From positions 92,628,001 through 92,692,000 of the forward strand of contig OZ024747.1 of NCBI GenBank assembly GCA_964016885.1: DNA of 64,000 bases, read 5' to 3'. Shown here one piece after another: positions 1 to 64,000 of the stretch (the first letter of the stretch is position 1; each line of letters opens with the position of its first letter). Made by a program: the position numbers and the translations under genes. Below the pieces are notes generated by a model. It searched no databases and had not been told where the DNA came from. It saw only the letters and a list, made by a program, of their open reading frames with translations. Source of the DNA: Eledone cirrhosa (lineage: Eukaryota).

Positions 1-317
1 GACATTTGAAAATTTTAACGAAGTGAATCTTTAAAAAAGTAATAAAATATATTTAATGAACAGCCACGAAATTTAGTAGATAAATTATGTAATATTCATT
101 CAAAACAATTATTTATTCAAAGTAATCCAACTTATTTTACTAAGGGGATAAAAATTATAAACCGTACGCATTCCCGCGCTTCTTACTTTATTATAGTTTA
201 TATATATATATATATATATAATGGTAAGTACTACAGCCAAAATCCCTAGGGAAACTAAACTGGAAATAGAACTAAACTGGAAATAGAACACACACACATA
301 TATATATGTATATATAA

Positions 318-739
318 CCTCGTTCTTCCCCCAACTCTCACATTCACATACACACACACACGTACACCTACACACACACACCACCTTCAGCCCTCCCCGC
401 TCGGACACCCCGCCTCCTTCTCCCCACTCCACCCGCCACCACCCCTACACGCCCCACACCCTTCCACCACTTGTTTATCTTCATGTTTATTTTTATTTTT
501 ATTATTATTATTATTTTTATTATTTTTTTATATTTATTTTCATCTGTACCCCTTCCACCGCCCCCCCCCCTTCTAAATGTCTCTCCCCCACTCCCCTACA
601 CACCCTTGGAACCCTCTTCCCACACACTTTTCGCCTGAAGAAGGGCTTATGCTCGAAACGCCCCCCCCTCTCAAGAGCGTGAAACTAATAAACCTTTGTT
701 CGTACTGCCTCTCTGTTTTGTTCCCGTTCCATTTTTCAC
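318..739 (+). mobile_element. C-rich repeat family A (PLE-tail-like), truncated copy with degenerate HHR core at 635-659
   Basis: Homologous to 1122-1775 and 34420-35512. Contains CTGAAGA-agggc ttat gctc-GAAAC then AATAAA; flanked by (TA)n. Confidence 0.65.
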
Positions 740-826
740 TATATATATATATATATGCACATACATGCATATATATATATATATATATATATATAAATGA
801 AAGGTATAGAAAACTTTAATCTGTTA

Positions 827-877
<51 letters not shown>

Positions 878-885
<8 letters not shown>

Positions 886-1071
886 CAGATTAAAGTTTAA
901 GCAAAGAATCGCTGCTTTCACCCTTAACGGGATCTTCTGAAAGCAGCGATTTTTTGCTTAAACTTTAATCTGTTATTTTAATAAATATTTGCTCTACGGT
1001 TCTTATATATTTGATATATATTTATCCTTATCGAGCCCTCTTTGGATTTTAGTCTTCAAATTTATTATTAT

Positions 1072-1076
<5 letters not shown>
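878..1076. repeat. Fold-back element family E between (TA)n tracts
   Basis: Arm aaataacagattaaagtttaagcaaagaatcgctgctttca and its reverse complement around a short loop. Same family at 10980-11256, 23565-23612 and 48063-48148. Confidence 0.8.
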
Positions 1077-1121
<45 letters not shown>

Positions 1122-1124
<3 letters not shown>

Positions 1125-1775
1125 CTATATAACTCACCCACACACACACCCCAAACATTTTTTTTTATCCACACGCCACCTACACCCACAACACGCTTAA
1201 ACCCCACACACACGTGCTTTCCACCACATATTTACACCCTCAGCCTCCTGATTCCTCTCCCCCCACCCTTCTATCCACACACGGACACTCCGACCCCCCC
1301 CCCCGCACACACACACACCTCTTCCTGAACATGCAACCCCGTTCTTCCCCCAACCCTTACTTTCACATACACACACACACACACACGCACACCTACACAC
1401 ATACACCACCTTCAGCCCTCCCCGCTCGGACACCCCGTCTCCCTCTCCCCACTCCACCCGCCACCACCCCTACACACCCCACACCCTTCCACCACCTGTT
1501 TACCCCCCTTTTAATTTCAGTTTATTTTGATCATGCTTTTATTTTTAAATTTATCTTTATTTTTTATTTTTTCATTCGCACCGTTTCCTTTCGCTATATG
1601 TCTCTCCACCACTCCCCTACACACCCTTTGAACTCTGTTCCCACACACTTCCCACCTGAGGAAGGGCTTATGCCCGAAACGTCGTCCCCCACCAACACCC
1701 CACTCTCCAGAGCGTGAAATTAATAAACATTCGTTGTACTGCCTCTCTGTTTTGTCCCTGTTCAAATTTTTCCAT
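1122..1775 (+). mobile_element. C-rich repeat family A copy with HHR-like core at 1656-1680
   Basis: CTGAGGA-a-GGGC ttat GCCC-GAAAC, then AATAAA and (TA)n. Near-identical to 34875-35512. Confidence 0.7.
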
Positions 1776-1817
1776 TATATATATATATATATATATATAT
1801 ATGAGTGTGTGTGTGTG

Positions 1818-1877
<60 letters not shown>

Positions 1878-2544
1878 CATATATATATATATATATATTT
1901 ACATATATATATATATATATGTATGTATATATATATACTTACAAATTGTCAAAGTATCCTCCCTTCCAGACCCTCTTGGGAGTCTTGCGATACGTATCCT
2001 TTGTGCGTCTATCTCCCGCTTCCTATAACAGGTCGCAGGCACATCGTCATTTCTTGCACCATTGGATAGAGATTGCAATCTATTTTTTAAACAGGGCCCT
2101 CTACTTAAGACCTAAATGCGTCCCTTTCTATATTGAGGGAAATACGATGTGGTATGACGACTTTATTGTTTCTGATGGATACAGATATTGCCGTATTTGT
2201 GGTCGTATTCGGCCGTTCACCAATTTGGCATTTTTCTAAGAACCGCGAAGAATAGGCCTTCTTCGAGGCGGCCTTTACTCTCCTCGTCGTTGTTACATAG
2301 CTGATTATGAGAATTTTCTTAGGAGCAGGGCCGTGTTTACGCGTGATGGCAGGAAGGAGGTTTCAAGAATTGCAGGAGTTGGTGCAGTAATGCACCAACT
2401 CTTGCAAGGGAGGTAGCTGTAAAAAAAAAAGGGAGAAATATGTAAAAGCCAAACTCGCTATCTTCAATACGGTATTCGTGCCAACCTTTACTTATGGTCA
2501 TAAATCTTGCGTAATAACTGAAAGAATACAACCGCAAATAGAAG

Positions 2545-2918
2545 CGGCCAAAATGGGGTTCCTCTGAAGGGTTTTAGCGTACATTAATCGACAGGGTGCG
2601 TAGCTCGGAGATCAAAGAGTCCCTCCTGGTAGAGCTGCTACTTCACCGAGATATCACAGCTCGGATATTACGGGCATGTGGCTAGAATGTCTCAGGAAAG
2701 AATCGCTGGACAGATTTTACGGGCAAAACCAACTGGCAGGAGACCCAGGGGTAGACCCCGAGCAAGATGGTTGGATAACATCCATCAGCTTGGCTGGTCA
2801 CGCTTGGGGATTCAGCCGGATCAATTGGAGACCGTTGCTTCTGACAGGACCTGCTAGAAAGCATGTTTGAGGACTCTGCCTACATGAGCCTCCCAAGAAG
2901 AAGAAGAAGAAGAAGAAG
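2545..2918 (+). mobile_element. RTE-clade LINE 3' fragment with (AAG)n tail
   Basis: Translates to MSQERIAGQILRAKPTGRRPRGRPRARWLDNI, the RTE C-terminal R.RGRP..RW.D motif. (AAG)n tail at 2895-2918. Confidence 0.75.
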
Positions 2919-4413
2919 ATTATATATATATATATATATAGATATAGATATTCATACACCCGCACTCAAATAGAAAGGGTCTGAGGGATAGAAACTGATT
3001 CTTGTTATTGTTGGGGTGTTTTTTTTTATTGGAAAAGGTCAGAAATTCTTCATATTTTTCATAATTTGTATATGTATGACCTATTTTACTACTGACCATT
3101 CATTTTCCATAGAAATTTTGTTTGCAATAAATTAGTTATACTTTTACAATACACACGATAATTTGACTTATAATTTGACTTATAATTATATAAAAGATAC
3201 TTTTATATAATTATATAATATCCCTCATAAATACATGAAGTACCATGTCTGTGAATTGACCATTTAAATTTAGACGTCACTGAACCTGATTCTATTAAGA
3301 ACTAAATCTACCTACAAAATTCTTTTTTCGGTTTCTGTAAGTATGTATAAGTTGATAAAAGCGAAATTTAAAACAATTCTCAGTTAATCAACCGATAACT
3401 AATATTTTCACTTCTGGTTGGATTTTGGGGACATTAGCACCTTTCAAAAGACAATCACAGTTAAATGGATAATGTTTTAGGGGATTGCAGCTAGGAAAAA
3501 TAACAATATTGTTGTAGTAGAGATTTTGATAACGAAATTAGTTAACTGAGTTAGCAATTTTTAACAGCCAGAATAGCTGATATCAATGGATTTTACATTG
3601 AAAATCGAACACTAATGATTCGGCGGAGAATGATAAGAGATTATACTTAGCAAATCTGTCGGTATTTATATGTCCACACATTGAACTTAAAGGCTTCGTT
3701 GTGCCATATGAAATTTCTCGATCTTTTTAAATATTTGCAGATTGAGTGAAGCCACAGTTACGAAGGACCTCATTGTGTTAATACAAAGCACCAAGGATTT
3801 ATCTCATCTAAATACAATGAAGATATATCTTTACAATTATTAGGGGTTCAATTTCATAAACTTTCGTATATTTACGTGCAATTTTCAATGTTTTATTCAT
3901 ATAAAAGCAACTTCCATTAAGTATACATATGCAGACACGCGAACATATTTATATATATACACATACACACTCACACACACAGAGATACAAGCAGACACAC
4001 ACAAACACACACACACACACACACAGGCACAGGCAGATACTCTCTCACATACACACACAGAGACAGACACACACTAACACACGCAGAGACACAGACAGAC
4101 ATACACACAGACACATACATAGATTTAGCATTAACAAAGCGTGCTTAAGAATAAATATGTACATGCATGGATCTATATATACTATATTTATGAATAATAA
4201 ACTCACATAGAAGGTCGTTGTGATTATTTTAAGTTCTAATAATATCACAGTTAGCTCAGAATCCCTGTAAGAGACTATACATATTTTAGGATTTCTATTC
4301 TTCTTATACTGAGGTACAAAAAATATTTAGCCTTTGAACATACAAGCCGAAACCGCTTGGCGCCGCGGTCGGGATTTTATATATCAGTTTTTTCGGCTAT
4401 AATCCATCCATGC

Positions 4414-5180
4414 CTTACTCTCCTTCTCTACTGGCACGCAGCTGGACAATGATAGCCTGCGCATCGGCGTTTCCCTGAGGCTTGGCCTCCGGATCTGCCA
4501 GCCACACCAATGTCGCTGCGGTTCCACCGTGGACTCTTTCGGCCTCCACCTGCTTTCCCGTCACTACAGTGCCGTCACTACAGTGCTTTCCACACCATGC
4601 TGCTCGCAACGAGATCATAAAGCATGGCTTGGATGCTGCAGGCTTCCCCCTCCCAGCTCGAACCAGCTGGACCGAAGGGACGGCAAAAGGTCACACGGTA
4701 CCACCATGTTCCCGTGCCGCAGTGGTAAACCCCTCGTCTGGGATGCCACATGCAGCGACACATTCTCCAGCGGCAAACTGGTACAGTCTGCAACTAACCC
4801 ATGTTCTGCTGCACTTAGGGCTGAGGAGGGTAAAATCTCCAAGTATCGGTCGCACTCCGGCAGGTTTGCAGTCGAACCCCCACCAGTGGAGACTTCTGGT
4901 GTCCTTGACCCAAGGGCTACCTCCCTATTTACCACCATAGGTGCTGAGCTGGTGAGCTGCTGGTGTGAGCCTCACGAAATGGAATGGCTCTTCCAGTGCA
5001 TTTTCCTTACCATCTTCCGGGGGGGGGGGGGACGCCTTCTCCATTCTGTCCGCCGGGACCATAGGGCGGCCTGCTCGTGGGATCCCATTTGTTCATCATA
5101 GTGAGAGAGGAGGAGGGCAAGGGAGATGGAGGCGATGAACGTGGAAGTTTGGCTCCTCTGTGTTCGGACCTGGTGTACGT
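4414..5180 (+). mobile_element. CRE-clade non-LTR retrotransposon 3' fragment (Zn knuckle plus restriction-like endonuclease), decayed
   Basis: LRLGL..C.PH.CRCG..VD..GLH, DGKR..GTTMFP...GKPLVWDATCSDT, AE..K..KY, VETSG and WLFQ.I.LTI.RG motifs; frameshifted. Confidence 0.8.
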
Positions 5181-5357
5181 CTATGTGCATGCTCTACTGT
5201 CTTATCAGATAGACATATTTATGAATATATGTATTGTTTTTATTATAATGCTTTTATATATATTTACCCATCCTTTCTAGTTGAAAATTCGCAAGGTGAA
5301 ACACGTGTCCTCGAAAATTAACTGTTGTTGAACTAACCCCTCTCTCTCTCCACACAA

Positions 5358-5426
<69 letters not shown>

Positions 5427-5468
5427 GTATAGGATATATAACTACTCCATATATTAGGTATAGGATTC

Positions 5469-5580
5469 TGCTCTGAGGAAACAGTGGTCACAGCATTGGA
5501 TATTTGAGTTCTGCAAGTACTTGTGAATTTGCACGTAGCATAACTAGGCTGCAGTACCACCGTGGAAACACTTGTAAGCA
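5469..5580 (+). ncRNA. Minimal type-I hammerhead ribozyme, GUA site, long stem II
   Basis: tgct-CTGAGGA(5473-79)-acagtggt...accaccgt-GAAA(5565-68)-C actt GTA-agca. Stem I tgct/agca; AATAAA at 5586. Confidence 0.75.
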
Positions 5581-5627
5581 CACGGAATAAATTACCTTTT
5601 TATGATGCCTACCTGCTATTATTCATT

Positions 5628-5671
<44 letters not shown>

Positions 5672-5674
<3 letters not shown>

Positions 5675-5900
5675 GACAGTCAGGACCCCGACGGCTGAGC
5701 TCCGGCCGTTTCGACAGCTAGATGCGAACTAGTTCAGATCTAACGGCCTTACATACGCGAAACATTCCGTCGTTAAGTTAACAGGGGTCTGATAGGCATT
5801 TGATTTAAGAGTCAGGCTCGATCGAGAGAGATCGAACCATGAGCTGATCAATCGCGGAACGTGCGTCACACCTGAATAAATTTAATGAAAATTTGACACC
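5672..5900 (+). mobile_element. Repeat family F with hammerhead-like fold but divergent core
   Basis: cgacgg-CTGAgct...ggccgtt/aacggcc...GAAAC-att-ccgtcg. Homologous to 9665-9860, 25760-25942 and 47062-47198. Confidence 0.5.
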
Positions 5901-5916
5901 TCATCCATACTTATTA

Positions 5917-5983
<67 letters not shown>

Positions 5984-6187
5984 AGGGACTATTCTGAGTT
6001 TCTAACTCAATATATACTTTTGATATATATATATATATATATATACATATTACAGACACACATATATATATAAGGAAAAGAAGTCGAAAATGCAACTGGA
6101 GTCTTTTTTAAATATTTATTTATTTCCTTTACCGGTTTCACAGTTCTTATGCTTTTCAAAAGTATAGAGATGGGGGGTTTGTAGTTT

Positions 6188-6562
<375 letters not shown>

Positions 6563-6594
6563 AATTAGAAAGTGAACAACACAAAATATAACTA

Positions 6595-6662
6595 CTCCAT
6601 TACCAAAGGTTTCTGGATCCCAGACAATATTAATATAAGTCTGGATCGGTCGTCAGACAGAG
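6595..6662 (-). ncRNA. Minimal type-I hammerhead ribozyme, GUA site
   Basis: Minus strand: ctctgt-CTGACGA-cc gatccagac...gtctgggatc ca-GAAA-CC ttt GG-TA-atggag. Stem I pairs with G-U wobbles. Confidence 0.75.
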
Positions 6663-7049
6663 ATATTAAGGATAAAAAATATGTATATGTATGTATGTAT
6701 ATATGTCTGTATGTGTGTACATACCTGAGTATGTACACACATCTCTCCTTCCACCTGACTTTCTGCCACTTATCTCTGCTTCTACTAAAGTCATGTTTCT
6801 AACTACCCTCTTAATAGTCTCTAATCTGTTATATGTAACTTTATCTGTATTTATGATTGTTTGATATGTTCTGCTTATCCCTATCTCTAACTCTGTCCCC
6901 TCCAAATCTCTCCCATTTTCCCATCACTCCCATTCCTTTCTAGCTTTCCCAACACACTTTCATCTCCAGTTTCCTCGGATACCGGATTTTACCCCATTAT
7001 AATGTTATATATTTAGACACTCATAACAAACCTTAATTTTATTATATAT

Positions 7050-7117
<68 letters not shown>

Positions 7118-7290
7118 CGTCCTTTCACGCACAAGGCGCCAAGGTACGCATGTATTGTCCAACCAAGTGCCAGTGTGGTTCAATGGCGGGTTAATAAATT
7201 AACGAGCCAGAACAAATATAAACAAGGTTTAGTAAATAATGAAAAAGTTTCAAAATAAATTTTAAAAAATTGACTTTACCTACTATAGTT

Positions 7291-7374
7291 ACCTTTACCG
7301 ATCGGTTTCGAATCCCAAAAATAAAACGTAGGCCATACGGCCTTCGTTGCAAAGAGAGATTCTCGTCAGAAGGT
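7291..7374 (-). ncRNA. Type-I hammerhead ribozyme, GUA site
   Basis: Reverse complement of 8142-8225. Confidence 0.85.
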
Positions 7375-8141
7375 TCTTTTCATTCAAAGAATATAAAATT
7401 CCTGAATTTAAATCACAAACTAGCGCTATCAAAGACTGTTCCTGGGATGAGAGTGGATGATGTAGAACAGGTTTATCAAGGGCCGTAGTAAAGATAGAGG
7501 CAAAAGGAGGTAGGTCAAACTAGCCACCACTGTTATCAGCAGCAGTCGGAATGACCCGGTTTGTTCTCAACGTTTGTGGAGGTAGTAGTAATATGAAATA
7601 CGTCCTTTCACGCACAAGGCGCCAAGGTACGCATGTATTGTCCAACCAAGTGCCAGTGTGGTTCAATGGCGGGTTAATAAATTAACGAGCCAGAACAAAT
7701 ATAAACAAGGTTTAGTAAATAATGAAAAAGTTTCAAAATAAATTTAATAGTAGGTAAAGTCAATTTTTTAAAATTTATTTTGAAACTTTTTCATTATTTA
7801 CTAAACCTTGTTTATATTTGTTCTGGCTCGTTAATTTATTAACCCGCCATTGAACCACACTGGCACTTGGTTGGACAATACATGCGTACCTTGGCGCCTT
7901 GTGCGTGAAAGGACGTATTTCATATTACTACTACCTCCACAAACGTTGAGAACAAACCGGGTCATTCCGACTGCTGCTGATAACAGTGGTGGCTAGTTTG
8001 ACCTACCTCCTTTTGCCTCTATCTTTACTACGGCCCTTGATAAACCTGTTCTACATCATCCACTCTCATCCCAGGAACAGTCTTTGATAGCGCTAGTTTG
8101 TGATTTAAATTCAGGAATTTTATATTCTTTGAATGAAAAGA

Positions 8142-8225
8142 ACCTTCTGACGAGAATCTCTCTTTGCAACGAAGGCCGTATGGCCTACGTTTTATTTTTG
8201 GGATTCGAAACCGATCGGTAAAGGT
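8142..8225 (+). ncRNA. Type-I hammerhead ribozyme, GUA site
   Basis: acctt-CTGACGA(8147-53)-gaatc...gattc-GAAA-ccgatcgg-TA-aaggt. All three stems form; stem/loop III is palindromic. Confidence 0.88.
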
Positions 8226-8292
8226 AACTATAGTAGGTAAAGTCAATTTTTTAAAATTTATTTTGAAACTTTTTCATTATTTACTAAACCTT

Positions 8293-8410
<118 letters not shown>

Positions 8411-8506
8411 CCCCCCCCCCACACACACACACAGATATATATATATATATAAATGAAGAAAGAAGAGTGACACAGTTTGCTATACAATAAGGGCTTTAAT
8501 CACTTT

Positions 8507-8612
8507 GCTGACAATTGTTTCTCTGAACTGGTAGGTCTAAAGATCACTACCCGCCTGTTTTTGCGTCAATCGATCACCAATACATAGTTATAACCAGTCA
8601 ATTCATCAGAGC
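8507..8612 (-). ncRNA. Minimal type-I hammerhead ribozyme, GUC site
   Basis: Minus strand: gct-CTGATGA-at tgactggt...accagttca ga-GAAA-C aatt GTC-agc; ATTAAA downstream. Lies in a unique island 8453-9325 between (TA)n tracts. Confidence 0.75.
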
Positions 8613-9324
8613 TAGCGAGAATGAAGCGAATACACAGGCATGGCTTCTATATATAGTAGTGACATTCAATCAGAACAATAACAACAATACTAACAATGCT
8701 AGCAATAAATTAGTTGAAATAATCACAACATCAATATAAGTGAGACATACTTATGACTTTAGCATGTAAAACGAGCTGATATGAGGCAGATGTATGAAAT
8801 TGACATGTAAAAGCTGTCATGGGGTTTATTATATATAGTGTAGAGATAAGCCGGGGCTTTAAACAATGTACCATTTCCTTTACCGTAGGTTTGGTGACCG
8901 TAAGAATTATTTATCTGACAGATAAAATACTTTCATTGTAGTGAGAATAGTAATTTTTGTGGTGTGAAGAGGATTCAATATTTAAGTGGTCTATATTAGA
9001 TGAAGGGATTGTTAGTTCGAATCATGAGGTTGTTTAGCTTTCACATCATCAATAACATACATGTATAAGATAACATTAACAGAGTAGCAATATAATGGGT
9101 AAGTTAATACAGAGGTTAAGGAGGAATATTTATATATATATATATATAGAGAGAAAACATGGTGACTACAATTATAACAACAGGAATCACCGCGTATTCG
9201 CAACATCGCTATGGAAACGCCTAGTTGAGTCAAACTTAGCCAAGCGTTGATACCACCCACTACTCGGAGTACCCTAATTGGACTACACCTAAGTGGACTA
9301 CCTATAACAATAATCTGTTATCCC

Positions 9325-9387
<63 letters not shown>

Positions 9388-9521
9388 AATAAATCCACCA
9401 ATTAATGGTAAGGTCTAAGCCGTATGAAGAACTCAATGTAATCTGTATGTAGAAGATGTCGTGAAGCAAAGTTTAAAATACAAAATTTCAATGATATAAT
9501 TCATTGGATACAGAATCAAAA

Positions 9522-9622
9522 ATACAAATAGTGAAAACAATGAAATTGAACAAAAAACGGTTAATTCATGATTTTTACTATGAATTAACCGTTTTTTGTT
9601 TAATTTCATTGTTTTCACTATT

Positions 9623-9626
<4 letters not shown>
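9522..9626. repeat. Inverted repeat, about 47-bp arms, abutting (TA)n
   Basis: tacaaatagtgaaaacaatgaaatt...ggttaattcat / atgaattaacc...ttttcactatttgta. Confidence 0.85.
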
Positions 9627-9664
<38 letters not shown>

Positions 9665-9667
<3 letters not shown>

Positions 9668-9855
9668 CGAAGGAAATGTGGTAAGGAACCAGGTGGACCA
9701 TAACGCACCAAAGTACTCAATACTTGAGGTAGTAGAGTGGGTAATAGGAACCAGTAAAACCCCGACAGCTGAGCTCAAGCCGTTTCGACGGCTAATTCTG
9801 GACCAGAATTAGCCGTCGAAACGGCTTGAGCTCAGCTGTCGGGGTCTTACTGGTT

Positions 9856-9860
<5 letters not shown>
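9665..9860. mobile_element. Family F fold-back copy
   Basis: Near-perfect palindrome 9744-9860 centred near 9802; flanked by (TA)n. Confidence 0.75.
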
Positions 9861-9896
<36 letters not shown>

Positions 9897-9899
<3 letters not shown>

Positions 9900-10512
9900 A
9901 ATGGAAGTACAGCATATTCGAAGCTCGAGCCGCAGCTAAGCCGACGAATGCATTCAGAAGTGCAGCCAAGCAATCGACAAGGTATAAAACCTCAGAGTAA
10001 TAACATACAGTTATATATATATGTATAAGTATTTCGTATCTCCAAGGAAATACGCTTTTAGGAAGCCGTAGCTATGCAAACACCGGTGGGCTAACGCCCG
10101 CTGGTGATGTCCAGCAGAAGCAAGGGGGACAACCGTCTATGCATTTCAGGCTTAACTGGCCTTCGTCAGGACGGTCCCTCCCACCGCTTGCGACTGCTGG
10201 ACTAGAAGACAGCCGAGAATATATACATTTCTCGTCTGTGTAAATGAAGTGATTAATCTCATTTGTATATGAAGCTGCATAAGTTGGCTCAACTTATAAT
10301 AAAAAAGAAATAGGATTTCGCTGACGAAGGCCAGTTAAGTCTGAAATGCATAGACGGTTGTCCCCCTTGCTTCTGCTGGACATCACCAGAGGGCGTTAGC
10401 CCACCGGTGTTTGCATAGCTACGGCTTCCTAAAACCGTATTTCCTTGGAGATACGAAATACTTATACATATTGTATAAAGTTATGCTTGAAGCGAAATCC
10501 TATTTCTTTTAT
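9897..10512. mobile_element. HHR-bearing island with about 150-bp inverted arms (10019-10169 / 10321-10470)
   Basis: Arms are reverse complements with a few mismatches; the right arm begins exactly at the CTGACGA core. Confidence 0.8.
10132..10175 (-). ncRNA. Minimal type-I hammerhead ribozyme (44 nt), AUA site
   Basis: Minus strand: accgtc-CTGACGA-aggc cagttaa gcct-GAAA-tgca-TA-gacggt. Confidence 0.85.
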
Positions 10513-10524
10513 ATATATATATGT

Positions 10525-10862
10525 ATAAGAGATATTTAATTTGTTGGAAATCCAACAAATATAGATGTTTACAACTGATTCAAAGCACTCGACAGTTTTC
10601 TGGAGTAAGTATTTAATTGATATTAAATAAATGGAAACTATATTTATAAAACCATATTTATTCTATTATATATATTTCAAGGGTACCAACATTTTTGGTA
10701 CGCTATCATCAGATAAAATACAAAATGTTTTATAAATATTTGACATGACCAAGGATGATATACCTTAACGGTTCAAGTTATCCCTGGAAAGTGATAACTT
10801 GAAATATATATAATAGAATAAATATGGTTTTATAAATATAGTTTCCATTTATTTAATATCAA

Positions 10863-10868
<6 letters not shown>
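10525..10868 (-). mobile_element. Family D (PLE 3'-terminus-like) copy with partial inverted arm
   Basis: Homologous to 23488-23562, 29795-30448, 30510-30803, 44990-45260, 62660-62735 and the PLE end at 50733-50880. Confidence 0.75.
10661..10718 (-). ncRNA. Type-I hammerhead ribozyme, family D, AUA site
   Basis: Minus strand: ttttat-CTGATGA-tagcgtacca...tggtaccctt-GAAA-tatata-TA-atagaa. Confidence 0.75.
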
Positions 10869-10912
<44 letters not shown>

Positions 10913-10944
10913 GAAAAGTATAGAAATTGTTGTAGCGAGAAGCT

Positions 10945-10979
<35 letters not shown>

Positions 10980-10983
<4 letters not shown>

Positions 10984-11252
10984 TAAAATAACAGATTAAA
11001 GTTTAAGCAAAGAATCGCTGCTTTCACCCTTAACGGGATCTTCTGAAACTAACAAAGTCAATCTTAACTGGCCTTACAAGAGATTGACTTTGTTAGTTTC
11101 AGAAGATCCCGTTAAGGGTGAAAGCAGCGATTCTTTGCTTAAACTTTAATCTGTTATTTTAATAAATATTTGCTCTACGGTTCTTATATATTTGATATAT
11201 ATTTATCCTTATCAAGCCCTCTTTGGATTTTAGTCTTCAAATTTATTATTAT

Positions 11253-11256
<4 letters not shown>
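10980..11256. repeat. Family E fold-back, about 85-bp arms
   Basis: 10980-11065 and 11078-11165 are reverse complements. Confidence 0.85.
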
Positions 11257-11304
<48 letters not shown>

Positions 11305-11513
11305 ACACTGATTAAAATTCTATTAAATTACTCGGCCGGTTGTAAAAATGTGTGCGTGTGTGTGTTTGTAAATATGTGTTTACATCTGTGTGTCTATATA
11401 TGTATATATATATGTGTGTATGTATATATGTATGTGCGTGTGTGTTTTGTAAGTATGTGTTTACATGAGTGTGTGTGTGTGTATATATATATGTGTGCAT
11501 ACACACACATACA

Positions 11514-11546
<33 letters not shown>

Positions 11547-11675
11547 GTGTGTGTGTGTTACTAAGAATTTCATCTACTCCCAAATTGGAATTTACTCTTA
11601 GGCATTGATTTGCCATTTTTTTTTTGTTTCTCCAGGAAAACATGTTGGCCTAACAGATTTTTAGTGAGAGGAATA

Positions 11676-11860
11676 TAATTGTTTCTACTTTTGGCACAAG
11701 GCCACCAATTACCCAGTGCATTACTGGTACTTTATTTTATCGACCCTGTAAGGATGAAAGGCAAAGTTAATCTTGGCGGGATTTGAACTCAGAATGGAAA
11801 GAGCCGTAACTCTATGTGTCAGAACATGGCGTCCGACCCTCTACCGATACTGCCAAGCGA
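11676..11860 (-). mobile_element. tRNA-derived SINE family 1 (Nin/Deu-like central domain)
   Basis: Minus strand has box B GAGTTCAAATCC followed by ctttcatcct..ggggtcgataaaataaagtacc; many copies in the window. Confidence 0.75.
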
Positions 11861-12047
11861 TATAATGTCATTTGTGGCGTTCATGCATCTTCCAACTTCA
11901 TGAACGATATAGATGTAGTGGCGTTCATGCATCTTCCAACTTCATGAACGATATAGATGTAGTGAAACTAGTTTTAACCAGAAATCAAAGCCCTTCATTC
12001 ACGGAATACTTTCCTTCCCCCCCTGTACCCTCTTATAACTATCTTTG

Positions 12048-12630
12048 TATGTATGTGATTGTGTCTATGTGGTTAGATGATTATAGTGTATGTGTGTGTG
12101 ATTGTGTTTGTGTGTGATTGTGTGTGTGTATACATGATTGTGTGTGTGTATGTGATTAGGTCTATGTGGTTAGATGGTTATAGTGTATGTGTGTGTGATT
12201 GTGTCTTTGTGGTTAGATGTTTATAGTGTATGTATGTGATTGTGTGTGTGTGTATACATGATTGTGTGTGTGTATGTGATTAGGTCTATGTGGTTAGATG
12301 GTTATAGTGTATGTGTGTGTGATTGTGTGTGTTTGTGTATGTGTGTGCGTATGTGATTGTTTGTGTGTGTATGTGATTGTGTGTGTGTGTATGTGATTGT
12401 GTGTGGTGTGATTGTGTGTGTGTTTGTATGTGATTGTGTGTGTGTTTGTGTGTGTAAGAGATTGTGTGTGTTTGTGTGTGTATGTGATTGTGTGAGTATA
12501 TGATTGTGTGTGTGTGTGTATGTGATTGTGTTTCTGTGTGTATGTGATTTGTGTGTTTGTTTGTGTATGTGATTGTGTGTTTGTGTTTGTATGTTATTGT
12601 CTGTGTATGTGATTGTATATGTGTGTTTGA
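12048..12630. repeat. Degenerate (TG)n / TGTGATTG satellite
   Basis: Read directly. Confidence 0.85.
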
Positions 12631-14049
12631 CTGGTTGTTTTTGTGAATGAATGCCGTCCGCCCGTGTGTGTGTGTGCAGGGCTTGTATGTATGTGTGTGC
12701 GTGTGTAAGTAAATACGTACATATGTAAATGAGATAAAGAGATAAAATCTAACCTTTATAGGGCTTTATTTTTTTTTAATTCATGAATCTCTCTTTCTCT
12801 CAGTCTCCCTCACCCCCTTCTCTCTATCTCACTATCTCTCTCTCTTTTTCTCTCTCTTTCTCCATTATCCCTTTCTCTCTCTCTTTCTCCATCACCCCTC
12901 TCTCTTTCTCCACCACCCTCCTCTCTCTCTCTCTCTCTCTCTCTCCATCACCTCTCCCTCTCTCTAGATCCTGTCTATTCTCTCTTTCCTACATCTGTTC
13001 ATTTTGTTGTAGTTTCATTTAATTTCTACACCTCTCTCTCTCTCTATATATATTTTTTAATTCCTTAAATTCCTTGTTATTCTCTTTCATCATTGTATTT
13101 TATTTAATATTTCCACTTATCCTTTATAATTGTACTAATTTTATTCTTTCAAATAGTTTTTCTACCATCTTATATATATAGACAATTCATTATTTGAGGT
13201 TATTTTTATATTTGTTCATATCATAAATTTTATTTCAAGAAATGTAAAATATCTCTTCTTTCATAATTTTTTTCTTTTATTTTCTCCTCCATGTAAATAA
13301 ATAATTAGAGAGGTTTTCCTTTGGTTTGATATATATATATACATATTTTAGGTTATTAAATTCTACATTTTCAGTTTTATAACATTTCAAGGTATTTGAA
13401 ATTATCAATATATTTTTACATGTGTACGATGAAAATAGTATTTAATCATAAGAAACCTACCCAATGATATTTCTAGTTGGAAATTATCACCAACAACTTG
13501 TTTTCCTATTTATATTTTTCTTACTAATCAAAGAAAAAATGTTTTTTTCTTCTGTTTATAAAGATCCTTTTCGGTAATGATTAATGATAATATTAATAAT
13601 GTTAACACGTTTATATTCTTGGTTATATACTTCTTACAATTCGCTTCTTAGTGGCAAAAATACTCGTGTTGATGACTAATTATGAAATGATTACTTTGAA
13701 ATCAGAATTCTTTAGCTAATTGTCAGAAGACCGTTAGAACAGATGTTGTTTTAAAATAACGCAAATGAAATTATTAAAATAAATATAATATCCAGGTAGA
13801 TCAAGCATGAAATAACTAATGTTTTTATATAAATAAATGGTTAAATAACGTTTCTGCAGCTAAAGTGTAAACTTTAGAAGTTTATATATATCATCATTAT
13901 CATTTTTGTCACAGTTTAAACAACCTTCTGCATCATAAGTAAAATTCTAATGATTTTTTTTCTTTTTCTTTTTCCTGTGTTCTTCCAACTCCGGGTAGGG
14001 GCTATGAGGGGTGCAGGGGGTAACCATGCCCCCTCTGCATATATCAGGG

Positions 14050-14238
14050 GGATTGGCAGTATCGGTAGAGGGTCGGACGCCATGATTTGCAACATAGAGT
14101 TACGGCCCTTTACGGTCTGAGTTCAAATCCCGCCGAGGTTAACTTTGCCTTTCATCCTTACGTGGTCGATAAAATAAAGTACCAGTAATGCACTGAGATA
14201 ATTGCTGGCCTTGAGCCAAAAGTAGAAACAATTATATT
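14050..14238 (+). mobile_element. SINE family 1, near full length
   Basis: tRNA-like head, box B gagttcaaatcc, Nin-like core, tail gccaaaagtagaaacaattat. Confidence 0.8.
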
Positions 14239-14618
14239 TTTCTCCCTTTGGGGAGAAAAATATAATCAAAACACACATCTGTTTGTATACGTGCTACAAT
14301 TTATGTACATGTTATGTTTATCGCATATCGAAGTTTTTTTTATATATCTTAGTTGTTATTTGATAACAGCTCAACTAATCACTACAACTAAATTGACCAA
14401 ATCCACCCGGCCCACTCACCACCACCACCAATTCAAATGTTTCCACCGCCCCTGCAACTTGTCAAGATTACAAGACATTAGATATTAGACAACAACATTA
14501 ACCTCTTAACATACATAGCCCCCACTGTTCCGTAATTTCACAGACTGTTAATTTTGTAATACATAAGCCCTATAGTCAGGACTTTACGGAAGACTGGAAG
14601 AAAATTCTCATCCTAACA

Positions 14619-14833
14619 CAGACCTGCCAACCTCTAAAAATCCAAACGGGGAGTACCATGAAAAAAAAGTGCCCCAAAATGGGAAGAAATAAGGCAAATG
14701 GGGAGATTTTATATAATGAAAGCTCTACTCATTTTCACAAAAGAAGACATGTCTCACCCACCCCAAAGTGGGTGGGAGATCTCCCCGTCGGGTGGGAGAT
14801 CTCCCCGTCGGGTGGGAAGAGTTGACAGGTCTG
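14619..14833. mobile_element. MITE with TIR CAGACCTG(C/T)CAAC and apparent 6-bp TSD CTAACA
   Basis: ctaaca|cagacctgccaac ... gttgacaggtctg|ctaaca; internal tandem gggtgggagatctccccgtc. Confidence 0.75.
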
Positions 14834-15494
14834 CTAACATAACAAGAGCTGGTTATATCTGCAACAGTTATGATAGTTGTAAAAGACATAGAAACTGTTT
14901 ACTTTTATTTATCAAATATTTTTTATTTACCTATTGTTTATTTCGTTTTATTTGTTAATATTTACCATCGGAAGATAGGAACATACAAAAGTGTGAGTTT
15001 ACAAGGTCAGAGCCTCATAACTTAACTAGCACAGGGGCTCGTTTGTCCTAAATCCGGCACAAGTCTCATATACAGAATATAAGTACGATAGGAAATGTTA
15101 ATGAAAATCATTTGTATACAGGATTTTCGGGATAGGAAATCAGCTTTCTTTGCTTTTGTTTATCAACCCACTATTTTATTGTAGTTATTTAAATGGTTTA
15201 TAACCCGATCTATTGTTGAGGCAAGATGAATATACTTGATAGTCTTCCTTCGATCATGGCTAACTAGATGATGGTATCTGCACCACGAAGGTTCCTCTCC
15301 ACAGCGCAGAACTGGACAATTTTTTTTTCTTGTGAGCGATAGGCCAGCAGCCGTTCATGCACACAAGTCTTACCTTTTCATGCCACTGATATTTGTACAA
15401 GAGAAAGGCACGGGTGAATATAACGCATAAATACGATATATTTTTAAATAAATTTAAATTTAAGGAAAAATAACCATATTGGGCAGATTTAGAA

Positions 15495-16495
15495 TTAGTA
15501 CTGGACTGGTACTTTTTCTTTTTCGACCTCGGGTGTTTAAAAGGCAAAGTTGACGTCGGCAGGATTTGAACTCAGAGAGTAGAAAACCGGAACGAATACT
15601 GCAAAGCACTCTATACGACAAAGAGTTAAGAATTCCATTAAGAAACAATTAATTAATCCATTGGACTTAGCATGGCCGAATGGTTACAATCATTAAGTCC
15701 TGGCTTCGTTCCTATTGGATCTTCAGATTGGACAAAGGAAACTGTGTCTTTATTGGTCAACTCCTGGCAAAAGCGTTACCGCTTTTCCAGTGATAGGAGA
15801 TGAAATTTGAACTCAGAATACTAGAGCCAGAACAGATGCCGCAAAGCCTCCCACCCGACTCCTTAACAATTGCACCGCCTTCGAATTGGTACTTTATCAA
15901 CCCCGAAAGGGTGAACGGTCGTTGACCAGGGTCGTATTTGAACTCAAGAGACAGGGAGCTGGAACAAATATAATTGTTTCTACTTTTGGCACAAGGCCAG
16001 CAATTATCCCAGTGTATTACTGGTGCTTTATTTTATCGACCCCATAAGGATGAAAGCAAAGTTAACCTCGGCGAGATTTGAACTCGGAATGGCAAGGGCC
16101 GTAACTCTATGCGTCAAAGCATGGCGTCAGACCCTGTACCGATACTGCCAAGCCAATATAATTGTTTCTACTTTTGGCACAAGGCCAGCAATTACTCAGT
16201 ACATTACTGGTACTTTATTTTATCGACCCCCGTAAGGATGAATGGCAAAGTTAACCTCAGCGGGATTTGAACTCAGTCCGTAAAGGGACGTAACTGTGCT
16301 GCAAAGCATAGCGTCCGACCCTTTTTAGATTAAATAATATTACTATTAGATTAAATAATTACGTCCCTTTACGATCTGAGTTCAAATCCCGCCGAGGTTG
16401 ACTTTGCATTTCATCCTTACGGGGTCGATAAAATAAAGTACCAGTAATGCACTGGGTAATTGCTGGCCTTGTGCCTAAAGTAGAAACAATTACTA
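15495..16495. mobile_element. Cluster of about 6 SINE family 1 copies and fragments
   Basis: Minus copies near 15495-15620, 15800-15870, 15890-15968, 15968-16155 and 16156-16322; plus copy 16358-16495. Confidence 0.75.
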
Positions 16496-17259
16496 TTAGA
16501 TTAAATAATATTACTATTTAGTTACGTTTTTCTCAAATTCTCAATTTTTGTTTTCTCGTTTATTCAAAAACACAATTTCTTTGTATTATGAGGACATCAA
16601 GCGATCAAGGCAAAAAAAAAATCTTTAGATTTAGTAACCAGACACAGTTTGTCAGGATACAAGTTTGACTAGAATTTTGTGTTCCTTTAACACACAATTT
16701 CCTTTTCAAAACTAACTTTCTGTTTTGCATGATATGTTGAATCCATCGGAAGTCTAACCTTCACATAAGCGAAATCATCTAGAGGCGGTTTATAACATTA
16801 TTAGTTGACCTTACACACGATATCAATAGGCAATGAATCGTGAATAGATTTATTTTGAAAAGTAAATGTTGTTATCCTATATTGTGCTCTAATCCTGAAG
16901 CTGATTATAACAAGAAAAGAGTAAGTTGTCTTGGATTTTTTTTATTTATTATTATTATCATATTCCCTCCACATCTCGTCCTACCTCTCATCTCACCTCT
17001 CGTCTCACCTCACTCCTGGTGACAAGTGACATCAGCCCGAAGTGACGAACGTCTAAATCAACCCAACCTACATTCAAAACTCAGAACTTTCTAGAGCCAT
17101 AAACAATATTCCAACTCTACAACGAAATACTTTTTGTTGCTCAATTTACAGTAGATTTCCAGACCGTAGTTCAAGAAGATTGAGAATGTTTGGTTCAAAT
17201 GTAGAACTTGAGTATCAGTTGTAACAGCTGATTCTTACTGTGTTTTCTCCATATTCCAG

Positions 17260-17311
<52 letters not shown>

Positions 17312-17312
<1 letters not shown>

Positions 17313-17452
17313 GTTTCTACTTTTGGCACAAGGCCAGCAATTACCCAGTGCATTACTGGTACTTTATTTTATCGACCCCGTAAGGATGAATGGCAAAGTT
17401 AACCTCAGCGGGATTTGAACTCAAACTATAAAGGGCCGTAACTCTTTGCTGC
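17312..17452 (-). mobile_element. SINE family 1 copy
   Basis: Same core and tail as the other copies. Confidence 0.75.
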
Positions 17453-17544
17453 ATTTTATATATATAGGCACAAAGCTAAAAGTTTTGAGGGAGGGGAAAG
17501 TCGATTAAATTGATACCAGTGCGATATATGTATATACATATGTG

Positions 17545-17635
<91 letters not shown>

Positions 17636-18705
17636 GGGGGAGGGGGTGCGTGCATAAGTGTGGCTGGGTGTGTATTCTCTTTGAGAGAAAGAGAGGGAGA
17701 GAACTGTTTAGTCTAGGAAACAGTAATTAAAGGAAGGTCTGAAAGGAAGAATAAGACAAGCGAATCCAAAGACCCAGTTTTCGTTAACTCGTCACTACTA
17801 CTGTTCCTAAAGATAATAACAACAGCAACAACAATAACAACAATAATAAATAAGATTGAAATAAATTTCTTCGTGAAAAGGCAAGTTATTTAAAGATGTG
17901 GTGGGCTGTATCGACATTGATGTTTTGTAAGGCTGGGTTCCTTAATTAATTGAATGTCATATCTGACAAGGATGATGGGTGGGTTGTGAGTTTTGATGAA
18001 AGCTAATGGTGAGCGTGAATGGGTGGGCCCACGGATACATTTTTGTTGGTTTGTTTGGGGTCTTTTTTGTTTGTTTTGTTTTTAAAGAAATGGAAAAAAT
18101 AAAAGGAAAAATAAAATATCTGGAAGCTTCAAAATATTGTTATGGGAGTGGTGAGGGTAACACAGAGGATAATGATCAGCTTTGAACGGAAGAGAAAAAC
18201 GTTACTCCCTACCTACCCACCCACCCGTTTCTACTTTATCCTTGCTTTCATATATGTAAAGAAGTATTTATTTAAATAAATAAACAACTAAAACTAGGAT
18301 TCAGTAAAAGAATAAAATAAATAAAATGCAATAAAATGAAATAAAATGTAATAAAATGTAATAAAATGAAATAATATGAAATAAAACAAACAATTTCTCA
18401 CTTTAATCTGAAGAAATGGCAATATCAGTGTTAAAACCATACACATCAAACAGCTTATTGCTGGTCCTTGCAGTCGTTAGATTTTAACGTTGCTTACTGT
18501 TTTATAATATTATTGCAGAAGGCATTCGTTGTAAACTAGATACAACTAAAAAATGGAGGAAAAATTGCATTAAATATCCAGTTTAGATGGATTATAAAGT
18601 ATTGGGATCATATATAATCTATATATATTCTGTAAACAGATCTCTTCTTCACTCATCTACTAAGTTTTGATACAAGAAAACAAAATAAGATGTAAGATGC
18701 AGGCT

Positions 18706-20013
<1,308 letters not shown>

Positions 20014-20344
20014 ACGCAAGAACGATGCGCCTCCGTTGGTTTTGACGATGAAAGTTTCAGTTGTTCGATCACCTGAACAGTCTGCTCATGAAATTATAGT
20101 GTAACTGGCAGCGCATCCCACCCAACATGTGTGCCTTTAATGTAACCCTTTGGGTGATTCATCGTGGCACAGTGTGTGACAATCGTGCCCCTTTAAATTA
20201 CAGGTAGAGACCGTTTGACGGACTTACAAACAGTTTCCATGTACCAAATTCCACCCATAAGCTGGGCTGGATTTACCAATATGCATGGTTGGCCATTGGC
20301 CTAAGGCCCGCAGCTGTTTACTGTAAATTACAGTAAAAATTATA

Positions 20345-20871
20345 TACATGGTTCGGTTGAAAAGTTCATAGGTCTGCTATGAAGGAATGATGCTAGAGCT
20401 GTGAAATCTTGCATGCATTAATTTCAACTCTTCTTATAAATAACGGCCTTGTTTCTTTCCAGGAACTATGTTGGAAAATAAACTTTATTTGGTCATTCCA
20501 TGAGAGTATCTTGGTCAGCCTACAAACTTTTCAACCGTTCCTTGTATATTGTAGTGATGCTAGAGCTGTGAAATCTTGCATGCATTAATTTCAACTCTTC
20601 TGCATTGTTTCTTTCCAGGGACTATGTTGAAAATTAAACTTTATTTCGTCATTCAATGAGAGGGTCTTGGTCAGCCTATAGACTTTTCAACCGACCCACA
20701 TATATTGTAGTGATGCTAGAGCTGTGAAATCTTGCATGTATTAATTTCAGTTCTCCTTATTAATAACTGCATTGTTTATTTCCGGGGACTATGTTGAAAA
20801 TTAAACCCCATTTGGTCATTCCATGAGAGTATCTTGGTCAGCCTATAGACTTTTCAGCCGACCACTGTATA
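20345..20871. mobile_element. Tc1/mariner-like MITE with one left TIR and three tandem right halves
   Basis: Left end cggttgaaaagttcatagg; three units of about 160 bp each end in ggtcagccta..acttttca(a/g)ccg; TA-flanked. Confidence 0.65.
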
Positions 20872-20919
20872 TTGGATACTAAAATATGCCAACATTTCTA
20901 TAAATTTGGGGGCCCACTG

Positions 20920-21213
20920 ACAGGGCCGGATTTAATAGGGGTAGGGCAATTGCCCTGGGTCCCCCGAAGTTGGGGGGCTTACAAACGACAGCCGTAACAA
21001 TTCATTTGTGCCCTCAGCTGGGATTTTTAGTTTGAGCATCGTTAGAATGTTTGTATTTACTTCCTGTATGTCTATCTTTTCAATTCCAATTACTTGCGCC
21101 AAGCTAACTTTGATATGTAAAATTGGTGGGGTTTGTTGTTCTAATTTTTTTGTACATCCCCCCCCCCCCCAACTTAAGTGTCCCGGCCCCCACAAGGTCT
21201 AAACCCAACCCTA
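20920..21213. mobile_element. Probable GC-terminal MITE (cagggccggattta...taaacccaaccct)
   Basis: Imperfect TIR. A related element lies at 21279-21487, whose left end recurs inverted at 15010-15060. Confidence 0.45.
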
Positions 21214-21630
21214 CCCACTGTATATATATATATATATATATATATATCAATACATACATATATATATATATATTTACCCAGTGCCGGACTTATGACAAAT
21301 AAGTCCCTGTGCTAGTTAAGTTATGAGGCTTATTACTTGGGCCCTGAAGGAAGTAAAAACATTTGGGGGGGGCAGGAAGATGCCCCCCCCCCCCTCCACC
21401 CTGGCCAACAGGTCCTTGTGTCCAAGCACACCTAAGCACAATGGTTCACCCGGTACTGTGTATACCCACATGTTAAACAGCCGACTGTGTGTGGTTGACC
21501 ACAGAGCACAAATGCAAAAATGTAAACGTTAGATTACATACAGTAACACACATTTATACAAACTACCAACATACACACACATATCCACATTTATGTAGCC
21601 ATATCATTACCACACACTGAACAGATATGG

Positions 21631-21701
<71 letters not shown>

Positions 21702-22069
21702 TACAGACAGGCCTACTTAGCTATATCGATGTGTTAAACAGATATAAGATCGACAGAAAAATATATATAATCATAAAACATTTGAAAATATAGTTGCTGC
21801 AATGCAGAGAACTATAAAAGTAGTTGATAATTAATTATTAATAATAGTTGAATAAATCGAGCATGTACCTAAAAAAAAAACGGGCTTCTCTGTTCACCTT
21901 TTTTTCTTTTTAATTTTTCGTTTCTATGAGTTCTTTACACGATGCATGTTACTATGATTTCTAGTTATCAACTATTATATCATTCTAGATGCGTGTGTGT
22001 CTGTGAAATATATATATATATATATATACATATATATGGTGTATATATATACATATATATATACATATA

Positions 22070-22281
22070 TACACCAGGTCTGAACTTAAAAGAACCAAAC
22101 TCCCACTGTCACTGCTTCCGCCTCCGTCTCTCCTGCTTTTCCCATATCTCTTACTTTTATGAGCAAAATGGGGTCCCACGCGCTGGTCACACCGTGGCCC
22201 CGGCGGGCAATATAGAGAAGGTGTTTCTCCGGAGGATGGTGAGGGAGACGCGCTGGAAGAGCCATTCCATCTCGCAAGGCT
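22070..22281 (-). mobile_element. CRE-clade 3' end fragment
   Basis: Reverse complement homologous to 4968-5180; 3' end runs into (TA)n. Confidence 0.75.
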
Positions 22282-22544
22282 GTTATTGTATATAAACTTT
22301 GGAACATTAATAAAGAGAGGAAGGATAAAGCAACGAACGAAAACAAGGCAAAACGGAAAACAAATTTTTTGAAGGGGAAAATCTTAAAAAATTGTTTTTA
22401 GAAAATAAAAATATAAAAGAAAGACGGTCATCGACTGGAATTTGGCAGTTTCAATCCCTACCAATGGCACTGCTGGTCAAATCGGAGTCACAGCGTCTGT
22501 CACAAGCCAAGACGTTGACCATAGTGTAAGAGATCAGATAAAAC

Positions 22545-22990
22545 ACCCGCCGAGGTTAGCTTAGCCTAGCCTTTCATCTTTACGGGCACCAGTAATACAT
22601 TGGAGTCGATTTAATCGACTTCCCCCCCCCCCCCAAATAATTGTGGCCTTGTGCCTAAATCAGAAATCAATATAGTTATCTACATTCTGAGTTCAAATCC
22701 CGCCGAGGTTAGCTTTGCCATTCGTCCTTAAGTGGTCGATAAAATAAAGTACCAGTAATGCACTGAAGTAATTGCTGGCCTTGTGCCAAATGTAGAAACA
22801 ATTATTTCATCTACTGGGGGATTAGTGCTAGCCTTGTGCCAATAGTAGGAACAATTATTATAGTTATCTACATTCTGAGTTCAAATTCATCCCGCCGAGG
22901 TTAGCTTTGCCTTGTACCAGTAATGTACTAGGAGGGTATTTACTGACCTTGTGCCAAAAGTAGAAACAATTATTATAGTTATCTACATTA
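22545..22990 (+). mobile_element. Tandem, internally deleted SINE family 1 fragments
   Basis: Repeated tatagttatctacattctgagttcaaat..cccgccgagg..agtagaaacaatt units. Confidence 0.7.
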
Positions 22991-23292
22991 TGGCGACTCT
23001 ACATATTCAAATTTCATATTTCCTCCCCTTTGCTTGGTAAGTCAACCAAATCTTGTTTAAACATATACAAGATAAAAAGCGTTGATAAATAGGGGATAAA
23101 TAGAAAAACATAGACACTTGAAATGCTTTAATCGAATGGAAGAACAAAGACGCAGTAAAAAATGTGTGAAATAACTAGCGAAGAATTATAACGACAAACA
23201 ATTCTAACAAGGAGATAGAAACAGGTTATATATAAGTGAGGGTGTATATATAGAGTTTTAGATGGTTATATGTGGTTATATGTGGTTATATG

Positions 23293-23380
<88 letters not shown>

Positions 23381-23436
23381 TATACATATATTATATATTT
23401 ATATATTTATATAAACATACATGCAAACATACATAC

Positions 23437-23490
<54 letters not shown>

Positions 23491-23705
23491 GAGGTTATAT
23501 TTAATTTGTTGGGATTCAACAAGCTTAAAACTTTTTATAACTGATATAAAGCACTCAACATCTATATTTATTTATTAAAATAACAGATTAAAGTTTAAGC
23601 AAAGAATCGCTGCATATATATATATATATATATTATGTAGGTATGTAGGTATATATGTATGTTTGCATGTATGTTTATAAAAATATATAAATATCACACA
23701 CACTC

Positions 23706-23770
<65 letters not shown>

Positions 23771-23771
23771 C

Positions 23772-23832
<61 letters not shown>

Positions 23833-23866
23833 TTCATAAAGAGCTGGTGAATAATAAGTGTGTGTA

Positions 23867-23915
<49 letters not shown>

Positions 23916-23995
23916 AGAATATGTGTATCTGTATATGCGGGACAGGACCTTGAATAACTATGTGTGTATACGCATACGTGTGAGTGCATGGTTCT

Positions 23996-24528
23996 AGTAT
24001 ATGTTAGCTGGTGTGTATGTGTGTTTGTGTGGTATATGTTAGCTGGTGTGTATGTGTGTTTGTGTGGTATATGTTAGCTCATGTGTATGTGTGTTTGTGT
24101 GGTATATGTTAGCTGGTGTGTATGTGTGTTTGTGTGGTATATGTTAGCTGGTGTGTATGTGTGTTTGTATGGTATATGTTAGCTCATGTGTATGTGTGTT
24201 TGTGTGGTATATGTTAGCTGGTGTGTATGTGTGTTTGTGTGGTATATGTTAGCTGGTGTGTATGTGTGTTTGTGTGGTATATGTTAGCTCATGTGTATGT
24301 GTGTTTGTGTGTTTGTGTGGTATATGTTAGCTGGTGTGTATGTGTGTTTGTGTGGTATATGTTAGCTGGTGTGTATGTGTTTGTGTGGTATATGTTAGCT
24401 CATGTGTATGTGTGTTTGTGTGGTATATGTTAGCTGGTGTGTATGTGTGTTTGTGTGGTATATGTTAGCTGGTGTGTATGTGTGTTTGTGAGGTATATGT
24501 TAGTTGGTGTGTATGTGTGTTTGTGAGG
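23996..24528. repeat. 35-bp minisatellite, about 15 copies
   Basis: Unit atgttagctggtgtgtatgtgtgtttgtgtggtat. Confidence 0.9.
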
Positions 24529-24817
24529 TTCCTCGCCAGTGTATTTGTGTGAGCGAGCAAAAATCCCAAACTAGGAAAGTGGGAGAAAGAGAAGGGATAC
24601 CTATATAGAGAAAAAAATCAATGAAAGTAAATAGAGACATCTTGTTTACATAAGCTGGGAGAGTATGGAGTGTTCACACGATTTTAGTCTGAGAAATATT
24701 TTGTCAGAAGTACAGGCAAAAGGGGATTACGGATTCCCCCTTTTTCTTTTCTTACACAGCCATTGTATTTTAACTACAATGACTTTCCTTTCTTTTACTT
24801 AGTTTTTTTGTTGGTTG

Positions 24818-24853
<36 letters not shown>

Positions 24854-24934
24854 CTTTATCACTTGCCAATGATTAAATATCAAATATATATAAAGTAAAA
24901 AGATTATGGGGGGTGAAATAAGATAAAGAATTTA

Positions 24935-24965
<31 letters not shown>

Positions 24966-25390
24966 TTTAAGTAATCTTGTCTTGAAAATACGAAGGGAGC
25001 AGCGCAGCAGCAGCAACAACAGCAGCAGTAGCAGTGTGCGTGTGTGTTTGCGTGCATCTGATTGTGTGTGTGTTTGTGTGTGTGTGTTTGTGTGTCTGTT
25101 TGTGTGTGTGCGTTTGTGTGTCTGTGTTTGTGTGTTTGAGTGTGTGTGTGTGTTTGTCTGTGTATGTGTGTATGTGTATGTGTGTGTGTGTTTGTTTGTA
25201 CGTGTATGTGTGTGTATGTGTGTGTTTGGCATCACTGAAAGTAAAAGTGGTTTGGCGGATGACAACTTTTGACGTATTGTTTATAAATTACTCGTCGAAA
25301 ACAGTTGCAGACGTGTTACATATAGTGACTGTGTTTACACGAGCTTGTTTGTGTGTGTGTGTGCCTGCGGGCGTACCAGACCGACTACAC

Positions 25391-25440
<50 letters not shown>

Positions 25441-25722
25441 CAACACAGTTTTTTTTTCTATAAATAGTTTCTAATTTTGACACAATGTCAGCAATTTGGG
25501 GAAAATATATCGACCTCAGTACTTGACTCTTTGGTTTTTCATTTTATCGACCTTGTAACATTTGCCCGACGCTCAAACGACTCTGGCAACCCACGCACAT
25601 ATATGTGTGTCTATTCACACACACACGCACGTCAACATGAATGGACCTGTTATTTTTATGTAAAGACATTTTTTCCAATTTCACCCCGTCCGTCCCGTCA
25701 ACCTATCTTATTTCTCATTCTT

Positions 25723-25760
25723 TCTTCTGATAAAGGACTAGCGTCCGAAACGTTATAGGA
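25723..25760 (+). ncRNA. Degenerate hammerhead motif (CTGATAA core)
   Basis: CTGATAA-a ggac tagc gtcc-GAAACGTTA; related motif at 39640-39675. Confidence 0.45.
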
Positions 25761-25942
25761 TGTTGTAAAAACCAGCTAGACGATTATTCACCACAGTACT
25801 CGATACTTAGGGTAGAAGAGTGGGTAATATGAAAAGATTCAGGACCCCGACGGCTGAACTCCGGCCGTTTCGACAGCTAGATCGGATCTAGCTGCCGAAA
25901 CGGCTGGAGCTCAGCCGTCGGGGACCGGAATCTTTCCATATA
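25760..25942. mobile_element. Family F fold-back copy
   Basis: Palindrome about 25827-25940 centred at tagatc-g-gatcta. Confidence 0.7.
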
Positions 25943-26500
25943 AATCAAGATGGATTCAGTAAGAAACTGGTTAGACCATTACTCACTAGGAACACCATCC
26001 CAACCATGAGAACGATACTTTAATATTGTATATATACTCTAATATTCATCGCAATTGCGCTCGTTATAGTTGAAGTATAAATAAAATATATTGGACTTGA
26101 CAAGGATATTTGCTTTGTACTTTGAATTTCTTTACTAGAGATAGCCAGTAAGGTTAAAACAGATTACCTGTTGCCAATTCTCTATTGTGATATCATCAAC
26201 AACTAAGCTTCTACACCAGAAAGGAATGCAAGATACTTTCATTGAAAGTTCTACGAAAAAATCTAAAACGAATACCTGGAGATCTTTAAATTTCGCTGGA
26301 CATTCATTCCAGATCTCGCAAGTAAATTCCAATCTTATTTATGACATTGTAATGTACTGATAACAAATTGATAAGAGTGACAGCAGCAAATTATCCCATC
26401 ATGACATCTATCAGGTTTTATAAAGAGGTCGAATTGATTTAGGACTACATTAAGAAACAATAACCTAGACAACTGGTTGACACTGTCCCGGCTGTTAAAG

Positions 26501-26669
26501 TACCGTATTTCCCGGTGTCGAAGACGCTACTTTTTTCCTATAATAAATCTCAAAAATTTACCATGCGTCCTGGAGACCGAAGGTTGTTTATTATTTTTTT
26601 TCAAATTTTTGGTTGTCAAACTTAGGGTGCGTCCTCGAGCACGAATCGTCTTCGGCGTCGGGAAATACG
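26501..26669. mobile_element. pogo/Tc1-type MITE, TIR TACCGTATTTCCCGG
   Basis: taccgtatttcccggtgtcgaagacg ... cgtcttcggcgtcgggaaatacg. Confidence 0.75.
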
Positions 26670-27275
26670 TTCTTTTTTTTGTTTTGTTTTGTTTTGTTTT
26701 GTTTTGTTTTGTTTTTAATCTAGGTTCAACTTCTTTCTCTTTGGGGATTTCAGAGTTCAATATATTAGAGGGGCGGTGGAAGCATTTCTGAATGTGGGTG
26801 GAGGTGTGGAGGCAAATTTGGTCAATTTAGTTGTAGGGATTAGTTGAGTTGTTATTATCAAATATCAAATTGTATGATCAGCGATGCGGTCACTGCTCAG
26901 ATTCTTGGACAACAAACGATCAAAGATTACACAATATTATACAGGGGCGGTGGAAGTATTTCTGAATTAGGGGGTGGTTGTGACAAATTTGGCAAATTTA
27001 GTTGTCGTGATTAGTTTAGCTGTTATTATCAAATATCAACCAAACTATAAAAGAAAACTTCGATATGCGATAAACATAACATGTACATAAATTGTAGCGT
27101 ATATACAAATAGATGTGTGTTTTAGTAGTTTGGGGAGAAAAACATATAATCATGGAGGAGGTGGGGGCATGTCCCCCTGTCTACTTCTTCCCCAGTTCCA
27201 CCGCACCTGTATTGCTACCCTTACTATTACTGTTTTATCCATTGCACTGTGAACGTGCTCATGTCCAATTCTAAT

Positions 27276-27429
27276 TACCGTATTTCCCGGCGTCGAAGAC
27301 GCCACTTTTTTCCTAAAATAAGTCTCAAAAATCTACTATGCGTCCTGAAGGCCGAAGGTTGTTTACTGTTTTTTTCAAATTTTTAGTTGTCAAAATTAGG
27401 GTGCGTCTTCGGCGCCGGAAAATATGGTA
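27276..27429. mobile_element. Second copy of the TACCGTATTTCCCGG MITE
   Basis: taccgtatttcccggcgtcgaagacgc ... gcgtcttcggcgccggaaaatatggta. Confidence 0.8.
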
Positions 27430-27430
27430 C

Positions 27431-27742
27431 TCTTATTTCTTTGGCTTTCGGGAAAACCATGAACGTCACAAATTCCTGTTCCTTTGGCTTTCGGGGTAGC
27501 CATGCACGTCATAAATTCTAATTTCTTTGGCTTTCGGGATAGCCATGAACGTCACAAATTCTTGTTTCTTTGGCTTTCGGGATAACCATGAACGTCACAA
27601 ATTCCTGTTCCTTTGGCTTTCGGGAAAGCCATGAACGTCACAAATTCTTGTTTCTTTGGCTTTCGGGAAAGCCATGAACGTCACAAATTCTTATTTCTTT
27701 GGCTTTCAAGAAAGCCATAAACGCCACAGATTCTTATTTCCT
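27431..27742. repeat. 43-bp minisatellite, about 7 copies, each with a hairpin
   Basis: ctttggc recurs at 27439, 27482, 27525 and onward; internal tggctttcgggaaagcca. Confidence 0.9.
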
Positions 27743-28159
27743 TTATTCCATAATTCTTAATTCATGTTTATGTAAGAAAATATAGAATAAGAGGAATTTG
27801 CCTTAAGCTGTAGTCTGCATAACATCCTGTTAGGATATAAGAAATCGTTCACAAATTAGCTGCCGCTGAAAAATCATCTGATAATCGAAAAACTAATACT
27901 TCCTTTTCTTTTTATCCAGCGTTATTTCCGGGAAGTGTCTTACTACACAGTAGCTTATAGTAATATTCAAGGTATTAAGTAAGAGGAAAATGTTGTCACC
28001 GACTCTTAAAAAGCTGATCAAACAAAACAAATTATACTTTACCCTCGTTGTGTGGTAACTAAATATAGACATATATTATGTCGTCAATTATCAAATTTGT
28101 AGAAATTTGTAGAAAAAAAACAAATTTCTACAAATTTCATAGTTGACGACTTAATATAT

Positions 28160-28545
28160 TATTTCTGAACATGATGGAATCACATTCCCATTGTCACGGC
28201 TTCTGTTTCTCTCGCTCTCCCCATCTCTCACTGTTATAAACAAATAGGGGCCCACGTGCTGGATACACCGCGGTCCCCGGCGGACAGAATAGAGAAGGCG
28301 TTTCCACGGAGGATGGTGAGAGAGGCGCATTGGAAGAGCCATTTCAGCTCGCGAGGCACGCACCTGCGGGTAGCCAACTCCGTGCCGGTGGTGGTGAGTA
28401 GGTGAGTGGTCCTAAAGCCAAGGATACCAGAGGTCTCCACTGCTTCGGGCTCGACCGCAAACCTGTCGGAGAGCAACCGATACTGAAGTGGAGCAGAGCC
28501 TGGGTTAGTCGCAGACTGCACCAGGCTGCCGCAGGAGAAAGTCAT
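28160..28545 (-). mobile_element. CRE-clade RLE 3' fragment
   Basis: TFSCGSLVQSATNPGSA...RFAVEPEAVETSGILG...WLFQCASLTILRGNAFSIL. Confidence 0.8.
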
Positions 28546-28623
28546 GATAAACCAGTACTATGATCAAAGACTATCACCATATCTCATTTAGACTTACTGT
28601 ATTCAGAACAACTTTATCAAATA

Positions 28624-29607
28624 CTAGCAGTAAAGCCCGGCGTTGCTCGGGGTCGCTCAGTAGCTGTGTTAAAGTTACAATGTTAAGTTTCTTTTTTGGC
28701 TTAAAAACTGTAGTGTCTACTGTGCAGACTTGCATGTGGTGTTTTTGATTAATATTCCCTCAACCAACAATATGCCTTATGAAGTTAAGAAAACATAACG
28801 ATAACCCGAATGTTATAACAAAAGAGGATGCTGGGGATAGAAACTGCACTGGTTATTTATTAACAAAGATCGAAAATGTAAACACTGCAACGCAGAGAAA
28901 AACATTAGCGTAACCAAATTATCAGTTATGTCTGTCTGCACGCCTATATCACCTCTCTGCACGACTGTCTGTCTGCACGCCTATATCACCTCTCTGCACG
29001 ACTGTCTGTCTGCACGCCTATATCACCTCTCTGCACGACTGTCTGTCTGCACGCCTATATCACCTCTCTGCACGACTGTCTGTCTGCACGCCTATATCAC
29101 CTCTCTGCACGACTATCTGTCTGCACGCGTATATCACCTCTCTGCACGACTGTCTGTCTGCACGCCTAACGACGAAATATTTGCTTGTTTACGTAGTCTT
29201 TAAATAGACTTGTTTTCAAGTAAAAATATTGTTTTAAAATGCTTTTAAATGGAAATGAAGCAAAACGGAAGTTTAGTGTTCGAACTGATGAATTTTGCAG
29301 GTCAATATTTTGCTGGCTCGACAACTGTTCGTAAACGCTGAGAAAGCCAGCGTAATTTTTTACGTAAGACGCTCAATGTAAACAGAACAAAGGGAAATAA
29401 CTGATAACTTACGCTCAAAAATCGATACATTATATTCGATTTCGTCACATAGGGCGGGTCAATTTGAAATTTTTTTTTTCCGATGTCTTCGCTAGGGCTC
29501 AATGTACAAGTATAGCAATTTCGGTGCAATTCCGTGAGAGATTCTAAGAGGAGATGTGTGCCAAAAATCGATAGACAGACAGACAACCACAGTTTTATAT
29601 ATATAGA
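28624..29607 (-). mobile_element. Non-autonomous Helitron
   Basis: Minus strand reads A|TCtatatatataaaactg... and ends cccgagcaacgccggg hairpin + ctttactg + CTAG|T; no TSD. Confidence 0.8.
28929..29168. repeat. 37-bp minisatellite inside the Helitron, about 6.5 copies
   Basis: Unit tgtctgtctgcacgcctatatcacctctctgcacgac. Confidence 0.9.
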
Positions 29608-29674
29608 TTACAATTGTTTCGATATCGATCAAGTTGACGGGACCCGACTCTTTTTTTTGCATCTCGTCAGATAT
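29608..29674 (-). ncRNA. Type-I hammerhead ribozyme, GUA site, stem I interrupted by the Helitron
   Basis: Minus strand: atat-CTGACGA-gatg...tatc-GAAA-C aatt GTA-a|Helitron. Confidence 0.65.
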
Positions 29675-29705
29675 AGGTACTTGCATGTGCAAGTACACAT
29701 CTAAA

Positions 29706-29754
<49 letters not shown>

Positions 29755-29928
29755 GCCCTTAGACAAAGGCATATATATATATATATATATATATGTAGAA
29801 GTTCTATTTAAATTGTTGGGATACAACAAGCAAATATTTTTATAACTGATATAAAGCACTCAACAAATTATTGGAGTAAAAATACGATATATTAACAAAT
29901 GGAAACTATATTTATAAAACCATATTTA

Positions 29929-29989
29929 TTTCATTATACATATTTCAAGGACACCAAGTTAAATTATGGTGTGTTTTCATCAGATAAAA
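29929..29989 (-). ncRNA. Type-I hammerhead ribozyme, family D
   Basis: Minus strand: ttttat-CTGATGA-aaacacacca...tggtgtcctt-GAAA-tatgta-TA-atgaaa. Confidence 0.7.
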
Positions 29990-30353
29990 TATAATATATA
30001 GATCAGTTTTATAAATAAATAAATATTGACATACCCTTAAAGAATGCGACCATTTCTGTTGGAAGCTCCCGGATAGTGGGGGTTATAAATTTATTTATAC
30101 TATTATGCAAATTAGTGTCGGATATTTTAAAATCCCAGTAGATTTAAAATAAGCTGTTGGGGTATGGAGAAAGGGAAAGAAAAGAAACGGCTTATTTTAA
30201 ATCTACTGGGATTTTAAAATATCCGACACTAATTTGCATAATAGTATAAATAAATTTATAACACCACTATCCGGGAGCTTCCAACAGAAATGGTCGCATT
30301 CTTTAAGGGTATGTCAATATTTATTTATTTATAAAACTGATCTATATATTATA

Positions 30354-30414
30354 TTTTATCTGATGAAAGCACACCATAATTTAACTTGGTGTCCTTGAAA
30401 TATGTATAATGAAA
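30354..30414 (+). ncRNA. Type-I hammerhead ribozyme, family D
   Basis: ttttat-CTGATGA(30360-66)-aagcacacca...tggtgtcctt-GAAA-tatgta-TA-atgaaa, then AATAAA. Confidence 0.72.
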
Positions 30415-30454
30415 TAAATATGGTTTTATAAATATAGTTTCCATTTGTAAATAT

Positions 30455-30509
<55 letters not shown>

Positions 30510-30512
<3 letters not shown>

Positions 30513-30799
30513 GAGGTTATATTTAATTCGTTGGGATTCAACAAGCTTAAACATTTTTATAACTGATTTAAAGCACTCAACAGTTTAGTGGAGTAAATAT
30601 TCAATATATTAATAATTGGAAACTATATTTATAAAACCATAATTATTTTATTATATATATTTCAAGGGCAACCAAGGCAAATTATGGTGCGCTTTCATCA
30701 GATAAAATATTTTATCTGATGAAAGCGCACCATAATTTGCCTTGGTTGCCCTTGAAATATATATAATAAAATAATTATGGTTTTATAAATATAGTTTCC

Positions 30800-30803
<4 letters not shown>
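30510..30803. mobile_element. Family D loop-less palindrome with back-to-back HHRs (minus 30646-30707, plus 30710-30771)
   Basis: Palindrome 30617-30800 centred at 30708/30709 (tcatcagataaaat|attttatctgatga). Confidence 0.85.
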
Positions 30804-30861
<58 letters not shown>

Positions 30862-31123
30862 TTACGTTTGTTGGTTCACCACTGGATAGAACTGGTCATT
30901 CCGTATGGTCAACCTCGATGTAATATTAGGGAGAGCACTCGACGTATTGCAACTCACCCGTCTTCGTTTGTGTTGCTGGTGGTGCGAGTACGGAGTTAAT
31001 TATTATAAAACAACATGAGGGCGGTTGACCGGGCTAGAAGCTGCTAAATGTTCGGCTGTCCTCTTGTCTCTGCTTTTCAGCCCCATGGATTTTGTCTATT
31101 ATATTCCTTTGTTATATTTCGAA

Positions 31124-31179
31124 TACCTGATGGTGTCACCGGATTCATACTGAACCCGGTCATTGAAATGATCATAGTA
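31124..31179 (+). ncRNA. Hammerhead variant (CTGATGG core), AUA site
   Basis: tac-CTGATGG-tgtcaccgg...ccggtcatt-GAAA-tgatca-TA-gta, then AATAAA. Lies in an island 30857-31226 between (TA)n tracts. Confidence 0.6.
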
Positions 31180-31313
31180 AAATAAACCTTTTAAGTAATT
31201 ACACCAGTCCAGCCTCCTGTTGTTTTATATATATATATATATATGCGTTTAGACAAAGGCATATATATATATATATATATATATGCCTTTGTCTAAACGC
31301 ATATATATATATA

Positions 31314-31360
<47 letters not shown>

Positions 31361-31373
31361 GCGTTTAGACAAA

Positions 31374-31439
<66 letters not shown>

Positions 31440-32433
31440 TTTAGACAAAGGCTGAACATTTTAGAGGGGCTATGAAGTATCATGGCGATCATAGCTTTCC
31501 AGAAACTGTTAGCTGAGAAAATGGCTGAAATTTACTTCAACTGGAAATTGAAACCGTGCTGCAGATTTTGTTCTTGCCATTTGCTTGCACTCAAGGATTT
31601 TTTGACACATCTTATTGATTTTCAAGGTCGTCCAATAACATTGATTCTCAAGTCGTCTGTATAAGCGAGTAATATAATCTTTTCTCTCACCTTATTCAGA
31701 ACTCTCCATGAAATGTCAAACTTTCAAAATTGAAACTCATGTTTCAATATGTACACAGGGCAGAGTTTCATCTATATAATATATTGATTTGAAAAACTTC
31801 GATTAATTGAGATTATCGAATCAGTCAGTCGTAAAAACAGATCTATGAAATTAAATTTAATAAAGATGTCAGTGTGTCGTGTCTTTAAAGTCAACTGATG
31901 AAAACTATTGATAGATTCCAATCATATTAGAAAACTATCAATGTTTTCAACTCGGATATTACATAACCCTAGAATATGTGTATTTAGTATACGAATTGTT
32001 CACTTCAGATATTTTCCTTCGTCCATTTTGCCAAACAGGGGGTTTCGTTCTTATATAACATGACGCTGACATTTAGAGTAACCTTTCATAGCTACTAGAC
32101 TCTGAAAATAATAAATAGCCAATGGCTTGAGTTTCAAACATTACACATAACATAGTTGAAGAATTATGTTCCTTTGCAGACTTGAATACTAGTGCAGTGT
32201 GTGTTTTTTTTTAGTTTTTTTTTTTAGAAATATCAGTTGGTTTTTTTTTACGTTCTTTTCTTTTCTAAATCAAGTATGTCGTGGTATCGTCTTTTGTCAA
32301 TAATATTCTTTAGTAAAGCTGGAAAGGTAACTAGCTTCTTCAATGTCCATTGTGAAATCGCCGTGATATTTCTAATTTCATTTCTAATGTTACAGAGAGA
32401 GAGAGAGAAAGAGAGACGCAATCTCTCTCTCCC

Positions 32434-33268
<835 letters not shown>

Positions 33269-33629
33269 TCATAGATATATATGTGTTTTGCAACGGGTCA
33301 TTTTGTGGTTCAATGAAGAATTAATAAATTAAATAATCAGAGCTATATATCATAAAACATATCTATAGAATCACCAGATAAAATATATACCGTTTCCTCT
33401 CCCAATTAGCATAATTAACCATATAAAAAATCAATTAGACCAAGCTATAAGAATAAAGGCTCGTATGAAGAAATCTCCGACAAATAACCGAAAGCAGCCC
33501 CTTCGCGGCGGTAACCACGGAGTATTTATCGAATATTTCGACAGCATGTATAAATCGACCAGATATACAGTCAACTAAACAAAATTAGGTGTAAAATAAA
33601 CTAGAAGAAAAGTGTACATATTTAATTAC

Positions 33630-33703
33630 CTCTACCATGGTTTCATCCGCATTTTAAGACATCCGATAACATAGGATATCTAGAGCTTCGGATTCTTCAG
33701 GAG
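33630..33703 (-). ncRNA. Type-I hammerhead ribozyme, GUA site
   Basis: Minus strand: ctc-CTGAAGA-atccg...cggat-GAAA-C catg GTA-gag. Confidence 0.8.
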
Positions 33704-34419
33704 TTAGCTCAAATTTAGACAATTAATTTTCCAAAGTGATCGCGCCAAGAATTCATTCAAAAATGGCTAAGAATCGTGACGTGGCAGCGGTCAAGTTAGA
33801 AAGGATGTCATTAGTTGCTTACGGCTGGTAGGCTTTTTGCTAGAAAGCGCAGCCAAATTGTATCTCAACCCAACGGGAGATTATTACATATAAAGGTTTA
33901 CATATATATATATGTAAAGTCATAGATATATATGTTTTGCAACGGGTCACTTTGTGGCTCAATGAAGAATTAATAAATTAAATAATCAGAGCTATATATC
34001 TTAAAACATGTCTATAGAATCACCAGATAAAATATATACCGTTTCCTCTCCCAATTAGCATAATTAACCATATAAAAAATCAATTAGATCAAGCTATAAG
34101 AATAAAGTAATTAAATATGTACACTTTTCTTCTAGTTTATTTTACACCTAATTTTGTTTAGTTGACTGTATATCTGGTCGATTTATACATGCTGTAGAAA
34201 TGTTCGATAAATACTCCGTGGTTACCGCCGCGAAGGGGCTGCTTTCGGTTATTTGTCGGAGATTTCTTCATAGGAGCCTTTATTCTTATAGCTTGGTCTA
34301 ATTGATTTTTTATATGGTTAATTATGCTAATTGGGAGAGGAAACGGTATATATTTTATTTGGTGATTCTATAGACATGTTTTATGATATATATGTATACA
34401 TATATGTATATATATATGC

Positions 34420-35512
34420 ACCCCTCCCCACCTCCCGTATACTAACACCCACTAACACCTCTTCACCAAACTACACACACACCAGTACACCACACTCCCT
34501 CCATAGAACCACACACACCCTTCTCTCCCCGCTCCACCCACACCCCCGCTCCACACTCACTCATCCCACTAACACCCCTACTAATACACACACACACACA
34601 CACGCACACACACACCCTCCTCACTCCAACTCTCACACCTACCCATCCTCGCCTCCCTACCATTCCACCGACTGCTGCTATGCCCTTCTGACCACCTCCC
34701 AGCACCAAATGACCACAGCACTCCCACTGCTGACCACTTCCTGTTGCGCGCGCACCCCACATCTCTCCTCTTCCGACCACCGCTTCATGGATTACCCACA
34801 CGCAGAAATTGACTTATAACCAAATCTCCAAACATCCTTGGAACTTACCAACTTTTCAACCATCCTCTTACGTCATCACCTATATAACTCAGCCACACAC
34901 ACACCCCAAAAAAATTTTTTTATCCACACGCCACCCACACCCACAACACGCTTAAACCCCACACACACGTGCTTCCCACCACATATTTACACCCTCAGCC
35001 TCCTGATTCCTCCCCCCCCCACCCTCCTATCCACACACGCACAGACACTCCGACCCACAAAAACACCCCCCACACACACCTCTTCCTGAACATGCAACCC
35101 CGTTCTTCCCCCAACCCTCACTTTCACATACACACACACACACACGCACACCTACACACACACACCACCTTCAGCCCTCCCCGCTCGGACACCCGTCTCC
35201 CTCTCCCCACTCCACCCGCCACCACCCCTACTCACCCCACACCCTTCCACCACCTGTTTACCCCCCTTTTAATTTCAGTTTATTTTGATCATGCCTTATT
35301 TTTAAATTTTTCATTCGCACCGTTTCCTTTCGCTATATGTCTCTCCACCACTCCCCTACACACCTTTTGAACTCTGTTCCCACACACTTCTCACCTGAGG
35401 AAGGGCTTATGCCCGAAACGTCGTCCCCCACCTACCCCCCACTCTTCTGAGCGTGAATTTAATAAACATTTATTGTACTGCCTCTCTGTTCTGTCCCTGT
35501 TCAAATTTTTCA
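34420..35512 (+). mobile_element. Family A longest copy, HHR-like core at 35395-35419
   Basis: Homologous to 1122-1775. tcac-CTGAGGA-aGGGC ttat GCCC-GAAAC...gtga; AATAAA; (TA)n. Confidence 0.7.
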
Positions 35513-35542
35513 TTATATATATATATATATACATATGTATAC

Positions 35543-35633
<91 letters not shown>

Positions 35634-35911
35634 TATATATACATATATGTGTATATATATATACATATGTGAATATATATATATGTATACATATATGTGT
35701 ATATATATATATGTATATATATAAATTGGTTTATATATATATATACATATATATATGTATATATATATGTATATATATAAATTGGTTTTTCCCTGTTTTA
35801 TTGATGGCACGCTATCTCTCTCTTTTCAACATATTGTATATATGTATATATATACGTATCTATGTATATGTATATATATATATATGTACATACAACCACC
35901 TACACACCCAC

Positions 35912-36041
<130 letters not shown>

Positions 36042-36215
36042 AGGAGGTTATAGTTCACTTGAAGCATTGTGTAATGAGGTATAAACGTTTGAATTAAATT
36101 CACCTTGAATTAAATTCAAGGTGAAAGACGAATTCACATCAATATCTTTCACTATTGCATTCTTTTTTCTATGTCCATACCTGCATTGTCTTGGCCTTAT
36201 TACACATATTCAAAC

Positions 36216-36274
<59 letters not shown>

Positions 36275-36283
36275 TGTGTGTGA

Positions 36284-36352
<69 letters not shown>

Positions 36353-36388
36353 TAGATACATATAGATACGCATATATATATGTAAATA

Positions 36389-36442
<54 letters not shown>

Positions 36443-37199
36443 TAAACGGAATAGAAAATGCTAACAAATTGTTTACGGTGAAAAATAGTTTAATTAGGAA
36501 TAAGTGAGAATTAGTAATAGTATTGGTTAGTATTCAGTTTTGGTTTTTAGTTTTACCGGTTGCGCATTTCTAATGCTTTTCAAAAATAATTTTGAGATAG
36601 AGCGTCCTCTGATCTGATTATAACTATATATATATATATATATATATATACATAGATACATATAGATACATATATATATATATATATATATAGTTATGTG
36701 TGAGTGTGTATATATGTATATATATGGTAATTGAGACATCAACTCAAAACACTTGGTCTCAATTAGACAGTTGACCCAGTTATAGAAAGTTTTACGTCAT
36801 CAGTAAAGAAGACTTCGTAGGAAAGATAAACTGTTGTTATACAAGGAATAACACTTCAATGGTTTCTATTGGTGTCTTCATACATGTGTTTGTTCGTGTT
36901 TGTGCGTGTCTATGTTTGTTTATGTGTGTTTGTGTGCGTTTGTACCTGTATATGTAGGTGTTTGTGTGTTGATGTGTGTTTGTGTACGGGGGGTTGGCTG
37001 TGTACGTCTGTGTTTGTTTGTTTGTGTAGGTGGGGTGTTTGTGTATGTATGAGTATACCTGCGTGTGTATGAGTGTGTGTATGTCGAGGTAGGTAGGGTG
37101 TTTGTGTGTATGTGCGTTTGTGTGTATGTGGGCTGTGTATGTGTGTGTGTGTGTGTGTGTGTTTATACATCTGTGTGTATCTTAGTGGTTATGATGTTC

Positions 37200-37460
37200 G
37201 GTTTACGACCTTAACGTCTTCAGTTCGAGCCTTGCCAATGTCTTGTGTCCTGAAGATATTGTATTTCATATGTCACAGCCCACGGAGCTGGCAAATGTGA
37301 GTTGTACCCATAATTCAATGAGTCGACTGTGTGACGCTGAATCGCCCTGAGAACTAAATTAAGGAGGCAGGTATCTGTGGAATGTTCAGCCGCTTGCAAA
37401 AGGAGGTTGTTTTGGAACACTTGTCGTCGGAACCGACGATGCAGGTCAAATACCCTGAGT
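37200..37460 (+). mobile_element. Decayed interspersed repeat, probably a SINE; inverted homologue near 20025-20210
   Basis: Loose reverse-complement similarity between the two sites, judged by eye. Confidence 0.4.
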
Positions 37461-37669
37461 GTCTGTGCATGTATGCGTGTGTGTGGTGAAGAATATGCGT
37501 TTGTGTGTGTGTGTGTGCGTGCTCTTGTGTTTGTGTATTTAGCTGTTTTGTATAAATTGAAAATTTCTTCATTCAATGTATCTTCTTGTTCGTCTTCGCC
37601 AAATTATCATTGGGGGTGGGGGGTGGGGGGGGTGAGGGCAGAATCTTCAAACACGCTTTCCAACCAGTC

Positions 37670-38000
37670 ATGAAAGAAGCATTTCCAATTGATCCGGCTG
37701 GATCCCCAAGCGACACCAACCAATTTAAACAGCATCCACTCCATTTCAACGTCCCCAGTTTGCTCAGAGAGTTTTGTGGGCTTATTTGACTTTAGGTAGT
37801 TTCAAATTGCAGATACCTAGATGGTGATCAGTTGACAGCTCAGCACCTCTCTTAACACGAACATCCAGCACAGAATCGAAGAGATCGGAGACAATAACAA
37901 AATCAATTATTAGTCTCTGTTTCTGATTCCCCTTATACCATGTATATTTATGGATATCTTTGTACTGGAAGAAGATTTTCATAATAGAGAACATAAGTCT
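37670..38000 (-). mobile_element. RTE-clade LINE remnant: APE endonuclease C-terminus joined to the 3' end
   Basis: HKYTWY...IDFVIVS..LF.SVLDVRVKRGAELSTDHHL; 37680-37780 resembles 2740-2835. Confidence 0.75.
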
Positions 38001-38224
38001 AATGAGGTCTCTCTCCATTCGTATTTAGAAGCAACAAAGGTAGCCATACCCTACCGTCTTTCGCGCTGGTTTACAAAGGACGCATTCAGACCTTAGGCAA
38101 AGGGGCTTGTTCGAAAAATATATTAGTCTCCATCTCATTCTGTAAAAAGTGGCGAAAGGTCTACGACATGTCCTGGGAGGTGTGCATATCCCGACACTCC
38201 AACGAAGGTTCGAAAGGTAGCAGT

Positions 38225-38610
38225 CCGTAAAAATTGAAACCTGGAACATTACAACCTTTACAGGTAAGGAGCAGGAGCTAGTGTAGGAAACTAGATACTA
38301 CTGGCTAGATATAATCAGGGTTTCCACAACAAAGTTCCGTGGTTCTGGTACTGTAGATTTGAATGGGCGATGAAAATTCCACTATTCAGATGTGACGCCA
38401 GAAATGACTGCACAACCTCAACTGTCAGAATGTGTCATGGACTGGATCCCATGGGGAGGGAAGATTTGCTTCTTGGAGCTTAGGCTGATAGATCTCTGTC
38501 GGTGGTGCAAGTTTATGCACCAAAAAGTCTGAATAAAGATCCTTCATGAGCCATATATCCTAATGTGAGGCTTCAATGTACGTGTTGACACTGACATGTT
38601 GGAAGTAACG
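38225..38610 (+). mobile_element. RTE-clade LINE APE endonuclease N-terminus, decayed
   Basis: KIETWNITTFTGKEQELV*ETRYYWLDIIRVSTTK.RGSG, followed by VQVYAP. Confidence 0.7.
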
Positions 38611-38611
38611 G

Positions 38612-38670
<59 letters not shown>

Positions 38671-38724
38671 AATACTATTTATAGTATAAACAGGAAAGGT
38701 CTGTAATTTCCTACTACCTTATTA

Positions 38725-38763
<39 letters not shown>

Positions 38764-38767
38764 GAGA

Positions 38768-38811
<44 letters not shown>

Positions 38812-38924
38812 GAGATATGTAAAATCCAGACCTTGGCGTTGCAGTCGGGATTATACATATCTCTAAACACACTCTGCATCTCTCCATTCATTAAGTACTC
38901 CTATGATTAGTGGTCGATTAAATA

Positions 38925-39082
38925 TTCCCCAGTGTATTACTGGTACTTTATTTTATCGAGCCAGTAAGGATGAAAGGCAAAGCTAACCTCGGGGGGGGGG
39001 GGGGGGGGGGTTGAACTCAGAACGTTAACGACCATAACTCTATGTTGTCCGATGCTCTACCGATACGGCTAATCCACCACCC
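38925..39082 (-). mobile_element. SINE family 1 copy with poly-G expansion
   Basis: Nin-like core and box B. Confidence 0.7.
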
Positions 39083-39392
39083 TAAAATTTGTAAGCTACT
39101 TGTTTTTTTATGGAGAGGTATGATGTGAATAGTTGAACAAAATAAGCTGGATATTGTGATGTGGATCGAACAGAGAGCCAGGCTAGAGATGTGGGTGTAG
39201 AGAATGTGAACGGTTATATAAAGCCATGACAGCTGTCTATCTCGCAGACGATAATGGCTAAAGAAAGCTAATAGTTGCTACGTAACCATCGTTGTGGTGG
39301 AGCGAGAAGTCAGAGAGTGACTATGTCTGCTTCACCTTTTTTATAGGCCGAGATTGATCTCATACTGCGTTTGATGAATTTCGTGGGTTTGG

Positions 39393-39600
39393 TGCATTTA
39401 AACCAGCTGTATCCAGCCAGAATACTTTCATCTCTTTCTGTTCAAACCGGCCGTACTCGTCCACTCATATCAATGTTCTCAAAATAAATAATATCAAAAT
39501 CTCATATATTCGATATTATGTGAGATAATTATATAAGATAAGGACTTTACTGTGAAAATTTAATAGTACATACAGTATATAATGTAAATGCTAAAGGGTT
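39393..39600. mobile_element. piggyBac-type MITE, truncated inverted copy
   Basis: Reverse complement of 41020-41240. Confidence 0.65.
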
Positions 39601-39639
39601 GATGCGATATAAAAGTGTACCGTTTTTTCCCCGAAAGAG

Positions 39640-39675
39640 TTTTAACGTTTCGGACATTTGTCCTTCAGCAGAAGG
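39640..39675 (-). ncRNA. Degenerate hammerhead motif (CTGCTGA core)
   Basis: Minus strand: CTGCTGA-a ggac aaat gtcc-GAAACGTTA. Confidence 0.45.
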
Positions 39676-40287
39676 TAGAATGAGAGATAGCAGAAGAAAT
39701 AGGAAGATAGACGAGGATAAGAAGAGAGAAAAAAAATGGATTTTTCTTTAAAAAGGAAAATACATGTGGAGTATACATATGTAATACCCACAGACATACA
39801 CAGACACTTATTTTATAATATTTATCTATTAGCCAAATGTCTTAGGAAGAGTATAAATGTTGTGCATGTAATAGATATTTTTTTATTTCATTCAGATCTG
39901 TCAATTCTCCCCCTAGGCGGAATTTGAACTCATAACGTAAAGAGCCGTAACTCTATGTCACAAAGCATGTTGCCCGACGCTCTACCGATACTACCAATCC
40001 TAATAATAAAGAAAATTGTATGTAGAGTGTAACACGGAAAAGGTCATTAAAATCTTTTGTATGCCATTAGGGAAGGTATATGAAGATATAAAATTCAAGA
40101 TAAGTAAAATGGCCGTTAGCAATCCTGAGTCGAACCTACTCAGTTGTAGTTGTGTAAAATGAAGGTCTTTAAGTTTTACTGTGTGACGATGCATGTTTTC
40201 AAGAGAGAGAGAGAGAGACAAGAATTCGTGTAACAAATGCAAAGCCTCCAATCTAAAAAAATTGACTTATGAGAGGTGATTGTAAAG

Positions 40288-40621
40288 CAGAGGTTCTCAA
40301 ACTTTTTCTCCCCCACTCTCACGGCCACCTAATACCCTCAACACCCCCAACCCTATTTCCAGAGAGTTCTGCCTACATGCAAATTGTAAATAATATATGA
40401 TAAATAAAATCGTCAATTTATATATAATAAATAATATAATATATACTATGTATAAATAAATATTATATATTTTACTATAGTTATAATATATATCATTTGA
40501 TATTTAATATACTATTATAACATCTCTACTGCCCCCACCACTGCCTCCTTAGGCGCCAGCGCCTCCCTGGATCTTCTCAACACCCCTCGAGGGGCAGTAG
40601 CGCCCACTTTGAAAACCTCTG
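40288..40621. mobile_element. hAT-type MITE with 8-bp TSD TTGTAAAG
   Basis: ttgtaaag|cagaggttctcaaa ... tttgaaaacctctg|ttgtaaag. Confidence 0.9.
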
Positions 40622-41019
40622 TTGTAAAGTAACAATCTATTTGGTTAGTTAATTACTAGATGCAATTCTGGTAGAGAGTAGATTATAATCAATAGAATCA
40701 CAGTTAAGCAATTTTAGTACAAAGTAGGCTGTAGCCAATAGGATTACTGTTAACAGATGTGGAATAATGGAACATAGCTGAATCAATGCAGAACCCTTAC
40801 TAAATGATTAGGTTAGTCTATAAATTCATGTACACTTGTGAGAGTTGTAAATGGTTAAACATGAAATATTGGTAAAACTATTGTAAGCCTCTGTACAACT
40901 GCAGCTAGATAGAAATAGCCATATCTCTCACAAAAGACGGCCCATAATATTGGAAATAGAGGAACACATTGGATAATGCAGTCATGGATATTTATCCAAT
41001 AGCTGAAAAGACGTGTTAA

Positions 41020-41240
41020 CCCTTTAGCATTTACATTACTCTAAATTTACGATAGTATTTTCACGGTAAAGGATTTATCTCACATAATTATCTCACATAA
41101 TATCGAATCTATGAGATTTTGATATTATTTATTTTGAGAACATTACCTTAACATCAGTATGAGTGGCTGGTTACGGCTGGTTTGAACAGAAAGAGGTGAG
41201 AGAATTCTGGCAGGATACAGCCGGTTTAAATGCTAAAGGG
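41020..41240. mobile_element. piggyBac-type MITE, TTAA TSD
   Basis: ttaa|ccctttagcattta ... taaatgctaaaggg|ttaa. Confidence 0.88.
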
Positions 41241-41873
41241 TTAATTATAGCTGAAAGATTTTGAACATAGATCTGCTTCAAGAGGGGCTATTGTATGTTA
41301 ACCAACAACAAGAACAACAATCAAAATAGATAATTATTATCCCACGAGAGATTATAATTGTTATCACACAGGACTTGACTAACAGGTGGAAGTTCATAGA
41401 GGAAAATGGCCTGAGACCATCGTTGTGGTGGAGCAAGAACTAAGAGAATGACTGCATCTGCTTTGCCTTTTATAGGCCAAGATTGACTCCATACTTCATT
41501 CTTATATGTCCAGAAGTTCTCTACTCCTATAATTAAGAATTTGGTCAGATTTAATAATATACTACTTTTATTATTGAGCTGGTATTTACCACATAATTTA
41601 ATACAGATTCTTAGATAAAGGTAGGATGAAAGGATTTTAAATAAATATAAACATTTTAAAATAAATTGTATTGTTTAGAAGCAGAGGCAGTTTCAGAGAG
41701 GGTGGTATCTAAAAAGTTAAAAATTTTGATTCTGGATGTAATATTCCTAAATAAAGAAAAAATAGAGAGACAGAACAGTCACAGCAAAAATACCTTTTAA
41801 TCATAGGTTTGGTTTGGCTCATATTAAAACAACAATGGACTATATTATCCAATGTCACTACTCTGTGATTTAA

Positions 41874-42094
41874 CCCTTTACCATTTATATTACTCTATAT
41901 TCACTATTATATTTTCACAGTAAACACTTTATTTCACATAATTATGTCATATACTATCAAATCTATGAGATTTTGATATTAATTATTTTGAGAACAATAC
42001 CCTAACATCACTATGAGTGACAGGTTATGGCCAGTTTGAACAGAAAGAGATGAGAGAATTCTGGCCAGAAATGGCCGGTTTAAATGCTAAAGGG
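41874..42094. mobile_element. piggyBac-type MITE, second copy
   Basis: ttaa|ccctttaccattta ... taaatgctaaaggg|ttaa. Confidence 0.85.
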
Positions 42095-42912
42095 TTAAGA
42101 GAAATTTGGTTACTATTTGTAGCAGGTCGGTGACTGTCTAGAAGCTTTCTTGTTAGCTTAAAACAGTTGTCATGGTTGTTAGGCATTATCATAGTAACAG
42201 TGTTGTTGTTGTTTAGCCCTAGGTTAACCCTGTAGGCCCAGGCCATCCACAACTGAGCAGACCTACCAGCACAGTGTTGGGTCTGAATAAAAGATGGGAT
42301 GGGATGGTCATAATTGGAATGCCTTTGATCATAGTTCTGTTCAGTCAAAGATGATATGGATCTAAGAAACATGACCACAAGTGGTAACAAATGACAAAGA
42401 AGGAGCCTCTATAGAATTACTTAGTTTGTTACAAATAACAACCAAATCACTTTCAAATCACATGCAATACCATCTTTTAAAAAAACAACAAATTTGCCAG
42501 ACTGCAGGTGGAAGACTAAAAGACAAGATGCAGTGTTGGCAGCTTTAGTAACATCACTAATTTTTAAAGTCTTTTATGGCATAGCTTGTAGACATTTTTA
42601 TTTTCTAAATAGTCATTTGAAATGTTTCTCACCATTTTACTGATTCAATAATAAATTATTATTTGGTGGCATTAATTAAAGATCAAAAGAAAGCCTATGA
42701 CCCAATGGCTTTATCTATGTCAGGACATGGTTTCACTTGGAAATCAATCATTCTGGAGACTGTTTTTCTGGGAGAAGACATGCTAAGGAAAAACAGTTTG
42801 AAAATGAAACCAGAGAAATATAGAAAAACCTATACACAATCACACAATATGCATGCATACATATATATCACCATCATCATCATCATCGTCGTCGTTATCA
42901 TAGTCGTCATCG

Positions 42913-42943
<31 letters not shown>

Positions 42944-43156
42944 TTAATGTCTATATATACATATATATAAATATATATATATATATAGATATATTCATAT
43001 ATATATAAATACATATACATATATATATATACATGTATATATAAATTCATATACATATATATATATACATGTATATATATATGTATATGTATATATATAT
43101 ATTTACATATATATATATATTTATATATATATATACATACATAAGTATAAGTGTAT

Positions 43157-43222
<66 letters not shown>

Positions 43223-43424
43223 ACATACATAAGTATAAGTGTATATACATACATATATATATATATATATCATCATCATCATCATCAGGTTTAGCGTCCA
43301 TGTTCCACGCTTGCATGGGTTTGGACGGGGGTTTTCCCACTTGAGGCAAGAGTGGTTGTCTTGCTCGCATAGGACTGTCTGGCCCTATGCGAGCAAGACA
43401 TATATATATATATATATGCGAGCA

Positions 43425-43475
<51 letters not shown>

Positions 43476-45027
43476 TGTATAAGTGTATATAAATATATAT
43501 ATATAGGGTAGAAAGTGGACGTTTAACAATGATGATACCAGAACTCAACAATCTCAGAACTTTGCCATCTTTGCAATGACGAGATTCTTCAGATAATCAC
43601 AAACTATGACAATTTAATCAACAAAAAATGAATTATTTAGTAGTTGTCATCATAAAATTAGTAAAACTTTCAAGGCAATGTACCAGTTCCCCAAAAAATA
43701 AGGACAATTAATAATTTAAATATATATAAATTTTGCCTAATTGAAGTAATAATTTATTGATATTTATATGTAATGGAATAATTTCATTAAGAATCTTTTT
43801 ATCCCATGCTTTGATTAGGATAGTTCAATATTTAATTTGGCATCAATTAGGATATATACAATAGATTATTTAAGGCTTTTAAAATATCGCTGGACGTGAG
43901 AGAGGAGATTCCCTATAAGTTAAAAATGCTTGTACATTGTGAATGAGTTATCTTCCTTTTGTTTACATTGTCCATAAAAATTTCTTTTTGACTAGCTTGA
44001 AAAAACATATAAAATATGAAATATGGATTAATAAATAATGATTAGACTAACATTAAAAGTAAACTATATATATCAGAATAATTAAATACAGAAGTAAATA
44101 TAACCATTCATTAAATTAAATAAAATTATACAGAGTAAATATAACCACAGTTGGATTCTAAGAAATAAATGAAAATTAAATAACAAAGTTTTCATAAAGC
44201 GAATTTCTAAATTAATTTGGATAATAAATGAGCAAAATATATTATATGTATTGATGGGGATATATGCATGGTATTAGATTTTTTGTGCCTAAAGTAGAAA
44301 CAATTATATTTTAATACATATTTAATAATTATTTAATTAGGCTTTAAAGATTAATTCTTTTAAAGTTGTAGTAAAATATTAATAGAATATCTTACGTTAA
44401 AATTTAAAATTATAATAATCTAGAATGAGCTAAATTAAATTATATAAATTTGTAATTAACTTAAATATTTGATTGCTATAGAAAGTAATCTATACCTAAT
44501 AATTTGGATATAATATAAAAGTATAATTAGCTAAAGCATAATCCAATACAAGTGATATTCATTGATATATGTGAATAGATTTTTGATTTCTTATTTTATC
44601 TAGCATTTGAATACAACGGTTTTTTATTCTCCCCTCTATTTCATATTTTCCTTTTCCTTTTCTTCATTTTTCTTTATTCCCCTTCGTTTTCCCTTTATTC
44701 TCCCCACATCTTCCTTTCTTTTGTTTTTATTCCTCTTTTCTCTTATATCTTTTTTCTTCTTTTATTCATTTATTCTTTTATTCATTTATTCATTTATTTA
44801 TTTATTTATTCATTTATTTATTTATTTATTTGTTTGTTTATTTCTTGCCTTTTCCTCTTCTTTGCACCCCCCCTGTATGTTTCTACCTTGCTCTACGTCC
44901 TTTCCTTCTTTAAGTTTATCATATTATTTGTGGTATAAAAACGTTGAGATTTGGTGAAATAAATCACTGCCAATACCGGAATTAAATAATCAAAACCGTA
45001 GCGGTATATCACATATCAAATCTTATA

Positions 45028-45086
45028 TTTTGTCTGATGAAAACGTACTTAAACACCATTGTACCTTTGAAATATGTATAATAAAA
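45028..45086 (+). ncRNA. Type-I hammerhead ribozyme, diverged family D
   Basis: ttttgt-CTGATGA(45034-40)-aaacgtac...gtaccttt-GAAA-tatgta-TA-ataaaa; followed by a family D tail to about 45260 and (TA)n. Confidence 0.7.
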
Positions 45087-45257
45087 TATATATTTTGATT
45101 ATGTATAATAAAATATGTATTTTGATTATGAGAATATTTTTCATTTATTAACATTTTCAATAATATTAACTACTCCAGGAAAATTTCATGTCGCGTGCTT
45201 CTAATCTATTGTAAAATTGTATTCGTTGATTAATCAACGAACCATATTAATCTTTGG

Positions 45258-45354
<97 letters not shown>

Positions 45355-45494
45355 ATTATATATATATATATATATATTTAGGGAGGGTCATATTGTTGTA
45401 ATAATATTGCCAGAATTAATAACAGAACACACTCACTGTTTGGTTGGTTTGCGCTTCTGTATCTTTTATATCAGTTAATTTAATTTATTCGGTC

Positions 45495-45750
45495 CACACT
45501 TTATTTCACATTGCTCCAGTTTACTCAGCTGTAGAAATAAGATGATAGGAACTATGGGCCTTATCATTCCACTGCAAAGTGGTTGTGGAGGTCCCACGGC
45601 AAAAAAAGCACCCAGCACTCACTGTAAATGAGGTTGGTGTTAGGAAGGGCATCCAGCTGTAGAAATCAAGCCAGAATCAGTTCCCGTCCCACCCTTGCAA
45701 GCAGGGAAAAGCGGACGTAAAATGAAATGATGATGATGATGATGATGATA
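45495..45750 (+). mobile_element. SINE family 2, 5'-truncated, (ATG)n tail
   Basis: Matches 46047-46280. Confidence 0.8.
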
Positions 45751-45767
45751 TATTTATATATATTTAT

Positions 45768-45869
45768 ATATAAAGAAAAAAAGATGAAATCGAAAATGCA
45801 ACTGGAGTCTTATTTTTTTTAAAAATAAGACTCCAGTTGCATTTTCGATTTCATCTTTTTTTCTTTATA
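45768..45869. repeat. Palindrome with about 50-bp arms; family also at 6068-6110
   Basis: tataaagaaaaaaagatgaaatcgaaaatgcaactggagtctta...taagactccagttgcattttcgatttcatc. Confidence 0.8.
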
Positions 45870-45947
45870 CTTTCACTCGTGTAGGACACCTCGGTTATTT
45901 TTCATTTTGTAAAAAAAACCTCACTTTCTAATATTTATATATATAGA

Positions 45948-46280
45948 TGGAGGCACATGGCTTAGTGGTTAGAGCATTGGCCTTGCAATCGAAAGGTTGT
46001 GAGTTCAATTCTCAGACCGGGTGATGTGTTGTTTCCTTGAGCAAGACACTTTATTTCACATTGCTCCAGTTTACTCAGCTGTAGAAATGAGATGATTGGG
46101 ACTGGGGTCCATATCATTCCACTGCAAAGTGGTCGTGGAGGTGCCACGGCAAAAAAGCACCCAGCACTCACTGTAAATGAGGTTGGTGTTAGGAAGGGCA
46201 TCCAGTTGTAGAAATCAAGCCAGAATCACTTCCCGTCCCACCCTTGCAAGCAGGGAAAAGTGGACATAAAATGAAATGAT
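45948..46280 (+). mobile_element. tRNA-derived SINE family 2, full length, with RTE-like 3' tail
   Basis: Box A TGGCTTAGTGG, box B GAGTTCAATTC, CORE-like ccttgagcaagacactt, tail acccttgcaagcagggaaaag. Confidence 0.85.
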
Positions 46281-46624
46281 ATATATATTTATATAATTCA
46301 ATATAATAAAGAGAGATAAACACAGATATTTACATATATATATATATATATATTTGTGTGTGTGGGCATGTGAGTGAATATGTATATATATATATGTGCG
46401 TGTGTGTATGCATGTGAATGAATATGTATATATATATATATATATATGTGTGTATGTGTGCATGTGTATGTGAATTCATCTGCTTCAGCACGTGTATGTG
46501 AGCACATATTTGTGCAATAGGAAGTGCTATTCATGTACAGTGTAGTAGTCAACTGCAACATAGTTATTTAGATGTTGTAGCTGGGATAGCTTTGGTTCTA
46601 TTTCTATTGACTTTCTTAGCTTAT

Positions 46625-46657
<33 letters not shown>

Positions 46658-46675
46658 GCGTGTGTGTGTGTGTGC

Positions 46676-46769
<94 letters not shown>

Positions 46770-46770
46770 C

Positions 46771-47035
46771 TAAGGCGGGTAAAATTCCCGAGATCCATGG
46801 ACGAGTTCTCTCCAGCGGTCTCTGTCCTTCATTATCGCTGCCATGTCCTGCATCTCCAACAGACCAGTGTCTGTCCTTAGGGCATCAACATACATTAACC
46901 TTGGTCTTCCTCTTCCAGTGTGTCCATGTAGGAGCTCCCACAGGAGCACTGAGTGCAATGTCAACTCTGGATGTTGGTGAGCATGTCCAGCTAACCTCAG
47001 TCTCCTCTGTGTCACTTTTGAGCTGACTTTTGGGA
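46771..47035 (-). mobile_element. RTE-clade LINE 3' fragment
   Basis: KVTQRRLRLAGH..HPEL....LLWE..HG...RGRPRLMYVD.L..DTG. Confidence 0.8.
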
Positions 47036-47061
47036 TATATATATATATATATATATTTATA

Positions 47062-47198
47062 TAACGAAAAAAATGTGGTAAGGAACCAGGTGGACCATAA
47101 CACACCAAAGTACTCAATACTTAGGGTAGTAGAGTGGGTAATAGGAACGAGTTTCGAAACGGCTTCAGCTCAGCCGTCGGGGTCCTACTCGTTCCTAT
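47062..47198. mobile_element. Family F copy with internal inversion
   Basis: Left part matches 9665-9751; right part matches the inverted arm 9816-9860. Confidence 0.7.
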
Positions 47199-47343
47199 AT
47201 ATATATATATGTGTGTTTATATGTATACATATGTATATAAAAATGTATATATATATGTGTGTATATATACACACACACATATATATATATATTTATATAT
47301 ATATGCATGCATATGTATATATATATAATATATATATATATGC

Positions 47344-47413
<70 letters not shown>

Positions 47414-47721
47414 ATAATAATAAAATTGAAGACTAAAATACATACATGTATGTATATGTATGTATATACATGTATGTATATATAAATGTATATATATGTG
47501 TGTATATATATATACACACACATATATATATTGCATATATATATATATATATATATATGATGAATTAGTGTTAAAGAATAAAAACTATAGAGAAATAAAA
47601 ATATATTCTAAAAAATGAGGCCTCCATGTGTGTGGCTATAGGCTATAGGCTATAGTTTGTTTAACCTATAGGTATGTCGACCACTTTACTGAAGGGAACC
47701 ACAGTTAAATAAGACAATCAG

Positions 47722-47753
<32 letters not shown>

Positions 47754-48032
47754 AACTGATATGATATATAAGTTTGTCTATACAATTCATCATTATCACC
47801 ATCACTATATATATATATATATAGTACACACTGTAAATGTGGTTGGTGTTAGGAAGGGCATCCAGCCGTAGAAAACCTGCTAGATACAGTCCTATACGAG
47901 TGAGACACGGTCACCCGACCAATCTTGCTTCAAGTGAGACAATTCCCGTGTAACCCATGCTAGCGTGGAAGATAGACGTTAAACGATCATGATCATGATC
48001 ATGCTATTGCGTTGTTATTTCTGTTTACCTTT

Positions 48033-48067
<35 letters not shown>

Positions 48068-48366
48068 TAAAATAACAAATTAAAGTTTAAGCAAAGAATC
48101 GCTGCTTTCACCCTTAACGGGATCTTCTGAAACTAAAAGAGTCAATCTGTGAACGCAGAAGTAAATATTTCAAAAAATGTTGCAACCGGAGGAAGACAGG
48201 AAGACGATACTTTGATTCGTGGAAACGTTCCCTGGCAAAGAACAAAAAAAAAAAACGAAGATAATATGTCATTATTTGGAGCGGTGAAAAGACAAAACCA
48301 CGTTTATGATATATATGAAGTCGTAATATATAACTATAGATATATATATATATATATATATAACTA

Positions 48367-48415
<49 letters not shown>

Positions 48416-48732
48416 CTATATATATATATATATAACTGCATATATGCATATACATGCATACAATCATATGTTTGCTTCTCCAGTTTACTCAGCTATAGAA
48501 ATGAGTTGCGATGTCACTGGTGCCAAGCTGTATTGCTTATTGCCTTTCTCTTGGACAACATCAGTGGCATGGATGTTCATGCAGGTGTGGTGAGCCTCAT
48601 ATATTCTAGCCATTAATAGTACGATGACTCTAGAAGTAGATATATATATATATATCTTTGATAACTTTTGACCAGTATTAGCCTAGATCATGTCTAACTT
48701 AATATATATATATGTGTGTGTGTATGTGAGTA

Positions 48733-49078
48733 TCATCTTCATCATCATCATTTCATTTTACGTCTGCTTTTTCCCTGCTCACAAGGGTAGGATGGGAACT
48801 GATTCTGGCTTGATTTCTACAGCTGGATGCCCTTCCTAACACCAACCTCATTTACAGTGAGTGCTGGGTGCTTTTTTTCCGTGGCGCCTACACGTCCACT
48901 TTACAGTGGAATGATAGAGATCCCAGTCCCTATCATCTCATTTCTACAGCTGAGTGAACTGGAGCAATGTGAAATAAAGTGTCTTGCTCAAGGAAACAAC
49001 ACATCACCCGGTCTGAGAATTGAACTCACAACCTTTCGATGGCAAAGCCAATGCTCTAACCACTAAGCCATGTGCCCA
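48733..49078 (-). mobile_element. SINE family 2, full length
   Basis: Reverse complement of 45948-46280. Confidence 0.85.
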
Positions 49079-49425
49079 CTTACTAAATAGATCAATTTGA
49101 TATTTAGGTGTTACAAATAAAGTAATTATCTAATTCAAGATACATACGAGCCATTCAAAACTTACATATAACAATACATTCAGATTTCCTTTTAATTACC
49201 TTGTTGTATACTAAGAAGTGTTTCGAAATTTCATCGAACATATATAACTAGATCAATGGTTTAATGAAATGTAATTGTATCAATCATCACTGATTATAGA
49301 TTTGTTAATGCTAGATAAAGCTCTTTGACATTTAAATTAATGTTGCAGTACATGTGTTTTGAACTGAGATTCTGACTTTTCCTCAAGGTAACTTATGAGG
49401 TTACAACATATGTCTTTCATATGTG

Positions 49426-49481
<56 letters not shown>

Positions 49482-49510
49482 TGTGTGTCTGAGCATGTAT
49501 ATATATATAT

Positions 49511-49545
<35 letters not shown>

Positions 49546-49740
49546 GGACAAGGTGTTAGATCTTTATTACATTTATTGAGGTGTGACATGCTTTTTACGA
49601 TTGATCAGCTCAAGGCTTGATCTGTATCGATCAGGCCCAACTCTCGAATATATATATAGGATAAATGATTCAGTGAATTACTGGGGGTGGTGGTACCAAA
49701 ATAAGCACTTGATGCACAGATGGAGTGCATCTATTAAGTT

Positions 49741-49771
<31 letters not shown>

Positions 49772-49989
49772 ATGTATATTTATGATATATATTTGCAATA
49801 TATATTTGTGATCATAATGTCATGGATTAAATTCCTGTGCTGGGTTGTGTGTTGTGTTCTGGAACAAAACACTTCATTTCATGTTACTCCAGTTGAAAAT
49901 GAGTACCAGCAATAGCTCATGGTTTAACCCGGCGATAGACTGGCATCCTGTCCAGTGGGAAGTCTTGAACTCTCAGTCACTTAATTGCA

Positions 49990-50345
49990 TGAAACTGGTG
50001 AACGACCAAGCATGGACGTGTTGAGAGAGAAACTGGGTATAAGAGGGATAAGTTGTGGTGTGCAGGAGAGAAGGCTGAGATGGTATGGGCATGTGATGCA
50101 CATGGAGGATGACCGCTGGGTAAAGAAGTGCCAAGTAATCCCAGTAGAAGGAAGATGCAGAAGAGGTAGACCACGTAAAACATGGGTGGAGGTGGTAAGA
50201 GAAAGACCTCAGATCGCTGAAACTCACCGAGGAGATGACGAAGGACCGTGACAAGTGGAGAGATGCTGTGCTGAATAGGACCCGTCCAACCCTTGCAAGC
50301 AGGGAAAAGCGGACGTAACATGATGATGATGATGATTATGATGAT
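49990..50345 (+). mobile_element. RTE-type LINE 3' end with (ATG)n tail
   Basis: LREKLGI..I...VQERRLRWYGHVMHM......K......VEG...RGRPRKTW.EVV. Confidence 0.85.
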
Positions 50346-50653
50346 GGGATAAGCACTGGCCTGATGAGTCTCCTGGCTTGAGACACACTTTAGACTTTAT
50401 ATATCACCATCACAGTTTCATAAAGAACATATATATAAGAAGAACTTTTGACAAAAAACTCACATGTATTCCAACTGCTCACAGAACACATGCAAAAACA
50501 TTTTTTTATATATTTAACATCTCATATTTGATAAGATCGTTATGTCAATTCAAACTGATTATAAAATTATTCATTCTGTTAGATTAAAGAAAAAATAATC
50601 TTTAAATATACTTCTGTGCATTTTCATCTTCACTTTTTAACTATAAATAGATG

Positions 50654-50735
<82 letters not shown>

Positions 50736-50806
50736 TACCACTCAACAGTTTATAGGACTGGAGTATAAATAATATAAAATCAAAAGATGGTTAAAAGAGT
50801 TCCATG

Positions 50807-50877
50807 TATTTTATTATGCGCATTTCAAAAACAAATATCATCATGCGATGATATTTGCGTTCTCATCAGATAAAATA
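50807..50877 (-). ncRNA. Type-I hammerhead ribozyme in the PLE 3' terminal region, AUA site
   Basis: Minus strand: tattttat-CTGATGA-gaacgcaaatatcatc gcat gatgatatttgttttt-GAAA-tgcgca-TA-ataaaata. 8-bp stem I; same strand as the ORF. Confidence 0.88.
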
Positions 50878-51850
50878 GGGAGACATGATATGAAGCTTAA
50901 AAAGCACTTGTGAGCAGTGAAGTGTTAAATCAACATATGAAAAATAAAATAAGATGGATATATGAGATTGGGAAAAAAAAAGGAAAGGAAGGGGGAAGGA
51001 AAAGGTAAGGAAGAGGAAGAAAGAATATAATAAGAAAAAATATATAATAATAAGGAAAGGATGACGGAGGAGGAGTATAAGAAGGAAGGATGAGAGAGGA
51101 GGAGAAAATGAGTGAGAGAGAGAGAGATAACCTTTAATACTGAGAAACACTGTCTCACAGAGAGAAGTTTAAAAAACCGTTGTAAGATAATACATAATTT
51201 TAAAAAATTTAGAAATTAAAAGTTAATGAGGTTTATGAATGGTGATGCTTATGATTAAAGAAAAAGGAATTAAGAATACTATTTATTTAAGGTTTATATA
51301 TTGAAGGGTTTAATGTGCGAAAAGGAATTTATTAAAATGTATTATTAAAATAAAATATATTAAGAAGATAAGGTGAATGAAGATAAGGTTAAATCAATTA
51401 TGAACTTAGAGGAATTAATTATGGTCCAAGTTTGTTTCTATGTATTGTAATAGGAAAAAGTAAATAATAGGTTTAATACGAGCACGGAAGGAGAGAAGAA
51501 AGAAAAAATTCAAGGAAAAAAAATATATAACGTCAAAAAAATATGTTTACAAAATTTAACTAATGGTAATATTAGTATATATTAAAAATAAAAATGTGTA
51601 TGGCCAAGAATATAAGGAAATGCTATAGTGAGTTATAATATGAATTAAGAAGTAATTGAGAAGTAAAAGTTGCAGATTAAAGATTAGAAATTAAAAAAGA
51701 AGAAAAAAGAAGAAAAATAGGGACCGCTAACGACATAGTATGAGTAATATTGTATAATATACTGAAATAAGGTAGAAAGATGGGTATATTTGTAAAAAAT
51801 ATAAACGCTTTTAAGAAAAGAAGATTTTAAACTAATTAGGTAGTAAGATA

Positions 51851-54095
51851 TTAGCTGTATACTTTATGGAAAGTTCTATGGGATTTATGCAAGCAGAGCG
51901 AAAATAAATCCGTACGTCTATTTATTATAGAATTAAAATTAGAGATAATGGTAAATTTCTCCGCTAGGCAGACATTACATGTTCTGGATAGGGAAGAATT
52001 AAGGTAAGGAGAGGCGTTGCAAACCTTCCTCCAAGAAATGTTGTAGTTAATATTTTTGTCCTTTAAGGACCATATGAATTCTGAGAGTGCCGTGTTAGTT
52101 CTTTTAAGTTGGTATTTAAAAGAAGAATTGTGATTATAAAATCTTGCTTTAAAGGAAGTGGAAGTGGAACCAAAATAGGTAAAAGAATTAGTACCAGTTA
52201 TAACCTTACATTCATACACTAAATTTTTATCAAGACATTGGTTACTAAGAGGACATTTAGTTCTAACAGGGTAATTGCAATTACGATTAGAGAAATTACC
52301 AGAGTTATTAACAAGTGACCCAGTATTATTTATAGAAGGAATTGAATTGGAGAAGTTATTTACGATAGGTGCTAAAGTTTCCTGATTTAGATTGGTATTA
52401 TGAACATTCGGCAAAGTTACGTTTGACGTCGTATTTAAATTTACGGAATCTAGCCTAGAGTTAACATTGACGTCGGGTTTACTATTGCTATTATTATGAC
52501 GCTCAGTGTTGGATGGATATAATTTATTACTTAATATTTTATTTTTATGTTTAGAGATAATGTTAGAGATGTTGGAAGTGGTGGAATAAGAGAATTTAAT
52601 TGTATGTTTATTAAAGATCTTACTATAAATACGCGAGGGAGGGAAGCATTTATCTAAGGCCCTAAAAAATAGTTTAGGAATATTACTAATAATAGATAGA
52701 GAAAAAGGAGCGTTGTACCAAATCATATTTTTATATCTAGGTCTTTTCTTTATGTTATTGGAATGCTTATAACTAACTATATTACTATAAGTCCCTCGAT
52801 GATTGGTTTCTTTACTGTATTTAATTTGGTCAGGATAACCGGCTCTGGAAAGCGCATTATTGTAATAATTGGCTTTAGCGTCAAAGATAACTTTATTAGA
52901 AGATAGATTTGAGATTCTTTTTTCAACATTACTGACTATAGAATTGTTAACGTTAATAGAGTGGTTAGATTTAAAATTAACATAATTTAGATTCTCATTG
53001 TTTTTATGGTAAGGGTAATATAGGCTGGTGTCAAGATTAAGGGATATATCCAGGAAGTTAGCTAGTTTGACGTTGTTTTCAAATTCAATTTTTAGGTTAT
53101 GGTGCTTAAATAGATCAAGTATATTATTCTTAATAATATTAAGGTTAACTAAGTTACAGTTTAAGACAGTAAAAAGGGCATCGTCACTATAAATTCCACC
53201 GCGAAGTTGAGGAATTTTCCGATTTAAAGAATTCAAAATAAAGATTCCAATCAAGTCCGTCAATTGCGCTGAATCCGACGAACCCATTGTGATATCAAAA
53301 TTGTTGGAAGTATCAGCTCTAGTCCAATATTCGTTGTTGAATTCCAGGATAGTTTTTCTTGCGGTGAGAATGATCTACAGTTCCTCTGTGGTGATGTCAG
53401 AATATTTAAATGCAAAAGAGAGAGCGTTGTTGAGGAGTGAAGGTGAAATAGAAGAATAGTAACTGGCAATGTCAAACTGAATAAATTGTTGTTTGTTTTT
53501 ATTATTCAGGTCATTGAACCAGTTAATTACATCAGATGTACCAATCCCTAAATTTAAGTTAGAAATAGAGCAATTAGAACGAACCTGTGGGATAATTCTA
53601 TCCAAAATGGATTTACTAACAACCCCCAGATCGGATTTAGAGGGGGCGATTAGTCTAACAGGCAGTTCCGTTCGAAAGTTACTTTTGTGATCCTTAAGAT
53701 TTATCCTCGGAGTTCTTGGGAAAAATGGTTCGGTCTTTTCTCGATGCCAAGTTTAGACATAATCTCAGAAGCTTCCAAGTTTATAGATTCCAGATTCTCA
53801 TGGTTAGTTTTACGATAATTCTTCCTTAGTTCCTTAAGGATAAGGTTATTATATTTATCTTTAGATACACCATATAAATTATTAGTTTTGTCGGAATGGA
53901 CTAAGACTTTTATAGAAGAATTAAGGTCCGAAATCGTATTCCTGAGATTTATAAGGTGCTCCTGTCCTCTATAAGGGTTTCGCTTGAATTTAAGTCCTCT
54001 TATAATATTAACTAATTCTTCCTCAAACTGTGCTAGATTTTTATTGAAAGGAGTATTTCTTCTAGAGTTAAAGAAATGATCAATATTGTTACGTT
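51851..54095 (-). pseudogene. PLE reverse transcriptase / GIY-YIG endonuclease ORF with one frameshift (~53730) and one in-frame TAG (53375-77)
   Basis: LKDHK.NF..ELPVRLIAPSKSDLG..SK.ILD, QFDIASYYSSI, DITMGSSDSAQ, GIYSDDAL. Endonuclease: CPL...C...LVYEC.V...YFGST.TSFKARF.NH, CNVCLAEK, CLH. Confidence 0.9.
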
Positions 54096-54310
54096 CCACA
54101 ACCCCAGTGGACAGAATGGAGAAGGCGTTTCCCCGGAGGATGGTAAGGGGGATGCGCTGGAAGAACCATTCCAACTCGCGAGGCTCACACCTGTGGTTGG
54201 CCAGGTCAGCGCCTATGGTGCTGAGTAGGGAGGTAGCCCTAGGGCCAAGGACACCAGAAGTCTCCACTGCCAAGGCCACGACGGCGAACCTGTCGGAGAG
54301 CGATCGGTAT
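54096..54310 (-). mobile_element. CRE-clade RLE fragment joined to the PLE 5' break
   Basis: LAVETSGVLGPRATSLL.TIG..L....EPRELEWFFQRI.LTILRGNAFSIL. Confidence 0.8.
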
Positions 54311-54628
54311 CTTTCTATCTATCTATCTATCTATCCATCCATATCTCTGTTTATCTTTCTAGCTATCTATTTATCAATTTATCTATCTGTCTATCTTTCT
54401 ATTTATCTATTTATTTATGTATTCAGTTCTCTATCTGTTAGTCTAATTCTATGTCTGTTTATATGTCTATCTATTTGCCTACCCCTCTACTTATATGTCT
54501 ATCTGTTTGTCTATCTATCTATCTCTGTTAGTCTATCTCCCTGTCTATCTATTGATCTCTGTCTATCTATCTATCTGTCTATCTATTTATCTGTCAGTTT
54601 ACCTATCTATATAATTCTCTATCTGCCT
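54308..54628. repeat. Degenerate (TATC)n microsatellite
   Basis: Read directly. Confidence 0.85.
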
Positions 54629-54629
54629 A

Positions 54630-55563
54630 GGTGCTTACAGCCCTCTGGCAGGCGGACCCGGCGATCAGTGGAGACTCCACTTCGTCATTCTATAGAGGGT
54701 TGATCCACAGCAAGTGCGACGACGCGCTCGGTGAAACTCTGGGCGTAGAGGAAGACGAACTGGCCAGTCTGTTCGGTAGGACCTTCCGCCCGGGACCGAT
54801 GGACAACTTCCAAAAGTCCCTGGCCTGGCAGTGCTACCGAGGAGCTCTACCAGTTCGAGACAAGCTCTACAGACATGGGCGCCCGGGCAGGGACCCTTCG
54901 AAAAAGATCTGTCCGAGAGGCGTGCGAGTCGAAGAAACCGTCGCACACGCATTCATACACTGCCCGGGCGTCACCGACCTGTGGGGCTATGTAGAACGAC
55001 TATTGTCGCGAGTGGGACCAATCAGGTTGACCACCGAGTCCATTGTCATGATCAAACCGCCACCCTCCTTCAAAAACGAAGGAGAGGCGGTTTTCCTTTG
55101 TGTGATAGCTATGGCGAAAGAGGTTGTATGGTGGACGAGGTTAAAAGGGCTGAGGTCAGACACCTTTCTCTCCGGCCAACAACTGATTCTTTTTTTCAAA
55201 TACCACCTTAGAAGAAGAATCAGGATGGAGAGAGAGGTGCTGTACCCCAGCAAGTTTTATGAAAGGTGGGTGAAAGTGGCGAGAATGGCCCAAGTGAATG
55301 GGCCTTCTCTCTATATCAGCCTGTAGGTTGAGGAAAAAGAGGAGGAGAGGAAATGGGTACAAACTCTTCGTACTCCTGGAGATGAGGGTTGCACATTTGT
55401 TCGGGGGTATGTGTTACTCATATGTAATTTCTCCCTCTATTGGGGAAAATCGATTAACTTTTAAATTGTATTTGTGATAGTATTTTACACGTTTTTATTG
55501 TATGTAAACTTCCCCCTTTGTATTTGTCCCCTTCTTTTGTGCCCCTGTGGCTAATAAAGAAAC
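54630..55563 (+). mobile_element. L1/Tx1-clade LINE 3' end (zf-RVT domain, open frame 54631-55326, 3' UTR)
   Basis: SLAWQCYRGALPVRDKL......CPR....EETVAHAFIHCP.V..LW; ends AATAAAGAAAC. Confidence 0.8.
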
Positions 55564-55770
55564 ATATCTATATATAACAATATATCATGTTTGGACAACA
55601 ACAAACCAAAATCACAATAGTTGTCAGAACATAGATAAATAGGTAGATAGATGATAGATAGAATGTGGCTAATGTTTCTATCTCTTGTTTAACCAGAATA
55701 CATACATAAATACATGCACACACACACGCACATATATATATATATGTATGTATATACATTTTATATATAT

Positions 55771-55809
<39 letters not shown>

Positions 55810-55833
55810 ATGTGTGTATCTATTTATATATGC

Positions 55834-55865
<32 letters not shown>

Positions 55866-55878
55866 ATCTATTTATATA

Positions 55879-55927
<49 letters not shown>

Positions 55928-55990
55928 ATATATACATATTTATATATATACATACATATATATATGTGTGTGTGTATATATATATTATAT

Positions 55991-56064
<74 letters not shown>

Positions 56065-56339
56065 TGCCCCCTCGTTATCGAGTATGGCCAGTGCACAATA
56101 TAACATTATTTAATAATTATTAATTAATTCTATCGTGCAATGCCTGTGCGTGAAGATTTTTTTTTAAGTGAGGAAAGACTGTGCACTGAGCCAATCCCAC
56201 TCTCTGAGCGACAGTAGCTATAACCCGAAAAGAAGAAAAGCTCAACATCTTCGGTAACTACTGAGCTCCAGGTTTTATATCAGAGTTATCCCAGTTTCCT
56301 GAGTTGCCTTCTCCTAGAAGAATGCCCTGACAAAGGCAT

Positions 56340-56880
56340 CTCATCATCATCATCATCATCATCACCGTTTTACGTCCGTTCTTCCACGCTAGCATGGGTT
56401 AGACGGGTTGTCCTGTTGTGGGCAGTGTCTGGTCGGCTGACCATGCCTTGCTCATACAGGAACTGATCTGGCTTGATTTCTACAGCTGGATGCCCTTCCT
56501 AACACCAACCTCATTTACAGTGAGTGCTGGGTGCTTTTTCGTGGCGCCTACACGTCCACTTTACAGTGTGGGCTGAGTGCTTTTTTGCCGTGGCACCTCC
56601 ACGACCACCTTGCGGGGGGGGGGGCATATTGTTTATATGCTTCAGCATGTACCCATGGGAGGTCGGGTACCCTGTATTACTGCGTGACGCCAGAAGTCAC
56701 GGTCGTGTGTCATTGACTTTGAGAGGTGTAGTTGGGTAAGGTCGGCTTTTATCACCTCATCCCAAGTCATCTTGGGTCTCCCCACTCCGCGGTTTCCATC
56801 AACTTCTAGTGCTCTGCACCTTTTTATGCAGCTGTCATCCTTCATACGCATCACATGTCCATACCAGCGCAACCGCCTCA
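56340..56880 (-). mobile_element. SINE family 2 3' part (56340-56610) adjoining an RTE-type LINE fragment (56645-56880)
   Basis: RRLRWYGHVMRM.DDS..K.C..LEV.G.R..GRPK.TWDEV; (CAT)n tail on the plus strand. Confidence 0.75.
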
Positions 56881-57079
56881 ATATATTTACATACATAGAA
56901 ACCTTGCCAAAAGATACTACAACTTCTCCTTTGTACTTGATAGAATGTAGGACCCTTCGTAAGCAGGGTGCAGACCCCTTGGCCCGTCTGGAGGGTCAGT
57001 GACCCTGCTTCAGAATCGACTTGGTCTATGTAGACCTGTCCAAACATTGCTAGCAGGGAGATGGACATTTAGTGATGAT

Positions 57080-58580
<1,501 letters not shown>

Positions 58581-58719
58581 CTATGTATACCAAGAATATT
58601 ACCTACAAGAAAATGTACTATATATATATGTACCTATATATAAAAAGTTCTAATTTATTATGATTCATATAAAAATCATAATAAATCATAATAAATCAAT
58701 AAATAAACAAATATTTGTG

Positions 58720-58775
<56 letters not shown>

Positions 58776-58777
58776 TG

Positions 58778-58855
<78 letters not shown>

Positions 58856-60835
58856 CGTGAGTGTACGTGTGTGTGTGTACATGTGTATGTACATATATAT
58901 ATATATCATTCAACCTCTTGTCTTGAACACAGTACACTGGTTAGAAATAATAAAATAATAATACAATGATACACATAGTTAGATAACTATTTTTATGTCA
59001 TTTGAATATTCATCTAGTTTTATCTATAACTGGTTTTCATTGTAGAAAGGCAGAGAAAGAATTCAATGAAAATTCAATAAGAATTTATAGAAAAGAAGAA
59101 AATCTTTTTAGAAGTGGTAGGAATTTTTGTTGAGAATTTTGATATTAAAACAAGAAAAATAAAATATATATATATAGAGAGAGAGAGTTTGATATTTTGC
59201 AATCATTGAATTTCCTTTATGCTGACAAATTTTTAGTTTATATATATATAATAGTAAGAATTTTTTAGTTAATTTATATAAAATGTAATATTTGTTTTGG
59301 GAAAAAAATTTCTATAAAATTATTTTATCACTTCAGATTAAAGCTATTTACCTCAGAATATCTCTTGATCATCTGATTCACTTAAATTTTAGCCATATCA
59401 TTTGCATGTTATACACATTGACTGCAGAGATGACAGATTGATGATATTTCACTTGTAAAATTACCTTATGTTGTCACATGTATCATTAACTTCTGTCAAG
59501 TTCTGTCAGCATATACATACTAGATAAGCTATGTTTTCATTATACTGCAGTTTAAACATCCTAATATTTTGCTGTTTGTCGGCAGAAAATATGAAATAAT
59601 AGCTTCTTATTTGGGACTTCGCATTCAATAAAAGTTTTAAATTACAGCTAAAAATCATCTAAAACTACTACATTGAAAGGTAACTACTGTCTTTATGAAG
59701 ATGTATTACCTAGAATAATGTATAAGTTGTGAAAAGATACAGAAATGACAGTGTGTGAGGCATCAATATATTTAAAGAATAGATAAGAAGAAAATATAAT
59801 TTCTTCATTTCTTTGTTAAATTCCTAAGTGACAAGAAACCTTATGCTCACAGGATCAGGTATAAAATCACATAATGCCACAAATATATATATTTTCACTT
59901 AAGCAATATCTGATGATTTCTTTTTGCACAAAGTATTTGCTCAGTTGTGAGCACAAGAAAGTTTTCAAATGCAAAATGAATTTAATTTGCTTTTTCTCTG
60001 AATAATATATTTTATTTAAAATAATAAAGATTTTAGAAAAAGTTTTTTTTTGTGTTAATAATGCAGAAATAGAAACATACCTTGATTTATTCTTCTATAT
60101 ATGTAAGTAGTCCATTCTATGGAGCAATATTGCAAAACAAAAGAAAAAGAGAGTGTGAGAGAGAAGACAGTTGACTGAAGTGGGTACACCAATAAAGTTT
60201 ACTAAGAGAACACTATTACCTGGGGAAACAAAAGAACTAAATCTATAGTTTATATGAATTTTAGTAGTTAAATATGTCAATTATTTAGTACAAAACGTTG
60301 CTAAGGGGTGGGGTGGGGTTGTTCCAGCCTTGTAGTGACTAAATTAAGCAATAATAGTCTACCAACTCAGAAAACTTCTGTAAAAACTTAAAAGCTATAA
60401 ACTTGAAGTTATATATATATGTTTTTGATGTTGAATGCTTTCCATTATGATATTGAAACAGTAGCTCAGAGAATATGAAAACCAAAGATGGTATTTTTAT
60501 TGCTAAACATAACCAACTTTAACTAGATGTTAGTTTGATTAAACAAAAATTAAATTCTAGAAAACAAAAAATAATTTATCAGATCTGAATTCAGACTGGA
60601 GAAACCATTCCTTGCTTATAATGACTTGGGAGTTGAAGATGTTTAGCAAGTATAGTAAGAGCATAGGTGAATTGTTAAGATTCTTGGAGATTCTAATTTG
60701 AAAGAACTTGATGTGTTAGGTGAATTGTTTTACTAATTTCTTTTGTTCGTTTCTGCCTTTGATTGGCTTCTTTGTTACAGTTTCTAAGTTATGTAATTCT
60801 GAGTTTTTTCTATACTTTTATTCATTTACTTATTC

Positions 60836-60859
60836 GTTATTATTATTATTATTATTATT

Positions 60860-60912
<53 letters not shown>

Positions 60913-61035
60913 CGTTATTGTTATTATTGATATTATTATTGTTATTATTATTATTATCATCATTATCATAATAATTATTATTATTGTTGTTGTTATCATT
61001 ATTATTATTATTATTATTATTATTGTTGTTATTAT
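60836..61035. repeat. (TTA)n/(TTG)n trinucleotide microsatellite
   Basis: Read directly. Confidence 0.9.
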
Positions 61036-61960
61036 TTACTTTCGATAGTACTCAACTGAAGTTTAATTTTTTTTTCCGTTTTATTATTTTTTTAATTTTA
61101 AATTTACTACTTTAGATATAAAAAGAATTAAAAATATAAAACCAGATAAATGCTTTATAGGAAATATAATTTGTCCATAAATGTTTTAAAACAAATTTAC
61201 ATTTATTGCAGAATAATAATAACTGTGAAAATCCACTGTATTGGAACACACAAATAAACAACAAGTAAATCCAGTGAGAAAATTTAATTCATCAGAGTAT
61301 CAAAATTTTTATCCTTAAAAAATATTCTCATTATGAATTTGACACCTAAAATAATAATGCAATTTATCCATAGTTGAAAACAATTTAAATTGCATTCATT
61401 TGTAGTTACAAGTTTTACCCATGGGCAAATATTGCAATTTCTTATATTTTCAGTTGCATTTAAATATGTTTATATGTTTTAAAGAATATTTCAGCCTTTG
61501 TTGTTATTCCAGAATTAAAACTGCAGTATAATATCTTGTCCCTTAAAGGCATGTTTTTTCTTTTAACAATAAATGCATACCACAGCCATATTAATGAGCA
61601 AATGAATTATAACGGAGAGCTCAAGTTACAGCATCATTTATCTTAGAACTGACTTCTGAAATATTCAGAAAATAAAATATTGCAATGTTTTAAATTATGG
61701 AGATGCTATATACTCCGTTGATGTTGTCTAGATGGTTCAGATAATTGGCATTTTGTTTTAAAGCTATAATTCATGTATGTACAACTAACCTAGAAAAAAA
61801 TGAATCTGAGTTATTTGGAGATATGAAAGAGAGATAAAATATGTATATCATAAGTGTAATTGCTGCAAATAATGATTATGTGGTCAGACTATTTCACATT
61901 TTTATTGTAAAATTCAATGACATATGCTAAAAGGTCTTCAGGAAACTAAAGAATATATAT

Positions 61961-62008
<48 letters not shown>

Positions 62009-62592
62009 ATGTATGTATATGTATGTATATATTTATGTCAGGTCGCTCTTCAGCGCTACTGGTAACATGTAACCCAGAACAACCTGTGCATGGTTAGGTC
62101 ATCGCTGACTAAACTGGCAACACCACCAAGCTTGCTTGGTGAGGAGGGTGAATTTGGACACCTTGCGAGATGAAAAACAAAACCTGTCAAAGGGCAGAGG
62201 AACTCAGGAGAGTCAATGGCCATCCAATAAAGAATTTTTTTGTCTTGTGGAATGAGAGACTTCTATTCTTCATTAAGACATCTCTCTAGGAGAAGGTCAC
62301 TCTGTTATAAAACCTACACATTTATTTGCATCCAATGATGTAGACCAGTTCTTTTAGGGCAAATCTATATGATGTTCAGAGAGTAGGATTGGCCCTGGGA
62401 AAAGCCTTTCCTCACTTAAAAAAGTTTCAAGCACAGGTATCGCTTGACATGTGACTTTTTTTGTGGTGCATGGCATTGCCAGCTATAGGCAAGTCTCTAG
62501 CAGAACTAAAAGGTCATGTCCATGATGCTCATGCTTAAGTATCAAGTGATGGCGTTACTCAAAATCGAATTGCAACCATCATATTTCATATT

Positions 62593-62646
<54 letters not shown>

Positions 62647-62662
62647 ATATATATATATATAT

Positions 62663-62735
62663 TTGGTATCCCTGAAATATGTATAATGAAATAAATATGG
62701 TTTTATAAATATAGTTTCCATTTATTTAATATCGT
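62663..62735 (+). mobile_element. Family D fragment (3' half of HHR only) in (TA)n
   Basis: ggtatccctGAAAtatgtaTAatgaaataaatatggttttataaatatagtttcc. Confidence 0.7.
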
Positions 62736-63951
62736 ATATATATATATATATACATACATATATATATATGTGAGTGTGCGTCTTCCATTAATATTATGCC
62801 CTATAGTGTAGTGGCTTGGTAAGCATCAGTGATATATAACATACAAAATAAAGTTGGTTAGCAACAAGAAGGGCATCTGGTCACGCAACTACTGCCTTAA
62901 AAAACCTTTTCAAACCTATGCCTCAGTCTGGGAATTGAACTCACAACCTCACAATTGTAAATCCAACTCTCTAACTACTAAGCCTTTACTGTAACATAAC
63001 TTAAATAAAAGTTCTTATGTAAAATTATATATGAACCCTTTAAAATGGGTGGTTTTATTTCATAGATCCAGAAGAGGTTGGGGTGGATTGATATGAAAAG
63101 GGTTGAATATTAACTATCAGCAACTGCATTAATTTGATCATATTTTCAATTGCATTCTGAAAAATGTATCTGCAATGACTCCATTAAGAAAAATGAAAAC
63201 TTGGTTATACAAATGACAACCAAAGCTGTTTTAATAGAAATGCATCTCCCACATATATTCTAATATAGGAATTTATGGTAACTAATTTCCAAAGTTTTAC
63301 CTTCTACAAATTATATTAAAATAATTAGTATAACAATGATGTGCTTTGTTTGCATAATCCTTTAAAATTTCATTAAATGTTTCTCGAAAAATATCAGAGG
63401 AAAATATTTATTTTCATAAAAATATATTTCTTTAAATAAAAACTTCTAGAAGTTTCTGTGCTTGTAAATTGACAGAAAAAAAAGAGATTATGTGTGAAAC
63501 CATTAATATGGAAATGAATAAAATATATAACAGGGGAAACAAACTAAAAAAACTTGTGAACAAGCTATTTCCTTGGGGTCTGAAGTCTGTCATTTTAAAA
63601 GGTCTGGTATTTTAAAAAATGCATGCAACTAAGAGAAATAGTTATAGAGCTTAAATAGCTAAAATAGTATGGTAGAAACAGAGCAGAGCTCTATAACTTG
63701 ATAAAAGATTTCAAATATTATAACATGATATAACCAACATTAGTTTGTTGTCTTCCTACTTAATTCTAAGTGGTCAAACTCAAATGTGCACCAAAATATT
63801 AAAAAACAAATTGTGAAAGCTAAAAAACAATGTATGTTGTAATACTTTTAATACATTAAATAATTATGACTATTAATGGGAAAATATTCTGAAGCTGAAT
63901 AGTTTGTATAATAATTGAAAATAAATACATTTTTTTGTTTTTTTTTGTTAC

Positions 63952-64000
63952 CTTCTTCTCAATCCCTCTTTTCTTGAGAAAACTTAAAGGATGAAGGTAC
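63952..64000 (-). other. Possible host exon end (YLHPLSFLKKRGIEKK | GTAACA)
   Basis: Stop-free frame ending at a phase-0 AAG|GTAACA donor; no protein recognised. Confidence 0.25.

What the first reader, a model, noticed from the sequence alone, without database searches (positions are those of the whole stretch)
50733..54095. Candidate driver: Naiad-like Penelope element whose 3' end matches HHR family D
Seen: a nearly intact RT/GIY-YIG frame with two lesions, a same-strand HHR about 1 kb downstream, and a 3' end in (TA)n. Its terminus (cactcaacagttta..tggagta; ttttat-CTGATGA...GAAA-N6-TA-ataaaa) resembles family D at 10525, 23488, 29795, 30510, 45028 and 62663. The Naiad assignment rests on remembered motifs (LKDHK, G.Y.DD.L, C..C..EK, C.H) and is an inference. 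This would link an enzyme to the ribozyme islands.
Basis: partly seen in the sequence, partly recalled or inferred. Interest (0 to 1): 0.75.

Follow-up and report, generated by a model that had tools for sequence, protein, structure and literature searches.

The report
Twin hairpins mark Penelope element ends
This is a broken copy of a Hydra-type Penelope retrotransposon, not a Naiad and not the parent of the nearby ribozyme repeats (those are the ends of a sister family), but its family's insertions stop just before two copies of a small predicted RNA hairpin that likely tells the enzyme where to start copying.

Summary
The RT/endonuclease frame with two frame lesions, the minimal hammerhead (50809-50875) and the (TA)n end are real. 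The interpretation mostly fails. The endonuclease is C-terminal, DKT/CxCx5C/CxxC/CxH and a hammerhead are present: Hydra-clade PLE features, not Naiad. This copy (family H1) is dead, 5'-truncated and ~52 nt short at its 3' end; intact H1 relatives exist elsewhere. Family D is only 57-63% identical to its end but 95-99% identical to pLTRs attached to a sister family's own ORF (H2, 48% amino-acid identity). D copies are truncated H2-group elements, not passengers; 89 of 91 inverted arm pairs are within one lineage.

It is a bulged hairpin (RCTC-stem-loop-stem-TY-GAGY) present twice per pLTR, 90-94 nt apart. 147 of 178 H1/H2 genomic 3' ends lie 4-13 nt before one of the two copies. The rule also held for a family not used to derive it and for the short end of an ORF-less 483-bp retrozyme, and the hairpin is visible in 3 of 6 published Hydra consensi. 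It likely positions reverse-transcription starts and explains the PLE 'tail'. Untested biochemically; not found in my literature searches.

The parts
51851..54097 (-). Hydra-type PLE ORF (family H1a): RT then C-terminal GIY-YIG-type endonuclease; lacks first ~54 codons
   Evidence: 79% aa identity to intact 800-aa H1b ORF whose model matches telomerase RT best
53733..53740 (-). Frameshift (1-nt deletion against two other copies)
53375..53377 (-). Premature TAG
   Evidence: a sense codon in 25 of 26 copies counted
51854..52294 (-). Cys linker (CxCx5C in relatives) and endonuclease block with R, H, CxxC..E, N and CxH motifs
   Evidence: compared by eye with Fig. S7 text of PMC8557442; no Pfam hit
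50876..51850 (-). AT/pyrimidine-rich 3' UTR
50809..50875 (-). Minimal type I hammerhead, 13-bp stem II, palindromic stem III, predicted cleavage after 50815
50738..50764 (-).
50658..50733 (.). (TA)n target; this copy stops at an atypical point about 81 nt after the cleavage site
54102..54310 (-). Fragment of an unrelated older dispersed repeat at the 5' truncation junction
   Evidence: 78-83% to three other window copies
29793..30461 (.). Family D: inverted pair of H2b pLTR arms (long end at 29793, short end near 30461)
   Evidence: (196/197 and 107/109 to ORF-linked H2 pLTRs)
30508..30815 (.). Family D: inverted pair of H2a pLTR arms
   Evidence: 191/200 and 102/105 to ORF-linked H2 pLTRs
10531..10794 (-). 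Family D: H2d pLTR
   Evidence: 184/189 to the pLTR that runs into an ORF in L172
23486..23562 (-). Family D: H2a tail only, joined to another family's end
   Evidence: (73/75)
44930..45255 (+). Family D-like end of a further Hydra-type family; hairpin A at 45172
   Evidence: endonuclease C-terminus upstream on the same strand in L289, 1 of 25 loci
62663..62737 (+). Family D: short H2c-like arm, hammerhead core truncated
   Evidence: 72/75
7108..8300 (.). Inverted arms of an ORF-less 483-bp tandem hammerhead unit (retrozyme); short end 7 nt before a covariant hairpin

Best explanation
The locus is a dead, 5'-truncated copy of a Hydra-type Penelope-like retrotransposon (family H1), and family D is the variably truncated 3' pLTR of a sister lineage (H2) that has its own ORF; both lineages likely insert by target-primed reverse transcription into (TA)n, with the protein likely docking on a conserved bulged RNA hairpin and starting cDNA 7-9 nt upstream of it. 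Shown: domain order, lesions, ORF-pLTR linkage, (TA)n flanks, two discrete 3' ends, each just 5' of one of two hairpin copies. Inferred: a read-through pLTR-ORF transcript carries hairpin A (tail) and hairpin B (5' UTR); the endonuclease cuts (TA)n; each cut end primes at one hairpin-defined site, so the ~90-nt 'tail' is the hairpin spacing and head-to-head arms come from priming both ends of one break on RNA of one family. The hammerhead is upstream of both starts and need not have cut the template.
For: Clade motifs; intact-relative model closest to telomerase RT (rank 1-2; Z 14.5, rmsd 4.5, 299 aligned, tied with DGR RT at 14.1). D-to-H2 linkage: 14 of 20 H2 RT loci carry a D-type hammerhead end on the same strand; 13 of 30 loci found with the D-upstream UTR have the endonuclease C-terminus further upstream; D ends run into an ORF start in L107, L145, L172. 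H1 and H2 are separate clades (SH-aLRT 100 each, quick tree) and the terminus tree splits the same way. 89 of 91 head-to-head arm pairs are within one lineage; the 2 others are mapping artefacts on inspection. (TA)n/(CA)n flanks: 26 of 30 H1 and 30 of 30 D loci against a 3.5% background. Hairpin: 22 of 35 sequence-only motif clusters have a 3-bp or longer inner stem against 1.6 expected (max 6 in 2000 shuffles), with many different pair types; 45 of 52 H1 and 102 of 126 H2 ends lie 4-13 nt before hairpin A or B, where about 13% is expected by position alone; other TATA/ATAT patches in the template are not used. Out of sample: 24 of 41 rows of the 45028 family stop 4-6 nt before its hairpin; 30 of 30 copies of the 9668 family have a short arm ending 8 nt before it (copies selected by identity); 13 of 27 ends of the 483-bp retrozyme lie 7 nt before a covariant hairpin. 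A Poseidon PLE starts RT at two internal sites that define the tail, needs RNA 3' of them, and does not need hammerhead cleavage (PMC11167929).
Against: No biochemistry or RNA data. No tree with named Hydra/Naiad references; clade rests on motif comparison by eye, and RWK reads RWI/RWT/RWR here. Pfam and the PDB sequence search did not detect the endonuclease. The 178 ends are not independent tests: they reduce to about five family-by-end coincidences, H1 and H2 are homologous, and queries favoured long ends; 27 further ends were set aside (21 without a microsatellite end, 15 of them read-throughs; 6 poor alignments). Hairpin B has only a 0-2 bp inner stem. The retrozyme's long end is 11-12 nt from a looser hairpin recognised after the fact; the 323-bp retrozyme shows no such motif; Hydra-1_Amil and Hydra-1_Obim consensi do not show it by eye. 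Only 29 of 91 arm pairs could be scored as one long plus one short end; 8 long-long and 3 short-short were also seen, 51 unscored. Only 1 of 20 H2 loci fetched (L153) has a full open frame with intact YRDD, none in the H2a/b/d subfamilies.
Confidence: 0.7

Rival explanations
1. H1 protein mobilises D (H2-group) RNA in trans, because both carry the same hairpin; D islands are then partly H1-driven.
For: Shared hairpin geometry; 7 of 10 H1b loci fetched (chosen for long frames) have full ORFs about 1-1.5% apart, whereas intact H2 ORFs were rare (1 of 20).
Against: H2 has its own ORF attached to D ends; H2a copies are 3-4% diverged, older than H1b; no true H1-H2 chimeric arm pair among 91; the window copy itself is H1a and dead.
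Confidence: 0.12
2. The ends are set by TA-like microhomology between primer and RNA or by endonuclease recognition of the pLTR DNA; the hairpin is conserved for another reason (promoter, translation, DNA cruciform).
For: Every end is followed by 2-5 nt of TA-rich template; 3' extension in D. virilis Penelope was needed for endonuclease recognition of DNA (as summarised in PMC11167929).
Against: Other TATA/ATAT patches at template positions 23, 81, 90, 129 attract no ends; the offset is kept at 7-9 nt across unrelated sequences. The data cannot tell RNA from DNA recognition.
Confidence: 0.15
3. The element is a Naiad.
For: (TA)n preference, and Naiads are listed for Octopus species.
Against: Intact relatives begin at Met about 120 residues before DKT with no endonuclease there; the Cys/endonuclease block is C-terminal; DKT not DKA; motif A to motif B spacing 62 residues, as in Hydra-1_Obim (63), so no IFD; hammerhead present.
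Confidence: 0.02

Closest known systems
Hydra clade of Penelope-like elements (Craig et al. 2021, PMC8557442), e.g. Hydra-1_Obim
   Same: C-terminal endonuclease, DKT, LKDHK, FD..MG..D, YRDD, CxCx5C linker, CxxC and CxH at the C-terminus, canonical-core hammerhead in the 3' end, (TA)n insertion, partial tandems and inverted 5' arms.
   Different: Distinct families (hammerhead sequence unlike Hydra-1_Obim's); longer (3.7-4.3 kb units with 1.0-1.8 kb 3' UTR against <3 kb); RWI/RWT/RWR for RWK; tail about 90 nt, not the 30-40 nt given for PLEs; paired hairpins not mentioned in the text I saw.
Poseidon element of Anolis (PAc; Frangieh et al. 2024, PMC11167929)
   Same: Two internal RT start sites define the genomic tail; AT-rich target; hammerhead cleavage not required; RNA downstream of the start is needed.
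   Different: PAc starts lie inside the ORF in an AC-rich stem-loop and no repeated docking motif was defined; here both starts are upstream of the ATG, each before a copy of one hairpin.
[quoted passage not shown]
   Same: Palindromic stem III, long stem II, most copies solitary and attributed to truncated PLEs.
   Different: None of substance; family D is this known case.
Non-LTR retrozymes as non-autonomous PLE derivatives (bioRxiv 10.64898/2026.07.22.740005; PMC7229834)
   Same: ORF-less tandem hammerhead units exist in this window (483 and 323 bp).
   Different: Family D is not one (it has an ORF-bearing parent); the two true retrozymes share no alignable sequence with H1/H2 ends, only, for the 483-bp unit, hairpin geometry.

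Membership tests
Naiad | N-terminal GIY-YIG endonuclease | tested here: not met
   Intact 800-aa and 742-aa ORFs start at Met, RT fold spans about 116-492, Cys/endonuclease block at 655-800
Naiad | DKA motif | tested here: not met
   DKT in H1 and H2
Naiad | Insertion in fingers domain | tested here: not met
   62 residues between motif A Asp and motif B Gly, 63 in Hydra-1_Obim, counted by eye; some Naiads lack it
Naiad | No canonical hammerhead | tested here: not met
   Full core with stems I-III present
Hydra clade PLE | Telomerase-like RT | tested here: met
   Model of intact relative, pLDDT 81; telomerase entries rank first, weak E-values and near ties with other RTs
Hydra clade PLE | C-terminal GIY-YIG endonuclease with R, H, E, N | tested here: inconclusive
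   Motif block aligns by eye with Fig. S7 labels and folds as a beta-beta-alpha-alpha-beta-alpha domain in the full model, but Pfam gave no hit and the fold searches did not test this part
Hydra clade PLE | DKT motif | tested here: met
Hydra clade PLE | RWK motif | tested here: inconclusive
   RW kept at the same place, third residue I/T (H1) or R (H2); region missing in the window copy
Hydra clade PLE | CxCx5C linker, CxxC and CxH flanking E and N, no CCHH | tested here: met
   second Cys present in 21 of 22 copies, lost in the window copy; absence of CCHH judged by eye
Hydra clade PLE | Hammerhead in pLTR and (TA)n insertion | tested here: met
Hydra clade PLE | Groups with named Hydra RTs in a tree | not tested
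   The tree held only own-genome copies and unnamed homologues
Non-LTR retrozyme (family D) | ORF-less tandem unit with a hammerhead in each repeat | tested here: not met
   D ends continue upstream into a 1.3-1.8 kb UTR and an ORF and downstream into an ORF start
Non-LTR retrozyme (483-bp unit at 7108-8300) | ORF-less tandem unit with a hammerhead in each repeat | tested here: met
   Arrays with 483-bp period on several contigs, longest Met-started frame 44 codons
Non-LTR retrozyme (483-bp unit at 7108-8300) | Self-cleavage and circular RNA | not testable with these tools
   Needs RNA data or an in vitro assay

The most novel reading that the evidence does not exclude
Hydra-clade Penelope elements use a clade-wide, twice-repeated bulged RNA hairpin as the docking signal that fixes both reverse-transcription start sites; its spacing is the PLE tail, a protein dimer on the two hairpins primes both ends of a cut (TA)n and so makes the inverted arms, and ORF-less retrozymes such as the 483-bp unit spread by mimicking the hairpin's shape rather than the pLTR sequence.
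Probability: 0.5. Interest if true: 0.7.

Novelty: new member of a known kind. Interest (0 to 1): 0.48.

Why it matters
As a locus it is ordinary: one dead copy among very many. It corrects two labels (Hydra not Naiad; D is truncated sister-family pLTR). What could matter is the hairpin rule. How PLEs recognise their RNA and why insertions have optional tails and inverted arms is named as open in PMC8557442 (section 15) and only partly answered in PMC11167929. A short, covarying, twice-repeated motif at a fixed distance from both ends gives an exact mutagenesis target, a way to pair orphan retrozymes with a driver clade, and young intact elements (H1b) to test it with; a portable 25-nt docking signal for a (TA)n-targeting RT would also interest gene-insertion work.

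Tried and rejected
Rfam scan: no hammerhead among the 150 best of 363 matches listed; list filled by microsatellite/miRNA matches; hammerheads found with my own descriptor. Pfam on window pieces and intact ORFs and PDB sequence search: nothing informative. Single-sequence model of the endonuclease block failed (pLDDT 35) and was not searched; fold searches with the full model returned only RT-region matches. Homologue search: 18 unnamed proteins, no clade label. Careful tree did not finish; quick tree used. Sequencing runs: no RNA holder listed. Earlier findings: none. Selenoprotein reading rejected: the internal stop is TAG and private to this copy. Idea that inverted arms are often cross-family chimeras rejected for H1 versus H2, though 23486-23610 looks like a two-family join. 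The 323-bp and 483-bp retrozymes gave no blastn match to H1/H2 ends at E 0.1. The binomial tail printed is not used: ends are not independent. Minimum-energy folds of hammerhead dimers did not consistently give the active form.

Full report
Observation. Six-frame translation shows an RT-like frame on the minus strand in three pieces. Against an intact relative from the same genome it covers residues 55-800 at 79% identity, with a frameshift near 53735 and a TAG at 53377-53375. It also has YSDD where 20 of 25 copies read YRDD and has lost a linker Cys kept in 21 of 22 copies. The 5' end is cut at 54097 and abuts a piece of an unrelated repeat. A minimal type I hammerhead lies at 50875-50809, then 81 nt to (TA)n.

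Family. A search of the own genome (3.0 Gb; host not named, probably a cephalopod by inference only) gave 150 scored matches at 87-100% among 31,281 candidates. Of 10 loci picked for long frames, 7 hold a full ORF of about 800 residues from Met to stop, with pLTRs and hammerheads; four compared are 1-1.5% apart. A model of one (pLDDT 81) matches telomerase RT first. Craig et al. (PMC8557442; I read the abstract, sections 5, 6, 11, 12, 15, term passages, supplement parts 1, 2, 52, 53 and two supplement searches) define Naiads by an N-terminal endonuclease, DKA, IFD and no canonical hammerhead, and Hydra by a C-terminal endonuclease, DKT, RWK, CxCx5C, CxxC, CxH, a hammerhead and (TA)n targets. 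The alignment meets the Hydra list except that RWK reads RWI/RWT/RWR, and fails the Naiad list. The endonuclease call rests on motifs read by eye; Pfam found nothing. No tree with named references was made.

Family D. The D ends extend upstream as variably truncated, often inverted arms. Following that sequence led to a 1.3-1.8 kb UTR and an ORF: 13 of 30 loci have an endonuclease C-terminus upstream on the same strand. In the other direction, 14 of 20 loci found with that ORF carry a D-type end (12 downstream, 7 just before the ATG). This lineage (H2) is 48% identical to H1 in protein; H1 and H2 are separate, sister clades in a quick tree and the terminus tree agrees. Window D copies match ORF-linked H2 ends at 196/197 (29795), 191/200 (30510), 73/75 (23488), 72/75 (62663) and 184/189 (10525), against 57-63% for the window terminus. 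The 45028 copy belongs to a further family, ORF-linked in 1 of 25 loci. Of 91 distinct head-to-head arm pairs (99 before removing duplicates) 89 are within one lineage and 2 are artefacts. So D is the known case of solitary hammerheads from truncated PLEs (PMC4209133, parts 1-2 of 4 read), not a passenger of this element. Against this reading: only 1 of 20 H2 loci has a full frame with intact YRDD, so recent trans use of H1 protein is not excluded.

Target. 26 of 30 H1 loci end in (TA)n or (CA)n (2 read through, 1 other, 1 the window copy) and 30 of 30 D loci in (TA)n; background is 3.5%.

The shared motif. Both lineages have two discrete 3' ends, about 45-55 and 135-145 nt after the hammerhead cleavage site. 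A sequence-only search of the fetched loci gave 221 hits in 35 clusters; 22 have an inner stem of 3 bp or more, against 1.6 in shuffles (max 6 of 2000), with differing pairs between families. Each H1/H2 pLTR has two copies 90-94 nt apart, A in the tail and B (weaker inner stem) before the ATG. 45 of 52 H1 ends and 102 of 126 H2 ends start their microsatellite 4-13 nt before A or B, modes 7 and 9; 27 further ends were set aside (21 without such an end, 6 poorly aligned); other TATA patches are not used. These counts reduce to a handful of independent coincidences, so I looked outside H1/H2. In the 45028 family, searched after the rule was set, 24 of 41 rows stop 4-6 nt before its hairpin, 11 at the long end and 6 at a duplication private to the query. 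The 9668 family's short arm ends 8 nt before it in 30 of 30 near-identical copies. The ORF-less 483-bp retrozyme has 13 of 27 ends 7 nt before a hairpin of the same shape with a changed outer stem, and 11 ends 11-12 nt before a looser one; the 323-bp retrozyme shows no such motif. By eye the hairpin is in 3 of the 6 Hydra consensi in the supplement (Hydra-2_Amil, Hydra-2_Ajap, twice in Hydra-1_Ajap), partly in Hydra-1_Crog, not in Hydra-1_Amil or Hydra-1_Obim; of 27 half-motif hits in the supplement the 4 in Hydra files carry the hairpin and the 23 in Naiad/Chlamys files do not (by eye).

Mechanism. Shown in a Poseidon PLE: RT starts at two internal sites that bound the tail, needs RNA 3' of them, cuts AT-rich DNA on both strands, may be a dimer, and does not need hammerhead cleavage (PMC11167929, parts 1-2 of 4 read). 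Inferred here: the hairpin is the docking signal, starts fall 7-9 nt 5' of it, the tail is the hairpin spacing, and priming at both ends of a cut (TA)n makes the inverted arms. The arm data fit only partly: 29 long-short, 8 long-long, 3 short-short, 51 unscored. DNA-level recognition or microhomology are the rivals.

Novelty. The element, the hammerhead, the (TA)n bias, and the PLE origin of retrozymes (bioRxiv 10.64898/2026.07.22.740005, parts 1-3 of 5 read; PMC7229834, passages) are known. I found no description of the paired hairpin in seven library searches, in the text of PMC8557442 ('hairpin' and 'stem-loop' 0 occurrences) or in passages of an Octopus repeat paper (PMC13282606); subscription papers and figure images were not seen.

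Verdict.

Noticed in passing
window 7108-8300: Very young ORF-less 483-bp hammerhead unit: 40 full-length best matches at 100% (rounded), in tandem arrays on several contigs; a candidate active retrozyme whose driver is unidentified.
   Followed up: partly
window 10011-10478: Second ORF-less hammerhead unit, 323-bp period (tandem in L217), copies 94-97% identical, two ends about 42-47 nt apart, no Hydra-type hairpin; probably driven by another PLE clade.
   Followed up: partly
window 9667-9858 and 47040-47200: About 192-bp palindromic element with hairpin A; the 30 best copies share the same inversion junction, unusual for independent events; other copies vary and a longer upstream UTR exists. 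No ORF link found.
   Followed up: partly
window 23486-23610: H2a tail joined head-to-head, without (TA)n, to the end of another family (the one at 10950-11300): a possible two-family insertion.
   Followed up: no
window 6656 (-), 31127 (+): Further hammerhead-like cores of other families (31127 has a changed core base); parents not sought.
   Followed up: no
L103:6321-8238, L036:1845-3026, L089, L289:2302-3009: At least two more distant Hydra-type ORF lineages (about 40-50% to H1), so the genome holds many such families, often nested in each other's (TA)n.
   Followed up: partly
L105, L063: Four arm pairs (two after removing duplicates) scored as H1a with H1b; short arms, could be real subfamily mixing.
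   Followed up: no
window 54102-54310, 4844-5057, 22198-22281, 28275-28482: Dispersed repeat whose minus-strand translation recalls the C-terminal nuclease region of CRE-type LINEs (recalled, not tested).
   Followed up: no
window 54631-55323 (+), 49985-50320 (+): LINE 3' fragments: a 231-aa frame with a weak zf-RVT hit (E 2e-4) and an RTE-like tail ending in (ATG)n (recalled label).
   Followed up: no
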